Assembly: GCA_025362705.1 (NCBI GenBank)
Contig: JANYFH010000073.1
Span: forward strand, 1 to 43,569
Reading direction: 5' to 3'
DNA: 43,569 nucleotides
Source: Betaproteobacteria bacterium
Lineage (GTDB): Bacteria > Pseudomonadota > Gammaproteobacteria > Burkholderiales > Usitatibacteraceae
Shown here: positions 1 through 43,569 of the stretch, piece by piece
How the letters are laid out: every line of letters starts with the position of its first letter
Numbering within the stretch: position 1 is the stretch's first letter
The notes under the pieces: model-generated
What the model saw: the letters and a program-made list of their open reading frames with translations, nothing else
What the model was told of the DNA's origin: nothing
Databases searched by the model: none
Program-made: the position numbers and the translations under genes

Positions 1-2595
1 TGCAGCGAACGTGGCGTCACCCAATTTCCTGTTCGCGACGATAAACACGTCTTCCGCGCGTTGCCCGAGCGTGGTGATGCGCGCATCTTGCAGATTGACG
101 TCGAAGGCCAGAAACACCCGCGCCATTGACGACAGCAATCCGGGCCGATCGGCGCAACTGACGTTCAGTTCAAAAGACCGCTTTTGTCGTGCGGGCGTTA
201 GCGAAACCGTGGGCGCAAACGGGAAGTGCTTGACCTGACGTGCGACGCGTCCCGAGTGCGGCGATTGCTGCATGGCAGGGTCATCGAGGGCACGCGCGAG
301 ACCGCGCTCAATCGTGGCGGCGATGTCCTTGTAGCGCGAAGTAGCACCAGACTTCGGCAGAATCTGGAATGCATCCAGTGCGTATTTGTGATTGGTGGTG
401 TAGATCTTGGCCGCAGCGATATCGAAGGCAAGCTTGTCGAAGTAGCCGGTGATGCGCGCAAACAAGCCGGGCTGATCCGGCGTCATGACCATCACGGCGA
501 ATCCTTCCTGATCAGCGTCGTTAGCTTCATCGAGGGCACGTACTCGCACAATCGCCGCTGCGGGTGATGCATCGGCGTCGAGCACCCGCGCATGCCACGC
601 CATTTCGGCGGGCTCGAAACGCTGAAAATAACTGTCTCTCACATGAGCCCACAGCGGTGGCTTTTCGTGAACGCTGTCGCTTTGGCGATACAGTGCCAGC
701 GCATCGGTGCGCTTGTTTTCAATCCAGTGTTCGTTCGGCACAGCATCGCCGCGCAGTAATTTACGGGTGGCGCGAAACAGTTGCTCGAGCAGCTTTGCTT
801 TCCACGCGTTCCACACATGCGGGCTGGTGCCGCGCACGTCAGCGACGGTGAGCAAATACAGGGCGATCAAGCGGCGCTCGTCACCCACGCGCTTCGCAAA
901 ATGGGCAATCACCTCAGGGTCTGACAAGTCCTGCTTCTGCGCTGCAGCCGACATCTGCAAATGCATTTCCACCAGCCACGCGACAAGCTCGGTATCGGCT
1001 TTCGAGACCAGCAGTTTTTTGCAAAACAGTCGCGCATCTTTTTTGCCCAGCGCGGAATGGTCGCCGCCACGGCCCTTGGCGATATCGTGAAAGAGGGCGG
1101 CGAGATAGAGCACTTCGGGCCGCGCAAAATCGCGTGCGAGTTCGTGACAGAACGGAAATTCGTGAGTGAATCGCGGCAATACCAGCCTTCGCAAATTGCG
1201 AATCACCATGAGGATATGTTCATCGACCGTGTAAACGTGGAACAGGTCATGCTGCATCTGTCCGGAAATGCGGCCAAAGGCGGGGATGTAGCGGCCGAGC
1301 ACGCCGTAACGGCTCATGCGGCGCAGTGTGAAGGTGACTTTTTCGCTCTGCAGTATTTTCAGGAACAAGCGATTTGCTTCAGCGTCTTCGCGAAATTTCT
1401 TGTCGATCAAGTGCACGGATCGCCACAGCGCACGCAATGTTTCCGGCTCGAAGAATTCTGCGTCCCTGACACTCTGCAAGGCGAGAAAAGCGCGGAAAAT
1501 GGCGCGCGGATCGCGTTTGAAAATCTTTGCGTCGCGTGCTGCGATGTTGCCGTTGACGACATCGAATTCATCGTCGATTTTTTTGATTTCATCCTTGCGA
1601 CGCAGCGAGATGCGTTCAAGCAGTGTTGGCAGCATGATCGAATTCATTTGCCAGATCGCTTTTGCCGTGAGGTAGTAACGGCGCATAAGCACTTCGGAAG
1701 GCAGCTTGTTTTTGCCGCCTTCGAGTTTCAATTCCTTCGCAAGCTCGGTTTGATAGTCAAACACGAGCCTGTCTTCGCGTCGCTTTGCCAAGTAATGAAG
1801 GCGGATGCGGATATCGATCAGAACGTGTCGGTGATGGCTGATCATCTTCAATTCGTAAGGCGTGATCAGTCCCTCGGTTTGGAGCGCATTCCAGTCGTCG
1901 CCCAGATCGGCCGCTTTGGCAAGCCAGAGCACCGTTTGCAAATCGCGCAGGCCTCCCGGGCTGTCCTTGATGTTTGGTTCGAGGTTGAGGGCAACGTCAT
2001 GGTGGCGCGCGTGGCGGCGTTTTTGTTCCTCGATTTTCGCGGCAAAAAATGCGCTGACTGATCGCGATTTTTTGAGTGCGCGCCGAAGTTGCTCCACCAA
2101 ATCCAGATCGCCCCACACGCCGCGCATTTCCAAGAGCCCCGTGTCTACCGTGACATCCTTGACCGCTTCTTCAACGCATTCCGCGAGCGTGCGCACCGAG
2201 ATGCCGGGTTCAAGGCCGACATCCCATAGCAGGCTGACAAACGCCTCCACGTTGGCATCCGCCGCCGTCCCGTCTGGCAGCAGCACCAAGAGATCGACGT
2301 CTGAAGCAGGAAACAGGAATCCGCGTCCGTAGCCCCCCACGGCCACGATGGCGATATTGCCGGGTAGTACTATATCGGTGGCAATGCGCCGCACAGCATC
2401 GTCCACCACGGCTGCGTGGCGGCGCAGATTGCGATCTGGCTGCGGACGTTTCTGGTAAGCGCTTTTCAGTGCATCGCGCTGACCCAGTAACCAATCGCGA
2501 ATGTACTTTACATAAGCGGCTCGGGTGAGTGCGGTGCGCTCGTCTTTGCGGTTACCGACAGATGTGACGGCCACGGTGGCTGCGCGAGAAACCAC
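1..2595 (-). CDS. glnD: [Protein-PII] uridylyltransferase/uridylyl-removing enzyme GlnD; C-terminal end runs off the left window edge
   Basis: Absent from the ORF track because it has no in-window stop. The minus-strand frame is open from GTG at 2595 (in-frame TAA at 2607-2605 just upstream) down to base 1. My translation contains IAIVAVGGYGRGFLFPASDVDLLVLLPDG (GlnD nucleotidyltransferase motif) near the N-terminus and RAEDVFIVANRKLGDATFAA (ACT-domain-like) at the edge. It lies directly downstream of map. The plus-strand ORF 961-2061 is its antisense shadow. Confidence 0.9.
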   Translation of the reverse strand, partial: MVSRAATVAVTSVGNRKDERTALTRAAYVKYIRDWLLGQRDALKSAYQKRPQPDRNLRRHAAVVDDAVRRIATDIVLPGNIAIVAVGGYGRGFLFPASDVDLLVLLPDGTAADANVEAFVSLLWDVGLEPGISVRTLAECVEEAVKDVTVDTGLLEMRGVWGDLDLVEQLRRALKKSRSVSAFFAAKIEEQKRRHARHHDVALNLEPNIKDSPGGLRDLQTVLWLAKAADLGDDWNALQTEGLITPYELKMISHHRHVLIDIRIRLHYLAKRREDRLVFDYQTELAKELKLEGGKNKLPSEVLMRRYYLTAKAIWQMNSIMLPTLLERISLRRKDEIKKIDDEFDVVNGNIAARDAKIFKRDPRAIFRAFLALQSVRDAEFFEPETLRALWRSVHLIDKKFREDAEANRLFLKILQSEKVTFTLRRMSRYGVLGRYIPAFGRISGQMQHDLFHVYTVDEHILMVIRNLRRLVLPRFTHEFPFCHELARDFARPEVLYLAALFHDIAKGRGGDHSALGKKDARLFCKKLLVSKADTELVAWLVEMHLQMSAAAQKQDLSDPEVIAHFAKRVGDERRLIALYLLTVADVRGTSPHVWNAWKAKLLEQLFRATRKLLRGDAVPNEHWIENKRTDALALYRQSDSVHEKPPLWAHVRDSYFQRFEPAEMAWHARVLDADASPAAAIVRVRALDEANDADQEGFAVMVMTPDQPGLFARITGYFDKLAFDIAAAKIYTTNHKYALDAFQILPKSGATSRYKDIAATIERGLARALDDPAMQQSPHSGRVARQVKHFPFAPTVSLTPARQKRSFELNVSCADRPGLLSSMARVFLAFDVNLQDARITTLGQRAEDVFIVANRKLGDATFAA

Positions 2596-2615
2596 GATCA
2601 GCTTTTAGTGGCGGG

Positions 2616-3416
2616 TCAGGAAAGATTCGCGGGCATCGGTGGCGTGCCAGCCGATTGCGTCAATACTTCAAATCCGTCCTCGGTCACCAGCACCGTATGT
2701 TCCCATTGCGCCGACAGGCTATGGTCGGCGGTTACAACGGTCCAGCCATCGCCCAGCATACGGATATCGCGTTTGCCTGCATTGATCATCGGCTCGACGG
2801 TAAAAATCATGCCGGCCTTCAGCGTCATGCCGGTACCCGCTTTACCGTAATGCAAGATCTGCGGATCCTCGTGAAATTTTTTGCCGATACCGTGGCCGCA
2901 GAATTCGCGCACGATCGAAAAACCATTGCCTTCAGCGAACACCTGGATGGCATTGCCAATATCACCGAGTGTCGCGCCTGGTTTTACCTTGCTGATACCG
3001 CGCCACATCGATTCATAGGTGCTCTCACAGAGGCGCTTTGCCTGAATGGACGGCTCGCCGATATAAAACATACGACTGGTGTCGCCGTGGTAACCATCCT
3101 TGATGACAGTAATGTCAATATTGATCACGTCGCCCTGCTTCAACACCTTGTCGCCGGGAATGCCGTGGCAGACCTGATGATTGACCGATGTGCAGATTGA
3201 TTTTGGATACGGCCGATGTCCGGGCGGTGCGTAATTGAGCGGCGCGGGAATCGTGCCCTGCACATTGACGATGTAATCGTGGCAAAGCTGGTCGAGTTTC
3301 TCTGTCGTCACGCCTTGTTTGACGTATGGCGTAATGAAGTCGAGCACTTCCGAGGCGAGGCGACCAGCCACGCGCATTTTTTCGATGTCTTGGGGAGTTT
3401 TGAGAGAGACGTTCAC
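2616..3416 (-). CDS. map: Methionine aminopeptidase, type I
   Basis: 266-aa ORF with typical MAP I sequence (VCHGIP, DGYHGDTSRMF, EFCGHGIG, FTVEPM, QWEHTV metal-ligand contexts). Adjacent to glnD and divergent from rpsB, as is usual. Confidence 0.95.
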   Translation of the reverse strand: MNVSLKTPQDIEKMRVAGRLASEVLDFITPYVKQGVTTEKLDQLCHDYIVNVQGTIPAPLNYAPPGHRPYPKSICTSVNHQVCHGIPGDKVLKQGDVINIDITVIKDGYHGDTSRMFYIGEPSIQAKRLCESTYESMWRGISKVKPGATLGDIGNAIQVFAEGNGFSIVREFCGHGIGKKFHEDPQILHYGKAGTGMTLKAGMIFTVEPMINAGKRDIRMLGDGWTVVTADHSLSAQWEHTVLVTEDGFEVLTQSAGTPPMPANLS

Positions 3417-3482
3417 AATTTAATTTCAATGCCAAAAATAGGAAACTCTGACTTATTCGCTTTCGAGTTAAGTTGCGTTGAG

Positions 3483-3564
3483 ATTGGGGCATATGCAAGG
3501 CGCGCGACGAAGGTGCGTTGCCTTGGCTACCGCACGAGGAGTGCAACGCCGCAGATGCCCCAAT
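3483..3564. repeat. Long imperfect inverted repeat / structured intergenic element
   Basis: ATTGGGGCAT (3483-3492) is the exact reverse complement of ATGCCCCAAT (3555-3564). Inside it, GCGTTGC pairs with GCAACGC, and there are alternative 5-bp pairings. It lies between the orphan membrane gene stop and the map start. Confidence 0.5.
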
Positions 3565-3640
3565 ATCGATGCAAGATAACCGAAATGGAATAAATCAGAG
3601 CTTCCGAAGGCCGAAGTATAGCCGGGAGAGGCGTTCGGCG

Positions 3641-4159
3641 CTATGGCTTGACCGTCATTGTTGCCAGTTCGAGCTTGCGCGCATGTTGTTTGTAGACCTC
3701 GCGTTGTAGCCACATCAGCATTCGTTTGGATTCGTAATGCGTACTTTTTTGTAGCACCTTCGCGGCCCCGACCGGCGAGAATCCATGGAAATTGGTATCG
3801 TCGATGGCACCATATTCGAGGGCATCGTAATGGCCGACAAGCAACAGCGACGGCTTTTCGCCGATCACCCGCAGCAAATCTGTGTCCACCACCCAAAGTT
3901 CGCGCCCAACTTCAACCATGCGAATTTGCGTGCCGGCGAATTCGTAGTAGTTGCCATGCCATTCGGCGTAGGGCTGCTTCTTGGCCCAATGCAGCCATGC
4001 CCCGCCTGCTTCGATAATTGGTTTTGCAAGCAAAACGCCGGCAATCGGGATGGCAAGTATGAAAAAGATCATTCCCAGATAATGGAAGACCGTCCACAGG
4101 ATCGCAGCCGACAGTGCAAGGCGGATGGCAAACAACAGGGCGATGCGCCAACTTTCCAT
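3641..4159 (-). CDS. Hypothetical membrane protein (two N-terminal hydrophobic helices plus a soluble C-terminal domain), family not recognised
   Basis: 172-aa ORF. The N-terminus WRIALLFAIRLALSAAILWTVFHYLGMIFFILAIPIAGVLLA is strongly hydrophobic. No competing ORF explains the region. It is divergent from rpsB. Confidence 0.6.
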   Translation of the reverse strand: MESWRIALLFAIRLALSAAILWTVFHYLGMIFFILAIPIAGVLLAKPIIEAGGAWLHWAKKQPYAEWHGNYYEFAGTQIRMVEVGRELWVVDTDLLRVIGEKPSLLLVGHYDALEYGAIDDTNFHGFSPVGAAKVLQKSTHYESKRMLMWLQREVYKQHARKLELATMTVKP

Positions 4160-4166
4160 AATGTAT

Positions 4167-4196
4167 TTGATTTCTTTCGATATTTTGGGCTATACT
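4167..4196 (+). promoter_or_regulatory. Putative sigma70 promoter for rpsB-tsf
   Basis: TTGATT (4167-4172), an 18-nt spacer, then TATACT (4191-4196), about 145 nt upstream of the rpsB ATG. This would leave a long leader. Confidence 0.4.
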
Positions 4197-4339
4197 AACG
4201 GACTGTTTCGATTCAAATTCACATTGATTTTTTGGATCGGGCAAATTCGCACCCTTGCACCGTTAAGGTCTTTCCCGGTGATGAAAAAGCCATGAAAGTC
4301 TTGCGAGGGGAGGCTAACCTTAACTTTTTGGAGTTTTTC

Positions 4340-5083
4340 ATGTCGGTAACCATGCGTCAAATGTTGGAGGCGGGCGTCCACTTCGGACACCAGACCCGTT
4401 TCTGGAATCCCAAGATGGCACCATACATTTTCGGTGCCCGCAACAAAATCCATATTATCAATCTTGAAAAGTCGCTGCCGATGTATCAGGACGCGCTCAA
4501 GTTTGTGCGTCAACTCGCGTCCAAGAAAGGCACCATTCTGTTCGTAGGCACCAAGCGTCAAGCCCGCGAAATCGTGCTGGAAGAGGCGCAGCGTGCTGGG
4601 ATGCCCTATGTCGACTTCCGCTGGTTGGGCGGCATGCTCACCAATTACAAAACGGTGAAGGGCTCGATCAAGCGCCTCAAGGAACTTGAAGCGATGGCCG
4701 AAGATGGCTCACTCGAAAAATTGTCAAAAAAAGAAGCCTTGATGTATTCGCGCGAAATGGAAAAACTCCAGCGTTCGATGGGTGGTATCAAGGAAATGGG
4801 CGGCGTACCAGACGCGATTTTTGTCATTGACGTCGGCTACCACAAGATTGCAGTTACCGAAGCGAGGAAACTCGGCGTGCCGATTATCGGTGTGGTTGAT
4901 ACCAATAATTCGCTCGACGGCGTGGACTATGTGATTCCGGGAAATGACGACTCGACTCGTGCGATCCGCTTGTACGCACGCGGTGTGGCCGACGCGATTC
5001 TCGAAGGCAAGAACACGGTGATACAGGAAATGATTGCTCCCGCGGAGGGACTCGTGGAAGTCACCGAGGAGGAAGCGAAGTAA
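4340..5083 (+). CDS. rpsB: 30S ribosomal protein S2
   Basis: [26 protein letters not shown] is the canonical S2 N-terminus. GGAG lies 6-7 nt upstream of the ATG at 4340. The ORF-track start at 4232 is an upstream in-frame extension. Confidence 0.97.
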
Positions 5084-5098
5084 GTTCTGAAATCGGAT

Positions 5099-5124
5099 AA
5101 AAGGGGCTCCGGCCCCTTTTTTTT
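5099..5124 (+). terminator. Rho-independent terminator/attenuator after rpsB
   Basis: GGGGC-TCCG-GCCCC hairpin (5103-5116), flanked by an A-run and followed by T8 (5117-5124). Confidence 0.8.
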
Positions 5125-5231
5125 AAGTTGCAGTTTTTGTAATTAAGAAATCAAAAAGGTTGTATCGCTGACACTGGGGCCGTTTAGGCTTTATTGCGCG
5201 AACGACCTTGTTAACAGGATAGGAAACGGAA

Positions 5232-6119
5232 ATGGCAGAGATTACGGCAGCAATGGTCAAAGAATTGCGCGAGAAAACCGACGCGCCGATGATGGAATGC
5301 AAAAAGGCGCTCACCGAAGCCGGTGGTGACCTGGAAAAAGCGGAAGAAATTCTGCGCGTGAAATTGGGAAACAAAGCTAGCAAAGCGGCCAGCCGTGTGG
5401 CGGCCGAAGGTGTGGTGGCGATTCATATTTCCGTTGACCAAAAACTGGGTGCAATAGTTGAAGTGAATTGCGAAACCGATTTCGTGGCCAAGAACGATGA
5501 CTTCCTCGCCTTATCGGTGAAACTCGCAGAAATGGTGGCGACGCAGAGTCCTGCTGACGTGGCCGCACTTTCAGCGCTGACTATCGGCGGTACCACGGTC
5601 GAAGAAACCCGCCGGGCGCTGGTTGGCAAGATCGGTGAAAACTTGTCGATCCGCCGCTTCGTGCGCATCGCGGCCAAGGGTGCACTGAACAACTATATTC
5701 ACGGCGGTGCAAAAGTTGGCGTGTTGGTCGACATCACCGGTGGCGACGCGACGCTTGCAAAAGATGTGTCGATGCATATCGCGGCCTCAAAGCCAAAATC
5801 ACTCGACTCGAGTGGTGTGCCTGCGGAAGACATCGCCAAAGAGCGCGCGGTTGCAGCAGGTAAAGCGGCCGAATCCGGCAAACCACCAGAAATTGTGACC
5901 AAAATGGTTGAGGGTTCCATCGCCAAGTATTTGAAAGAAGTTTCGCTTTTGAGCCAGCCGTTTGTGAAGGACGACAAGATGACGATTGAGGCGCTTCTGA
6001 AGTCCAAAGGCGCAGTTATCAATGCGTTCACGCTGTACGTCGTTGGCGAAGGTATTGAAAAGAAAGTGACGGATTTTGCGGCAGAAGTTGCTGAAGCAGC
6101 AGCGGCAGCCGCGCGATAA
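5232..6119 (+). CDS. tsf: Translation elongation factor Ts
   Basis: 295 aa. The N-terminus [37 protein letters not shown] is the canonical EF-Ts UBA-like start. It follows rpsB. Confidence 0.97.
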
Positions 6120-6129
6120 GCAGTGTTTT

Positions 6130-6165
6130 CGGGGAAGCGCAAATACGCTTCCCCGGTTTGTATTA
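6130..6165 (+). terminator. Rho-independent terminator after tsf
   Basis: 10-bp stem CGGGGAAGCG (6130-6139) / CGCTTCCCCG (6146-6155) with a 6-nt loop, followed by GTTTGTATT. Confidence 0.7.
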
Positions 6166-6233
6166 CCTGATGTTTTTTTGACTGATTGCAGACACAATCC
6201 GCGATCAAACTTGAGAAAATTGCCCTCACCCCG

Positions 6234-6282
6234 GCCCTCTCCCGCAGAGAGGGCGAGAACGGCGGGCCGGTTGCAAACCGGC
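6234..6282. repeat. Two adjacent GC-rich hairpins (REP-like) upstream of pyrH
   Basis: GCCCTCTC (6234-6241) / GAGAGGGC (6247-6254) with a 5-nt loop. GCCGGTT (6266-6272) / AACCGGC (6276-6282) with a 3-nt loop. Confidence 0.5.
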
Positions 6283-6307
6283 ACCGAATAATACGAAAGG
6301 ACGAGTG

Positions 6308-7024
6308 ATGACGACACCTAAATATCAAAGAATCCTCCTCAAGTTGTCCGGCGAAGCACTGATGGGCGACGACGTGTTCGGCATTAACCGGCCGACCATC
6401 GAGCGCATCGTTGGTGAAATCAAGGAGGTTGTCGATATGGGTGTGGCCGTCGGAATCGTCATCGGCGGCGGCAATATTTTCCGCGGCGTATCGACGAGTG
6501 CGGCGGGCATGGATCGCGCCACGGCCGACTACATGGGCATGCTGGCGACGGTCATCAATTCGCTTGCGTTGCAGGATGCGCTTTCAAAAGCGGGCATGAT
6601 TCCCCGTGTGCAATCGGCCATCAATATCGAGCCGGTAGTTGAACCGTACATTCGCGGTAAAACCATGCGCTATCTCGAAGAAGGCAAGGTGGTTGTTTTT
6701 GCCGCCGGTACCGGCAACCCGTTCTTCACCACCGATACCGCCGCCGCATTGCGTGGCCGCGAGATGGAAGCCGAAATCGTGTTGAAGGCGACCAAGGTCG
6801 ATGGCGTCTACACGGCAGACCCGAAGACAGACAAGACGGCGACGCGTTATCATCAGCTCACGTTTGATGAGGTCATGATCAAGAACTTGAAGGTGATGGA
6901 CGCTACCGCAATTGCGCTCTGCCGCGATCAGAAGTTGCCGATCAACGTGTTTTCGATCTTTAAGGTCGGTGCGCTCAGGCGAGTCGTGATGGGCGAAGAT
7001 GAAGGTACACTTGTACACGCTTGA
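6308..7024 (+). CDS. pyrH: UMP kinase
   Basis: [15 protein letters not shown] and [13 protein letters not shown] are typical PyrH. ATG 6308 is preferred over GTG 6305 because of AGGA spacing. Confidence 0.96.
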
Positions 7025-7045
7025 GCGTTTTAGTGGAGTGAGCGC

Positions 7046-7606
7046 ATGAACGTCGCAGACTTGAAAAAGCAGTGCGAGCAAAAAATGGGGAAATCGCTCG
7101 ATACGTTGAAAAACGATCTTGCCAAAGTGCGTACGGGTCGTGCCCATACCGGGCTGCTTGATCACATTCAGGTCGATTACTACGGAACCATGATGGGCCT
7201 GAAGCAGGTGGCGAACGTGACACTGACAGATGCACGAACCATCACAGTGCAGCCGTGGGAAAAAAAACTCGCGGCCAACATCGAAAAAGCGATTCGCGAC
7301 TCGGGACTTGGCCTGAATCCAACTTCTGCGGGAGACTCAATACGTGTGCCGATGCCGCCGCTGACTGAAGAGCGACGCAAGGAACTTGCCAAGGTCGTCA
7401 AGAGTGACGGTGAGCATGCGAAGGTTGCTGTCCGCAATATCCGCCGCGATGCCAACACAGCGCTTAAAGATGCGCTTAAGGCAAAAACAATACCTGAAGA
7501 CGACGAAAAGCGTGCGCAGGACGACGTGCAGAAGTTGACCGATCGTTTCATCAAAGAGATTGACCACGCGGTTGCTGAAAAGGAAAAAGAGTTGATGTCG
7601 GTTTAG
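7046..7606 (+). CDS. frr: Ribosome recycling factor
   Basis: 186 aa. [27 protein letters not shown] and [11 protein letters not shown] are canonical RRF. Confidence 0.97.
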
Positions 7607-7619
7607 GCCGACACCACTT

Positions 7620-8456
7620 TTGCATTGCACCGTGTATAAGAGTTCCACTCAATCCATTCCCGAGGTAAGCGATGTGCCTCGTCATGTCGCCATCATCATG
7701 GACGGCAATGGCCGATGGGCCAAGCAACGATTCATGCCGCGTGTCGCAGGGCACAAGCGCGGTGTGAGCGCGGTGCGCGAAACGGTCAAGGCTTGCGGTG
7801 ATCTGGGCATTGAGTATCTGACGTTGTTTGCGTTCTCCAGCGAGAACTGGCGCCGTCCTGCCGATGAAGTTTCGGTACTCATGCAATTGTTCGTGGGGGC
7901 ACTTGAAAACGAAGTTGCCAAATTGAACGACAACAAAGTCCGTTTCAAGGTAGTCGGCGATTTGGCACCCTTCGATGCACGTATCCGTGAACTGATTGCA
8001 AGGGGCGAAGATCTCACCAAAGATCACACCAAGCTCACCTTGACAGTGGCGGCCAACTACGGCGGGCGCTGGGATATTTTGCAGGCAGCCAATCGGGCGC
8101 AAAAGGAAAAACTCCAGCAAACACGGGCTTCGCAGGCGATAGATGCTCCGGAAGCCTCGCCAATACTAGAGTTTGCCGAAATTACCGAAACAGAGCTGGC
8201 ACAGCATCTCTCCATGGCTTATGCGCCAGAACCGGATCTTTTCATTCGCACCGGCGGCGAGGAGCGCATCAGCAATTTTCTGCTCTGGCAGTTGGCGTAC
8301 ACCGAATTTCATTTCACCCAGGAACTCTGGCCGGACTTCGGTCGTGAGAGCCTGTTGAAGGCGATCGATTCCTATCGCCAACGCGAACGGCGATTCGGCC
8401 GCACCAGCGAGCAATTGGTGTCGTCCAAAACGACCGCCGATGCCAACGTCGCGTAG
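7620..8456 (+). CDS. uppS: Ditrans,polycis-undecaprenyl-diphosphate synthase
   Basis: [29 protein letters not shown] and [21 protein letters not shown] motifs. The start is uncertain: TTG 7620 or GTG 7632. Confidence 0.93.
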
Positions 8457-8502
8457 CATTATCCCAATCGTCAACATCAGGCCGTAACCGCCTCCGACCA
8501 CC

Positions 8503-9360
8503 GTGCTCAAGACACGCGTCATCACCGCGCTCGTGATTTTGCCGATCATCCTGATCGCGCTGTTTCTGTTCCCGGACTGGGCATGGGGCGTGTTCGCTTC
8601 CGGCATTGCGGTTGTCGCCTGCTGGGAGTGGAGCAGGTTTTGCCAGCTTTCCGTTTTTGGTTCCCGCGCTTATTTGACGTTTTCGCTAGCCCTTTGCGGA
8701 CTGATTTTTCTCGTCTACTTTCAGGGGCAGCTATGCGGCATACGCTTTGCCTCGATCGCATTGGCAGGTTTTATCGTCGCGGCGCTGTTTTGGTTGTTCG
8801 CGGTGCCGGTGTGGCTATTGAAGTTATGGCGACCGGCAAACCGCTGGTGGAATGCACTCGCTGGTGGGGTCGTGGTGATTCCGACCTTGCTGGCACTGCT
8901 TTTTTTGCGCGACGTCAGCCCCTGGTTGCTGCTGACGTTCGCCGCCATCGTATGGGTCGCGGACATCGCTGCCTACTTTATTGGCAAGCGTTTTGGCAAA
9001 AACAAACTTGCGTTAGCAATCAGCCCGGGCAAGACAGTCGAAGGCGCACTCGGCGGCATCGCTGGCGTGGCCGCGTATTTTTTCCTCTGGCAATTCCTGG
9101 TTGCGAATAGTTTTGTTGGTCAACATACGTGGTCGCAAGAATTGCGATCCAATCTTGTTGTCCTGTTTGTTTTTTTTGGGCTGCTGGCAGTTGCCTCGGT
9201 GATCGGTGATCTGTTTGAATCATGGATGAAGCGCGGTGCGGGGATGAAAGATTCCAGTAGTCTTCTGCCTGGACACGGCGGGATTCTTGATCGTATTGAT
9301 GCCTTGACGTCAACTTTGCCGCTTGCTGGTTTGTTTGTGCTCGTGCAAGCGGGGGGTTGA
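8503..9360 (+). CDS. cdsA: Phosphatidate cytidylyltransferase
   Basis: Polytopic membrane ORF with the CdsA signature [29 protein letters not shown] near the C-terminus. GTG start. Confidence 0.93.
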
Positions 9361-9364
9361 GAGC

Positions 9365-10570
9365 GTGAAAATCAGAAACGTCACCGTCCTCGGCTCCACC
9401 GGTTCTATCGGTGTCAGTACGCTCGATGTAATTGCGCGGCACCCTGATCGCTTTCGCGTTTTTGCTTTATCCGCGTCCTCACGTGTCGAAGAACTCGCAT
9501 TGCAATGCGAAAAATTTCACCCACGCTATGCCGTTATTGCGGACGAGACTTGTGCCGACGCGCTACGCGTGCGCCTGAAGAGGGCAACTTGTGACACGGA
9601 AGTGTTGGCAGGTGAAAGTGCTCTCTCCGAAATTGCTGCGCATGCCGACACTGATGTTGTGATGGCGGCTATCGTCGGTGCTGCCGGTTTGCCCTCGTCG
9701 CTCGCTGCTGCGCGCGCGGGCAAAACTGTGCTGCTCGCCAACAAGGAAGCATTGGTGATGGCAGGGCAAATTTTTATGAATGCGGTAATCGAGAATGGCG
9801 CGACACTGTCGCCAATCGATAGTGAGCACAACGCGATCTTTCAATCGTTACCACGCAATTTTGGCGATGGTCTAACAAAAGTCGGCGTACGCAAAATCAT
9901 ACTTACCGCATCCGGCGGGCCATTTCGCACACGGTCGATCAACGAGCTACACGACGTCACACCGGATCAGGCGTGTGCCCATCCGAATTGGGTGATGGGT
10001 CGAAAGATTTCTGTTGATTCGGCCACCATGATGAATAAAGGACTCGAAGTCATTGAGGCGCATTGGTTATTCGATGCACCTGCGGAAATGATTGAGGTTG
10101 TGGTTCATCCGCAGAGCATCGTGCATTCAATGGTCGAATATCTTGATGGCTCAGTGATGGCGCAACTGGGCAACCCCGATATGCGCACGCCGATTGCGTA
10201 TGGATTGGGCTTCCCCGATCGTATCAATGCCGGCGTTGGCACGCTTGACTTGGCGAAAGCGGGCAAACTCGAATTCGTCACTTTGGACGCCGAACGGTTT
10301 CCGTGCGTGCGCCTCGCGTACGAAGCGCTAAGGTTGGGCGGTACCGCACCAGCTGTACTCAATGCCGCCAACGAAGTTGCGGTCGATGCATTTTTGAGTG
10401 AAACGTTGTCGTTCACCGATATTCCGCGCGTGATTGAAGATGTTCTGCACGGTACCGCAATCACGCCTGCGACGACGTTGAGCGATATTATTGATGCCGA
10501 CTGCAATGCTCGCGTGGCGGCTCGTGAACGAATTGCGCGTTCGCCCCTCCAACGCACTGCGGCCAAATAA
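9365..10570 (+). CDS. dxr: 1-deoxy-D-xylulose 5-phosphate reductoisomerase
   Basis: [23 protein letters not shown] is an NADPH-binding N-terminus, followed by LANKEALV and [11 protein letters not shown]. The GTG at 9365 lies just after the cdsA stop. The track start 9323 would overlap cdsA. Confidence 0.95.
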
Positions 10571-10597
10571 ACTTTTTTGCGTCAGACCTTTCCAGAT

Positions 10598-11962
10598 ATG
10601 TGGATCCTCACCACCATCGCCGCTTTTGCCGTAGCCATCGGCACCCTTGTGACCATCCATGAGCTTGGTCATTACTGGGTCGCGCGCTGGTGCGATGTGA
10701 AAATTCTGCGTTTTTCGATTGGCTTTGGTCGCCCGCTGTGGTTGCGCAAGGCGGGCCCTGATCAAACCGAATGGGTGATCGGCGCACTGCCACTTGGTGG
10801 CTATGTGAAGATGGCCGATGAACGCGATGGCAGCGCGGAAGCACCGGACAGGGCGCGTGCGTTCAACAATAAAACGGTCTGGCAGCGCATTCTGATTGTG
10901 CTTGCTGGGCCACTCGCCAATTTCATTCTCGCGGCATTCCTGTATTGGGCGCTGTTCGTTTCCGGCGCACCCGGCACCAGGCCATACATCGCCGCACCTG
11001 CTGCCAATTCCGCTGCTGCCGCAGGCGGATTTGCGGAATTCGATCTGATCACCCAAGTTGGTGATGCGCCAGTCCGGACGTGGGGTGACGCGCGGTTCCA
11101 GTTGTTGGAGGCGGCGGTCAAACGAGGCAACGTCGAGATTGAAGTTGAAGATGCAGGTGGACAGCGCTGTTTTAAGAGCCTCAACCTGGAAGCAGTTGGC
11201 AAGGATGACCTCGACAAGGATTTCCTGGCCAAGGTTGGGATGTCCCCGTATCGCATGAAAGTTCTGCCGGTCCTTGATGAGGTCATTCCAGATAGTGCTG
11301 CAGACCGAGCGGGATTGCGCACTGGTGATCGCGTGCTGCAGGTGCAGGGAGCACCCATTGATCGATGGGAGACATTGGTGGCGCGCGTTTCAACGCGACC
11401 GGGCGAGCGAATAGAACTTGACATCGAGCGAGGCGGGGCACAAATGCGCTTAATCGTGATTCCCGAATCCGTTACAGAAAATGGCAAGACTTTCGGTCGC
11501 ATCGGCGTGAAGCCGAAGGTTGATCGAAAGGTCCTCGAAACACTTAACACTGTGGTGCGCTACGGTCCGGTTGAGGCAATCCCGCGCGCCTGGGCCAAAG
11601 TCTGGGACATGTCGATGTTCAGTCTCAAAATGATGGGCAGGATGATCACCGGCGACATTTCGTGGAAAAACCTTTCCGGTCCTATCACGATCGCCGATTA
11701 TGCTGGCCAATCAGCGCAATTGGGCTGGATAACGTATGTTACGTTTCTGGCACTGATCAGCATCAGCCTCGGCGTGCTGAATCTGTTGCCCATTCCGGTC
11801 TTGGATGGGGGACAGTTGATGTATTATATCGCCGAGATTCTCAAGGGCAGTCCCGTCTCCGAAAAAGTGATGGAAATCGGCCAACAGGTCGGCCTCACTC
11901 TGTTGCTCGGCCTAACGGCTTTTGCCTTCTACAACGACATACACCGCCTCGTCACCGGCTAA
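10598..11962 (+). CDS. rseP: RIP metalloprotease RseP (site-2 protease)
   Basis: An HELGHYWVAR zinc motif at the N-terminus, PDZ-like middle region and C-terminal NLLPIPVLDGG motif. ATG 10598 is preferred. Confidence 0.95.
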   Translation: MWILTTIAAFAVAIGTLVTIHELGHYWVARWCDVKILRFSIGFGRPLWLRKAGPDQTEWVIGALPLGGYVKMADERDGSAEAPDRARAFNNKTVWQRILIVLAGPLANFILAAFLYWALFVSGAPGTRPYIAAPAANSAAAAGGFAEFDLITQVGDAPVRTWGDARFQLLEAAVKRGNVEIEVEDAGGQRCFKSLNLEAVGKDDLDKDFLAKVGMSPYRMKVLPVLDEVIPDSAADRAGLRTGDRVLQVQGAPIDRWETLVARVSTRPGERIELDIERGGAQMRLIVIPESVTENGKTFGRIGVKPKVDRKVLETLNTVVRYGPVEAIPRAWAKVWDMSMFSLKMMGRMITGDISWKNLSGPITIADYAGQSAQLGWITYVTFLALISISLGVLNLLPIPVLDGGQLMYYIAEILKGSPVSEKVMEIGQQVGLTLLLGLTAFAFYNDIHRLVTG

Positions 11963-11968
11963 TAATTG

Positions 11969-14272
11969 ATGCGCTTCAACAATACCTCCAAATTGCTTTC
12001 GGCTCTTCTTGCCGCTTTATTTTCCGCCGCTGCACTCGCGATCCAACCGTTCGTAATCAAAGACATTCGTGTCGAGGGTGCGCAACGCACCGAAGCCGGC
12101 ACGGTGTTCAGCTATCTACCGGTCAAGGTCGGTGAGAGCATGGATGACGACAAGGCTGCAGCAGCGATCAAGGCGCTGTACGCGACCGGCTTTTATTCCG
12201 ACGTGCGCCTTGAAGTGGAAAACGACGTGCTCATCGTTTTTTTGGTGGAACGCCCGGCAATTTCGCAGATCGACATTAACGGTGCCAAGGAATTCACCAA
12301 GGAGAACCTGAAAGACGGTTTGAAATCGGCCGGAATATCCGAAGCGAAAATTTTTGATCGTTCAATTCTGGACCGCGCCGAAAAAGAGATCAAACGCCAG
12401 TACACCAGCCGCGGCTTTTATTCAGCAAAAGTAACGACGACGGTGACGCCGATTGAGCGCAACCGCATTTCATTGACATTCACCATCGAGGAAGGCGAAG
12501 TTTCAAAGATTGTCGATATCAACATTATCGGCGCGTCCGCATTTTCCGAATCAACCTTGCTTAAGGAGTTTGAACTCACCACTGGCGGCTGGTTTACCTG
12601 GTTTACAAAAGATGACCAGTACTCCAAGCAGAAGTTGTCGGGCGACCTCGAAAAACTAAAGTCCTATTATCTGAATCGCGGCTATCTGGAGTTCAACATT
12701 GAATCGACGCAGGTATCGATTACACCGGATAAAGAGAAAATTTACATCACCGTTAATATTACCGAGGGCCCGGTTTATAAAGTTACTGACATCAAGTTTC
12801 AGGGCGAGTTGAAAATTTCCGAAGAAGAAATGCGCTCGCTGTTGTTATTCAAGTCTGGCGAGACATTCTCGCGCCAGAAAATTGTCGATTCGGTCAAGCG
12901 CATCAGTGATCGCCTTGGTAATGACGGCTACTCGTTCGCCAATATCAATCCGGTGCCAGAACCGGATCGGGCCAGCAAGACGGCGTCGTTTACGATGTTT
13001 GTCGATCCCGGCCGCCGCGTCCATATTCGCCGCATAAACGTGCAAGGTAACTCGCGTACGCGCGACGAAGTGATTCGTCGCGAAATGCGCCAGTTGGAGT
13101 CGGCATGGTATTCGAATGAGAAAATTGCACGCTCAAAAGAAAGGCTGGAGCGCACCAGCTTTTTTGAAGATATCACCGTGGACACACCTTCCGTTCCGGG
13201 TTCCAACGATCAGGTAGATTTGAATGTGACCGTCAAGGAGCGCAATACAGGTAGTTTGCAATTTGGCGTTGGTTATTCAAGTGCGGAAAAATTGACAATA
13301 AGCGCCTCGGTCTCACAGGCGAACATTTTCGGTAGTGGTAACCAACTTTCGTTTCGCGTCAATAACAGCACCATCAGCAAAGCCTATGAGGTCTCTTACC
13401 TGAACCCTTACTGGACGGTCGATGGTATCGCCAGAGGGTTTGACGTTTACCAGCGTGATCTCAATACCTCCACTCTGACAACGGGATCATATAACTCGAC
13501 GTCCACAGGTGTGGGAGCGCGATTTGGGGTGCCCGTCACCGAATACGATGGCGTAAATTTTGGCCTTGGTGCGGAACGCACCAAGCTGGGACTGGATGCA
13601 GCCAGCCCGCAGCGCTATATCGATTACGTCAACACGTTCGGAAGCAAGAGCGACACGTTGCGCGGATCGCTCGGATTTTCTCGTGATACGCGTGACAGCA
13701 TCTACTTTCCGAGAAGCGGATACCTGATCGAAATAGGTGGCGAGATGGGCTTGCCCGGGGGCGACGTGAAATTTTATCGCCTGCAGACGAAAGCACAATA
13801 TCTTCGTCCAATCTGGGGGCCGATCGTTCTTAACGTCAATGCCGAATTTGGCTATGCGAACGGCTATGGGGGCAAACCTCTGCCTTTTTTCAAGAATTTT
13901 TATGCCGGTGGCGTCGATTCGGTGCGCGGTTATCAGCAAAGTACGTTGGGGCCACTGGACATCAATAATCAGGCGCTGGGTGGTAACCAGCGCTTCGTTG
14001 CCAATGCAGAATTCCTCTTTCCACTGCCAGGCACCAAGTCCGACAAATCGGTGCGTCTTTCGGTTTTTGCAGATGCGGGTAATATCTTCGGTGTGGATTT
14101 CCGTGGAAACCGGCAAAAATTCTATATAAACGATATGAAAACATCGGTTGGCGTTGCGGTAAGCTGGTTCTCACCGGTCGGCCCGTTGAAATTCAGCTTG
14201 GCAAAACCGCTGAACGTGAGGCCGGGGGATCAGATCGAACGATTCCAGTTCTTGCTTGGGCGAGTATTCTGA
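11969..14272 (+). CDS. bamA: Outer membrane protein assembly factor BamA
   Basis: 767 aa. Signal peptide ending AAALA, POTRA-like repeats, and a C-terminal beta-barrel ending QFLLGRVF. It follows rseP as in the conserved cluster. Confidence 0.96.
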   Translation: MRFNNTSKLLSALLAALFSAAALAIQPFVIKDIRVEGAQRTEAGTVFSYLPVKVGESMDDDKAAAAIKALYATGFYSDVRLEVENDVLIVFLVERPAISQIDINGAKEFTKENLKDGLKSAGISEAKIFDRSILDRAEKEIKRQYTSRGFYSAKVTTTVTPIERNRISLTFTIEEGEVSKIVDINIIGASAFSESTLLKEFELTTGGWFTWFTKDDQYSKQKLSGDLEKLKSYYLNRGYLEFNIESTQVSITPDKEKIYITVNITEGPVYKVTDIKFQGELKISEEEMRSLLLFKSGETFSRQKIVDSVKRISDRLGNDGYSFANINPVPEPDRASKTASFTMFVDPGRRVHIRRINVQGNSRTRDEVIRREMRQLESAWYSNEKIARSKERLERTSFFEDITVDTPSVPGSNDQVDLNVTVKERNTGSLQFGVGYSSAEKLTISASVSQANIFGSGNQLSFRVNNSTISKAYEVSYLNPYWTVDGIARGFDVYQRDLNTSTLTTGSYNSTSTGVGARFGVPVTEYDGVNFGLGAERTKLGLDAASPQRYIDYVNTFGSKSDTLRGSLGFSRDTRDSIYFPRSGYLIEIGGEMGLPGGDVKFYRLQTKAQYLRPIWGPIVLNVNAEFGYANGYGGKPLPFFKNFYAGGVDSVRGYQQSTLGPLDINNQALGGNQRFVANAEFLFPLPGTKSDKSVRLSVFADAGNIFGVDFRGNRQKFYINDMKTSVGVAVSWFSPVGPLKFSLAKPLNVRPGDQIERFQFLLGRVF

Positions 14273-14310
14273 TGCAATTTTCGATGCGATTTTTCAAAGA
14301 AGGTCGAGAT

Positions 14311-14811
14311 ATGGCTAATTCCCTGCGCCTGATGGTCGTCTGTCTCACGCTCGTGACTTCCATGTGTGCCATGGCTGTCGAGACGAAGGTAGGCTTTGTC
14401 AATCGCGAGCGGATACTCCGTGAGGCCGCGCCTGCGAAACGGGCGCAGGTCAAGCTCGAGAAGGAATTTGCGAACCGTCAGACGGAATTGAACAAGATGG
14501 AAAAACAGGGGCGCGACCTTGAGGCGACGTTACAAAAGGAAGCCGTGACCTTGCCGGAAGCCGAGCGTGTTGCCAAGGAACGACAGCTCGCGCAACTTAC
14601 TCGCGATTTTCAGCGCATGCAAAGAGAGTTTCGCGAGGACCTGAGCTTGCGTCAGAGCGAGGAATTGTCGTCACTACAAGAAAGAGCCAACAAAGTGATA
14701 AACGAAATCGCGGAAAAGGAAAAATTCGATTTGATTCTGCACGAGGCAACCTTCGCGAGTCCAAGAATCGATATTACGGACAAAGTTATCAAGGCGCTCG
14801 CTGATAAATGA
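14311..14811 (+). CDS. skp: Periplasmic chaperone Skp/OmpH
   Basis: Signal peptide MANSLRLMVVCLTLVTSMCAMA, then a coiled-coil Lys/Glu/Gln-rich sequence. Position between bamA and lpxD. ATG 14311 with upstream GAAGG. Confidence 0.9.
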   Translation: MANSLRLMVVCLTLVTSMCAMAVETKVGFVNRERILREAAPAKRAQVKLEKEFANRQTELNKMEKQGRDLEATLQKEAVTLPEAERVAKERQLAQLTRDFQRMQREFREDLSLRQSEELSSLQERANKVINEIAEKEKFDLILHEATFASPRIDITDKVIKALADK

Positions 14812-15034
14812 CCTTTACTTCGCGATTGTTGAATCTTTGCGAAATATACGAATCCAAAAAAGCCTATGGAATTGAAACCATTTGTTTCAGCATCATTCGC
14901 CGCAAAGACTGGCGGCATTTTGATGTGGTAGATTGAAATAGTGTTGTGCGAGTCGCACGATGCCGAGTGAGCCAAACGAGATGTTTGGCGGGAAACAAAG
15001 ATTACTTACTGTTTTTTTACTTTTCGAGATAACT

Positions 15035-16348
15035 ATGAACAAGCGCTTTCTGCTTCAATTGGCCGCGATTTTTTCGGCAATGGCACTACTGACGTCCTGC
15101 GGAAAGAACGCCAGTCCGAGCTCCGATGCGACCATGCGGGTAATCAATTTCGGGGTCGACTATGGCGCCGTCAATGTTGCGTTCGATGATGTTAGCGGTT
15201 CCACCACCACCACCACTGGTTTTGCGTCCAATGTGGCTCGTGAGAGTGCCAGCGGCTATGCCAATGTGCATAGTGGAACCCGCAGCTTCACCGTTTCCAG
15301 CGTATCGGGAGGTGGTTCACTACTTGTGCAGTCGCTGTCGCCAGCAGTGGCTGGCAAGTACACGATGATCACTTACGGTGTCTCGAGTTCGCCGCGTGCG
15401 ATGATATTGCAGGAAGATACCTTCACGCAGCCTGCGGCTGGCTTCTTCCGTTTTCGCGTGGCTGTGCCCGCGATTGGTTTGGATGCACTCGACCTTTATC
15501 TGACGGCACCCGGCGTGGATCTGTCGACCACTAGCCCATCATTTGCAGCGCTTGGAAATGGTGTCTCTTCAGCAACAGCCGACTTCGCAGTTGGGACCTA
15601 CCAGTTGCGTGCGACCGTTGCAGGCACAAAAACTGTTGTTTTCGACGGTGGCACGATGGCCTTTGTCAGTCTTGATCGTATTACGCTGGCCATTTACACC
15701 ATTGGCAGCAACAAGCTCGCCAATGCGGCCGTGCTGAAAGTCGATGATCCCGGCACGTTTACGCTGGTTCGCAACACGCTTGGACGCTACCGCTTCTTTC
15801 AGGGTAACCCAGGCTATTCATTGGTAAATGTCCTGTTCAATGGCGTGGTTGGATTGTCCAACGTTCCATTTACAGGTGCATCCGGATACGTCGGTTCAAC
15901 GACGGCCGCCCGTACATTAACAATCAGTCCCTCGGCAACACCAGGGACGAATGTTATCAGTCAGTCTCTTTCGCTTACGCCCGCGCAAGATTCAACTATC
16001 ATGCTCGCGGGCAGTCTTGGAAATTCGGTCGCCGTGGTTCTTCCGGATACGACCCTGCCTTCGGCGATTGGCAAGGCGCGCGTTCGCTTTGTTAACGGAA
16101 GCATCGGTGGCGGCCAGTTCGATGTATTCGTGAATTTCCAATCGACGATTTCCGGCTTGACCGAACGATCTGCCTCCTCATATTTCGATTTCGACGCAAA
16201 TATCTATGCATTTGCAGTGAATTCAGCTGGTACGGGCACGCAGGTACTGAATCTCCCCAATATCACACTTGAAGCCAACAAGGTGTATTCGATCTTCCTG
16301 GTAGGGCCGACCAACGCGCTGCAGGGTGTAGTGATTCAGGATAACTGA
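15035..16348 (+). CDS. Lipoprotein with repeated DUF4397-like modules
   Basis: MNKRFLLQLAAIFSAMALLTSCGK carries a lipobox (LLTSC). There are four recurring segments of the type hydrophobic-R-hydrophobic-x-N/F...VNV/LDLY/VNVLF/FDVFVN (MRVINFGVDYGAVNVAFDD, FRFRVAVPAIGLDALDLYLT, RYRFFQGNPGYSLVNVLFNG, RVRFVNGSIGGGQFDVFVNF). I associate these with DUF4397 from memory. Confidence 0.65.
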   Translation: MNKRFLLQLAAIFSAMALLTSCGKNASPSSDATMRVINFGVDYGAVNVAFDDVSGSTTTTTGFASNVARESASGYANVHSGTRSFTVSSVSGGGSLLVQSLSPAVAGKYTMITYGVSSSPRAMILQEDTFTQPAAGFFRFRVAVPAIGLDALDLYLTAPGVDLSTTSPSFAALGNGVSSATADFAVGTYQLRATVAGTKTVVFDGGTMAFVSLDRITLAIYTIGSNKLANAAVLKVDDPGTFTLVRNTLGRYRFFQGNPGYSLVNVLFNGVVGLSNVPFTGASGYVGSTTAARTLTISPSATPGTNVISQSLSLTPAQDSTIMLAGSLGNSVAVVLPDTTLPSAIGKARVRFVNGSIGGGQFDVFVNFQSTISGLTERSASSYFDFDANIYAFAVNSAGTGTQVLNLPNITLEANKVYSIFLVGPTNALQGVVIQDN

Positions 16349-16375
16349 TCAGTTTTTGGTGCGTTTCAAACGAAA

Positions 16376-16400
16376 GGGTCGCCTGCGGGCGACCCTTTTT
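16376..16400 (+). terminator. Rho-independent terminator after the DUF4397-like gene
   Basis: GGGTCGCC (16376-16383) / GGCGACCC (16388-16395), a 4-nt loop, then TTTTTGTT. Confidence 0.85.
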
Positions 16401-16474
16401 GTTAAATGCGGGGTGACTGCCTAGTGGCGGGCTGTTCACGCCCGCATTGAGGATTCTCGTGAGAAAATGTCGAG

Positions 16475-17500
16475 ATGAAATTGCAAGACATTCAGCAAAA
16501 GCTCGGCGGTGAACGCATAGGCGAAGTTGCGAGCCAACTGGCGGGTGTTGGCACGATCGAAAGTGCCGATGAGACGCAGATTACATTTCTGGCCAATCCA
16601 AAATACCGGTCGGCGCTTGGACGCACTGCAGCCGGCGCAGTCATCGTGGGGCCCGAAGATCGCGATATCACCTCAAAGCCGCGTATCGTCGCTGCCAATC
16701 CCTACGTCTATTTCGCGCGGGTCGCACAGTTGTTTAGTCCACCAGCATCGCATGCCGGCGGTATCCACCCCAGCGCTGTTGTGCATGCGGGCGCTGTGAT
16801 AGCGGCAAGTGCGGCCATCGGTGAATTTGTCTCCGTTGGGTTCAATGCCATCATTGGCGAGCGCGTGCAGATTGGCGCGGGATCAATCATTGGCGAAAAT
16901 GTGAGTGTCGGTGCCGACAGTGTGATCGCTCCACGTGTGACGATCTATCCCAATTGCAGCCTCGGCTTGCGCGGCATTATTCATTCGGGGGCAGTAATAG
17001 GTGCTGACGGCTTTGGCTTTGCACCGGATTTTCAGGGTGACCACGGAAGCTGGATCAAGATTCCACAGACCGGGCGTGTGATCATCGGTGACGATTGCGA
17101 GATCGGTGCCAATACGACCATTGACCGCGGCGCCATTGAAGATACGATTATCGGCAATGATGTGAAGCTGGATAACCAGATTCAGGTGGGCCACAACTGT
17201 TTTATCGGGGATCACACCGTGATCGCCGGCTGCGTCGGCATCGCTGGCAGCACCAGAATCGGCAGGCACGTAATGGTCGGCGGTGCCGCGGGATTTGCAG
17301 GGCATCTGGAAGTGTGTGATGGTGCGGTCATTTCTGCGATGACACTGATAACAAAATCGATTACCGAGCCCGGCATGGTGACTGCAGTGATGCCACAAAT
17401 GAAACACGCAGACTGGCTGAAAAACATCGCGCATTTGCGCCAGTTCGACAAGCTGGCTAATGAGGTCAAAGAGATCAGGAAAAAAGGGGATGCATCGTGA
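16475..17500 (+). CDS. lpxD: UDP-3-O-(3-hydroxyacyl)glucosamine N-acyltransferase
   Basis: 341 aa, with a left-handed beta-helix hexapeptide repeat region and a typical LpxD N-terminal domain. Followed by fabZ-lpxA. Confidence 0.95.
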
Positions 17501-17955
17501 CCACAAAAAGCGTGATGGAAATTGCCGAAATCAAAGAGTACCTGCCGCACCGGTACCCCTTTCTGCTGGTTGACCGCGTGCTGGAACTTGAGCCGGACAG
17601 GCGCATCGTCGCGATCAAGAATGTCACCATCAACGAGCCGTTTTTTCAGGGGCATTTTCCGCATTACCCGGTGATGCCGGGCGTGTTGATTGTCGAAGCA
17701 ATGGCGCAGGCGGCCGCACTCCTGTCGTTCAAAAGCAAGGGCGACAAGCGCGACGAAAACATGGTCGTATATCTTGTTGGCGTCGATGGCGCACGTTTCA
17801 AGCGCCCCATCGTTCCCGGCGACACCCTGATTCTAGAGGCGGAAAAAATGCTGGAAAAACGCGGCTTGATCAAATATGCCGTCCGCGCCAAGGTCGACGA
17901 TCAACTCGCCTGCGAAGCCGAGCTGTTGTGCACCCAGCGTTTGATTACCAAATAA
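17497..17955 (+). CDS. fabZ: 3-hydroxyacyl-ACP dehydratase FabZ
   Basis: [13 protein letters not shown] and [26 protein letters not shown] motifs. The GTG at 17497 overlaps the lpxD stop (GTGA), with AAGGGGA 6 nt upstream. An alternative ATG lies at 17515. Confidence 0.95.
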
Positions 17956-17963
17956 TAGCGCCA

Positions 17964-18737
17964 ATGAGCATACACGCCACTGCCATCGTTGACCCGCGCG
18001 CCAAACTTGGTGCGGGTGTTAGCGTCGGTGCGTATACAGTCATTGATGGCGACGTTGAAATTAATGATGGCACCAGTATCGGCCACCACTGCGTAATCAC
18101 GGGCAAGACAAAAATCGGTCGCGACAATCGCATTTTTCATTTTGTGTCGCTCGGTGAGGCCAACCAGGATAAAAAATATGCCGGCGAGCCGACGCGGCTG
18201 GAAATCGGCGACCGCAACACCATTCGCGAATACTGTAGTTTCAATCGCGGAACGGTTCAGGATCGCGGCGTTACGACTATCGGCAGTGACAACTGGCTGA
18301 TGGCCTATGTGCATATTGCACATGACTGTGTCGTGGGCGACAAAACTACTATCGCAAATTGCACGCAGCTGGCAGGCCATGTTCACGTTGGCGACTGGGT
18401 AACACTTGGCGGATTTACCGGCGTACACCAGTTTGTGAAAATTGGCGCGCACGTGATGTGCGGTGTGTCGAGCGTGGTGTTGATGGATTTGCCACCGTAC
18501 GTGACCTTCGGGGGTAACCCGCTCGCGGCGGTTGGCATCAACGCCGAAGGGTTGAAGCGGCGCGATTTTTCGCCAGAACAAATTTCCAATATCAAGAGTG
18601 CGTACAAGACCCTGTATCGCGCTGGGCTCACGTTTGCAGATGCAAAAGCGCGACTCGCAGCAGAGGCAAACGCAAAACCTGAGTTGAAACTGCTGGCCGA
18701 TTTCCTTGCCGGATCCACACGCGGCATCGTCCGATAG
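17964..18737 (+). CDS. lpxA: Acyl-ACP--UDP-N-acetylglucosamine O-acyltransferase
   Basis: MSIHATAIVDPRAKLG start, hexapeptide repeats, and an LpxA-typical C-terminal helical region. ATG 17964 lies after the fabZ stop. Confidence 0.95.
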   Translation: MSIHATAIVDPRAKLGAGVSVGAYTVIDGDVEINDGTSIGHHCVITGKTKIGRDNRIFHFVSLGEANQDKKYAGEPTRLEIGDRNTIREYCSFNRGTVQDRGVTTIGSDNWLMAYVHIAHDCVVGDKTTIANCTQLAGHVHVGDWVTLGGFTGVHQFVKIGAHVMCGVSSVVLMDLPPYVTFGGNPLAAVGINAEGLKRRDFSPEQISNIKSAYKTLYRAGLTFADAKARLAAEANAKPELKLLADFLAGSTRGIVR

Positions 18738-18753
18738 GGTGGAAGATAGCTTC

Positions 18754-19950
18754 ATGAAAATTGGTATCGTAGCCGGTGAAGCGTCCGGCGACCTTCTGGG
18801 CGCGTTGTTGATCAAGGCATTGAAGTCGGAGCATCCCGATCTGGAGTTTGTCGGTATCGCGGGACCGAAGATGCAGTCTGCGGGCGCGACATCGTGGTAC
18901 GCGATGGAAAGGCTCGCGGTACGCGGCTATGTTGAAGTGCTAAAAAGTTTTCGTGAAATTCTCGCTATTCGCCGTGGCTTGCGCGATCGTATGCTCAAAG
19001 AGCGCCCGGCACTTTTTATCGGAATCGACGCACCGGATTTCAATCTGGCACTCGAAAAAAGACTCAAGCGCGCCGGCATTCCGACGATTCACTATGTGAG
19101 TCCATCGATCTGGGCGTGGCGCGGCGAGCGAATCCACAAGATCAAGGAATCCGTCAGTCACATGCTGACGGTGTTTCCGTTTGAGCCGGCGATCTATGAA
19201 AAAGCCGGTATACCGGCGACCTTTGTCGGACATCCCAGCGCCGACGTCATTCCGCAGACTCCACAGCGCGACAATGCGCGCGAGCAATTGCGGATCAAGC
19301 CCGGCGAATTGATCGTTGCGTTGTTGCCTGGCAGTCGCCAGACTGAACTCGATTACCACGCTGAGTTGTTCATCGAAACCGCAAAATCCCTGCTCATGGA
19401 TTTTCCGACTGCGCGTTTTCTGGTGCCGCTGGCGACGCGCGAAACCCGCGAGCAATTCGATCAGGCGCGCTGGAAATTGCAGGCACAGGATTTGCCCATG
19501 CAGATCTTGTTTGGTCATGCCAATCTTGCCCTTGCTGCCGCCGATGTCGCGCTGGTTGCGAGCGGCACCGCAACACTTGAGGCCGCACTATTGCGTTGCC
19601 CGCACGTGATTGCTTATCGCATGTCGTCAACTACCTATCGACTGATGAAACGAAAAGCCTATTTGCCATACGTTGGGCTACCGAATATCCTCGCCAGCGA
19701 GTGGCTGGTGCCCGAGTTGCTCCAGGATGACGCGACGCCGGAAAATCTCGCGCGCGCAATGGGTAACTGGATTCGCCATCCTGACGCAGCCGCTGCATTG
19801 CGCGCGCGATTTGCAGAAATTCACGCACAACTGGCGGTCAATAACCCTGATCGTGTCCGCGAAGCACTGCGACCGTATCTTGCCGGGCGCGCAAGCTTGC
19901 GCACATCGCAACCGTCACCAGCGTCAGAGTCTGTTGCGGTTGCGCGATAG
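18754..19950 (+). CDS. lpxB: Lipid-A-disaccharide synthase
   Basis: [17 protein letters not shown] is the canonical LpxB N-terminus. ATG 18754. It has a C-terminal Ser/Pro/Ala tail. Confidence 0.94.
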
Positions 19951-20570
19951 TGGGTAGTCATTCGTCGCCGATGAATACGCATCTGCACATTTGCGGCGTT
20001 GATGAGGCCGGACGTGGCCCACTGGCAGGTGCGGTCTATGCAGCGGCAGTAATCCTAGATGCGGCTAGACCGATTCACGGCCTGGCGGATTCAAAAATGT
20101 TGTCAGAAAAAAAACGTACGGCGCTGGACATTGAAATCCGCCAGAAGGCGCTCGCTTTTTGTGTCGCGCACGCCAGCGTCGCAGAAATCGACTCGCTCAA
20201 TATTCTGCGTGCTTCGCTGTTGGCCATGAAGCGTGCTGTCGAGGGATTGCGGGTTCCGAGACCAACGCATTATGAAGTTGTGGTTGATGGCCTGCATGTC
20301 CCGAGAGTCGCGTTCGCCTGTCGCGCCGTGGTGCAGGGCGACCGTCTCATTGCGGAAATTTCAGCGGCTTCAATTCTTGCCAAGACGGCGCGCGACCGCG
20401 AGATGTGCGAACTTGACCGTCACTATCCCCAGTATGGATTCGCGCGACACAAGGGATATGGCACGCGCGTTCACCTCGAAGCGCTGATGTCGGTCGGCCC
20501 CTGCGAAATCCATCGCCAGAGTTTCGCGCCGGTGCGCGAAGCTGGGCGGCGATTATTGTTCACCGTGTGA
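19950..20570 (+). CDS. rnhB: Ribonuclease HII
   Basis: [31 protein letters not shown] and the [15 protein letters not shown] motifs. The start is GTG 19950 (overlapping the lpxB stop) or ATG 19971. Confidence 0.94.
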
Positions 20571-20691
20571 CAACCATGTTTAGTCTCATCTCGGACATTG
20601 AATGTATTTGCGCAGATCAGCCGCTGGTGGGGATTTTGGAGCATAAACGGCCTGCGAGCAGCACCAGTGCTTGTGATTTTTCTTTTTCCCC

Positions 20692-21483
20692 ATGAAAATC
20701 ATCCGCTCCCGCGATAATCTATTTGTAAAGCAACTCGTCGCGTTGGCGCATTCATCGCGCGAGCGCAAGAAGGAAGGGCTGACGGTTCTCGATGGCATCC
20801 ACCTCGTACGTGCGTACATGGACGCGATCGGTGAACCGGTTGCTGTCGCGATAAGCGAATCTGCCGAAGCTCGCGCGGAAGTTCTGGAATTGTTGTCGCG
20901 CTGCCACACCGCGAGCCGGAATTTGCTGGCCGATAGTCTGATGACGAGTGCTTCCACGCTCGATTCTCCGGCGTTCATGATGGCAATCGTACCTACGCCC
21001 GTCGCCGAAATAATTCCCGACAATGCGGATGCGGTGCTGGCGCTCGAAGATGTGCAGGATCCAGGCAATATAGGATCAATGCTGCGAAGTGCGGCGGCCG
21101 CTGGCGTGAGGCACGTAGCGCTTTCAAAAACGTGCGCGTTTGCATGGTCACCCAAAGTGCTGCGAGCCGCGCAGGGCGCACACTTTTCACTTAACATCAG
21201 CGAGGGCGTAGACCTTGTTGAATTCATCTGGCGTTTTCAGGGACAATCTCTCGCGCTGGTCGCGCAGACGCAAAACGCAAAGGCTTTGTTTGCGATGGAT
21301 ATCACTACACCAACTGCTATTCTGATCGGCAACGAAGGTGCGGGACTGTCAGCGCAATTGACAAGCATTGCGACCCACCGCGTCACCATTCCCATGCCCG
21401 GGAAGATAGAATCACTGAATGCCGCCGCCGCCGGTGCGATTTGTCTTTTCGAACTTGTGCGTCAGCGCAAGGCTCTGCAATAG
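20692..21483 (+). CDS. SpoU/TrmH-family RNA 2'-O-methyltransferase
   Basis: LEDVQDPGNIGSMLRSAAAAG, ILIGNEGAGLS and IPMPGKIESLNAAAAGAICLFE are the three SPOUT motifs. Confidence 0.88.
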   Translation: MKIIRSRDNLFVKQLVALAHSSRERKKEGLTVLDGIHLVRAYMDAIGEPVAVAISESAEARAEVLELLSRCHTASRNLLADSLMTSASTLDSPAFMMAIVPTPVAEIIPDNADAVLALEDVQDPGNIGSMLRSAAAAGVRHVALSKTCAFAWSPKVLRAAQGAHFSLNISEGVDLVEFIWRFQGQSLALVAQTQNAKALFAMDITTPTAILIGNEGAGLSAQLTSIATHRVTIPMPGKIESLNAAAAGAICLFELVRQRKALQ

Positions 21484-21516
21484 CGCAATGCGAAGGGTAG
21501 CCAACTGGAACATAAC

Positions 21517-22254
21517 TTGAACGCCACACAATCAAACTCGCCAGCGATGGTTCGCAATTACCGGTACTTCGACCTGGTCATGGTGGCCTTTGTCGCAGTG
21601 TATCTTTGCTCAAACCTTATCGGTCCCGCGAAAGCCGCACAGATCAATACACCGTGGCTGGAATGGCTCGGCATCGCCGATTTTGCGTTCGGTGCCGGTG
21701 TGTTGTTCTTTCCGTTGAGCTATGTTTTCGGCGACATCCTAACCGAGGTCTACGGCTATGCGCGCGCGCGCAAAGTAATTTGGGCGGGCTTCGGTGCGAT
21801 GGCGTTTGCCGCGCTCATGGCAACGGTTATTGTGGCTCTGCCGCCGGCGCCGGGCTGGCCCAATCAGGCTGCGTATGAGACGGTGTTCGGACAAACGCCA
21901 CGCATCGTGATGGCATCGATGATTGCGTATTTCTGCGGGGAATTCGTCAATTCATTTGTGCTGGCCAAAATGAAACTGGCCGATGACGGCAAACGCATGG
22001 GGTGGCGCTTTGTGGCGTCCACAATTGTCGGCGAGGGCGTCGATTCGATGCTGTTTTATCCTATCGCCTTTTACGGCATCTGGGGCAACGATTTACTGTT
22101 GAAGATCATGGCGGCACAATGGGTCTTGAAAGTCGGCGTCGAAGTCGTGATGTTGCCGGTCACGGTGCGTATCGTGAAGGCGCTCAAGAAAGCAGAAGAC
22201 GAGGATTACTTTGATCGCGATACCAATTTCACGCCGTTCTCGCTGAAAACATGA
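21517..22254 (+). CDS. yhhQ: Queuosine-precursor transporter, YhhQ/DUF165 (VUT) family
   Basis: Polytopic membrane ORF with FFPLSYVFGDILTEVYGYARARKVIWAGF, the hallmark segment of the YhhQ family. The start is TTG 21517 or ATG 21547. Confidence 0.85.
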   Translation: MNATQSNSPAMVRNYRYFDLVMVAFVAVYLCSNLIGPAKAAQINTPWLEWLGIADFAFGAGVLFFPLSYVFGDILTEVYGYARARKVIWAGFGAMAFAALMATVIVALPPAPGWPNQAAYETVFGQTPRIVMASMIAYFCGEFVNSFVLAKMKLADDGKRMGWRFVASTIVGEGVDSMLFYPIAFYGIWGNDLLLKIMAAQWVLKVGVEVVMLPVTVRIVKALKKAEDEDYFDRDTNFTPFSLKT

Positions 22255-22505
22255 CGTCAGCTGACTGGTTAGGCTCGTTCGCCGGATTCTGCACAACGAT
22301 CGCATTCCTGCCGCAAGTATTCAAGGTTTGGCGTTCGCGTTCGGCACGCGATATTTCGCTGGGCATGTATGCCATCTTTACGTTCGGTATCATCTGCTGG
22401 CTGGCGTACGGCTGGATTTTGGCGATCTGGCCGATCATTGTCGCCAACATGGTCACTCTTGTGCTGGTGGCGGCAATTGTCGCGATGAAGTTGCGCTGGG
22501 GCTAG
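22251..22505 (+). CDS. SemiSWEET (PQ-loop, 3-TM) transporter
   Basis: 84 aa with three hydrophobic helices and the PQ motif in FLPQVFKVWRSRSARDIS. The ATG overlaps the yhhQ stop (ATGA). Confidence 0.8.
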   Translation: MTSADWLGSFAGFCTTIAFLPQVFKVWRSRSARDISLGMYAIFTFGIICWLAYGWILAIWPIIVANMVTLVLVAAIVAMKLRWG

Positions 22506-22512
22506 CAGATTT

Positions 22513-22830
22513 CTAGTACGCGTTTGCCAGTGGTTTGCCGCAATTCCAGCAAAGCTCGAATTCGCCGGGACTGGTCTCAAGGCAGGCAGGGCAATTCTTG
22601 ATCGCCGTCTGCGGTGACCGTTGTTCATAATCTGCGATCACGGCGCGCGCATGCTGTTCCTGATGTAGTTGCGGTATCCAGATTTGTGGATATGCAGAAC
22701 CCATCGGCACTTCGCCCATTGCCGCCATCGCGTATTCATTGAGAATATGCGCAGCGATTCCCGCCTGCTGGAGAAGGTCCCTGACCAAGTGTGCATCGGC
22801 AAGATTGGCTGCAGTGTAAATGCGTTTCAT
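22513..22830 (-). CDS. DUF2007-like (putative signal-transducing) domain protein with C-terminal CxxC...CxxC zinc ribbon
   Basis: 105 aa. The N-terminus MKRIYTAANLADAHLVRDLLQQAGIAAHILNE is typical of DUF2007. The C-terminus carries CPACLETSPGEFELCWNCG. Confidence 0.7.
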   Translation of the reverse strand: MKRIYTAANLADAHLVRDLLQQAGIAAHILNEYAMAAMGEVPMGSAYPQIWIPQLHQEQHARAVIADYEQRSPQTAIKNCPACLETSPGEFELCWNCGKPLANAY

Positions 22831-22855
22831 GAGCGCATCATCGCATGCGACACTG

Positions 22856-22891
22856 AAATGGAAAAGGCCGCACGACTTTCATCGTACGACC
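22856..22891 (-). terminator. Rho-independent terminator after the autotransporter gene
   Basis: On the minus strand GGTCGTACGA-TGAAAG-TCGTGCGGCC forms a 10-bp stem with two G-U pairs (22866-22891), followed by TTTTCCATTT. Confidence 0.65.
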
Positions 22892-22932
22892 CCGGACTAC
22901 CCGATTACTTTTGTTTGCTAGCTCAGGCGCGC

Positions 22933-24801
22933 TTAAAAGCCAAATGACACACCGGCTGTTACGCCGTCTTGTTTCACGTTTTGCTTGCTCGATACTGTTG
23001 AGTACGCCACCGCAACGCCGATGCGGTCGGTAAGCCTGCCGCGAATACCAATCGTGCCAGTGACCCAAGTGTTATCCGCCTTATAACCGGGAATATCGTA
23101 GGTCAAACCAGACGTAACCGACACCGGGTTGGCGGAAACAAATCGATCTTTTTTGTTCTGCTCCTTGTCTGTCGAAATGCGCGCGTACGGTGTCCACTTG
23201 CCCAAGTCAGCCGATGCACGCAAGCCAAAGCTCGACACTCTGGACTGGCGTTCCTGCGGGAGGATATTCAGGTCAGCCGAGCCGGAGCCGGATTCCGTGA
23301 AGCCATCGACGTCAACGTACTGCCAAGTGAAAGATGCGAACGGACCGACCGATACTTTACCCAAGCCGAAATCGTAGCCAAGTGACAACGCCGAGGAGAC
23401 GTTGGATCCCTTGCTGGTTGACGCAGCGATCCGGTTGACGATGCCGAGCTTGACAAAGCGCTGCACGTTTTTGAATCTCAGATCGGCGGAAGTGCCCATA
23501 AAACTACCGTAGAGACCACCGGACTTCAACGCGGCAAACAAGGAAACCGAGGTCTCGTTGAGGTCGAATTTACCCGCTGCGCCCAGATTGGTATCGGCGC
23601 TCGACGTGCCGACGGCCGCGCCGACGGTCAGTACTTCCGAGGCACGCATCGATACACCGACTGCGCCGCCACGATTCTTGGTATTGGCTTGCGGGGTCAC
23701 TGAATTACCAGTGACGTCAGTTTTTCCGCCATCACCTGCAGCAAATGCAACCACTTTGCCAATCTCAGCCATTTGGCCAGATTGCAGACCTTCATCGAGC
23801 GCGCGAACGTGCGATGCACGTGAAGACAGCGGCACTTCTGCCATCATCGAGTATGCGTTCGGTCCGTCGATCAGGGCTTTGACGAAATCGGCGAGGATTG
23901 CGTTCGAGGCGGAGGTCGAGTGCCCGGTGTAATCGGCAAATACGTAGGTTGATGCCGCGTTGGCTGCGACCAGATTGCTCGCGTTGCAGAACTGCGCACT
24001 TGGTAATGCGGGTGGCGTGTTAAACGGCGGGAAAGAGCCGCACGCGACACCGGTTGTATTCGTGAAGCCAAACGCGCTTGCATTGGCAATCACGTCGTTC
24101 AGGAACGCGTAAGTATCGACCGGAATTACCTTTATGTTTGCCGATTTCAGGCCGGTGAAAAGCAGGGTGTTATAGCCAATACCCGCTGCTGTTCCTTGCG
24201 CAACTGCTGCAGCACCACCAAGGATCGAACCGGGTGTTTTTCCGAGATCGGGCAGACCGAACACGAGAATATAGCGTGCGCCTGCTGCTTGAAGGCGGGC
24301 AATCTGCTGCACTTCCGCAGGGGCAGCAGCTGAAACACCTGCGGCGCCAGCCTGGAGGATGTCATTGGCACCGCCCCAAACGGCGTATAGCGCCTTGGGA
24401 TCTGCCGCTCCGCCGTGAGAGGTCAGGTACTCGGTGATCTGTGTGGATACCGGTCGTTGTGACGCGGCAACTGGCGGAGTCGATGCCGAGTCCACCGCAA
24501 TGCGCGCACCACCCTGAGCATAGATGCCGCCGCCCGCGTTCGACGGATTCGGATTGCCACCGTAGTAACTTGACACCAGCTCAGACCAAACCGGGCCGGG
24601 ATTGGTCGTGAAGCGCCCCAGTCCCGCGACGGTCGCCGCCGGGATACCGATTGCGCTCAGAAACGGACGGAAGTAGCCGGCATCGGACAAGGAATCGCCA
24701 AAGACGTAAACGCCATTGAACTGGACCGCTTGTGCAGACGGCGTACCCATGATCATTGCAGAGGCAACAAGTGCGGGAATGACGCGTTTCTTGAATGACA
24801 T
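22933..24801 (-). CDS. Autotransporter with SGNH/GDSL lipase-esterase passenger domain (EstA-like)
   Basis: Signal peptide, then VYVFGDSLSDAGYF (GDSL block I). The C-terminal ~270 aa have alternating beta-strand character and end in VSFGF, typical of an autotransporter barrel. GAGGAG lies upstream of ATG 24801. Confidence 0.88.
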   Translation of the reverse strand: MSFKKRVIPALVASAMIMGTPSAQAVQFNGVYVFGDSLSDAGYFRPFLSAIGIPAATVAGLGRFTTNPGPVWSELVSSYYGGNPNPSNAGGGIYAQGGARIAVDSASTPPVAASQRPVSTQITEYLTSHGGAADPKALYAVWGGANDILQAGAAGVSAAAPAEVQQIARLQAAGARYILVFGLPDLGKTPGSILGGAAAVAQGTAAGIGYNTLLFTGLKSANIKVIPVDTYAFLNDVIANASAFGFTNTTGVACGSFPPFNTPPALPSAQFCNASNLVAANAASTYVFADYTGHSTSASNAILADFVKALIDGPNAYSMMAEVPLSSRASHVRALDEGLQSGQMAEIGKVVAFAAGDGGKTDVTGNSVTPQANTKNRGGAVGVSMRASEVLTVGAAVGTSSADTNLGAAGKFDLNETSVSLFAALKSGGLYGSFMGTSADLRFKNVQRFVKLGIVNRIAASTSKGSNVSSALSLGYDFGLGKVSVGPFASFTWQYVDVDGFTESGSGSADLNILPQERQSRVSSFGLRASADLGKWTPYARISTDKEQNKKDRFVSANPVSVTSGLTYDIPGYKADNTWVTGTIGIRGRLTDRIGVAVAYSTVSSKQNVKQDGVTAGVSFGF

Positions 24802-24968
24802 ATGAAGCTCCTCGGGAGAGATTAAACCTGGAATTATTATGTTGGATGGCCAGTTATCAATGCGATGGCCAATTACCAGCCGAAATCATGGCACAACTGA
24901 GGGGCCTAAACAAGAAACAGGCAGGTGCCGCGGTGCGTGTGTTGTAAGGGCGCTACTGTGGACTGCGT

Positions 24969-25045
24969 GTCAGGTAGTCTGCGGCAACCTGACTACACGG
25001 TGCGGCAGCAGAGTGAGTAGGTCGGGTTGCCGCAGGCTACCCGAC
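24969..25045. repeat. Inverted pair of REP-like units just downstream of ppsR
   Basis: Unit 1 (24969-24996), reverse-complemented, reads GTAGTCAGGTTGCCGCAGACTACCTGAC. Unit 2 (25017-25045) reads GTAGGTCGGGTTGCCGCAGGCTACCCGAC. Each unit is itself a hairpin. The architecture matches the pair at 31787-31880. Confidence 0.7.
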
Positions 25046-25051
25046 AGGCCG

Positions 25052-25876
25052 CTAATACACCCGTCGCGCCAACTGCGCATCATGCAGAATCGTGGTCGCA
25101 AGTTCCTCGATGCTCTTGGTAGTGGAATTCAGGAACGAAATTCCGGCGTTTTTCATCAGTATCTCTGCGGTGTTGACTTCCCATTTGCAGTTTTCCAGCG
25201 CCGCATACTTGCTATCCGGCTTTCTTTCCTGGCGAATCTGCTGCAAGCGTTCCGGCACAATCGTAAGGCCCCAGACTTTGTGTTTAAGCGGTAACAGAGC
25301 CGGCGGTAATTTAAGCTTTTCGAGATCCTCCGGGATCAAGGGATAGTTGGCTGCCTTGATGCCAAATTGCAGCGCGAGATATAAGCAAGTAGGCGTTTTT
25401 CCGCTGCGTGAAACACCAACGAGAATCAAATCGGCCTGGTCCAGATGGCGATTGGTCATGCCGTCATCGTGCGCCATGGTGTAATTGACCGCCTCGATGC
25501 GCTGGTTGTAATCCTTGAAATTACCCGCCGAATGGCTGCGCCCAACGGCGTGCGCCGATTTGACCTTGAGTTCGGCCTCCATCGGCACGATGAAACGCTC
25601 GAACATATCCAGAACCATGGCGTCAGCCTTGGCGATTTCCTCGCGCAGATCGTCGGCCATGAGGGAAGTGAACACCAACGGACGCTTCCCGGATTCGGTG
25701 TGTGCCGCCTTGATTTGGTTGAGTGCGTCCTGGGCTTTTTCCAGGTTGTCGATAAACGGAAGGGTGACGCGTTGAAATTCAACGACATCAAACTGCGTAA
25801 GCAAGGAATTGCCGAGCATTTCTACAGTAATGCCAGTTCGGTCGGAGATAAAGAAGGCGGTACGTCGATTGGACAT
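25052..25876 (-). CDS. ppsR: Phosphoenolpyruvate synthase regulatory protein (pyruvate, water dikinase kinase/phosphorylase; DUF299)
   Basis: 274 aa. RTAFFISDRTGITVE at the N-terminus and the P-loop-like LVGVSRSGKTPTCLYLA. Divergent from ppsA, as is usual. Confidence 0.93.
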   Translation of the reverse strand: MSNRRTAFFISDRTGITVEMLGNSLLTQFDVVEFQRVTLPFIDNLEKAQDALNQIKAAHTESGKRPLVFTSLMADDLREEIAKADAMVLDMFERFIVPMEAELKVKSAHAVGRSHSAGNFKDYNQRIEAVNYTMAHDDGMTNRHLDQADLILVGVSRSGKTPTCLYLALQFGIKAANYPLIPEDLEKLKLPPALLPLKHKVWGLTIVPERLQQIRQERKPDSKYAALENCKWEVNTAEILMKNAGISFLNSTTKSIEELATTILHDAQLARRVY

Positions 25877-25985
25877 GGCAGGTCTCTTTGGCGCAGCTAC
25901 TTATGGGGAATAACGGGTATGGCTCAGCTATAATTCTATCCTTATTCCGCACTGCAACAATTTCTCAACCTCATCTTCCGCCGCC

Positions 25986-28370
25986 ATGTCCAGCCCCTCA
26001 GCTTTGCCTCTGGTTTTGCCCTTGTCCGCACTCCGCATGCATGACGTCGCCACCGTAGGCGGCAAAAATTCGTCGCTCGGTGAACTGATCAGCCAACTTG
26101 GGCAGGCCGGGGTACGTGTTCCCGGCGGTTTCGCGACGACCGCAGAGGCGTTCCGGGATTTTCTGAACCACAATGGGATTACCGAGAAAATCAATGCGGT
26201 AGTCGCAGCACTGGATGTCGAGGATCTCGCTGCATTGGCCAAGACGGGTGCGGCGGTGCGAGAGCTCATCTTGGAGGCGCCGTTCCAGCCGGCGTTGGAA
26301 AAACAAATTCGCGATGCCTACGTAGAACTCACTAAAAATGATCCTGACGCTTCGTTCGCGGTGCGTTCCTCGGCCACCGCAGAAGATTTGCCCGACGCAT
26401 CCTTCGCCGGCCAGCAGGAAACGTATCTCAATATCAAGGGTATCGACAACGTACTCGAAGCGACCAAGCATGTGTTTGCATCCCTTTACAATGATCGCGC
26501 CATTTCCTATCGCGTGCACCAGGGGTTCACCCACGCCGAAGTCGCCTTGAGCGCGGGTGTGCAGCGCATGGTGCGCTCCGACACAGGTGCGGCCGGTGTG
26601 ATGTTTACGCTCGACACCGAATCGGGTTTTCGCGATGTGGTCTTCATTACCTCAAGCTATGGTCTGGGCGAAATGGTGGTGCAGGGCGCTGTCAATCCGG
26701 ATGAGTTCTACGTCTCGAAATTGTGTTTGAAGAATGGCAAGCCTGCCGTACTGCGCCGCGGATTGGGTACGAAGGCAGAAAAGATGATTTTCGGATCGTC
26801 CGAATCGGCAGGAAAGTCAGTTGAAACCAAAGCCGTTGCGCCCGCTGAGCGCGAGCGTTTTTCGCTCACCGATGCCGAGGTAGAAGAGCTCGCCAAATAC
26901 GCAGTTTCCATTGAAGCGCACTACGGTCGCCCAATGGATATCGAATGGGGCCGCGATGGTGGCGACGGCAAACTTTATATCTTGCAGGCGCGTCCCGAAA
27001 CGGTGAGATCGCAGGAATCAAAAACCGATTCGCTCACGCGCTATCGCATGACCGCCGCCGGTAACAAGATCGCCGAAGGCCGAGCCATTGGCAGCAAAGT
27101 TGGTCAAGGCCCCGCCCGCGTCATCAAGGATGTTTCCGAGATCGGTCAGTTCCAGGATGGTGACGTTATCGTCACTGACATGACTGATCCGAATTGGGAA
27201 CCGGTAATGAAACGTGCCGCAGCGATCATCACCAATCGCGGTGGCCGCACCTGTCATGCGGCGATCATCGCGCGCGAGCTTGGCGTTCCCGCCGTCGTCG
27301 GCTGCGAGGACGCGACCGATGTGGTCAACGAGGGAGAAACGCTCACAGTAAGTTGCTGCGAGGGCGATACCGGGAATATTTATCGCGGCAACGTCGGTTT
27401 TGAAGTACAGACGATTGCGCTCGACAACATGCCGGGCATCCCGGTGAAGATTTCCATGAACGTTGGCAATCCGGAACTGGCGTTCAGCTTTGCCCAGTTG
27501 CCCAACGAGGGTGTCGGGTTGGCGCGCCTGGAATTCATCATTTCCAATACGATCGGGATCCATCCCAAGGCTTGTCTGGAATTTGCCCGTCTGCCGCTGG
27601 AATTGAAAGAGCAAGTCGCCAAGCGTGCGCGCGGCTACGACAGCCCGGTCGATTTTTATGTGAAAAAAATGGTTGAAGGCGTCGCTACAATCGCCGCAGC
27701 ATTCTGGCCCAAGAAAGTCATTGTTCGCCTGTCTGATTTCAAGTCGAACGAGTATCGAAACCTGATCGGGGGCCCGCGTTACGAGCCGACCGAAGAAAAT
27801 CCGATGCTGGGTTTTCGGGGTGCGTCGCGATACATTGCCACCTCGTTTCGTGATTGCTTCAAGCTCGAATGCGAGGCCATGAAAATGGTTCGCGATACGA
27901 TGGGTCTTACCAATGTTGAGTTGATGGTGCCGTTTGTTCGCACGTTGAAGGAAGCTGACGCGGTACTTGAAATCATGAAAAATTTCGGCCTTGAGCGTGG
28001 CAAGAATGGATTGCGCATCGTGATGATGTGTGAGATTCCATCCAACGCGATTCTTGCCGAAGAATTCCTGAAGCGCTTCGACGGATTTTCTATCGGCTCC
28101 AACGACATGACGCAACTCACCCTTGCACTTGACCGCGACTCAGGCCTGGTGATGGATTCCTTCGACGAACGGGATCCCGCTGTGAAACGCATGCTGAGCA
28201 TGGCGATCCAGGCCTGCCGCAAGGAAAATAAATATGTCGGCATCTGCGGTCAAGGCCCGAGTGATTTTCCGGATCTGGCCGAGTGGTTGATGAAAGAAGG
28301 CATTGAGTCCATGTCGCTCAACCCGGATTCAGTCGTCGAGACCTGGCTGCATTTGGCAAAAACAAAATAG
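25986..28370 (+). CDS. ppsA: Phosphoenolpyruvate synthase
   Basis: 794 aa with an ATP-grasp N-terminal region, the phosphohistidine segment [24 protein letters not shown], and a C-terminal PEP-utilising TIM barrel ([16 protein letters not shown]). Confidence 0.97.
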
Positions 28371-28384
28371 CTGCTACGTATTGA

Positions 28385-28888
28385 ATGCAAACGTTGCAAT
28401 GGCAATTTGTCCGCTTTGATGATCTCCCCATTCGCGACTGGTACGCAGCATCGGTTGCGCGGGTTGATGTGTTCGTCATGGAGCAGAACTGCCCGTTTCA
28501 GGACAACGATGGCGCAGATTTTCATTCCTGGCATTTACTGGGCTGGCAATCTGAAGGCGGCAAGCGCGAACTCGTCGCCGGAGACAAACGCGAGCTCGTC
28601 GCTTATTGCCGCATCGTTGATCCCGGCGTGAAATTTATGGAGCCTTCCATCGGGCGCGTGGTGACGCCGCGGGCTTTTCGCGGGCAAGGTTACGGCAAGG
28701 TGTTGATGACGGAAGCAATTTCCAGGCACGATGAACTTTATCCGGGCAAACCCAATCGAATTGGTGCACAACAGCGGCTGGAACAGTTTTATCAGGGGTT
28801 TGGATTTGAAACGGTGTCACCTGTTTACATGGAAGATGGAATTCCACATGTCGAAATGTTAAGACCAACCACGAAGGAACAATCATGA
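28385..28888 (+). CDS. elaA: ElaA-like GNAT N-acetyltransferase
   Basis: VFVMEQNCPFQDNDG, IGRVVTPRAFRGQGYG and YQGFGF...EDGIPHVEM are colinear with E. coli ElaA as I recall it. Confidence 0.75.
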   Translation: MQTLQWQFVRFDDLPIRDWYAASVARVDVFVMEQNCPFQDNDGADFHSWHLLGWQSEGGKRELVAGDKRELVAYCRIVDPGVKFMEPSIGRVVTPRAFRGQGYGKVLMTEAISRHDELYPGKPNRIGAQQRLEQFYQGFGFETVSPVYMEDGIPHVEMLRPTTKEQS

Positions 28889-29676
28889 GCAATCAATTTT
28901 CCGGCAAATCGGTGGTCATCACCGGCTCTACCAGCGGCATCGGGCTCGGCATCGCACGTGCCTTCGCGGGCGAGGGTGCGAATGTGATGTTGAATGGTTT
29001 TGGCGATGCGAAGGAAATCGAGAGTATCCGCGCGGGCCTTGCCTCGGAACACAATGTCAAGGTCGTGTACTCGGCGGCCGACATGAGTAAACCTGCCGAG
29101 ATTGCCGCGATGATTGACGACGCGCTGACAGCGTTTGGCGGCATCGACATTTTGGTAAACAATGCAGGCATCCAGTTCGTCGCGCCGGTCGATGAATTTC
29201 CGCCAGAAAAATGGGAGTCCATTCTTTCGATCAATCTTTCTGCTGTGTTTTATGCGACGCGTGCAGCACTTCCTGCCATGAAAGCGAAAAATTGGGGTCG
29301 GATTATCAATATCGCATCAGCACACGGCCTGGTCGCCTCACCGAATAAATCCGCCTACGTCGCGGCAAAGCACGGCGTGGTGGGCTTCAGCAAGTCGGTC
29401 GCGTTGGAGCTTGCCGAAACCGGTATCACCGTAAATTCCATCTGCCCCGGCTTTGTGCTCACACCGCTGGTGGAAAAGCAGATTGTCGATCTGGCTGCGC
29501 AAAAAAATCTGCCGCGCGAGACCGTGATTCGCGATGTACTGCTGGCGCCGCAGCCGTCAAAACAATTTGTGACTATCGAAGAGGTGGCAACGCTGACACT
29601 CTTCCTCGCATCCGATGCAGCCCGGCCGATCACCGGCAGCGCGTATTCAATCGACGGTGGATGGACGGCGCACTGA
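28885..29676 (+). CDS. bdhA: 3-hydroxybutyrate dehydrogenase (SDR family)
   Basis: VITGSTSGIGLGIA, NNAGIQ, SAHGLVASPNKSAYVAAKHG and PGFVLTPLVEKQI are characteristic of D-beta-hydroxybutyrate dehydrogenases. ATGA overlap with the preceding gene. Confidence 0.85.
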   Translation: MSNQFSGKSVVITGSTSGIGLGIARAFAGEGANVMLNGFGDAKEIESIRAGLASEHNVKVVYSAADMSKPAEIAAMIDDALTAFGGIDILVNNAGIQFVAPVDEFPPEKWESILSINLSAVFYATRAALPAMKAKNWGRIINIASAHGLVASPNKSAYVAAKHGVVGFSKSVALELAETGITVNSICPGFVLTPLVEKQIVDLAAQKNLPRETVIRDVLLAPQPSKQFVTIEEVATLTLFLASDAARPITGSAYSIDGGWTAH

Positions 29677-29679
29677 TCG

Positions 29680-30312
29680 ATGGTGGCAAAGAATGACCGC
29701 TGCGTACTTATCACCGGATTCACACCCTTCGGTGGTGAACGCACCAACCCGTCGTGGCAATTGGCCAAAGCGTTGCCCGACAGCATCGCGGGTTATCGCA
29801 TCGAGAAACTCCGCGTGCCGACTGAGTTCGGGAAAGCCATAACGGTCACGACCAAAGCGATCAACAAACTCAAGCCGGATATCGTATTGTGTTTCGGCCA
29901 AGCGGGTGGACGTTCGCGCATGAGTATTGAGCGCGTGGCGATCAACGTGGACGACGCACACATTGTCGATAACGCGGGTCAGCAAATTAGTGACCGTGCA
30001 ATTCGCGCTGACGGACCTGCCGCGTATTTTTGCACCGTACCGATCAAGACGATGGCTGCAGCGATGATCAAGGCGGGTGTACCCGCTGAGATTTCCAACA
30101 CGGCGGGTACCTTCGTTTGCAATCATTTGATTTACGGCGTGCTTCATCACGTCGCCGTGAATTCGCTGCCGACACGCGCAGGGTTTATTCATGTACCTTA
30201 TCTGGAATCGCAAGTGCAAAACAAAGCTGATATGCCGTCAATGTCGCTCGCGACGATGCTGGACGGCGCGAAAGCGGCGATAATAGCGGCGACCAAAGGC
30301 AAGCGGAATTGA
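29680..30312 (+). CDS. pcp: Pyroglutamyl-peptidase I
   Basis: VLITGFTPFGGERTNPSW at the N-terminus, GQAGGR, and SNTAGTFVCNHLIY (catalytic Cys context), then IHVPY. Confidence 0.88.
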   Translation: MVAKNDRCVLITGFTPFGGERTNPSWQLAKALPDSIAGYRIEKLRVPTEFGKAITVTTKAINKLKPDIVLCFGQAGGRSRMSIERVAINVDDAHIVDNAGQQISDRAIRADGPAAYFCTVPIKTMAAAMIKAGVPAEISNTAGTFVCNHLIYGVLHHVAVNSLPTRAGFIHVPYLESQVQNKADMPSMSLATMLDGAKAAIIAATKGKRN

Positions 30313-30378
30313 ATGACAGTTACCAGCATAAAATGCTAAAACACTAGCACTGGTGCGGTATCCAGGCAGAAAATAGCT

Positions 30379-30404
30379 GGAAATGCCCGCCAATGCTAGA
30401 GTTT
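30379..30404 (+). repeat. Conserved 26-nt intergenic box, copy 1
   Basis: GGAAATGCCCGCCAATGCTAGAGTTT. Identical at 25/26 positions, in the same orientation, to 42955-42980. It ends 36 nt upstream of the ATG of the fused CoA-transferase gene. Confidence 0.9.
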
Positions 30405-30440
30405 GTCTATTGAGTGACCGTATATTTACTGGAGCAGCAA

Positions 30441-31790
30441 ATGAGCAAAGTATTTACAGATGCCAAGTCCGCACTCACCGGACTACTTCACGACGACATG
30501 ACCATTGCTGCCGGCGGCTTCGGCCTCTGCGGCATTCCGGAAAACTTGATCGGCGCGTTGGTGGAAAGCGGCACCAAAGGTCTCACCATCGCGGGCAACA
30601 ATGCCGGCGTCGATGATTTCGGCATGGGGCTGTTGCTGAAAACGAGGCAGGTCAAAAAAGTCATCGCCTCCTACGTGGGCGAGAACAAAGAATTCGAGCG
30701 TCAGGTATTGGCGGGCGAGCTCGATTTGCAATTAGTGCCACAAGGCACGCTCGCAGAAAAATTTCGCGCAGGTGGCGCCGGCATCCCGGGCTTTTATACG
30801 CGCACCGCGTTCGGTACCAAGCTCGCCGAAGACAAGCACACGCATAACTTCGACGGCAAAGAATACGTACTCGAAGAAGCGATCCGCGCAGATTTGGCAA
30901 TAGTGAAAGCTTGGAAGGGCGACAAAGCCGGTAATCTGGTCTATCGCAAGACCTCACGCAATTTCAATCCGATGATTGCCACCTGCGGCAAAGTTACTGT
31001 GGCCGAAGTGGAGCAATTGGTGGAAGTCGGCGAACTCGATCCGGATCAAATTCATACGCCGGGGATTTTCATCGACCGCATTATTCAGGGCGCTAAATTT
31101 GAGAAGCGCATTGAATTCCGCACCGTGACAGGTGGAGCTGCATCGAAAAAAGATTCACCGATTCGCGACCTCATGGCCAAGCGCGCGGCGCTGGAATTGC
31201 GCGATGGCTATTACGTCAATCTCGGCATCGGCATTCCGACGCTGGTGGCCAATTACATTCCCGCAGGCATCACGGTAAATCTGCAATCGGAAAATGGTTT
31301 GCTAGGCATCGGCCCGTTTCCAACCGAAGATGCGGTCGACCCGGATCTGATCAACGCGGGAAAGCAAACGATCACCACGATTGCCGGATCGAGCTTTTTT
31401 TCCAGCGCCGATTCATTCGGCATGATCCGTGGCGGCCATATCGATCTATCCATTTTGGGCGGTCTTGAAGTTGCCGAAAACGGCGACCTCGCCAACTGGA
31501 TGGTGCCAGGCAAAATGGTGAAGGGGCCGGGCGGCGCGATGGACTTGGTGTCCGGTGTGAAGCGCGTCGTGGTGCTGATGGAGCATTGCTCCAAAGACGG
31601 CGCGTCGAAGATTCTGAAATCCTGTTCGCTACCGCTGACCGGCAAAGGTGTGGTGAACCTCATCATCACCGACCTGTGCGTATTCGAAGTGAATCTGCTG
31701 GTGGGCCTCTCGCTGATTGAATTGCATCCGGGCGTTACGTTGGAAGACGTTAAAGCGAAAACAGAGGCGGCGTTTCGCGTGGCATTGTAG
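30441..31790 (+). CDS. Succinyl-CoA:3-ketoacid CoA transferase, subunits A and B fused in one polypeptide
   Basis: The N-half has GGFGLCGIPENLI, SYVGENKEFE and PQGTLAEKFRAGGAGIPGFYT (ScoA-like). The C-half has YVNLGIGIPTLVANYIP, LQSENGLLG, MIRGGHIDLSILG and GPGGAMDLV (ScoB-like with the catalytic SENG Glu). They are joined by a short Ser/Lys/Ala linker with no stop. GGAG lies 7 nt before ATG 30441. Confidence 0.88.
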   Translation: MSKVFTDAKSALTGLLHDDMTIAAGGFGLCGIPENLIGALVESGTKGLTIAGNNAGVDDFGMGLLLKTRQVKKVIASYVGENKEFERQVLAGELDLQLVPQGTLAEKFRAGGAGIPGFYTRTAFGTKLAEDKHTHNFDGKEYVLEEAIRADLAIVKAWKGDKAGNLVYRKTSRNFNPMIATCGKVTVAEVEQLVEVGELDPDQIHTPGIFIDRIIQGAKFEKRIEFRTVTGGAASKKDSPIRDLMAKRAALELRDGYYVNLGIGIPTLVANYIPAGITVNLQSENGLLGIGPFPTEDAVDPDLINAGKQTITTIAGSSFFSSADSFGMIRGGHIDLSILGGLEVAENGDLANWMVPGKMVKGPGGAMDLVSGVKRVVVLMEHCSKDGASKILKSCSLPLTGKGVVNLIITDLCVFEVNLLVGLSLIELHPGVTLEDVKAKTEAAFRVAL

Positions 31791-31880
31791 GTTGGGTTAG
31801 ACGCGCAGCGTCGTGGCCCAACAGCGGTGTCTACATTTACGGACGCATGTTGGACTACGGCTTCGCCTAACCCAACCTAC
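31787..31880. repeat. Inverted pair of REP-like units between convergent genes (probable bidirectional terminator)
   Basis: Unit A (31787-31823) reads GTAGGTTGGGTTAGACGCGCAGCGTCGTGGCCCAACA. Unit B (31849-31880), reverse-complemented, reads GTAGGTTGGGTTAGGCGAAGCCGTAGTCCAACA. The TAG stops of both flanking genes lie inside the terminal GTAG/CTAC. Confidence 0.75.
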
Positions 31881-32929
31881 CGCGGTGCTTTCAATTCTTC
31901 TGGTATCGCAAAATCAGGGTAACGCTTGCGGAACCTGGCGAGTTCATCCTCAAATTCACGTGTTCTTTCAAGCTGCTTTAATTCAAGGATACGTTTCATC
32001 CAGACATCAGGCGGTTCGTTTGCCTTGTCTGCGAGGAGTGATGGCACGGCCGGCGCTGCCGGCACCGCATAAACCGGTGGTGCCATTGCAGCATTGCCCG
32101 CCACAATTGAGGGTTTAGGTGCAGCAGCCGGTGTGGCTGCCGCCACCGATTTTTGCAGCGCCGTCGATCCGGCATCGCCCCGCGCAGCAGCCATTGATGC
32201 GGCCTGCGGCACAAGCTGTTTGATTTGCAGCGCTTCGCGTTTTGCGGTGTCTGCCGTACTTTGGCTGGCGCTTTCCTGCCTTGCAGCTGCTTCGGCAACT
32301 GGCGGCGCAGGCACAAATGGTGCGACTGTAGGGCTTGCGACTGCACGGTCCGAATCCTTCGCCACCAGGTTGCCCGATACAGCGCCACCGACTTCGTTGC
32401 GACGTCTCTCCAGATCCGGCTTGGCGGACGGCGCAACCTGATCACGTGACGCTACACTCTGCAGATCGAGCCGCACCTTTTTCTCAGCCGTACGCGCGGG
32501 TTGCGGCAAATCCGATGCGATCACCGCAGCTGGAGCAGCACTCTCAGGCGCGGGCATTGGCGGCGCCACAGGCGCTGGAATGGACAATGCCGCAGGCGGC
32601 ATGACGACTTTCGGCTTGGCCACTTCTTTGAGCGATGCGGGCGCCAGATCGGGTTGTTCATCTATCGCGATCAATCCGACCGAAACGGAGAGCACGACCA
32701 GCGCAGCGGCCGAGAGCGGCGTAGACCAGCGCGAGATCCACGATTTGTTGACCGCATGCGGTTGCGATTTCACCGCGCGCCGTGCCGCTGCGCGAATGGC
32801 GTCATCCATTGCACCAGATGGCAAGTCCATTTCAGTGTTTTTGTATGCGCCCGACATCTGCGCAAGATCGCGTTCGAACTCGTCGTGTTGACCGCCGCTG
32901 CTATCGCTATTTTTGGTGTGATCGCTCAT
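31877..32929 (-). CDS. Putative anti-sigma factor (single-pass membrane protein, Ala/Pro-rich periplasmic region)
   Basis: 350 aa. The ATG overlaps the sigma gene stop (ATGA). About 65 aa are cytoplasmic, followed by one TM (WSTPLSAAALVVLSVSVGLIAI), then a long low-complexity A/P-rich region and a C-terminal helical segment, WMKRILELKQLERTREFEDELARFRKRYPDFAIPE. The function is assigned by position only. Confidence 0.6.
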   Translation of the reverse strand: MSDHTKNSDSSGGQHDEFERDLAQMSGAYKNTEMDLPSGAMDDAIRAAARRAVKSQPHAVNKSWISRWSTPLSAAALVVLSVSVGLIAIDEQPDLAPASLKEVAKPKVVMPPAALSIPAPVAPPMPAPESAAPAAVIASDLPQPARTAEKKVRLDLQSVASRDQVAPSAKPDLERRRNEVGGAVSGNLVAKDSDRAVASPTVAPFVPAPPVAEAAARQESASQSTADTAKREALQIKQLVPQAASMAAARGDAGSTALQKSVAAATPAAAPKPSIVAGNAAMAPPVYAVPAAPAVPSLLADKANEPPDVWMKRILELKQLERTREFEDELARFRKRYPDFAIPEELKAPR

Positions 32930-33501
32930 GCGTATTCCGCCAATCCATCGCGCAGTTTAGCGACCGCGTAACGCAAGCGGCTTTTTGCAGCCTCAAACGA
33001 TACGCCCGTCGCCTGCGCAATTTCTTCGATACTTAACCCGCTCTCTTCGTAAAGCAGGAAAGCTTCACGCTGCGGTGCAGGCAGAGCGCCAAGCAAGCGC
33101 AGAATCGCGTCGCCCTGCTGGCGTGCTTCGGCCTGCACCTGCGGCTCAACTGTACGACTGGCGATGCCCTCACTGGGTTCAATTTCGCCGTCTGTGCCCT
33201 TGACTTCATACAACACCGCCTCGGCACGTGCATTGCCCCGAAAATAATCCATCAATTTATTGTGCGCGAGCGTGTACAGATACGTGCGGAACTGCGCTTC
33301 CACGCGATACCGTTCAGCCGCTTGAATCAGGCTCATCCAAACGTCCTGGAAAATTTCTTCTGCACGCTCGCGTACGCGACACTGCCGGGTAATGAAACGA
33401 AATAACGCGCCGCGATGACGCGCGTAGAGTTCGTCAAACGCCGCTGCGTCACCGGCTTGGTAACGCAGCATAAGCGTCTCATCAGTATCATCATCAGTCA
33501 T
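32926..33501 (-). CDS. RNA polymerase ECF-type sigma-70 factor
   Basis: LMLRYQAGDAAAFDELYARHRGALFRFI (region 2.1), FQDVWMSLI / RTYLYTLAHNKLMDYFR (region 2), and REAFLLYEESGLSIEEIAQATGVSFEAAKSRLRYAVAKLR (region 4 HTH). The start is ATG 33501, or GTG 33546 overlapping the upstream stop. Confidence 0.9.
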   Translation of the reverse strand: MTDDDTDETLMLRYQAGDAAAFDELYARHRGALFRFITRQCRVRERAEEIFQDVWMSLIQAAERYRVEAQFRTYLYTLAHNKLMDYFRGNARAEAVLYEVKGTDGEIEPSEGIASRTVEPQVQAEARQQGDAILRLLGALPAPQREAFLLYEESGLSIEEIAQATGVSFEAAKSRLRYAVAKLRDGLAEYA

Positions 33502-33539
33502 CCTGCCCGCGAGTTTAATCCAACCCCGGGCAAGCGCAC

Positions 33540-34385
33540 TTACCACCGGCTCGGCGGAGCAGGCACAAAATGTTGCGGGAACGGGTTTGGCTCACGCCGG
33601 GGTAAAAAAGTGTCACGGATGATGCCGCGCGCGATCAGATTTGCGCGACTGTCGTAGTAGATGGCGACGACTTCCTCGGGATTACGCGTTGCGCGCTCAA
33701 AATTCACCGCGCGGGCGTGGGATGTTTCGGTGCGCCCGTAGCCGGTGCCGATGGGACTATCCAGCGCTGGTGCGGCTGGTGCCTGCATCGATACAGACGG
33801 CGCGCCTAGTGCCTTGGCACTGGCGCTGCGTTCGGCACGATTGCTATCATCATTTTCTATGCGTCCCTGATCGCCACGTTCGGTGCTGTCCTTCTTCAAT
33901 CGTCCTTGCGGTGCGTAGTTCAACTGCACTTCATTCGCGCCCGATTCGATTTTGCGTCGATAAAGCGCGACCCCGATCACGCCCAAATTTTGCGGACGCC
34001 CGGTGCGCGGTGCGTAAGAATCGGCCAGCGTTGTGAAATAAAATGCCGCGGTGCTCGAATAGCTATTGCGCCATCCGGTCACATCGAGGCGTTTCCATTG
34101 GTCGATCACGTAGCCGCCTTGTGATGGTGCTGCCGTTTCACCAGTAACGGCATTGACGCCATCCACCGATACAACGGCGAGCACATCCTGTCCGGATTGA
34201 TTGCGCAAAACGATCTGATACTCATTGCCGGGCTTCCCCTCAACGTATGCACGACCTTCGTGCCAATACACGTCGAGCGTGCGCTGCTGGTGACGATCAA
34301 CGATGCTGAGATCGGCAATGTGGCCGATGGCAAAAGTCTCCGTAGCGGCAAAAATCAGAACTGCGCTTGCGATGATTCGTTTCAT
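33540..34385 (-). CDS. Secreted protein of unknown function
   Basis: Signal peptide MKRIIASAVLIFAATETFA. AAGGAGA lies 6 nt before ATG 34385. A beta-rich N-domain (YVEGKPGNEYQIVLRNQSGQDVLAVVSVDGVNAVTG) is followed by a charged low-complexity linker and a short C-terminal domain. I recognise no family. Confidence 0.7.
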   Translation of the reverse strand: MKRIIASAVLIFAATETFAIGHIADLSIVDRHQQRTLDVYWHEGRAYVEGKPGNEYQIVLRNQSGQDVLAVVSVDGVNAVTGETAAPSQGGYVIDQWKRLDVTGWRNSYSSTAAFYFTTLADSYAPRTGRPQNLGVIGVALYRRKIESGANEVQLNYAPQGRLKKDSTERGDQGRIENDDSNRAERSASAKALGAPSVSMQAPAAPALDSPIGTGYGRTETSHARAVNFERATRNPEEVVAIYYDSRANLIARGIIRDTFLPRREPNPFPQHFVPAPPSRW

Positions 34386-34437
34386 GATGTTCTCCTTGGT
34401 TGCTTCCAGTATTCCCTTTGGGAAAAGGGGAGGAAAT

Positions 34438-37434
34438 TCACTTCTCACTCACTTCAAACTCGCCTACGAACACCGTCTCCGCGCGGCCTTTCAACCGTAG
34501 CGTGACGATCTGCTCCTGCTGTTCAACCAAGCCGAATTTAGTTGCGAGCTTTACCTGCAATGTCGTCACGCCGGTGATGTTCTGACGGCGATCACCGAAG
34601 TAATGCGCTTCGACTTTGTACTTGCCGGGCTTGGCGCGTTTCAATGAAAATTCTTCGGGTCCGTACCCGCCGGTGAAATCGAGTGACATGCGACCACCTT
34701 GATAAGTCATCCGATGGCCGTAGAACGCCTTTTCACCATCCGGATCGGTCACCCACAAGTCGATGTCGGTATTGTCGGCGTCCCAGGTCAGGATCACGCG
34801 CAAATCCAGCGGAAGATTTTTGAGTAAACGCTGATCGATGCGGCTGGTATCGAGTTTTTCTTTTGCCGTGGCAACGATGCTGTTCAGTTCCGCCAATGTG
34901 ATCAGCTCAATTTCCGGGAAGCGTCCATGCCAGGGGCGGACAACGACTTCAACCAGTGTGTTGATCGCTTTCTGCGCCTGCTTGTCCGCTGCATACGCAA
35001 GACCAAGATCGCGATACGACTGCGGTTCTTCCGGGCTCAACACCAACACTTTCTTGAACACCGGAATCGCAATTGCGGGTTGACCTGCCTGCATCAGGCG
35101 GTAGCCGAGAATGCGCAGGATGTGGCGATTCTCCAGATCCATTTCGGCGAGATTGCTGAGTACCCGCACGCCGAGTGTGTTCAATCCCTTATCGAAAAAC
35201 AGATCGGCTGCATCGAGGTAAAACGCCGTGCTGCTGAGATAGCCGGGCTTTTCATCGAGGTAGATGCGATACATATCCGCTGCGGTCGCATCGCGCAGAC
35301 GCGCTGCATAGGGCGCATCTGGCTGCCATTTTTGCAACTGGATGCTGGCTGTAGTGATCGGCGACGCGGCGGATTTTGATGTGGTTTGCGCTGCGCCTTC
35401 TGCGGGTCTCGCCATTGCGGGCGGTGCATACACTGGCGGTGCCGTGGCCGCCGCGCTGGCCATGTTTGCACGCATCGCAGGTGTGGCGGGCGCAGCGTTC
35501 GTTACCGACTTTGCGAGTTCGCGCAATTCGGTGCGCTGATCCACACGATCCGCCGTACTGCGCTCGCTGACCTGACCGACTACGCCGGGCGCACTGATTT
35601 TCACTTCCTGTTTAAGTGCGCGATCTTTCGGAAAATCGCGATTCCACCACGCTGTCTTTTCGGCAAACAAACGCACGATGGTTTCAAGATGTGATTTGCG
35701 CTCTGCTACTCGTTGCTGCGCCGTACTCGCCAGCAGGCGTTGATAATCTGCGCGCATCTCAATGGGTGGGACGATTTCATAGCGTACGTAATCTTCAATT
35801 CGATCCAGCACGATCAGCGAGGTCTCGCGTGTCACCAAACCGAAGCTGCTACCAAGCCTGCGAATCTCCGCACGGTTGAAATCGTATGCGCCCTCCAGTT
35901 CGGCGATGCGCGTGCGCGCCCACAGCGCGGCGGCAAGACTGCCATGCGCCTGACTGTGCCTTAGCGGTAACGTGACGACCTCGGTCTTCCCGCCGGGCTG
36001 CACCATACTTACTTGCAATGTGGTTGCTGCTTCGGTGAGGATTCCGGCAATCGAAATGCGGCCCTGTTCGGGATACGGTGAGGACATCACAATTTGCTGC
36101 GCGCCGTCGGCATCGATGCCCGCTATACGCGTTACCGCGAAGGTCAGTTTGCGGGCGGCATCAGTGGACGTTTCTGCAGTGAGGTCGATAAAACGGCCCC
36201 CATTGCAATACGCCAAATATCTGAGCGCCACCGCGTCTGTCTTCACTGCAGCCGAAATCGCATACAGCGGTACGCGCAGCGCGGGGAAAGGCTGATCGCC
36301 AAAATTGCCCAGGCCATCGCTAAACATCAGGACTTCACGTACTTCGTTGTCCGGCACATACGCGCCAAGATTGGTCGCGCCGTCGTAGGCAGTGTCTTTT
36401 AGGGCATCGCGCAATTCGCGCCAACTGCCATTGGTAACAACGAAACGCGCAACCGGCTCGGCCACATCGCGTATGCGCGTGAGGCGCACTTCGCCATTAC
36501 CCATTTTCTGGAAGTACGCATCCAACAATGCCAGTTCACGCGCATGATCGCGCGTCGCGCCGCTGCCGGAGCTGTCCCAGATCAGGCTGATGAGGTTTGG
36601 AATTGCGCGCGGTGCTTCACGCGATACGAGGGAAACATCGGCATGGAAATAAGTCCTGCCGTCGAAAACCTGTGTAGTGATTTGCGGACTGTTGCTCGGG
36701 GCGATTTCTACATTGAGGATGCCACGACCTGCGAAATCAGTGCGCTGAGCTTGTGCGCGAAATCCGTCGTTGGTGCGATTAAACACGAGCGCGCCGAACG
36801 CAATCGAAGTCGTCGTCGGCGCGGGCATTTTTATAAGCGCGGCGTTAGCGACATTCACATCGACTGAAAACGTACCAACCCGCTCCGCGTATTCAATCGG
36901 CACACTGTAGACGATACGGCCCTTGTGTTCAGACAGCGTCTCGCTGATACGTAGCACTACCCGTTTTGTTCCTGATGCGGGAATCGGATAAACGCGCAAC
37001 TTGAAGTTATTGCCTTGCGTCACTTCCAGCAATCCAGGATCTATGCGACCGCGAATCACTTCCTCGAATACTGTCTGCCCGCGTGCCTTGTCTACCGGTA
37101 CCGCCTCGCGCATGGCACCGTTCACGTCCATCGCAAAGCTCGCCACGTTCTGCCCATCGAGCAACGGAAACTGCAATTCGCCTTCGAGAATACGCGCGTT
37201 CGGATTGAAGAACGTCATCTCCAATTCCGTAAACGCCAATCGCCCGCTGACCTCGCCGCGAATTCGAACCGATTGCAATTGCACAGGCAGATCGGTGCGT
37301 ACGGGAATGACCAGTCGGGGTGGAATCCAGATTTTTGGCTGAGACGGCTGCGCTTGCGCGTGCGGTATCAAGCCAAGGCATGCAGCGAAAATAGGTACTG
37401 CGAAGGAAAGTGCGCGGGGCGTAAAAAGTTTCAC
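34438..37434 (-). CDS. Exported multidomain protein: VIT-like N-domain, vWA domain with MIDAS, TPR-like helical region, DUF2135 (YfaP C-terminal)-like domain
   Basis: Signal peptide ending HAQA. VIT-like block LQSVRIRGEVSGRLAFTELEMTFFNPNARILEGELQFPL...FKLRVYPIPASGTKRVVL. vWA block LIWDSSGSGATRD (DxSxS) ...YDGATNLG...MFSDGLGN. TPR-like block YRLMQAGQPAIAIPVFKKVLVLSPEEPQSYRDLGLAYA. C-terminus LRVILTWDADNTDIDLWVTDPDGEKAFYGH...GGYGPEEF...PGKYKVEAHYFG. The start is GTG 37434 (GGAGA 5 nt upstream) or GTG 37446. Confidence 0.85.
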   Translation of the reverse strand: MKLFTPRALSFAVPIFAACLGLIPHAQAQPSQPKIWIPPRLVIPVRTDLPVQLQSVRIRGEVSGRLAFTELEMTFFNPNARILEGELQFPLLDGQNVASFAMDVNGAMREAVPVDKARGQTVFEEVIRGRIDPGLLEVTQGNNFKLRVYPIPASGTKRVVLRISETLSEHKGRIVYSVPIEYAERVGTFSVDVNVANAALIKMPAPTTTSIAFGALVFNRTNDGFRAQAQRTDFAGRGILNVEIAPSNSPQITTQVFDGRTYFHADVSLVSREAPRAIPNLISLIWDSSGSGATRDHARELALLDAYFQKMGNGEVRLTRIRDVAEPVARFVVTNGSWRELRDALKDTAYDGATNLGAYVPDNEVREVLMFSDGLGNFGDQPFPALRVPLYAISAAVKTDAVALRYLAYCNGGRFIDLTAETSTDAARKLTFAVTRIAGIDADGAQQIVMSSPYPEQGRISIAGILTEAATTLQVSMVQPGGKTEVVTLPLRHSQAHGSLAAALWARTRIAELEGAYDFNRAEIRRLGSSFGLVTRETSLIVLDRIEDYVRYEIVPPIEMRADYQRLLASTAQQRVAERKSHLETIVRLFAEKTAWWNRDFPKDRALKQEVKISAPGVVGQVSERSTADRVDQRTELRELAKSVTNAAPATPAMRANMASAAATAPPVYAPPAMARPAEGAAQTTSKSAASPITTASIQLQKWQPDAPYAARLRDATAADMYRIYLDEKPGYLSSTAFYLDAADLFFDKGLNTLGVRVLSNLAEMDLENRHILRILGYRLMQAGQPAIAIPVFKKVLVLSPEEPQSYRDLGLAYAADKQAQKAINTLVEVVVRPWHGRFPEIELITLAELNSIVATAKEKLDTSRIDQRLLKNLPLDLRVILTWDADNTDIDLWVTDPDGEKAFYGHRMTYQGGRMSLDFTGGYGPEEFSLKRAKPGKYKVEAHYFGDRRQNITGVTTLQVKLATKFGLVEQQEQIVTLRLKGRAETVFVGEFEVSEK

Positions 37435-37780
37435 GATGTTCTCCACTTTATTGAGGGGGGATACATCGTTAAACGGTGGGGTTGCGGGAAAGGGTTAAAG
37501 CAGATTGAATATTTTTTTGGGGAGGTATGCTTGCGTGGCAAGTTAGAATGGCAGCAGTAAAAAAATCGGCTATACGGATGCGACGGTCATAATCATGGTG
37601 AATACCCGTGGCCAGCGACATTCGTGGTCGTCTACGCAACTTGCGCTGGTGGTCAGTAATCGATACAAAAAGCCAGTTAGCGCGTGAGGCGGTACGCTAC
37701 GCGCCACTTACCAAAATTAGACTTGCCGTCGAATCGTCCGAATCAACAAATATTTGCACCCCGCTCAATGAGGTAACCAA

Positions 37781-38695
37781 ATGAGCATTGAACCGCGCTC
37801 CCCCACGTTTTACGCATGGCTCTCAGTTGGCACCTCACTACTGACAATCGCACTAAAATTCACCGCGTGGGGAGTCACCGGGTCGGTTGGACTTTTGTCG
37901 GACGCGATCGAATCGCTGGTCAATCTTGCCGCTGCGCTTGTCGCGTTGTGGACGCTGCACTACATCGCCGGTGGCAGCGATGACGACCACAACTTTGGCC
38001 ACGAGAAGGCCGAGTATTTTTCCAGTGGCATAGAAGGTGGACTGATTTTTGTTGCAGCCATTGCCATTGTGATTAGCGCAATGCCGCGCCTGCTCGATCC
38101 GCAGCCGCTGGGCGAGTTGGGTTTGGGTATCGTGCTAGCCGTGCTGGCAGCGATTGCCAACGCGCTGTGTGCGTGGTTTCTGCTGAAGGGCGCGCGCCTG
38201 CACCGCTCGATCACGCTGGAAGCCGATGCGCAGCATTTGCTTGCCGACGTGTGGACAACCGTCGGCGTGATTGCCGCGGTACTGCTGGTGCCGGTCACCG
38301 GCTGGTGGCGACTCGACCCGATCGTTGCGATCCTCGTTGCGTTGCAAATCCTCTGGACGGGCGGGGTGTTGATCAAGCGCTCCTTCGATGGATTGATGGA
38401 CAAGGCGATTCCCGACGATGAGCGCGCGGCCATTGTGCGCGTGCTTGATCGATTGCGGCACGAGGGCTGCGACTATCACGCGCTACGCACGCGCCAGGCG
38501 GGACGCAAGCATTTTGCCGACGTGCATGTATTGGTGCCCGGTACCATGAGTGTCCGCGACGGCCACGATTTGGTCGAGCGCATCGAAAATGAAATGCACG
38601 TGCAGGCACCGCACGTGGAAGTGCTGATCCACATGGAACCGCTGGAGGATCCGAGGAGTTGGGACGATCCGAAGAATCCTTTGGCCGGGACGTAA
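37781..38695 (+). CDS. Cation diffusion facilitator (CDF) family metal efflux transporter
   Basis: 304 aa, six TM helices, with LLSDAIESLVN and HLLADVWTTVGV metal-site motifs and a C-terminal cytoplasmic domain. GAGG lies upstream of the ATG. Confidence 0.88.
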   Translation: MSIEPRSPTFYAWLSVGTSLLTIALKFTAWGVTGSVGLLSDAIESLVNLAAALVALWTLHYIAGGSDDDHNFGHEKAEYFSSGIEGGLIFVAAIAIVISAMPRLLDPQPLGELGLGIVLAVLAAIANALCAWFLLKGARLHRSITLEADAQHLLADVWTTVGVIAAVLLVPVTGWWRLDPIVAILVALQILWTGGVLIKRSFDGLMDKAIPDDERAAIVRVLDRLRHEGCDYHALRTRQAGRKHFADVHVLVPGTMSVRDGHDLVERIENEMHVQAPHVEVLIHMEPLEDPRSWDDPKNPLAGT

Positions 38696-38754
38696 GCAGT
38701 TTTGGCATCATAGACAATGATGCGTAAGACCATCTGCACGAAGAGAATCCAACC

Positions 38755-39240
38755 ATGACTACCGAACCCAAGTGCCACGACGGCGGCTGCACCTGCCGCT
38801 TTGTGCGCTACCGCATGACGACCAAGCCGCTTTTTGTGCATTGCTGCCACTGCCGCTGGTGTCAGCGCGAAACCGGCGCGTCATTCGCGTTGAATGCGAT
38901 GATCGAATCTGAGCGTGTGCAGTTACTGGAGGGCGAGGTCGAGGTTGTCGATACGCCGTCCAACAGCGGCAAGGGGCAGAAGATTTCCCGCTGCCCCAAG
39001 TGCCGCATTGCGGTGTGGAGCAACTATGGCGGAGGCGGAGACGCGGTTCGCTTCGTCCGCGTCGGCACGCTGGATGAGCCTGACCGTCTGCCGCCGGATA
39101 TACATATTTTTACCGCGTCAAAGCAGCCTTGGGTTGTGTTGCCGCCTGATACGCCCGCATTCAGCGAATACTACAAAGCCGCCGAATTGTGGCCGACGGA
39201 GAGTCTTGCGCGGCGTGCGGTGCTGCTGGGCAAATCGTAG
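38755..39240 (+). CDS. GFA (glutathione-dependent formaldehyde-activating / CENP-V) family protein
   Basis: The Cys pattern GGCTCRFVRY...HCCHCRWCQRETGASF...CPKCRIAVW is typical of the GFA zinc-binding fold. Confidence 0.8.
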   Translation: MTTEPKCHDGGCTCRFVRYRMTTKPLFVHCCHCRWCQRETGASFALNAMIESERVQLLEGEVEVVDTPSNSGKGQKISRCPKCRIAVWSNYGGGGDAVRFVRVGTLDEPDRLPPDIHIFTASKQPWVVLPPDTPAFSEYYKAAELWPTESLARRAVLLGKS

Positions 39241-39256
39241 TCTGACAGACTGTCAG

Positions 39257-39895
39257 CTAATTCGGAAACAAGAGTTCGAACAGCGCCTTGGCTCTCGACG
39301 TCAGGTTCTTCGGGTCTGGCCTAAGCACTTCGTCTTCGGCCACCAGCAACTTTGCGTAGACTGCCTGATATACGCGCTTGACCACACCCGGTGAAACTTC
39401 TTCGCGGTCATAGCCGGGGAAAAACCCCACCAGCCGGTAGCCGGCATTTTCAAGTGCGCGCTGCGCATGCGGGATCTTCAGCGTCGCCATGGCATACATG
39501 AATGCGGCACCCATCGCCCGCCCGATGTTCTCCGTCCCCTTCAGGATGAAGATTGCCAGATGCGCGCCACGATGTGCCGGTGCGACGATGATGGTGCGAC
39601 CGTAGATTGCCAGCGAATCCATTTCCCGCTCAAACGACCAGACGCCAATCAACTCGTCCTTGAATGTGATCGGGACGACCATGATGTCCCGCTCGGACTC
39701 GCCCTCGAAATTGACGCGCTTGAGATAGTAGTCTTCGCGCAGGTAACCACTGTTGACGCCGACCGACATATCCGGATGCCACACTTTGATGTTTGCGATC
39801 AAAGGCCCGATATGCGCGTGCGTAAGCTTTTCAAAACGATAGCCTTCCGGCAATGGCACCAGCGCCCGCAGTTCGTCGGTGGTGGGCCATCTCAT
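39257..39895 (-). CDS. GNAT-fold protein, paralog B of a tandem pair
   Basis: 212 aa. IIVAPAHRGAHLA...ALENAGYRLVGF resembles GNAT motifs A/B, with the Gly positions replaced. Colinear and about half identical to the upstream gene. The upstream gene's stop overlaps this gene's ATG (ATGA). Confidence 0.65.
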   Translation of the reverse strand: MRWPTTDELRALVPLPEGYRFEKLTHAHIGPLIANIKVWHPDMSVGVNSGYLREDYYLKRVNFEGESERDIMVVPITFKDELIGVWSFEREMDSLAIYGRTIIVAPAHRGAHLAIFILKGTENIGRAMGAAFMYAMATLKIPHAQRALENAGYRLVGFFPGYDREEVSPGVVKRVYQAVYAKLLVAEDEVLRPDPKNLTSRAKALFELLFPN

Positions 39896-40566
39896 TGCCT
39901 TCCCTCTGCGACTTCCGGCGAGGTTGCCGACTCGGGAAACAACACATCGAACAGTGCCCGTGCCCGCGGCGTAAGATTATTCGGATCGGGACGAACCAGT
40001 TCCTCTTCCGGTACCAGCACTTTTGAATACACGCCTTCGAACACGCGCTTGACCACACCCGGCGCGACCTCCTCGCGGTCGTAACCGGAGGTAAAGCCGA
40101 TCAACTGCCAGCCGGCGCTTTCGAGCGCGTGCTGCATATGCGGGATCTTCAAAGTGGCCAGCGCAAAAAAGAATTCCGCGCCCATTGCCCGCCCCGCCAA
40201 CTCGGCAAGCGGCATCACCTTCGAAGCCAGTTTCGCGCTCCTGTGTTCCGGCGCGACGATGATCAGCCGGCCATAGAGCGAAAGCGCGTCGGGTTCCTGC
40301 TCCCACGACCACATGCCCGCAAATTCGTCTCCGCGCTTGAACAGACCCACGAGAATATTCTTTTCAGCCTCGCCATCAAGGAACACGTGGTCGCGGTAGA
40401 AGTCTTCACGCAAATAGCAACTTCCCCCACCCACAGCGATGTCCGGATGCCAGCGCTCGATGCAGGCAATGAGCGCGAGAATGTCCGAGCGCTTGAGCCA
40501 TTCGTAGCGGTAGCCGTCCGGCAGCGGCGCCATTGCCGACAGTTGTTCGATTGCGGGCCATTTCAT
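39892..40566 (-). CDS. GNAT-fold protein, paralog A of a tandem pair
   Basis: 224 aa. IIVAPEHRSAKLA...ALESAGWQLIGF. Aligns without gaps to paralog B over about 210 aa. Confidence 0.65.
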   Translation of the reverse strand: MKWPAIEQLSAMAPLPDGYRYEWLKRSDILALIACIERWHPDIAVGGGSCYLREDFYRDHVFLDGEAEKNILVGLFKRGDEFAGMWSWEQEPDALSLYGRLIIVAPEHRSAKLASKVMPLAELAGRAMGAEFFFALATLKIPHMQHALESAGWQLIGFTSGYDREEVAPGVVKRVFEGVYSKVLVPEEELVRPDPNNLTPRARALFDVLFPESATSPEVAEGRQ

Positions 40567-40763
40567 TTTTTTTCTCTGTTGGAGATTTTGGGTCTTGACG
40601 CATCCAGCTTACTTGCAATTGCCTCGCAGAATGCGATGCGTATGTTGCTATGTGCAGAAAAACACAATAGCTGGCGCGGCTTTCAGGCAGAAAGTGGCTG
40701 AATGGCCAAGAAGAGGGCCACGCTGACACCGCGCCAAATGGTGTTCTTCGTTGATTTTTTCTA

Positions 40764-41510
40764 TCAACCAAAACCTAGAACGACATCCCAAAGCGCCACC
40801 AGTGCGTCGCGCTCCTGCTTGCCCGTTGGCGCGCCGTAGCGGGCGAGCAGTGATTTTCTGCCCGCTTCGCTGGCGCTCGTAAACAGACTGTCCTTTTCGT
40901 TCAGCGCTTCACCTGCGAAATACATCTGCGTCACGAGGCGGCTGGTGCGTCCTTTGATATCGAAGTGAATGTGCGGCGGCCGAGACCAGCCATCTATACC
41001 CGTTGGATAGGCTGCAGGCTTCACGGTCTTGAAACTGTAGTTGCCATCGGCGCCAGTGCGGATTTTTGCATAGCCCTCGAAATTGGCATCGAGCAAAGCC
41101 GGGTTTTGATCGCCGGGATGGCTATAGCGACCGACAGAATTGGCTTGCCAGATTTCCAGTTCCGCATTCGCAACCGGCTCGCCACGAACATTGGTTACGC
41201 GGCCACTGACGTAAATGATTTGCCCCAGCGCGCGTCCGCTCTTGCCAGCAATAACGGTAAGGTCGGCATCCTGATCGGTGGGCAGCGTCATGGGGAAAAA
41301 CGGACCCAACACTTGCTCGCTCGTCGGTCGCAGATTCGCTTTCTGTGCTAACGCAACAGATATCGCTCCCGTCATTGCTGCGCCGGTAAGCGCAGCCGAT
41401 GCAGTCAGCATGCCGCGGCGGGTGATGCCGATGTGCTGGCTGTGGCCGGACACGTGAATGTGACGGTGATTTTCTTCGGTTGGTGCAGTTGGCGTAAGTA
41501 GTTTTGGCAT
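40764..41510 (-). CDS. Intradiol ring-cleavage dioxygenase family protein with twin-arginine signal
   Basis: ITRRGMLTASAALTGAAMTGAISVALA is a Tat-type signal. The core GRVTNVRGEPVANAELEIWQANSVGRYSH...YPTGIDGWSRPPHIHF matches the protocatechuate 3,4-dioxygenase beta-like fold and its His/Tyr ligand contexts. Confidence 0.8.
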   Translation of the reverse strand: MPKLLTPTAPTEENHRHIHVSGHSQHIGITRRGMLTASAALTGAAMTGAISVALAQKANLRPTSEQVLGPFFPMTLPTDQDADLTVIAGKSGRALGQIIYVSGRVTNVRGEPVANAELEIWQANSVGRYSHPGDQNPALLDANFEGYAKIRTGADGNYSFKTVKPAAYPTGIDGWSRPPHIHFDIKGRTSRLVTQMYFAGEALNEKDSLFTSASEAGRKSLLARYGAPTGKQERDALVALWDVVLGFG

Positions 41511-41551
41511 GACAACTCCTCAAGTGAGTGGATTTGTGACGCGAACGGGAT

Positions 41552-41941
41552 TTATTGCATCGGACGTCGATGCACAACGGTGTCGGTGTGCTGCTGAAAC
41601 GAAATAACTTTGCCATCCCCAAATTTCCACACATGCACAAAGGGCGCTTCAAAACTTTTTCCGGTGGCTTTGTATTTGCCACTGTATTTTCCGAGCGAGA
41701 CCACGGTATTCTCATTGGCGATAAATTCATCGGGAACTGCAGCGTAGCCATCCCACTCGCCGCCGATTTTCATGAATACATTCTCCAGCACCGCATTGGG
41801 GCCAATATATGTGCCGCCATAGGGACCACCTTCGGCCTCAATCCAGATCGCATTTGGTGCAAGCGCGCCAAGCACCGTTGGAATATCGCCTTTGGCAAAG
41901 GCGGCATACAAGCCGCGAATGGTTTCAGTTATCTGACTCAT
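41552..41941 (-). CDS. SnoaL-like / NTF2-fold protein
   Basis: 129 aa. The N-terminus IRGLYAAFAKGDIPTVLGALAPNAIW and the later HVWKFGDGKVISFQQHTD are typical of ketosteroid-isomerase-like NTF2 proteins. Confidence 0.7.
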   Translation of the reverse strand: MSQITETIRGLYAAFAKGDIPTVLGALAPNAIWIEAEGGPYGGTYIGPNAVLENVFMKIGGEWDGYAAVPDEFIANENTVVSLGKYSGKYKATGKSFEAPFVHVWKFGDGKVISFQQHTDTVVHRRPMQ

Positions 41942-42004
41942 GAATTGTCTCCCTTGGTGAGGCGTGATGAAAAAGAAATTGGCGTTCTACCTTTTTGTAA
42001 CCCG

Positions 42005-42796
42005 CTACGCTGCCGTAAATCCACCGTCGATCATGTGAATCCCGCCGGTACAGTACGACGCATCATCGCTCGCCAGAAACAAGGCGAGCTGCGCCACTTC
42101 TTCGTTGGTACCGTAGCGTTGCATCGGGATCATCGTTGTAAAGTACGCGCGAACCGCGTCCGGGTTTTCCGATGAAGCTTGCGTTTCGATGGAACGAATC
42201 ATTCGGTTGTCGATCGGCCCGGGCCCGATAGCGTTGACGCGAATTTTCGATGCGCCCAATTCCAATGCCACCGTTTTGACCAGGCCGTAGACCGCGTGCT
42301 TGCTGGCGATATAGGGTGCCAGGCCGGGTGAGCCGATCACTCCCGCGATGGACGACAGTGCGATCATCGAGCCACCGCCGCGTTTTTTCATCGGTGCAAC
42401 ACAGTATTTCATCGCCAGCCACACACCGATGACGTTGGTGCGCAACACCTGCTCGAAATCCGCCATGCTCTGCGCTTCAATTGGTTTTACCGGGCCTTCC
42501 GTGCCGGCATTGGCTATCAGGATGTCGATGCCACCAAATGCCTTGACGGTTGCGTCGACTGCTGCCGCCGTCGCGGCTTCATCCGTGGCATCTGCGACGA
42601 AGTCAGACAGTCTTGTATCAATACCCAGTCTCTCCCGGGTCTCCTTGAGTTTTTCTGCAGAACGCGCAACCAGCATGACGCTGGCACCTTCCTGCAGGAA
42701 TAGCTTCGCCGTTGCTTCACCGATACCGCCCGTCGCGCCGGTAATCATGGCGACCTTTCCATTCAGCCTTGGTCTGGATTCGTGCTTTTGATTCAT
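42005..42796 (-). CDS. SDR-family oxidoreductase
   Basis: GKVAMITGATGGIGEA (TGxxxGIG), NAGTEG, and SSIAG...YIASKHAV (YxxxK). ATG 42796 is preceded by GGGAGA. The track start 42862 is an extension. Confidence 0.88.
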   Translation of the reverse strand: MNQKHESRPRLNGKVAMITGATGGIGEATAKLFLQEGASVMLVARSAEKLKETRERLGIDTRLSDFVADATDEAATAAAVDATVKAFGGIDILIANAGTEGPVKPIEAQSMADFEQVLRTNVIGVWLAMKYCVAPMKKRGGGSMIALSSIAGVIGSPGLAPYIASKHAVYGLVKTVALELGASKIRVNAIGPGPIDNRMIRSIETQASSENPDAVRAYFTTMIPMQRYGTNEEVAQLALFLASDDASYCTGGIHMIDGGFTAA

Positions 42797-42954
42797 GCTT
42801 TTTCTCCCGTTGGATTTGTTCATCTCATGTTGCGTAAATTGCATATTCGCAAACAAGCGCATTGTTCAACTATCGCACTACGGATGCGCTTGCGTTCCGG
42901 ACGCGAGAAAAAACGCCGATTGCACGGCATATCGCGACCCAAGGCTTTAGTGCC

Positions 42955-42980
42955 GGAAATGCCCGCCAATGCTGGAGTTT
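42955..42980 (+). repeat. Conserved 26-nt intergenic box, copy 2
   Basis: GGAAATGCCCGCCAATGCTGGAGTTT. It lies between the stop of the partial CDF gene (42991) and the SDR start, with one mismatch to copy 1. Confidence 0.9.
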
Positions 42981-42990
42981 TGCAATACCG

Positions 42991-43569
42991 CTACGCCCAC
43001 TCCGGCTGAAAATTGGTGTGCCCGATATCGAACTTCTCGCGCAGCGACGCATTGATGCGCAGCACCAGCGCCGAATAACCGGCGACGGCTTCGGGTTTGA
43101 TGCGTACATGCGCGGTGAGGCAATTGAAGCGCTGTGAAATCTGCCAGATGTGGACATCGTGAATGTCCTCCACATCCGGAAATTCGTGCAGCACGTGCGC
43201 CTTCAGTGCGGACACATCGATGGGCGAACCTTCCATCAGTACGTGCAACGAATCACGCAGCAGCGACCATGACCATTTGAGAATGATGATCGCCACGATC
43301 AGCGCGAGTAGCGGGTCGATGAACTGCCAGCCCGTATAATGAATGACAACCAGCCCGATGATGATGGCCACCGACGACAAGGTATCGGTGAGCATGTGCA
43401 GGAACGACGAACGGATATTCATATTGGTCTGATCGCCGCGCATCAGGATCGCACCGGTGATGAGGTTGATCAGCAGGCCGACAGTCGCAATGATGAGCGT
43501 GGTGCCAATATTTACAGGCTCCGGCGTGATCAAGCGAGTGATGCCTTCAATCACGATCCACACCGCCGA
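42991..43569 (-). CDS. CDF-family (CzcD-like) metal efflux transporter; N-terminal part lies beyond the right window edge
   Basis: FLHMLTDTLSSVAIIIG (TM5 metal site), a C-terminal cytoplasmic domain, and an ending of NFQPEWA. The frame stays open to the window end. Confidence 0.85.
   Translation of the reverse strand, partial: SAVWIVIEGITRLITPEPVNIGTTLIIATVGLLINLITGAILMRGDQTNMNIRSSFLHMLTDTLSSVAIIIGLVVIHYTGWQFIDPLLALIVAIIILKWSWSLLRDSLHVLMEGSPIDVSALKAHVLHEFPDVEDIHDVHIWQISQRFNCLTAHVRIKPEAVAGYSALVLRINASLREKFDIGHTNFQPEWA

Follow-up and report, generated by a model that had tools for sequence, protein, structure and literature searches.

Pairs of an ECF sigma factor and an anti-sigma factor are a major mode of bacterial signalling, and to our knowledge most ECF groups have neither a known signal nor a known regulon. 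In some of these systems, regulatory accessory genes such as rseB and cnrX are co-transcribed with the sigma/anti-sigma pair. ECF promoters typically have an AAC...CGT form with a fixed spacing and are located 30-90 nt ahead of the start codon. The partners of ECF16 sigma factors are multi-pass NrsF/DUF1109 anti-sigma factors and not single-pass proteins. The promoters of the ECF16 group have been described as tGTAACc-N16-CGAA (PMC3420878), and the anti-sigma factors of the ECF289 group are reported to be fusions of DUF3520 with a vWA domain (Casas-Pastor et al. 2021, PMC7826278). In our literature search, we found no paper on the four-gene module that is described here.

We have analysed this module in a 43.6-kb window, which is the whole stretch of DNA under study. 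We consider it probable that the four genes form one ECF sigma operon with a single TTAACCC-N17-CGTTTAA promoter, and that the products of the first two genes, a giant protein and a partner protein, are its periplasmic outputs. All four open reading frames are on the minus strand, in the order giant gene (34438-37434, 998 aa from a GTG preceded by GGAG), partner gene (33540-34385, 281 aa), sigma gene (32926-33501, 191 aa from ATG) and putative anti-sigma gene (31877-32929, 350 aa). The giant frame can be extended to 37446, which gives 1002 aa, and an alternative GTG at 33546 would give a sigma factor of 206 aa. By reading the junctions, we confirmed the tight same-strand packing that the first-pass annotation had described: 52 nt separate the giant and partner genes, 38 nt separate the partner and sigma genes (a 7-nt overlap if the alternative sigma start is used), and the sigma and anti-sigma genes share an ATGA overlap. 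The intergenic region 5' of the giant gene is bounded by a divergent gene starting at 37781; counted from the GTG at 37434 it is 346 nt long, and the 334 nt reported earlier holds with the start at 37446. The genes flanking the module encode a CoA-transferase and a cation-efflux protein, and the anti-sigma and CoA-transferase genes are convergent. A single transcript presumably covers the four genes. No Rfam family matched in the module region, and no anti-phage defence model of PADLOC matched any of the four proteins.

Between the anti-sigma and CoA-transferase genes there is a long inverted repeat (31787-31880), with perfect 14-nt arms at 31787-31800 and 31867-31880, which overlaps the anti-sigma stop codon. 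Folded as RNA, it reaches -55.1 kcal/mol (z=-4.8), and it may serve as a transcript-end hairpin. It had been read as a REP-pair terminator, and of this reading the inverted pair and the strong hairpin stand. However, a search for a T-run terminator gave no terminator-like site at 31780-31890, such that the repeat does not combine a GC-rich hairpin with a T-run as an intrinsic terminator does, and no further copy was found in the window or in 166 other fetched loci. Considering that the hairpin has no T-run and no other copies in these sequences, the labels REP and terminator are unproven.

The giant protein comprises a signal peptide, an ITIH-like VIT-vWA(MIDAS) part, a coiled coil with a disordered linker, a TPR-like domain and a YfaP-type DUF2135 beta-sandwich. 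The N-termini of both the giant (MKLFTPRALSFAVPIFAACLGLIPHAQA before QP) and the partner (MKRIIASAVLIFAATETFA before IG) are of Sec type and were judged by reading to be putative signal peptides, as had been proposed for the first two products. In a profile-HMM check, the two terminal domains of the giant were recovered as previously called. The VIT domain (aa 53-161; 36952-37278, minus strand) matches Pfam PF08487 with E=2.3e-19 and 70.1 bits against a cut-off of 26.5, and a profile of giant homologs also weakly matches the VIT region of ITIH4. The C-terminal domain (approximately aa 876-995; 34450-34809, minus strand) matches DUF2135, PF09906, with E=3.2e-16 and 59.6 bits against a cut-off of 22. 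Its resemblance to YfaP was borne out as well: E. coli YfaP is annotated as DUF2135, is located in the yfaS operon, and shares 38% identity with the giant C-terminus over 117 aa (BLASTP, E=4e-28).

The two internal domains of the giant were seen in structure and profile comparisons rather than in Pfam. For the vWA-like alpha/beta domain (approximately aa 278-435; 36130-36603, minus strand), no Pfam vWA family matched residues 276-601 at E<=10, and none was precomputed among 120 giant homologs. On the other hand, the AF2 model of the giant (pLDDT 78.7) shows an alternation of strands and helices at pLDDT >90 across residues 280-435, and its best Foldseek match is the ITIH1 heavy chain (6fpy, E=2.6e-22, 588 columns). 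The MIDAS consists of D287-x-S289-x-S291, T354 and D373; D287, S289, S291 and D373 are invariant in 51 giant homologs, and T354 is nearly invariant (>=90% conserved), so the MIDAS is intact as had been noted. In the predicted structure, on which this call rests, the giant has a vWA fold with a DxSxS...T...D MIDAS, and its biochemical role may be metal-dependent ligand binding through this site. For the TPR-like helical domain (approximately aa 700-860; 34855-35337, minus strand), the best Pfam match, TPR_16, remained below the gathering score (24.6 against 32.7 bits), but a PDB profile search matched the region to MamA (E=9e-7), and the AF2 model places helices at residues 708-856 with structural matches to MamA and CTPR. 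Thus, the earlier vWA and TPR calls stand on fold and profile evidence, and Pfam does not back them.

The partner protein has a beta-sandwich at aa 24-145 together with strands at 219-245, a disordered linker and a conserved C-terminal tail (..PFP..FVPDPPRRW). Its family is large, with more than 5,000 clusters at 50% identity. Scans of the partner against Pfam, NCBIfam and PADLOC gave no match, the family being without a Pfam or NCBIfam model, and sequence and profile searches of the PDB gave no relative. In the AF2 model (pLDDT 68.6), no Foldseek match was better than E=0.2, and we therefore describe the fold only as a generic Ig-like sandwich. The partner might have been a duplicate of one of the giant's domains that became separate, but profile-profile comparison rejected this, with an hhalign probability of 0.2%. 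Partner-like genes that appeared behind many more giants were out-of-frame ORFs inside the giant gene, and a clean partner HMM matches none of them.

The third protein is assigned by its sequence to the ECF (group 4) sigma-70 factors, as it carries sigma-2 and sigma-4 domains only within about 190 aa (Sigma70_r2, E=5e-14; Sigma70_r4_2, E=6e-13; TIGR02937, 99 bits against a cut-off of 42.9). Its closest family is NCBIfam NF009166/PRK12513, for which it scores 201.5 bits against a cut-off of 206; the sigma factors of two related partner-sigma-anti-sigma units, L081 and L083, score 214 and 219.5, above that cut-off.

The cytoplasmic N-terminus of the fourth protein is short and contains a conserved helix (..AMDDAIRAAARRAV); a transmembrane helix follows at approximately aa 68-90, and the periplasmic part consists of a Pro/Ala-rich linker followed by a conserved C-terminal helical motif at approximately aa 305-347. 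We infer that it is an anti-sigma factor because its gene stands directly behind the sigma gene and is coupled to it by the ATGA overlap, because its topology is single-pass, and because the two genes are paired across loci. It does not show the features of class I anti-sigma factors (ASD, zf-HC2, RskA or FecR, in an N-terminal domain of about 90 aa). Neither Pfam nor NCBIfam matched the window protein or six relatives; PADLOC scans and PDB sequence and profile searches gave no relative, and a profile of 27 N-termini of the family found no anti-sigma factor in the PDB. The first-pass annotation was thus right to call it atypical. The family follows the sigma gene in 71 of 75 loci when recognized by the N-terminal motif and in 48 of 52 when recognized by the C-terminal motif.

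The promoter motif, TTAACCC (-35) and CGTTTAA (-10) separated by 17 nt, was read at 37469-37498 on the minus strand, and it ends approximately 35 nt upstream of the giant start codon. A relaxed scan of the window gave no second site in or near the module. Among related loci, a strict form (TAACC-N16-18-CGTT) occurs in the 200 nt upstream of the giant gene in 52 of 75 species loci and in those upstream of the partner gene in 59 of 73 metagenome loci; the background is 0.0009 per 200 nt (13 hits in 2.99 Mb). Giants without a sigma gene within 8 kb also carry the motif upstream, for example in L024-L042. About 30% of loci are without the strict motif; some of them have variants, such as CGCTTAAC in loci with the order giant-sigma-anti-sigma and TTCACCCC in L052-L058, and some have nothing recognizable. 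The sigma/anti-sigma operon of Duganella and Rugamonas runs convergently to the giant gene and has no such motif upstream, indicating that autoregulation is not universal. By association only, the motif would be read by the sigma factor of the module. That it is read by another regulator or sigma factor, and that adjacency reflects co-regulation by something else, is most improbable: the associative nature of the link and the motif-free Duganella-type operons leave room for such a reader, but a bipartite AAC/CGT with a fixed 16-17 nt spacing is an ECF hallmark, and the motif precedes both the sigma-encoding operon in the 59 of 73 loci and the giant gene, which is the gene most often beside that sigma factor.

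Gene order was compared in species loci of the giant and in 80 metagenome loci that a search with the partner had retrieved, to which exact look-up added two more places. Wherever the contig has enough downstream sequence, the partner gene is followed by the sigma gene in these approximately 80 metagenome loci. On adjacency within the fetched loci, a giant gene stands beside the partner-sigma-anti-sigma unit in none of them. The widespread unit is promoter-partner-sigma-anti-sigma, and the giant is a separate gene. Of 65 informative species loci, 28 have the giant next to the same sigma/anti-sigma family, and the arrangements are of five kinds: giant-partner-sigma-anti-sigma (11), giant-sigma-anti-sigma (8), convergent (7), upstream (1) and divergent (1). 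That the giant and the sigma pair are neighbours in five different arrangements argues for selection for proximity. The neighbours of giants that have no sigma gene nearby include an oxidoreductase, an NHL-repeat protein and Bug-family binding proteins, and look like unrelated housekeeping genes. The idea that the module is a true unit with a link to an ECF sigma factor held up, and the giant and partner genes are both recurrently linked to this sigma/anti-sigma family elsewhere.

From these observations we propose the following mechanism for the probable ECF sigma operon. The fourth protein, whose gene is translationally coupled to that of the NF009166/PRK12513-like sigma factor, would keep this sigma factor at the inner membrane. 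It is predicted to cross the membrane once: a short N-terminal helix leads to a transmembrane segment, beyond which a long periplasmic tether rich in Pro and Ala carries a small conserved C-terminal helical module. An envelope cue would inactivate the anti-sigma factor, probably by regulated proteolysis, by analogy with RseA and RsiW. The freed sigma factor would then direct RNA polymerase to the promoter of its own operon, which would constitute positive feedback, and the levels of the two exported proteins would rise: the partner, which represents a new beta-sandwich family, and the giant, with its ITIH-like VIT-vWA(MIDAS), TPR and YfaP-type parts. In this scheme the partner gene may be the ancestral first gene of a partner-sigma-anti-sigma operon, and the giant would be a regulon member that in most genomes stands apart and has a copy of the same promoter to itself. 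In the present lineage, the giant gene would have come to lie directly in front of the partner gene, with the promoter of the partner no longer present. The sigma/anti-sigma pair does stand at the 3' end of the cluster, as remarked earlier, and such an ancestral order, with the giant placed in front, would account for that position.

An alternative that we regard as possible, with tentative confidence, is that the partner works in the periplasm as a co-regulator of the anti-sigma factor, a modulator or sensor in the manner of RseB, CnrX or CpxP, and that the giant is the only true effector. The partner accompanies the sigma/anti-sigma pair in essentially every locus with enough flanking sequence, with co-transcription presumed from gene order, and its conserved C-terminal tail and disordered linker are suggestive of a docking peptide. 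However, the sigma pair occurs without an adjacent partner in the eight giant-sigma-anti-sigma loci and in seven Duganella/Rugamonas loci, and the partner has neither similarity to RseB, CnrX or CpxP nor a structural match. Also, the first place behind an ECF promoter fits an output equally well.

It is distinctly unlikely, in our view, that the sensor is the giant, alone or together with the partner, such that its MIDAS or TPR surfaces would bind a ligand, a protease or another surface, and this binding would be relayed to the periplasmic part of the anti-sigma factor and control the release of the sigma factor. On the one hand, the giant adjoins the sigma/anti-sigma pair in the 28 of 65 loci and in five arrangements, helical repeat-like modules in the giant and in the anti-sigma C-terminus could interact, and the fusion of a vWA domain to the ECF289 anti-sigma factors is a precedent for vWA input (PMC7826278); an output may also feed back on its own regulator. 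On the other hand, no giant was adjacent to the sigma pair in the approximately 80 loci retrieved with the partner, no evidence of a fusion or an interaction turned up, and the conserved C-terminal motif of the anti-sigma factor is the same with or without an adjacent giant or partner. Unlinked giants keep an ECF-type promoter, which is the signature of a target gene; together with the occurrence of the partner-sigma-anti-sigma unit without an adjacent giant, this marks the giant as an output and not as an obligatory sensor. The first-pass annotation had favoured an extracytoplasmic capture or surveillance device reporting its state through the anti-sigma factor. We found nothing pointing there, and the evidence agrees better with its fallback of simply an ECF-autoregulated envelope structure.

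If the probable reading of one operon with two periplasmic outputs is taken further, the locus could be the founding example of a large envelope-signalling system in soil and freshwater Betaproteobacteria and some Gammaproteobacteria. Such a system would combine a new anti-sigma class on a Pro/Ala-rich, periplasm-spanning tether with a small dedicated regulon, made of the partner family and an ITIH/integrin-like MIDAS giant with a YfaP domain. Once induced, these proteins would together work in the periplasm as a device for capture or defence, with foreign proteases or other proteins that invade the envelope as examples of what it might act on, and would possibly feed back on the anti-sigma factor. 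We consider this extended proposal rather doubtful. In terms of what the present analysis provides, a large uncharacterised ECF family gains a concrete promoter motif and a two-member candidate regulon, and an anti-sigma type is added for which our searches of Pfam, NCBIfam and the PDB returned no anti-sigma model. It also gives a regulatory context to a bacterial ITIH-like VIT-vWA-TPR-DUF2135 protein and to a partner family without a Pfam model. Because the culturable Duganella, Rugamonas and Collimonas carry the giant beside the sigma pair, the predictions are directly testable.

The components of the module are uncharacterised, the type of system is familiar, and no concept is overturned. 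At the level of the giant, the N-terminal approximately 600 residues resemble ITIH1 (6fpy) in having VIT, vWA(MIDAS) and a C-terminal sandwich with an intact DxSxS..T..D, but the sequence identity is 15%, the giant adds the coiled coil and the TPR-like and YfaP-type domains, and it has no bikunin or hyaluronan context as the ITIH heavy chains do. Its C-terminal beta-sandwich is homologous to YfaP of the E. coli yfaA-yfaT-yfaS-yfaQ-yfaP alpha-2-macroglobulin operon, whereas YfaP itself has no VIT, vWA or TPR part, and we know of no function for it. Bacterial alpha-2-macroglobulins are roughly at least 1,500 aa long; neither such a gene nor any other yfa gene was found in the window, in which the giant is the only ORF of at least 800 aa.

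At the level of regulation, the motif is similar to ECF16 (SigF/EcfF-type) promoters in the TAACC core of the -35 element and in spacing, but its -10 element is CGTT and not CGAA. As in ECF289, there is a genetic link between a vWA-type domain and an ECF sigma factor, but here the vWA protein is separate from the anti-sigma factor, exported and behind its own ECF-type promoter, and DUF3520 is absent. The CnrY-CnrX-CnrH system (ECF291) of Cupriavidus metallidurans also has a periplasmic protein gene 5' of the sigma gene and a betaproteobacterial host, and the very short putative sigma-binding segment of the anti-sigma factor is class II-like, as in CnrY. In contrast, we detected no sequence similarity to either CnrX or CnrY, the genes stand in another order, metal-efflux genes are absent, and the anti-sigma factor is much longer. 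Compared with RpoE-RseA-RseB and SigW-RsiW, the anti-sigma factor has no recognizable ASD, zf-HC2 or RskA domain, and consists instead of a cytoplasmic part of about 65 aa, a long Pro/Ala-rich periplasmic tether and a 45-aa helical end motif; the sigma gene is second or third and not first as in RpoE-type operons, and the accessory protein is unrelated to RseB. Nevertheless, the module shares with these systems an ECF sigma gene followed by that of a translationally coupled single-pass membrane protein, a conserved ECF-type promoter before the operon that implies autoregulation, and exported proteins that would be co-transcribed with the pair.

The module consists of four minus-strand genes: an exported giant of 998 aa (34438-37434, read from a GTG preceded by GGAG, the ORF being extendable to 37446), its exported partner (33540-34385, a 281-aa ORF), an ECF sigma factor (32926-33501, a 191-aa ORF with an alternative GTG at 33546) and a fourth protein, the putative anti-sigma factor (31877-32929, a 350-aa ORF). 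Reading of the junctions bore out the tight packing described in the first-pass annotation, with gaps of 52 nt and 38 nt (or a 7-nt overlap) and an ATGA overlap. The N-termini of the giant and the partner, judged by eye, carry Sec-type signal peptides. A divergent cation-efflux-like gene lies 346 nt upstream of the giant's GTG at 37434, and a convergent CoA-transferase gene lies downstream of the module. Between the anti-sigma and CoA-transferase genes, a 14-nt perfect inverted repeat (31787-31800 and 31867-31880) folds as RNA into a long hairpin (-55 kcal/mol, z=-4.8). The hairpin of the earlier "REP-pair terminator" is thus real and strong, but both names exceed the evidence, because the hairpin at 31787-31880 has no T-run and no further copy of the repeat was found across the 43.6-kb window or the fetched loci. 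The same region is a long imperfect palindrome between convergent genes and overlaps the anti-sigma stop codon.

The partner family far outnumbers the giant family, with at least 6,292 matches in a word-indexed search and 5,280 cluster representatives at 50% identity. In 80 metagenome loci fetched with the partner profile and in two exact look-ups, the sigma gene follows the partner wherever the contig leaves room downstream, and no giant was found in them. Across all loci, the fourth-gene family follows the sigma gene in 71 of 75 cases by its N-terminal motif and in 48 of 52 by its C-terminal motif. Accordingly, partner-sigma-anti-sigma is the common unit; the sigma/anti-sigma pair is its invariant core. 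The window sigma factor has sigma-2 and sigma-4 domains and scores 201.5 bits against NCBIfam NF009166/PRK12513, the cut-off of which (206) is passed by the sigma factors of partner-sigma-anti-sigma units. The fourth protein is translationally coupled to the sigma gene and has a single transmembrane helix, a short cytoplasmic N-terminus bearing the conserved helix PPxA[L/M]DDAIRAAARRA, a Pro/Ala-rich periplasmic stretch that is variable (150-300 aa) and a conserved C-terminal helical motif of ~45 aa (W[L/I]xRIxEL..G...E..EL..FR..YP). Since it matches no known anti-sigma domain, we infer its role, which is likely that of an anti-sigma factor.

Neither the partner nor the fourth protein matched any entry in Pfam, NCBIfam, PADLOC or the PDB. 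The partner model shows a beta-sandwich (residues 24-145 and strands 219-245) with a disordered linker and has no significant structural neighbour. The near-obligatory co-transcription of the partner with the sigma pair makes it a serious alternative that the partner is itself a regulator, of the RseB or CnrX kind, although 15 loci hold the sigma pair without an adjoining partner. When the partner was compared with parts of the giant, no relatedness appeared. Distant relatives of its N-terminal beta-sandwich (32-37% identity over ~100-140 aa) occur in Enterobacteriaceae and Burkholderia, as in Klebsiella aerogenes between speA and speB (fetched locus L165:4659-5387) and Burkholderia stagnalis (L166:4743-5522); they are annotated as hypothetical lipoprotein or hypothetical protein, match no Pfam or NCBIfam model and adjoin no sigma factor.

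The giant family comprises more than 1,657 cluster-level homologs. A scan of species-representative genomes found it in 452 of them, chiefly Betaproteobacteria but also some Arenimonas and a single myxobacterial MAG. Among 80 fetched giant loci, 65 had flanks long enough to judge. The same sigma/anti-sigma family adjoins the giant in 28 of these, and five arrangements occur: giant-partner-sigma-anti-sigma (11 loci), giant-sigma-anti-sigma with no partner (8), a sigma operon convergent to the giant in Duganella and Rugamonas (7), and the pair upstream on the same strand or divergent (one locus each). A linked pair is absent in the other 37, of which 28 were judged on at least 2.5 kb on both sides and 9 on the downstream side only. 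The recurrent linkage of giant and partner to ECF pairs holds, for the partner throughout the fetched metagenome loci with room downstream and for the giant in 28/65 loci. The giant gene has its own separate location and tends strongly, but not in every locus, to lie beside the three-gene unit.

Other genes were also seen around the giant. Another small secreted family occupies the partner's place directly 3' of the giant in loci of Sterolibacterium, Oxalobacteraceae and Herminiimonas (L061:11218-11739, L067:4411-5235, L069:11053-11613); it has a ~170-aa core (PRLALWITD...CFVLA.DGK...ALDLQL), 50-57% mutual identity and no Pfam match. L006 (~14090-14840), L008 (~13190-13870) and L012 (~9730-10400) each carry a further paralog of the ECF sigma factor, from the same family (E ~1e-56 to 1e-66), 2-3 kb downstream of the pair linked to the giant. 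In about a dozen loci of the L024-L041 clade, a divergent gene for a secreted NHL-repeat protein of ~390 aa ends ~100-160 nt upstream of the giant, and its strand showed no motif; an NHL-like gene with faint Pfam matches only stands just after a partner-sigma-anti-sigma unit (L081:10985-12163).

In the giant, Pfam recognises VIT (E=2e-19) and DUF2135 (E=3e-16), with TPR matches under gathering scores. No Pfam vWA model matches it even at E<=10, and none is precomputed among 120 homologs. An AlphaFold2 model from 51 homologs (pLDDT 78.7, rising above 90 through residues 280-480; pTM 0.75) has inter-alpha-inhibitor heavy chain 1 as its top PDB match (6fpy, E=2.6e-22, 588 columns), and the MIDAS residues D287, S289, S291 and D373 do not vary and T354 hardly varies; at fold level, the earlier VIT-vWA-MIDAS call is thus correct. 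Helices 708-856 resemble MamA and consensus TPR structures. The C-terminal sandwich shares 38% identity (E=4e-28) with the C-terminus of E. coli YfaP, annotated as DUF2135 within the yfaA-yfaT-yfaS-yfaQ-yfaP operon, a link that the first-pass annotation had drawn; the window holds no alpha-2-macroglobulin-sized ORF. Judged from the fold alone, MIDAS-dependent binding by the giant is plausible. Whereas the window giant has a Sec-type signal, homologs in L024, L025, L027, L030-L033, L035, L037-L039, L041 and L042 begin MNRRNFL..., a twin-arginine (Tat) type signal (at ~locus position 7990 in loci with 8-kb flanks), and in some lineages it may matter that a MIDAS protein is exported folded and possibly metal-loaded.

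When the sequences upstream of the giant were aligned, a conserved bipartite element emerged, which in the window is GCTTTAACCCTTTCCCGCAACCCCACCGTTTAACGATG, ending ~35 nt before the giant's start codon. AAC...CGT with fixed spacing is the usual shape of an ECF promoter. The strict pattern TAACC-N16-18-CGTT lies no more than 200 nt ahead of the giant in 52/75 loci with enough upstream sequence, and it precedes the partner in 59/73; elsewhere there are 13 matches in 2.99 Mb (0.0009 per 200 nt), and those listed fall within long open frames. Variants stand in for the strict pattern in several loci, CGCTTAAC in giant-sigma-anti-sigma loci and TTCACCCC in another clade. The window module has exactly one motif in or next to it, upstream of the giant; neither the 3' end of the giant nor the two short gaps between genes showed anything similar, and the module lacks the promoter that the partner has where no giant adjoins it. 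In L070, the order is sigma-anti-sigma, a TAACCC...CGTT motif, a 202-aa lipoprotein-like ORF (..LFLGAC..; 7227-7900) and the giant, and therefore another gene can stand between an ECF-type promoter and the giant. The Duganella/Rugamonas sigma operons (L055, L057, L062, L063, L065, L075, L076) are without the TAACCC motif, and ahead of the convergent sigma gene most of the regions displayed share a conserved AATATTTGGTAACAATACG instead; the giant there retains TAACCC-N18-CGTT.

The motif precedes both the sigma-encoding operon and giants without any sigma gene within 8 kb, and a single autoregulated ECF operon, in line with the fallback reading of the first-pass annotation, is best supported. 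The giant would belong to the regulon through an ECF promoter of its own and be placed directly before the partner-sigma-anti-sigma unit. The sigma factor would be freed by regulated proteolysis, and we can only infer the inducing cue and the roles of the two exported proteins. The annotation had favoured a surveillance device, in which the giant senses and its state is reported through the anti-sigma factor. Outputs can feed back, and vWA-containing anti-sigmas have been reported for ECF289 (PMC7826278); however, the comparative data do not favour this model, which is without specific support because the giant behaves like a target gene. That the motif belongs to another regulator is unlikely.

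A literature search found no paper on the module, on DUF2135/YfaP function or on the promoter motif. ECF16 promoters (consensus tGTAACc-N16-CGAA; PMC3420878) have a -35 similar to that of the window motif. On the one hand, systems in which an ECF sigma/anti-sigma operon has exported proteins among its regulon products are of a well-known kind, and this sigma group may already be listed with its genomic context in the ECF Hub. On the other hand, the anti-sigma type, the partner family, the ITIH-like regulon member and the motif linking them appear to be new.
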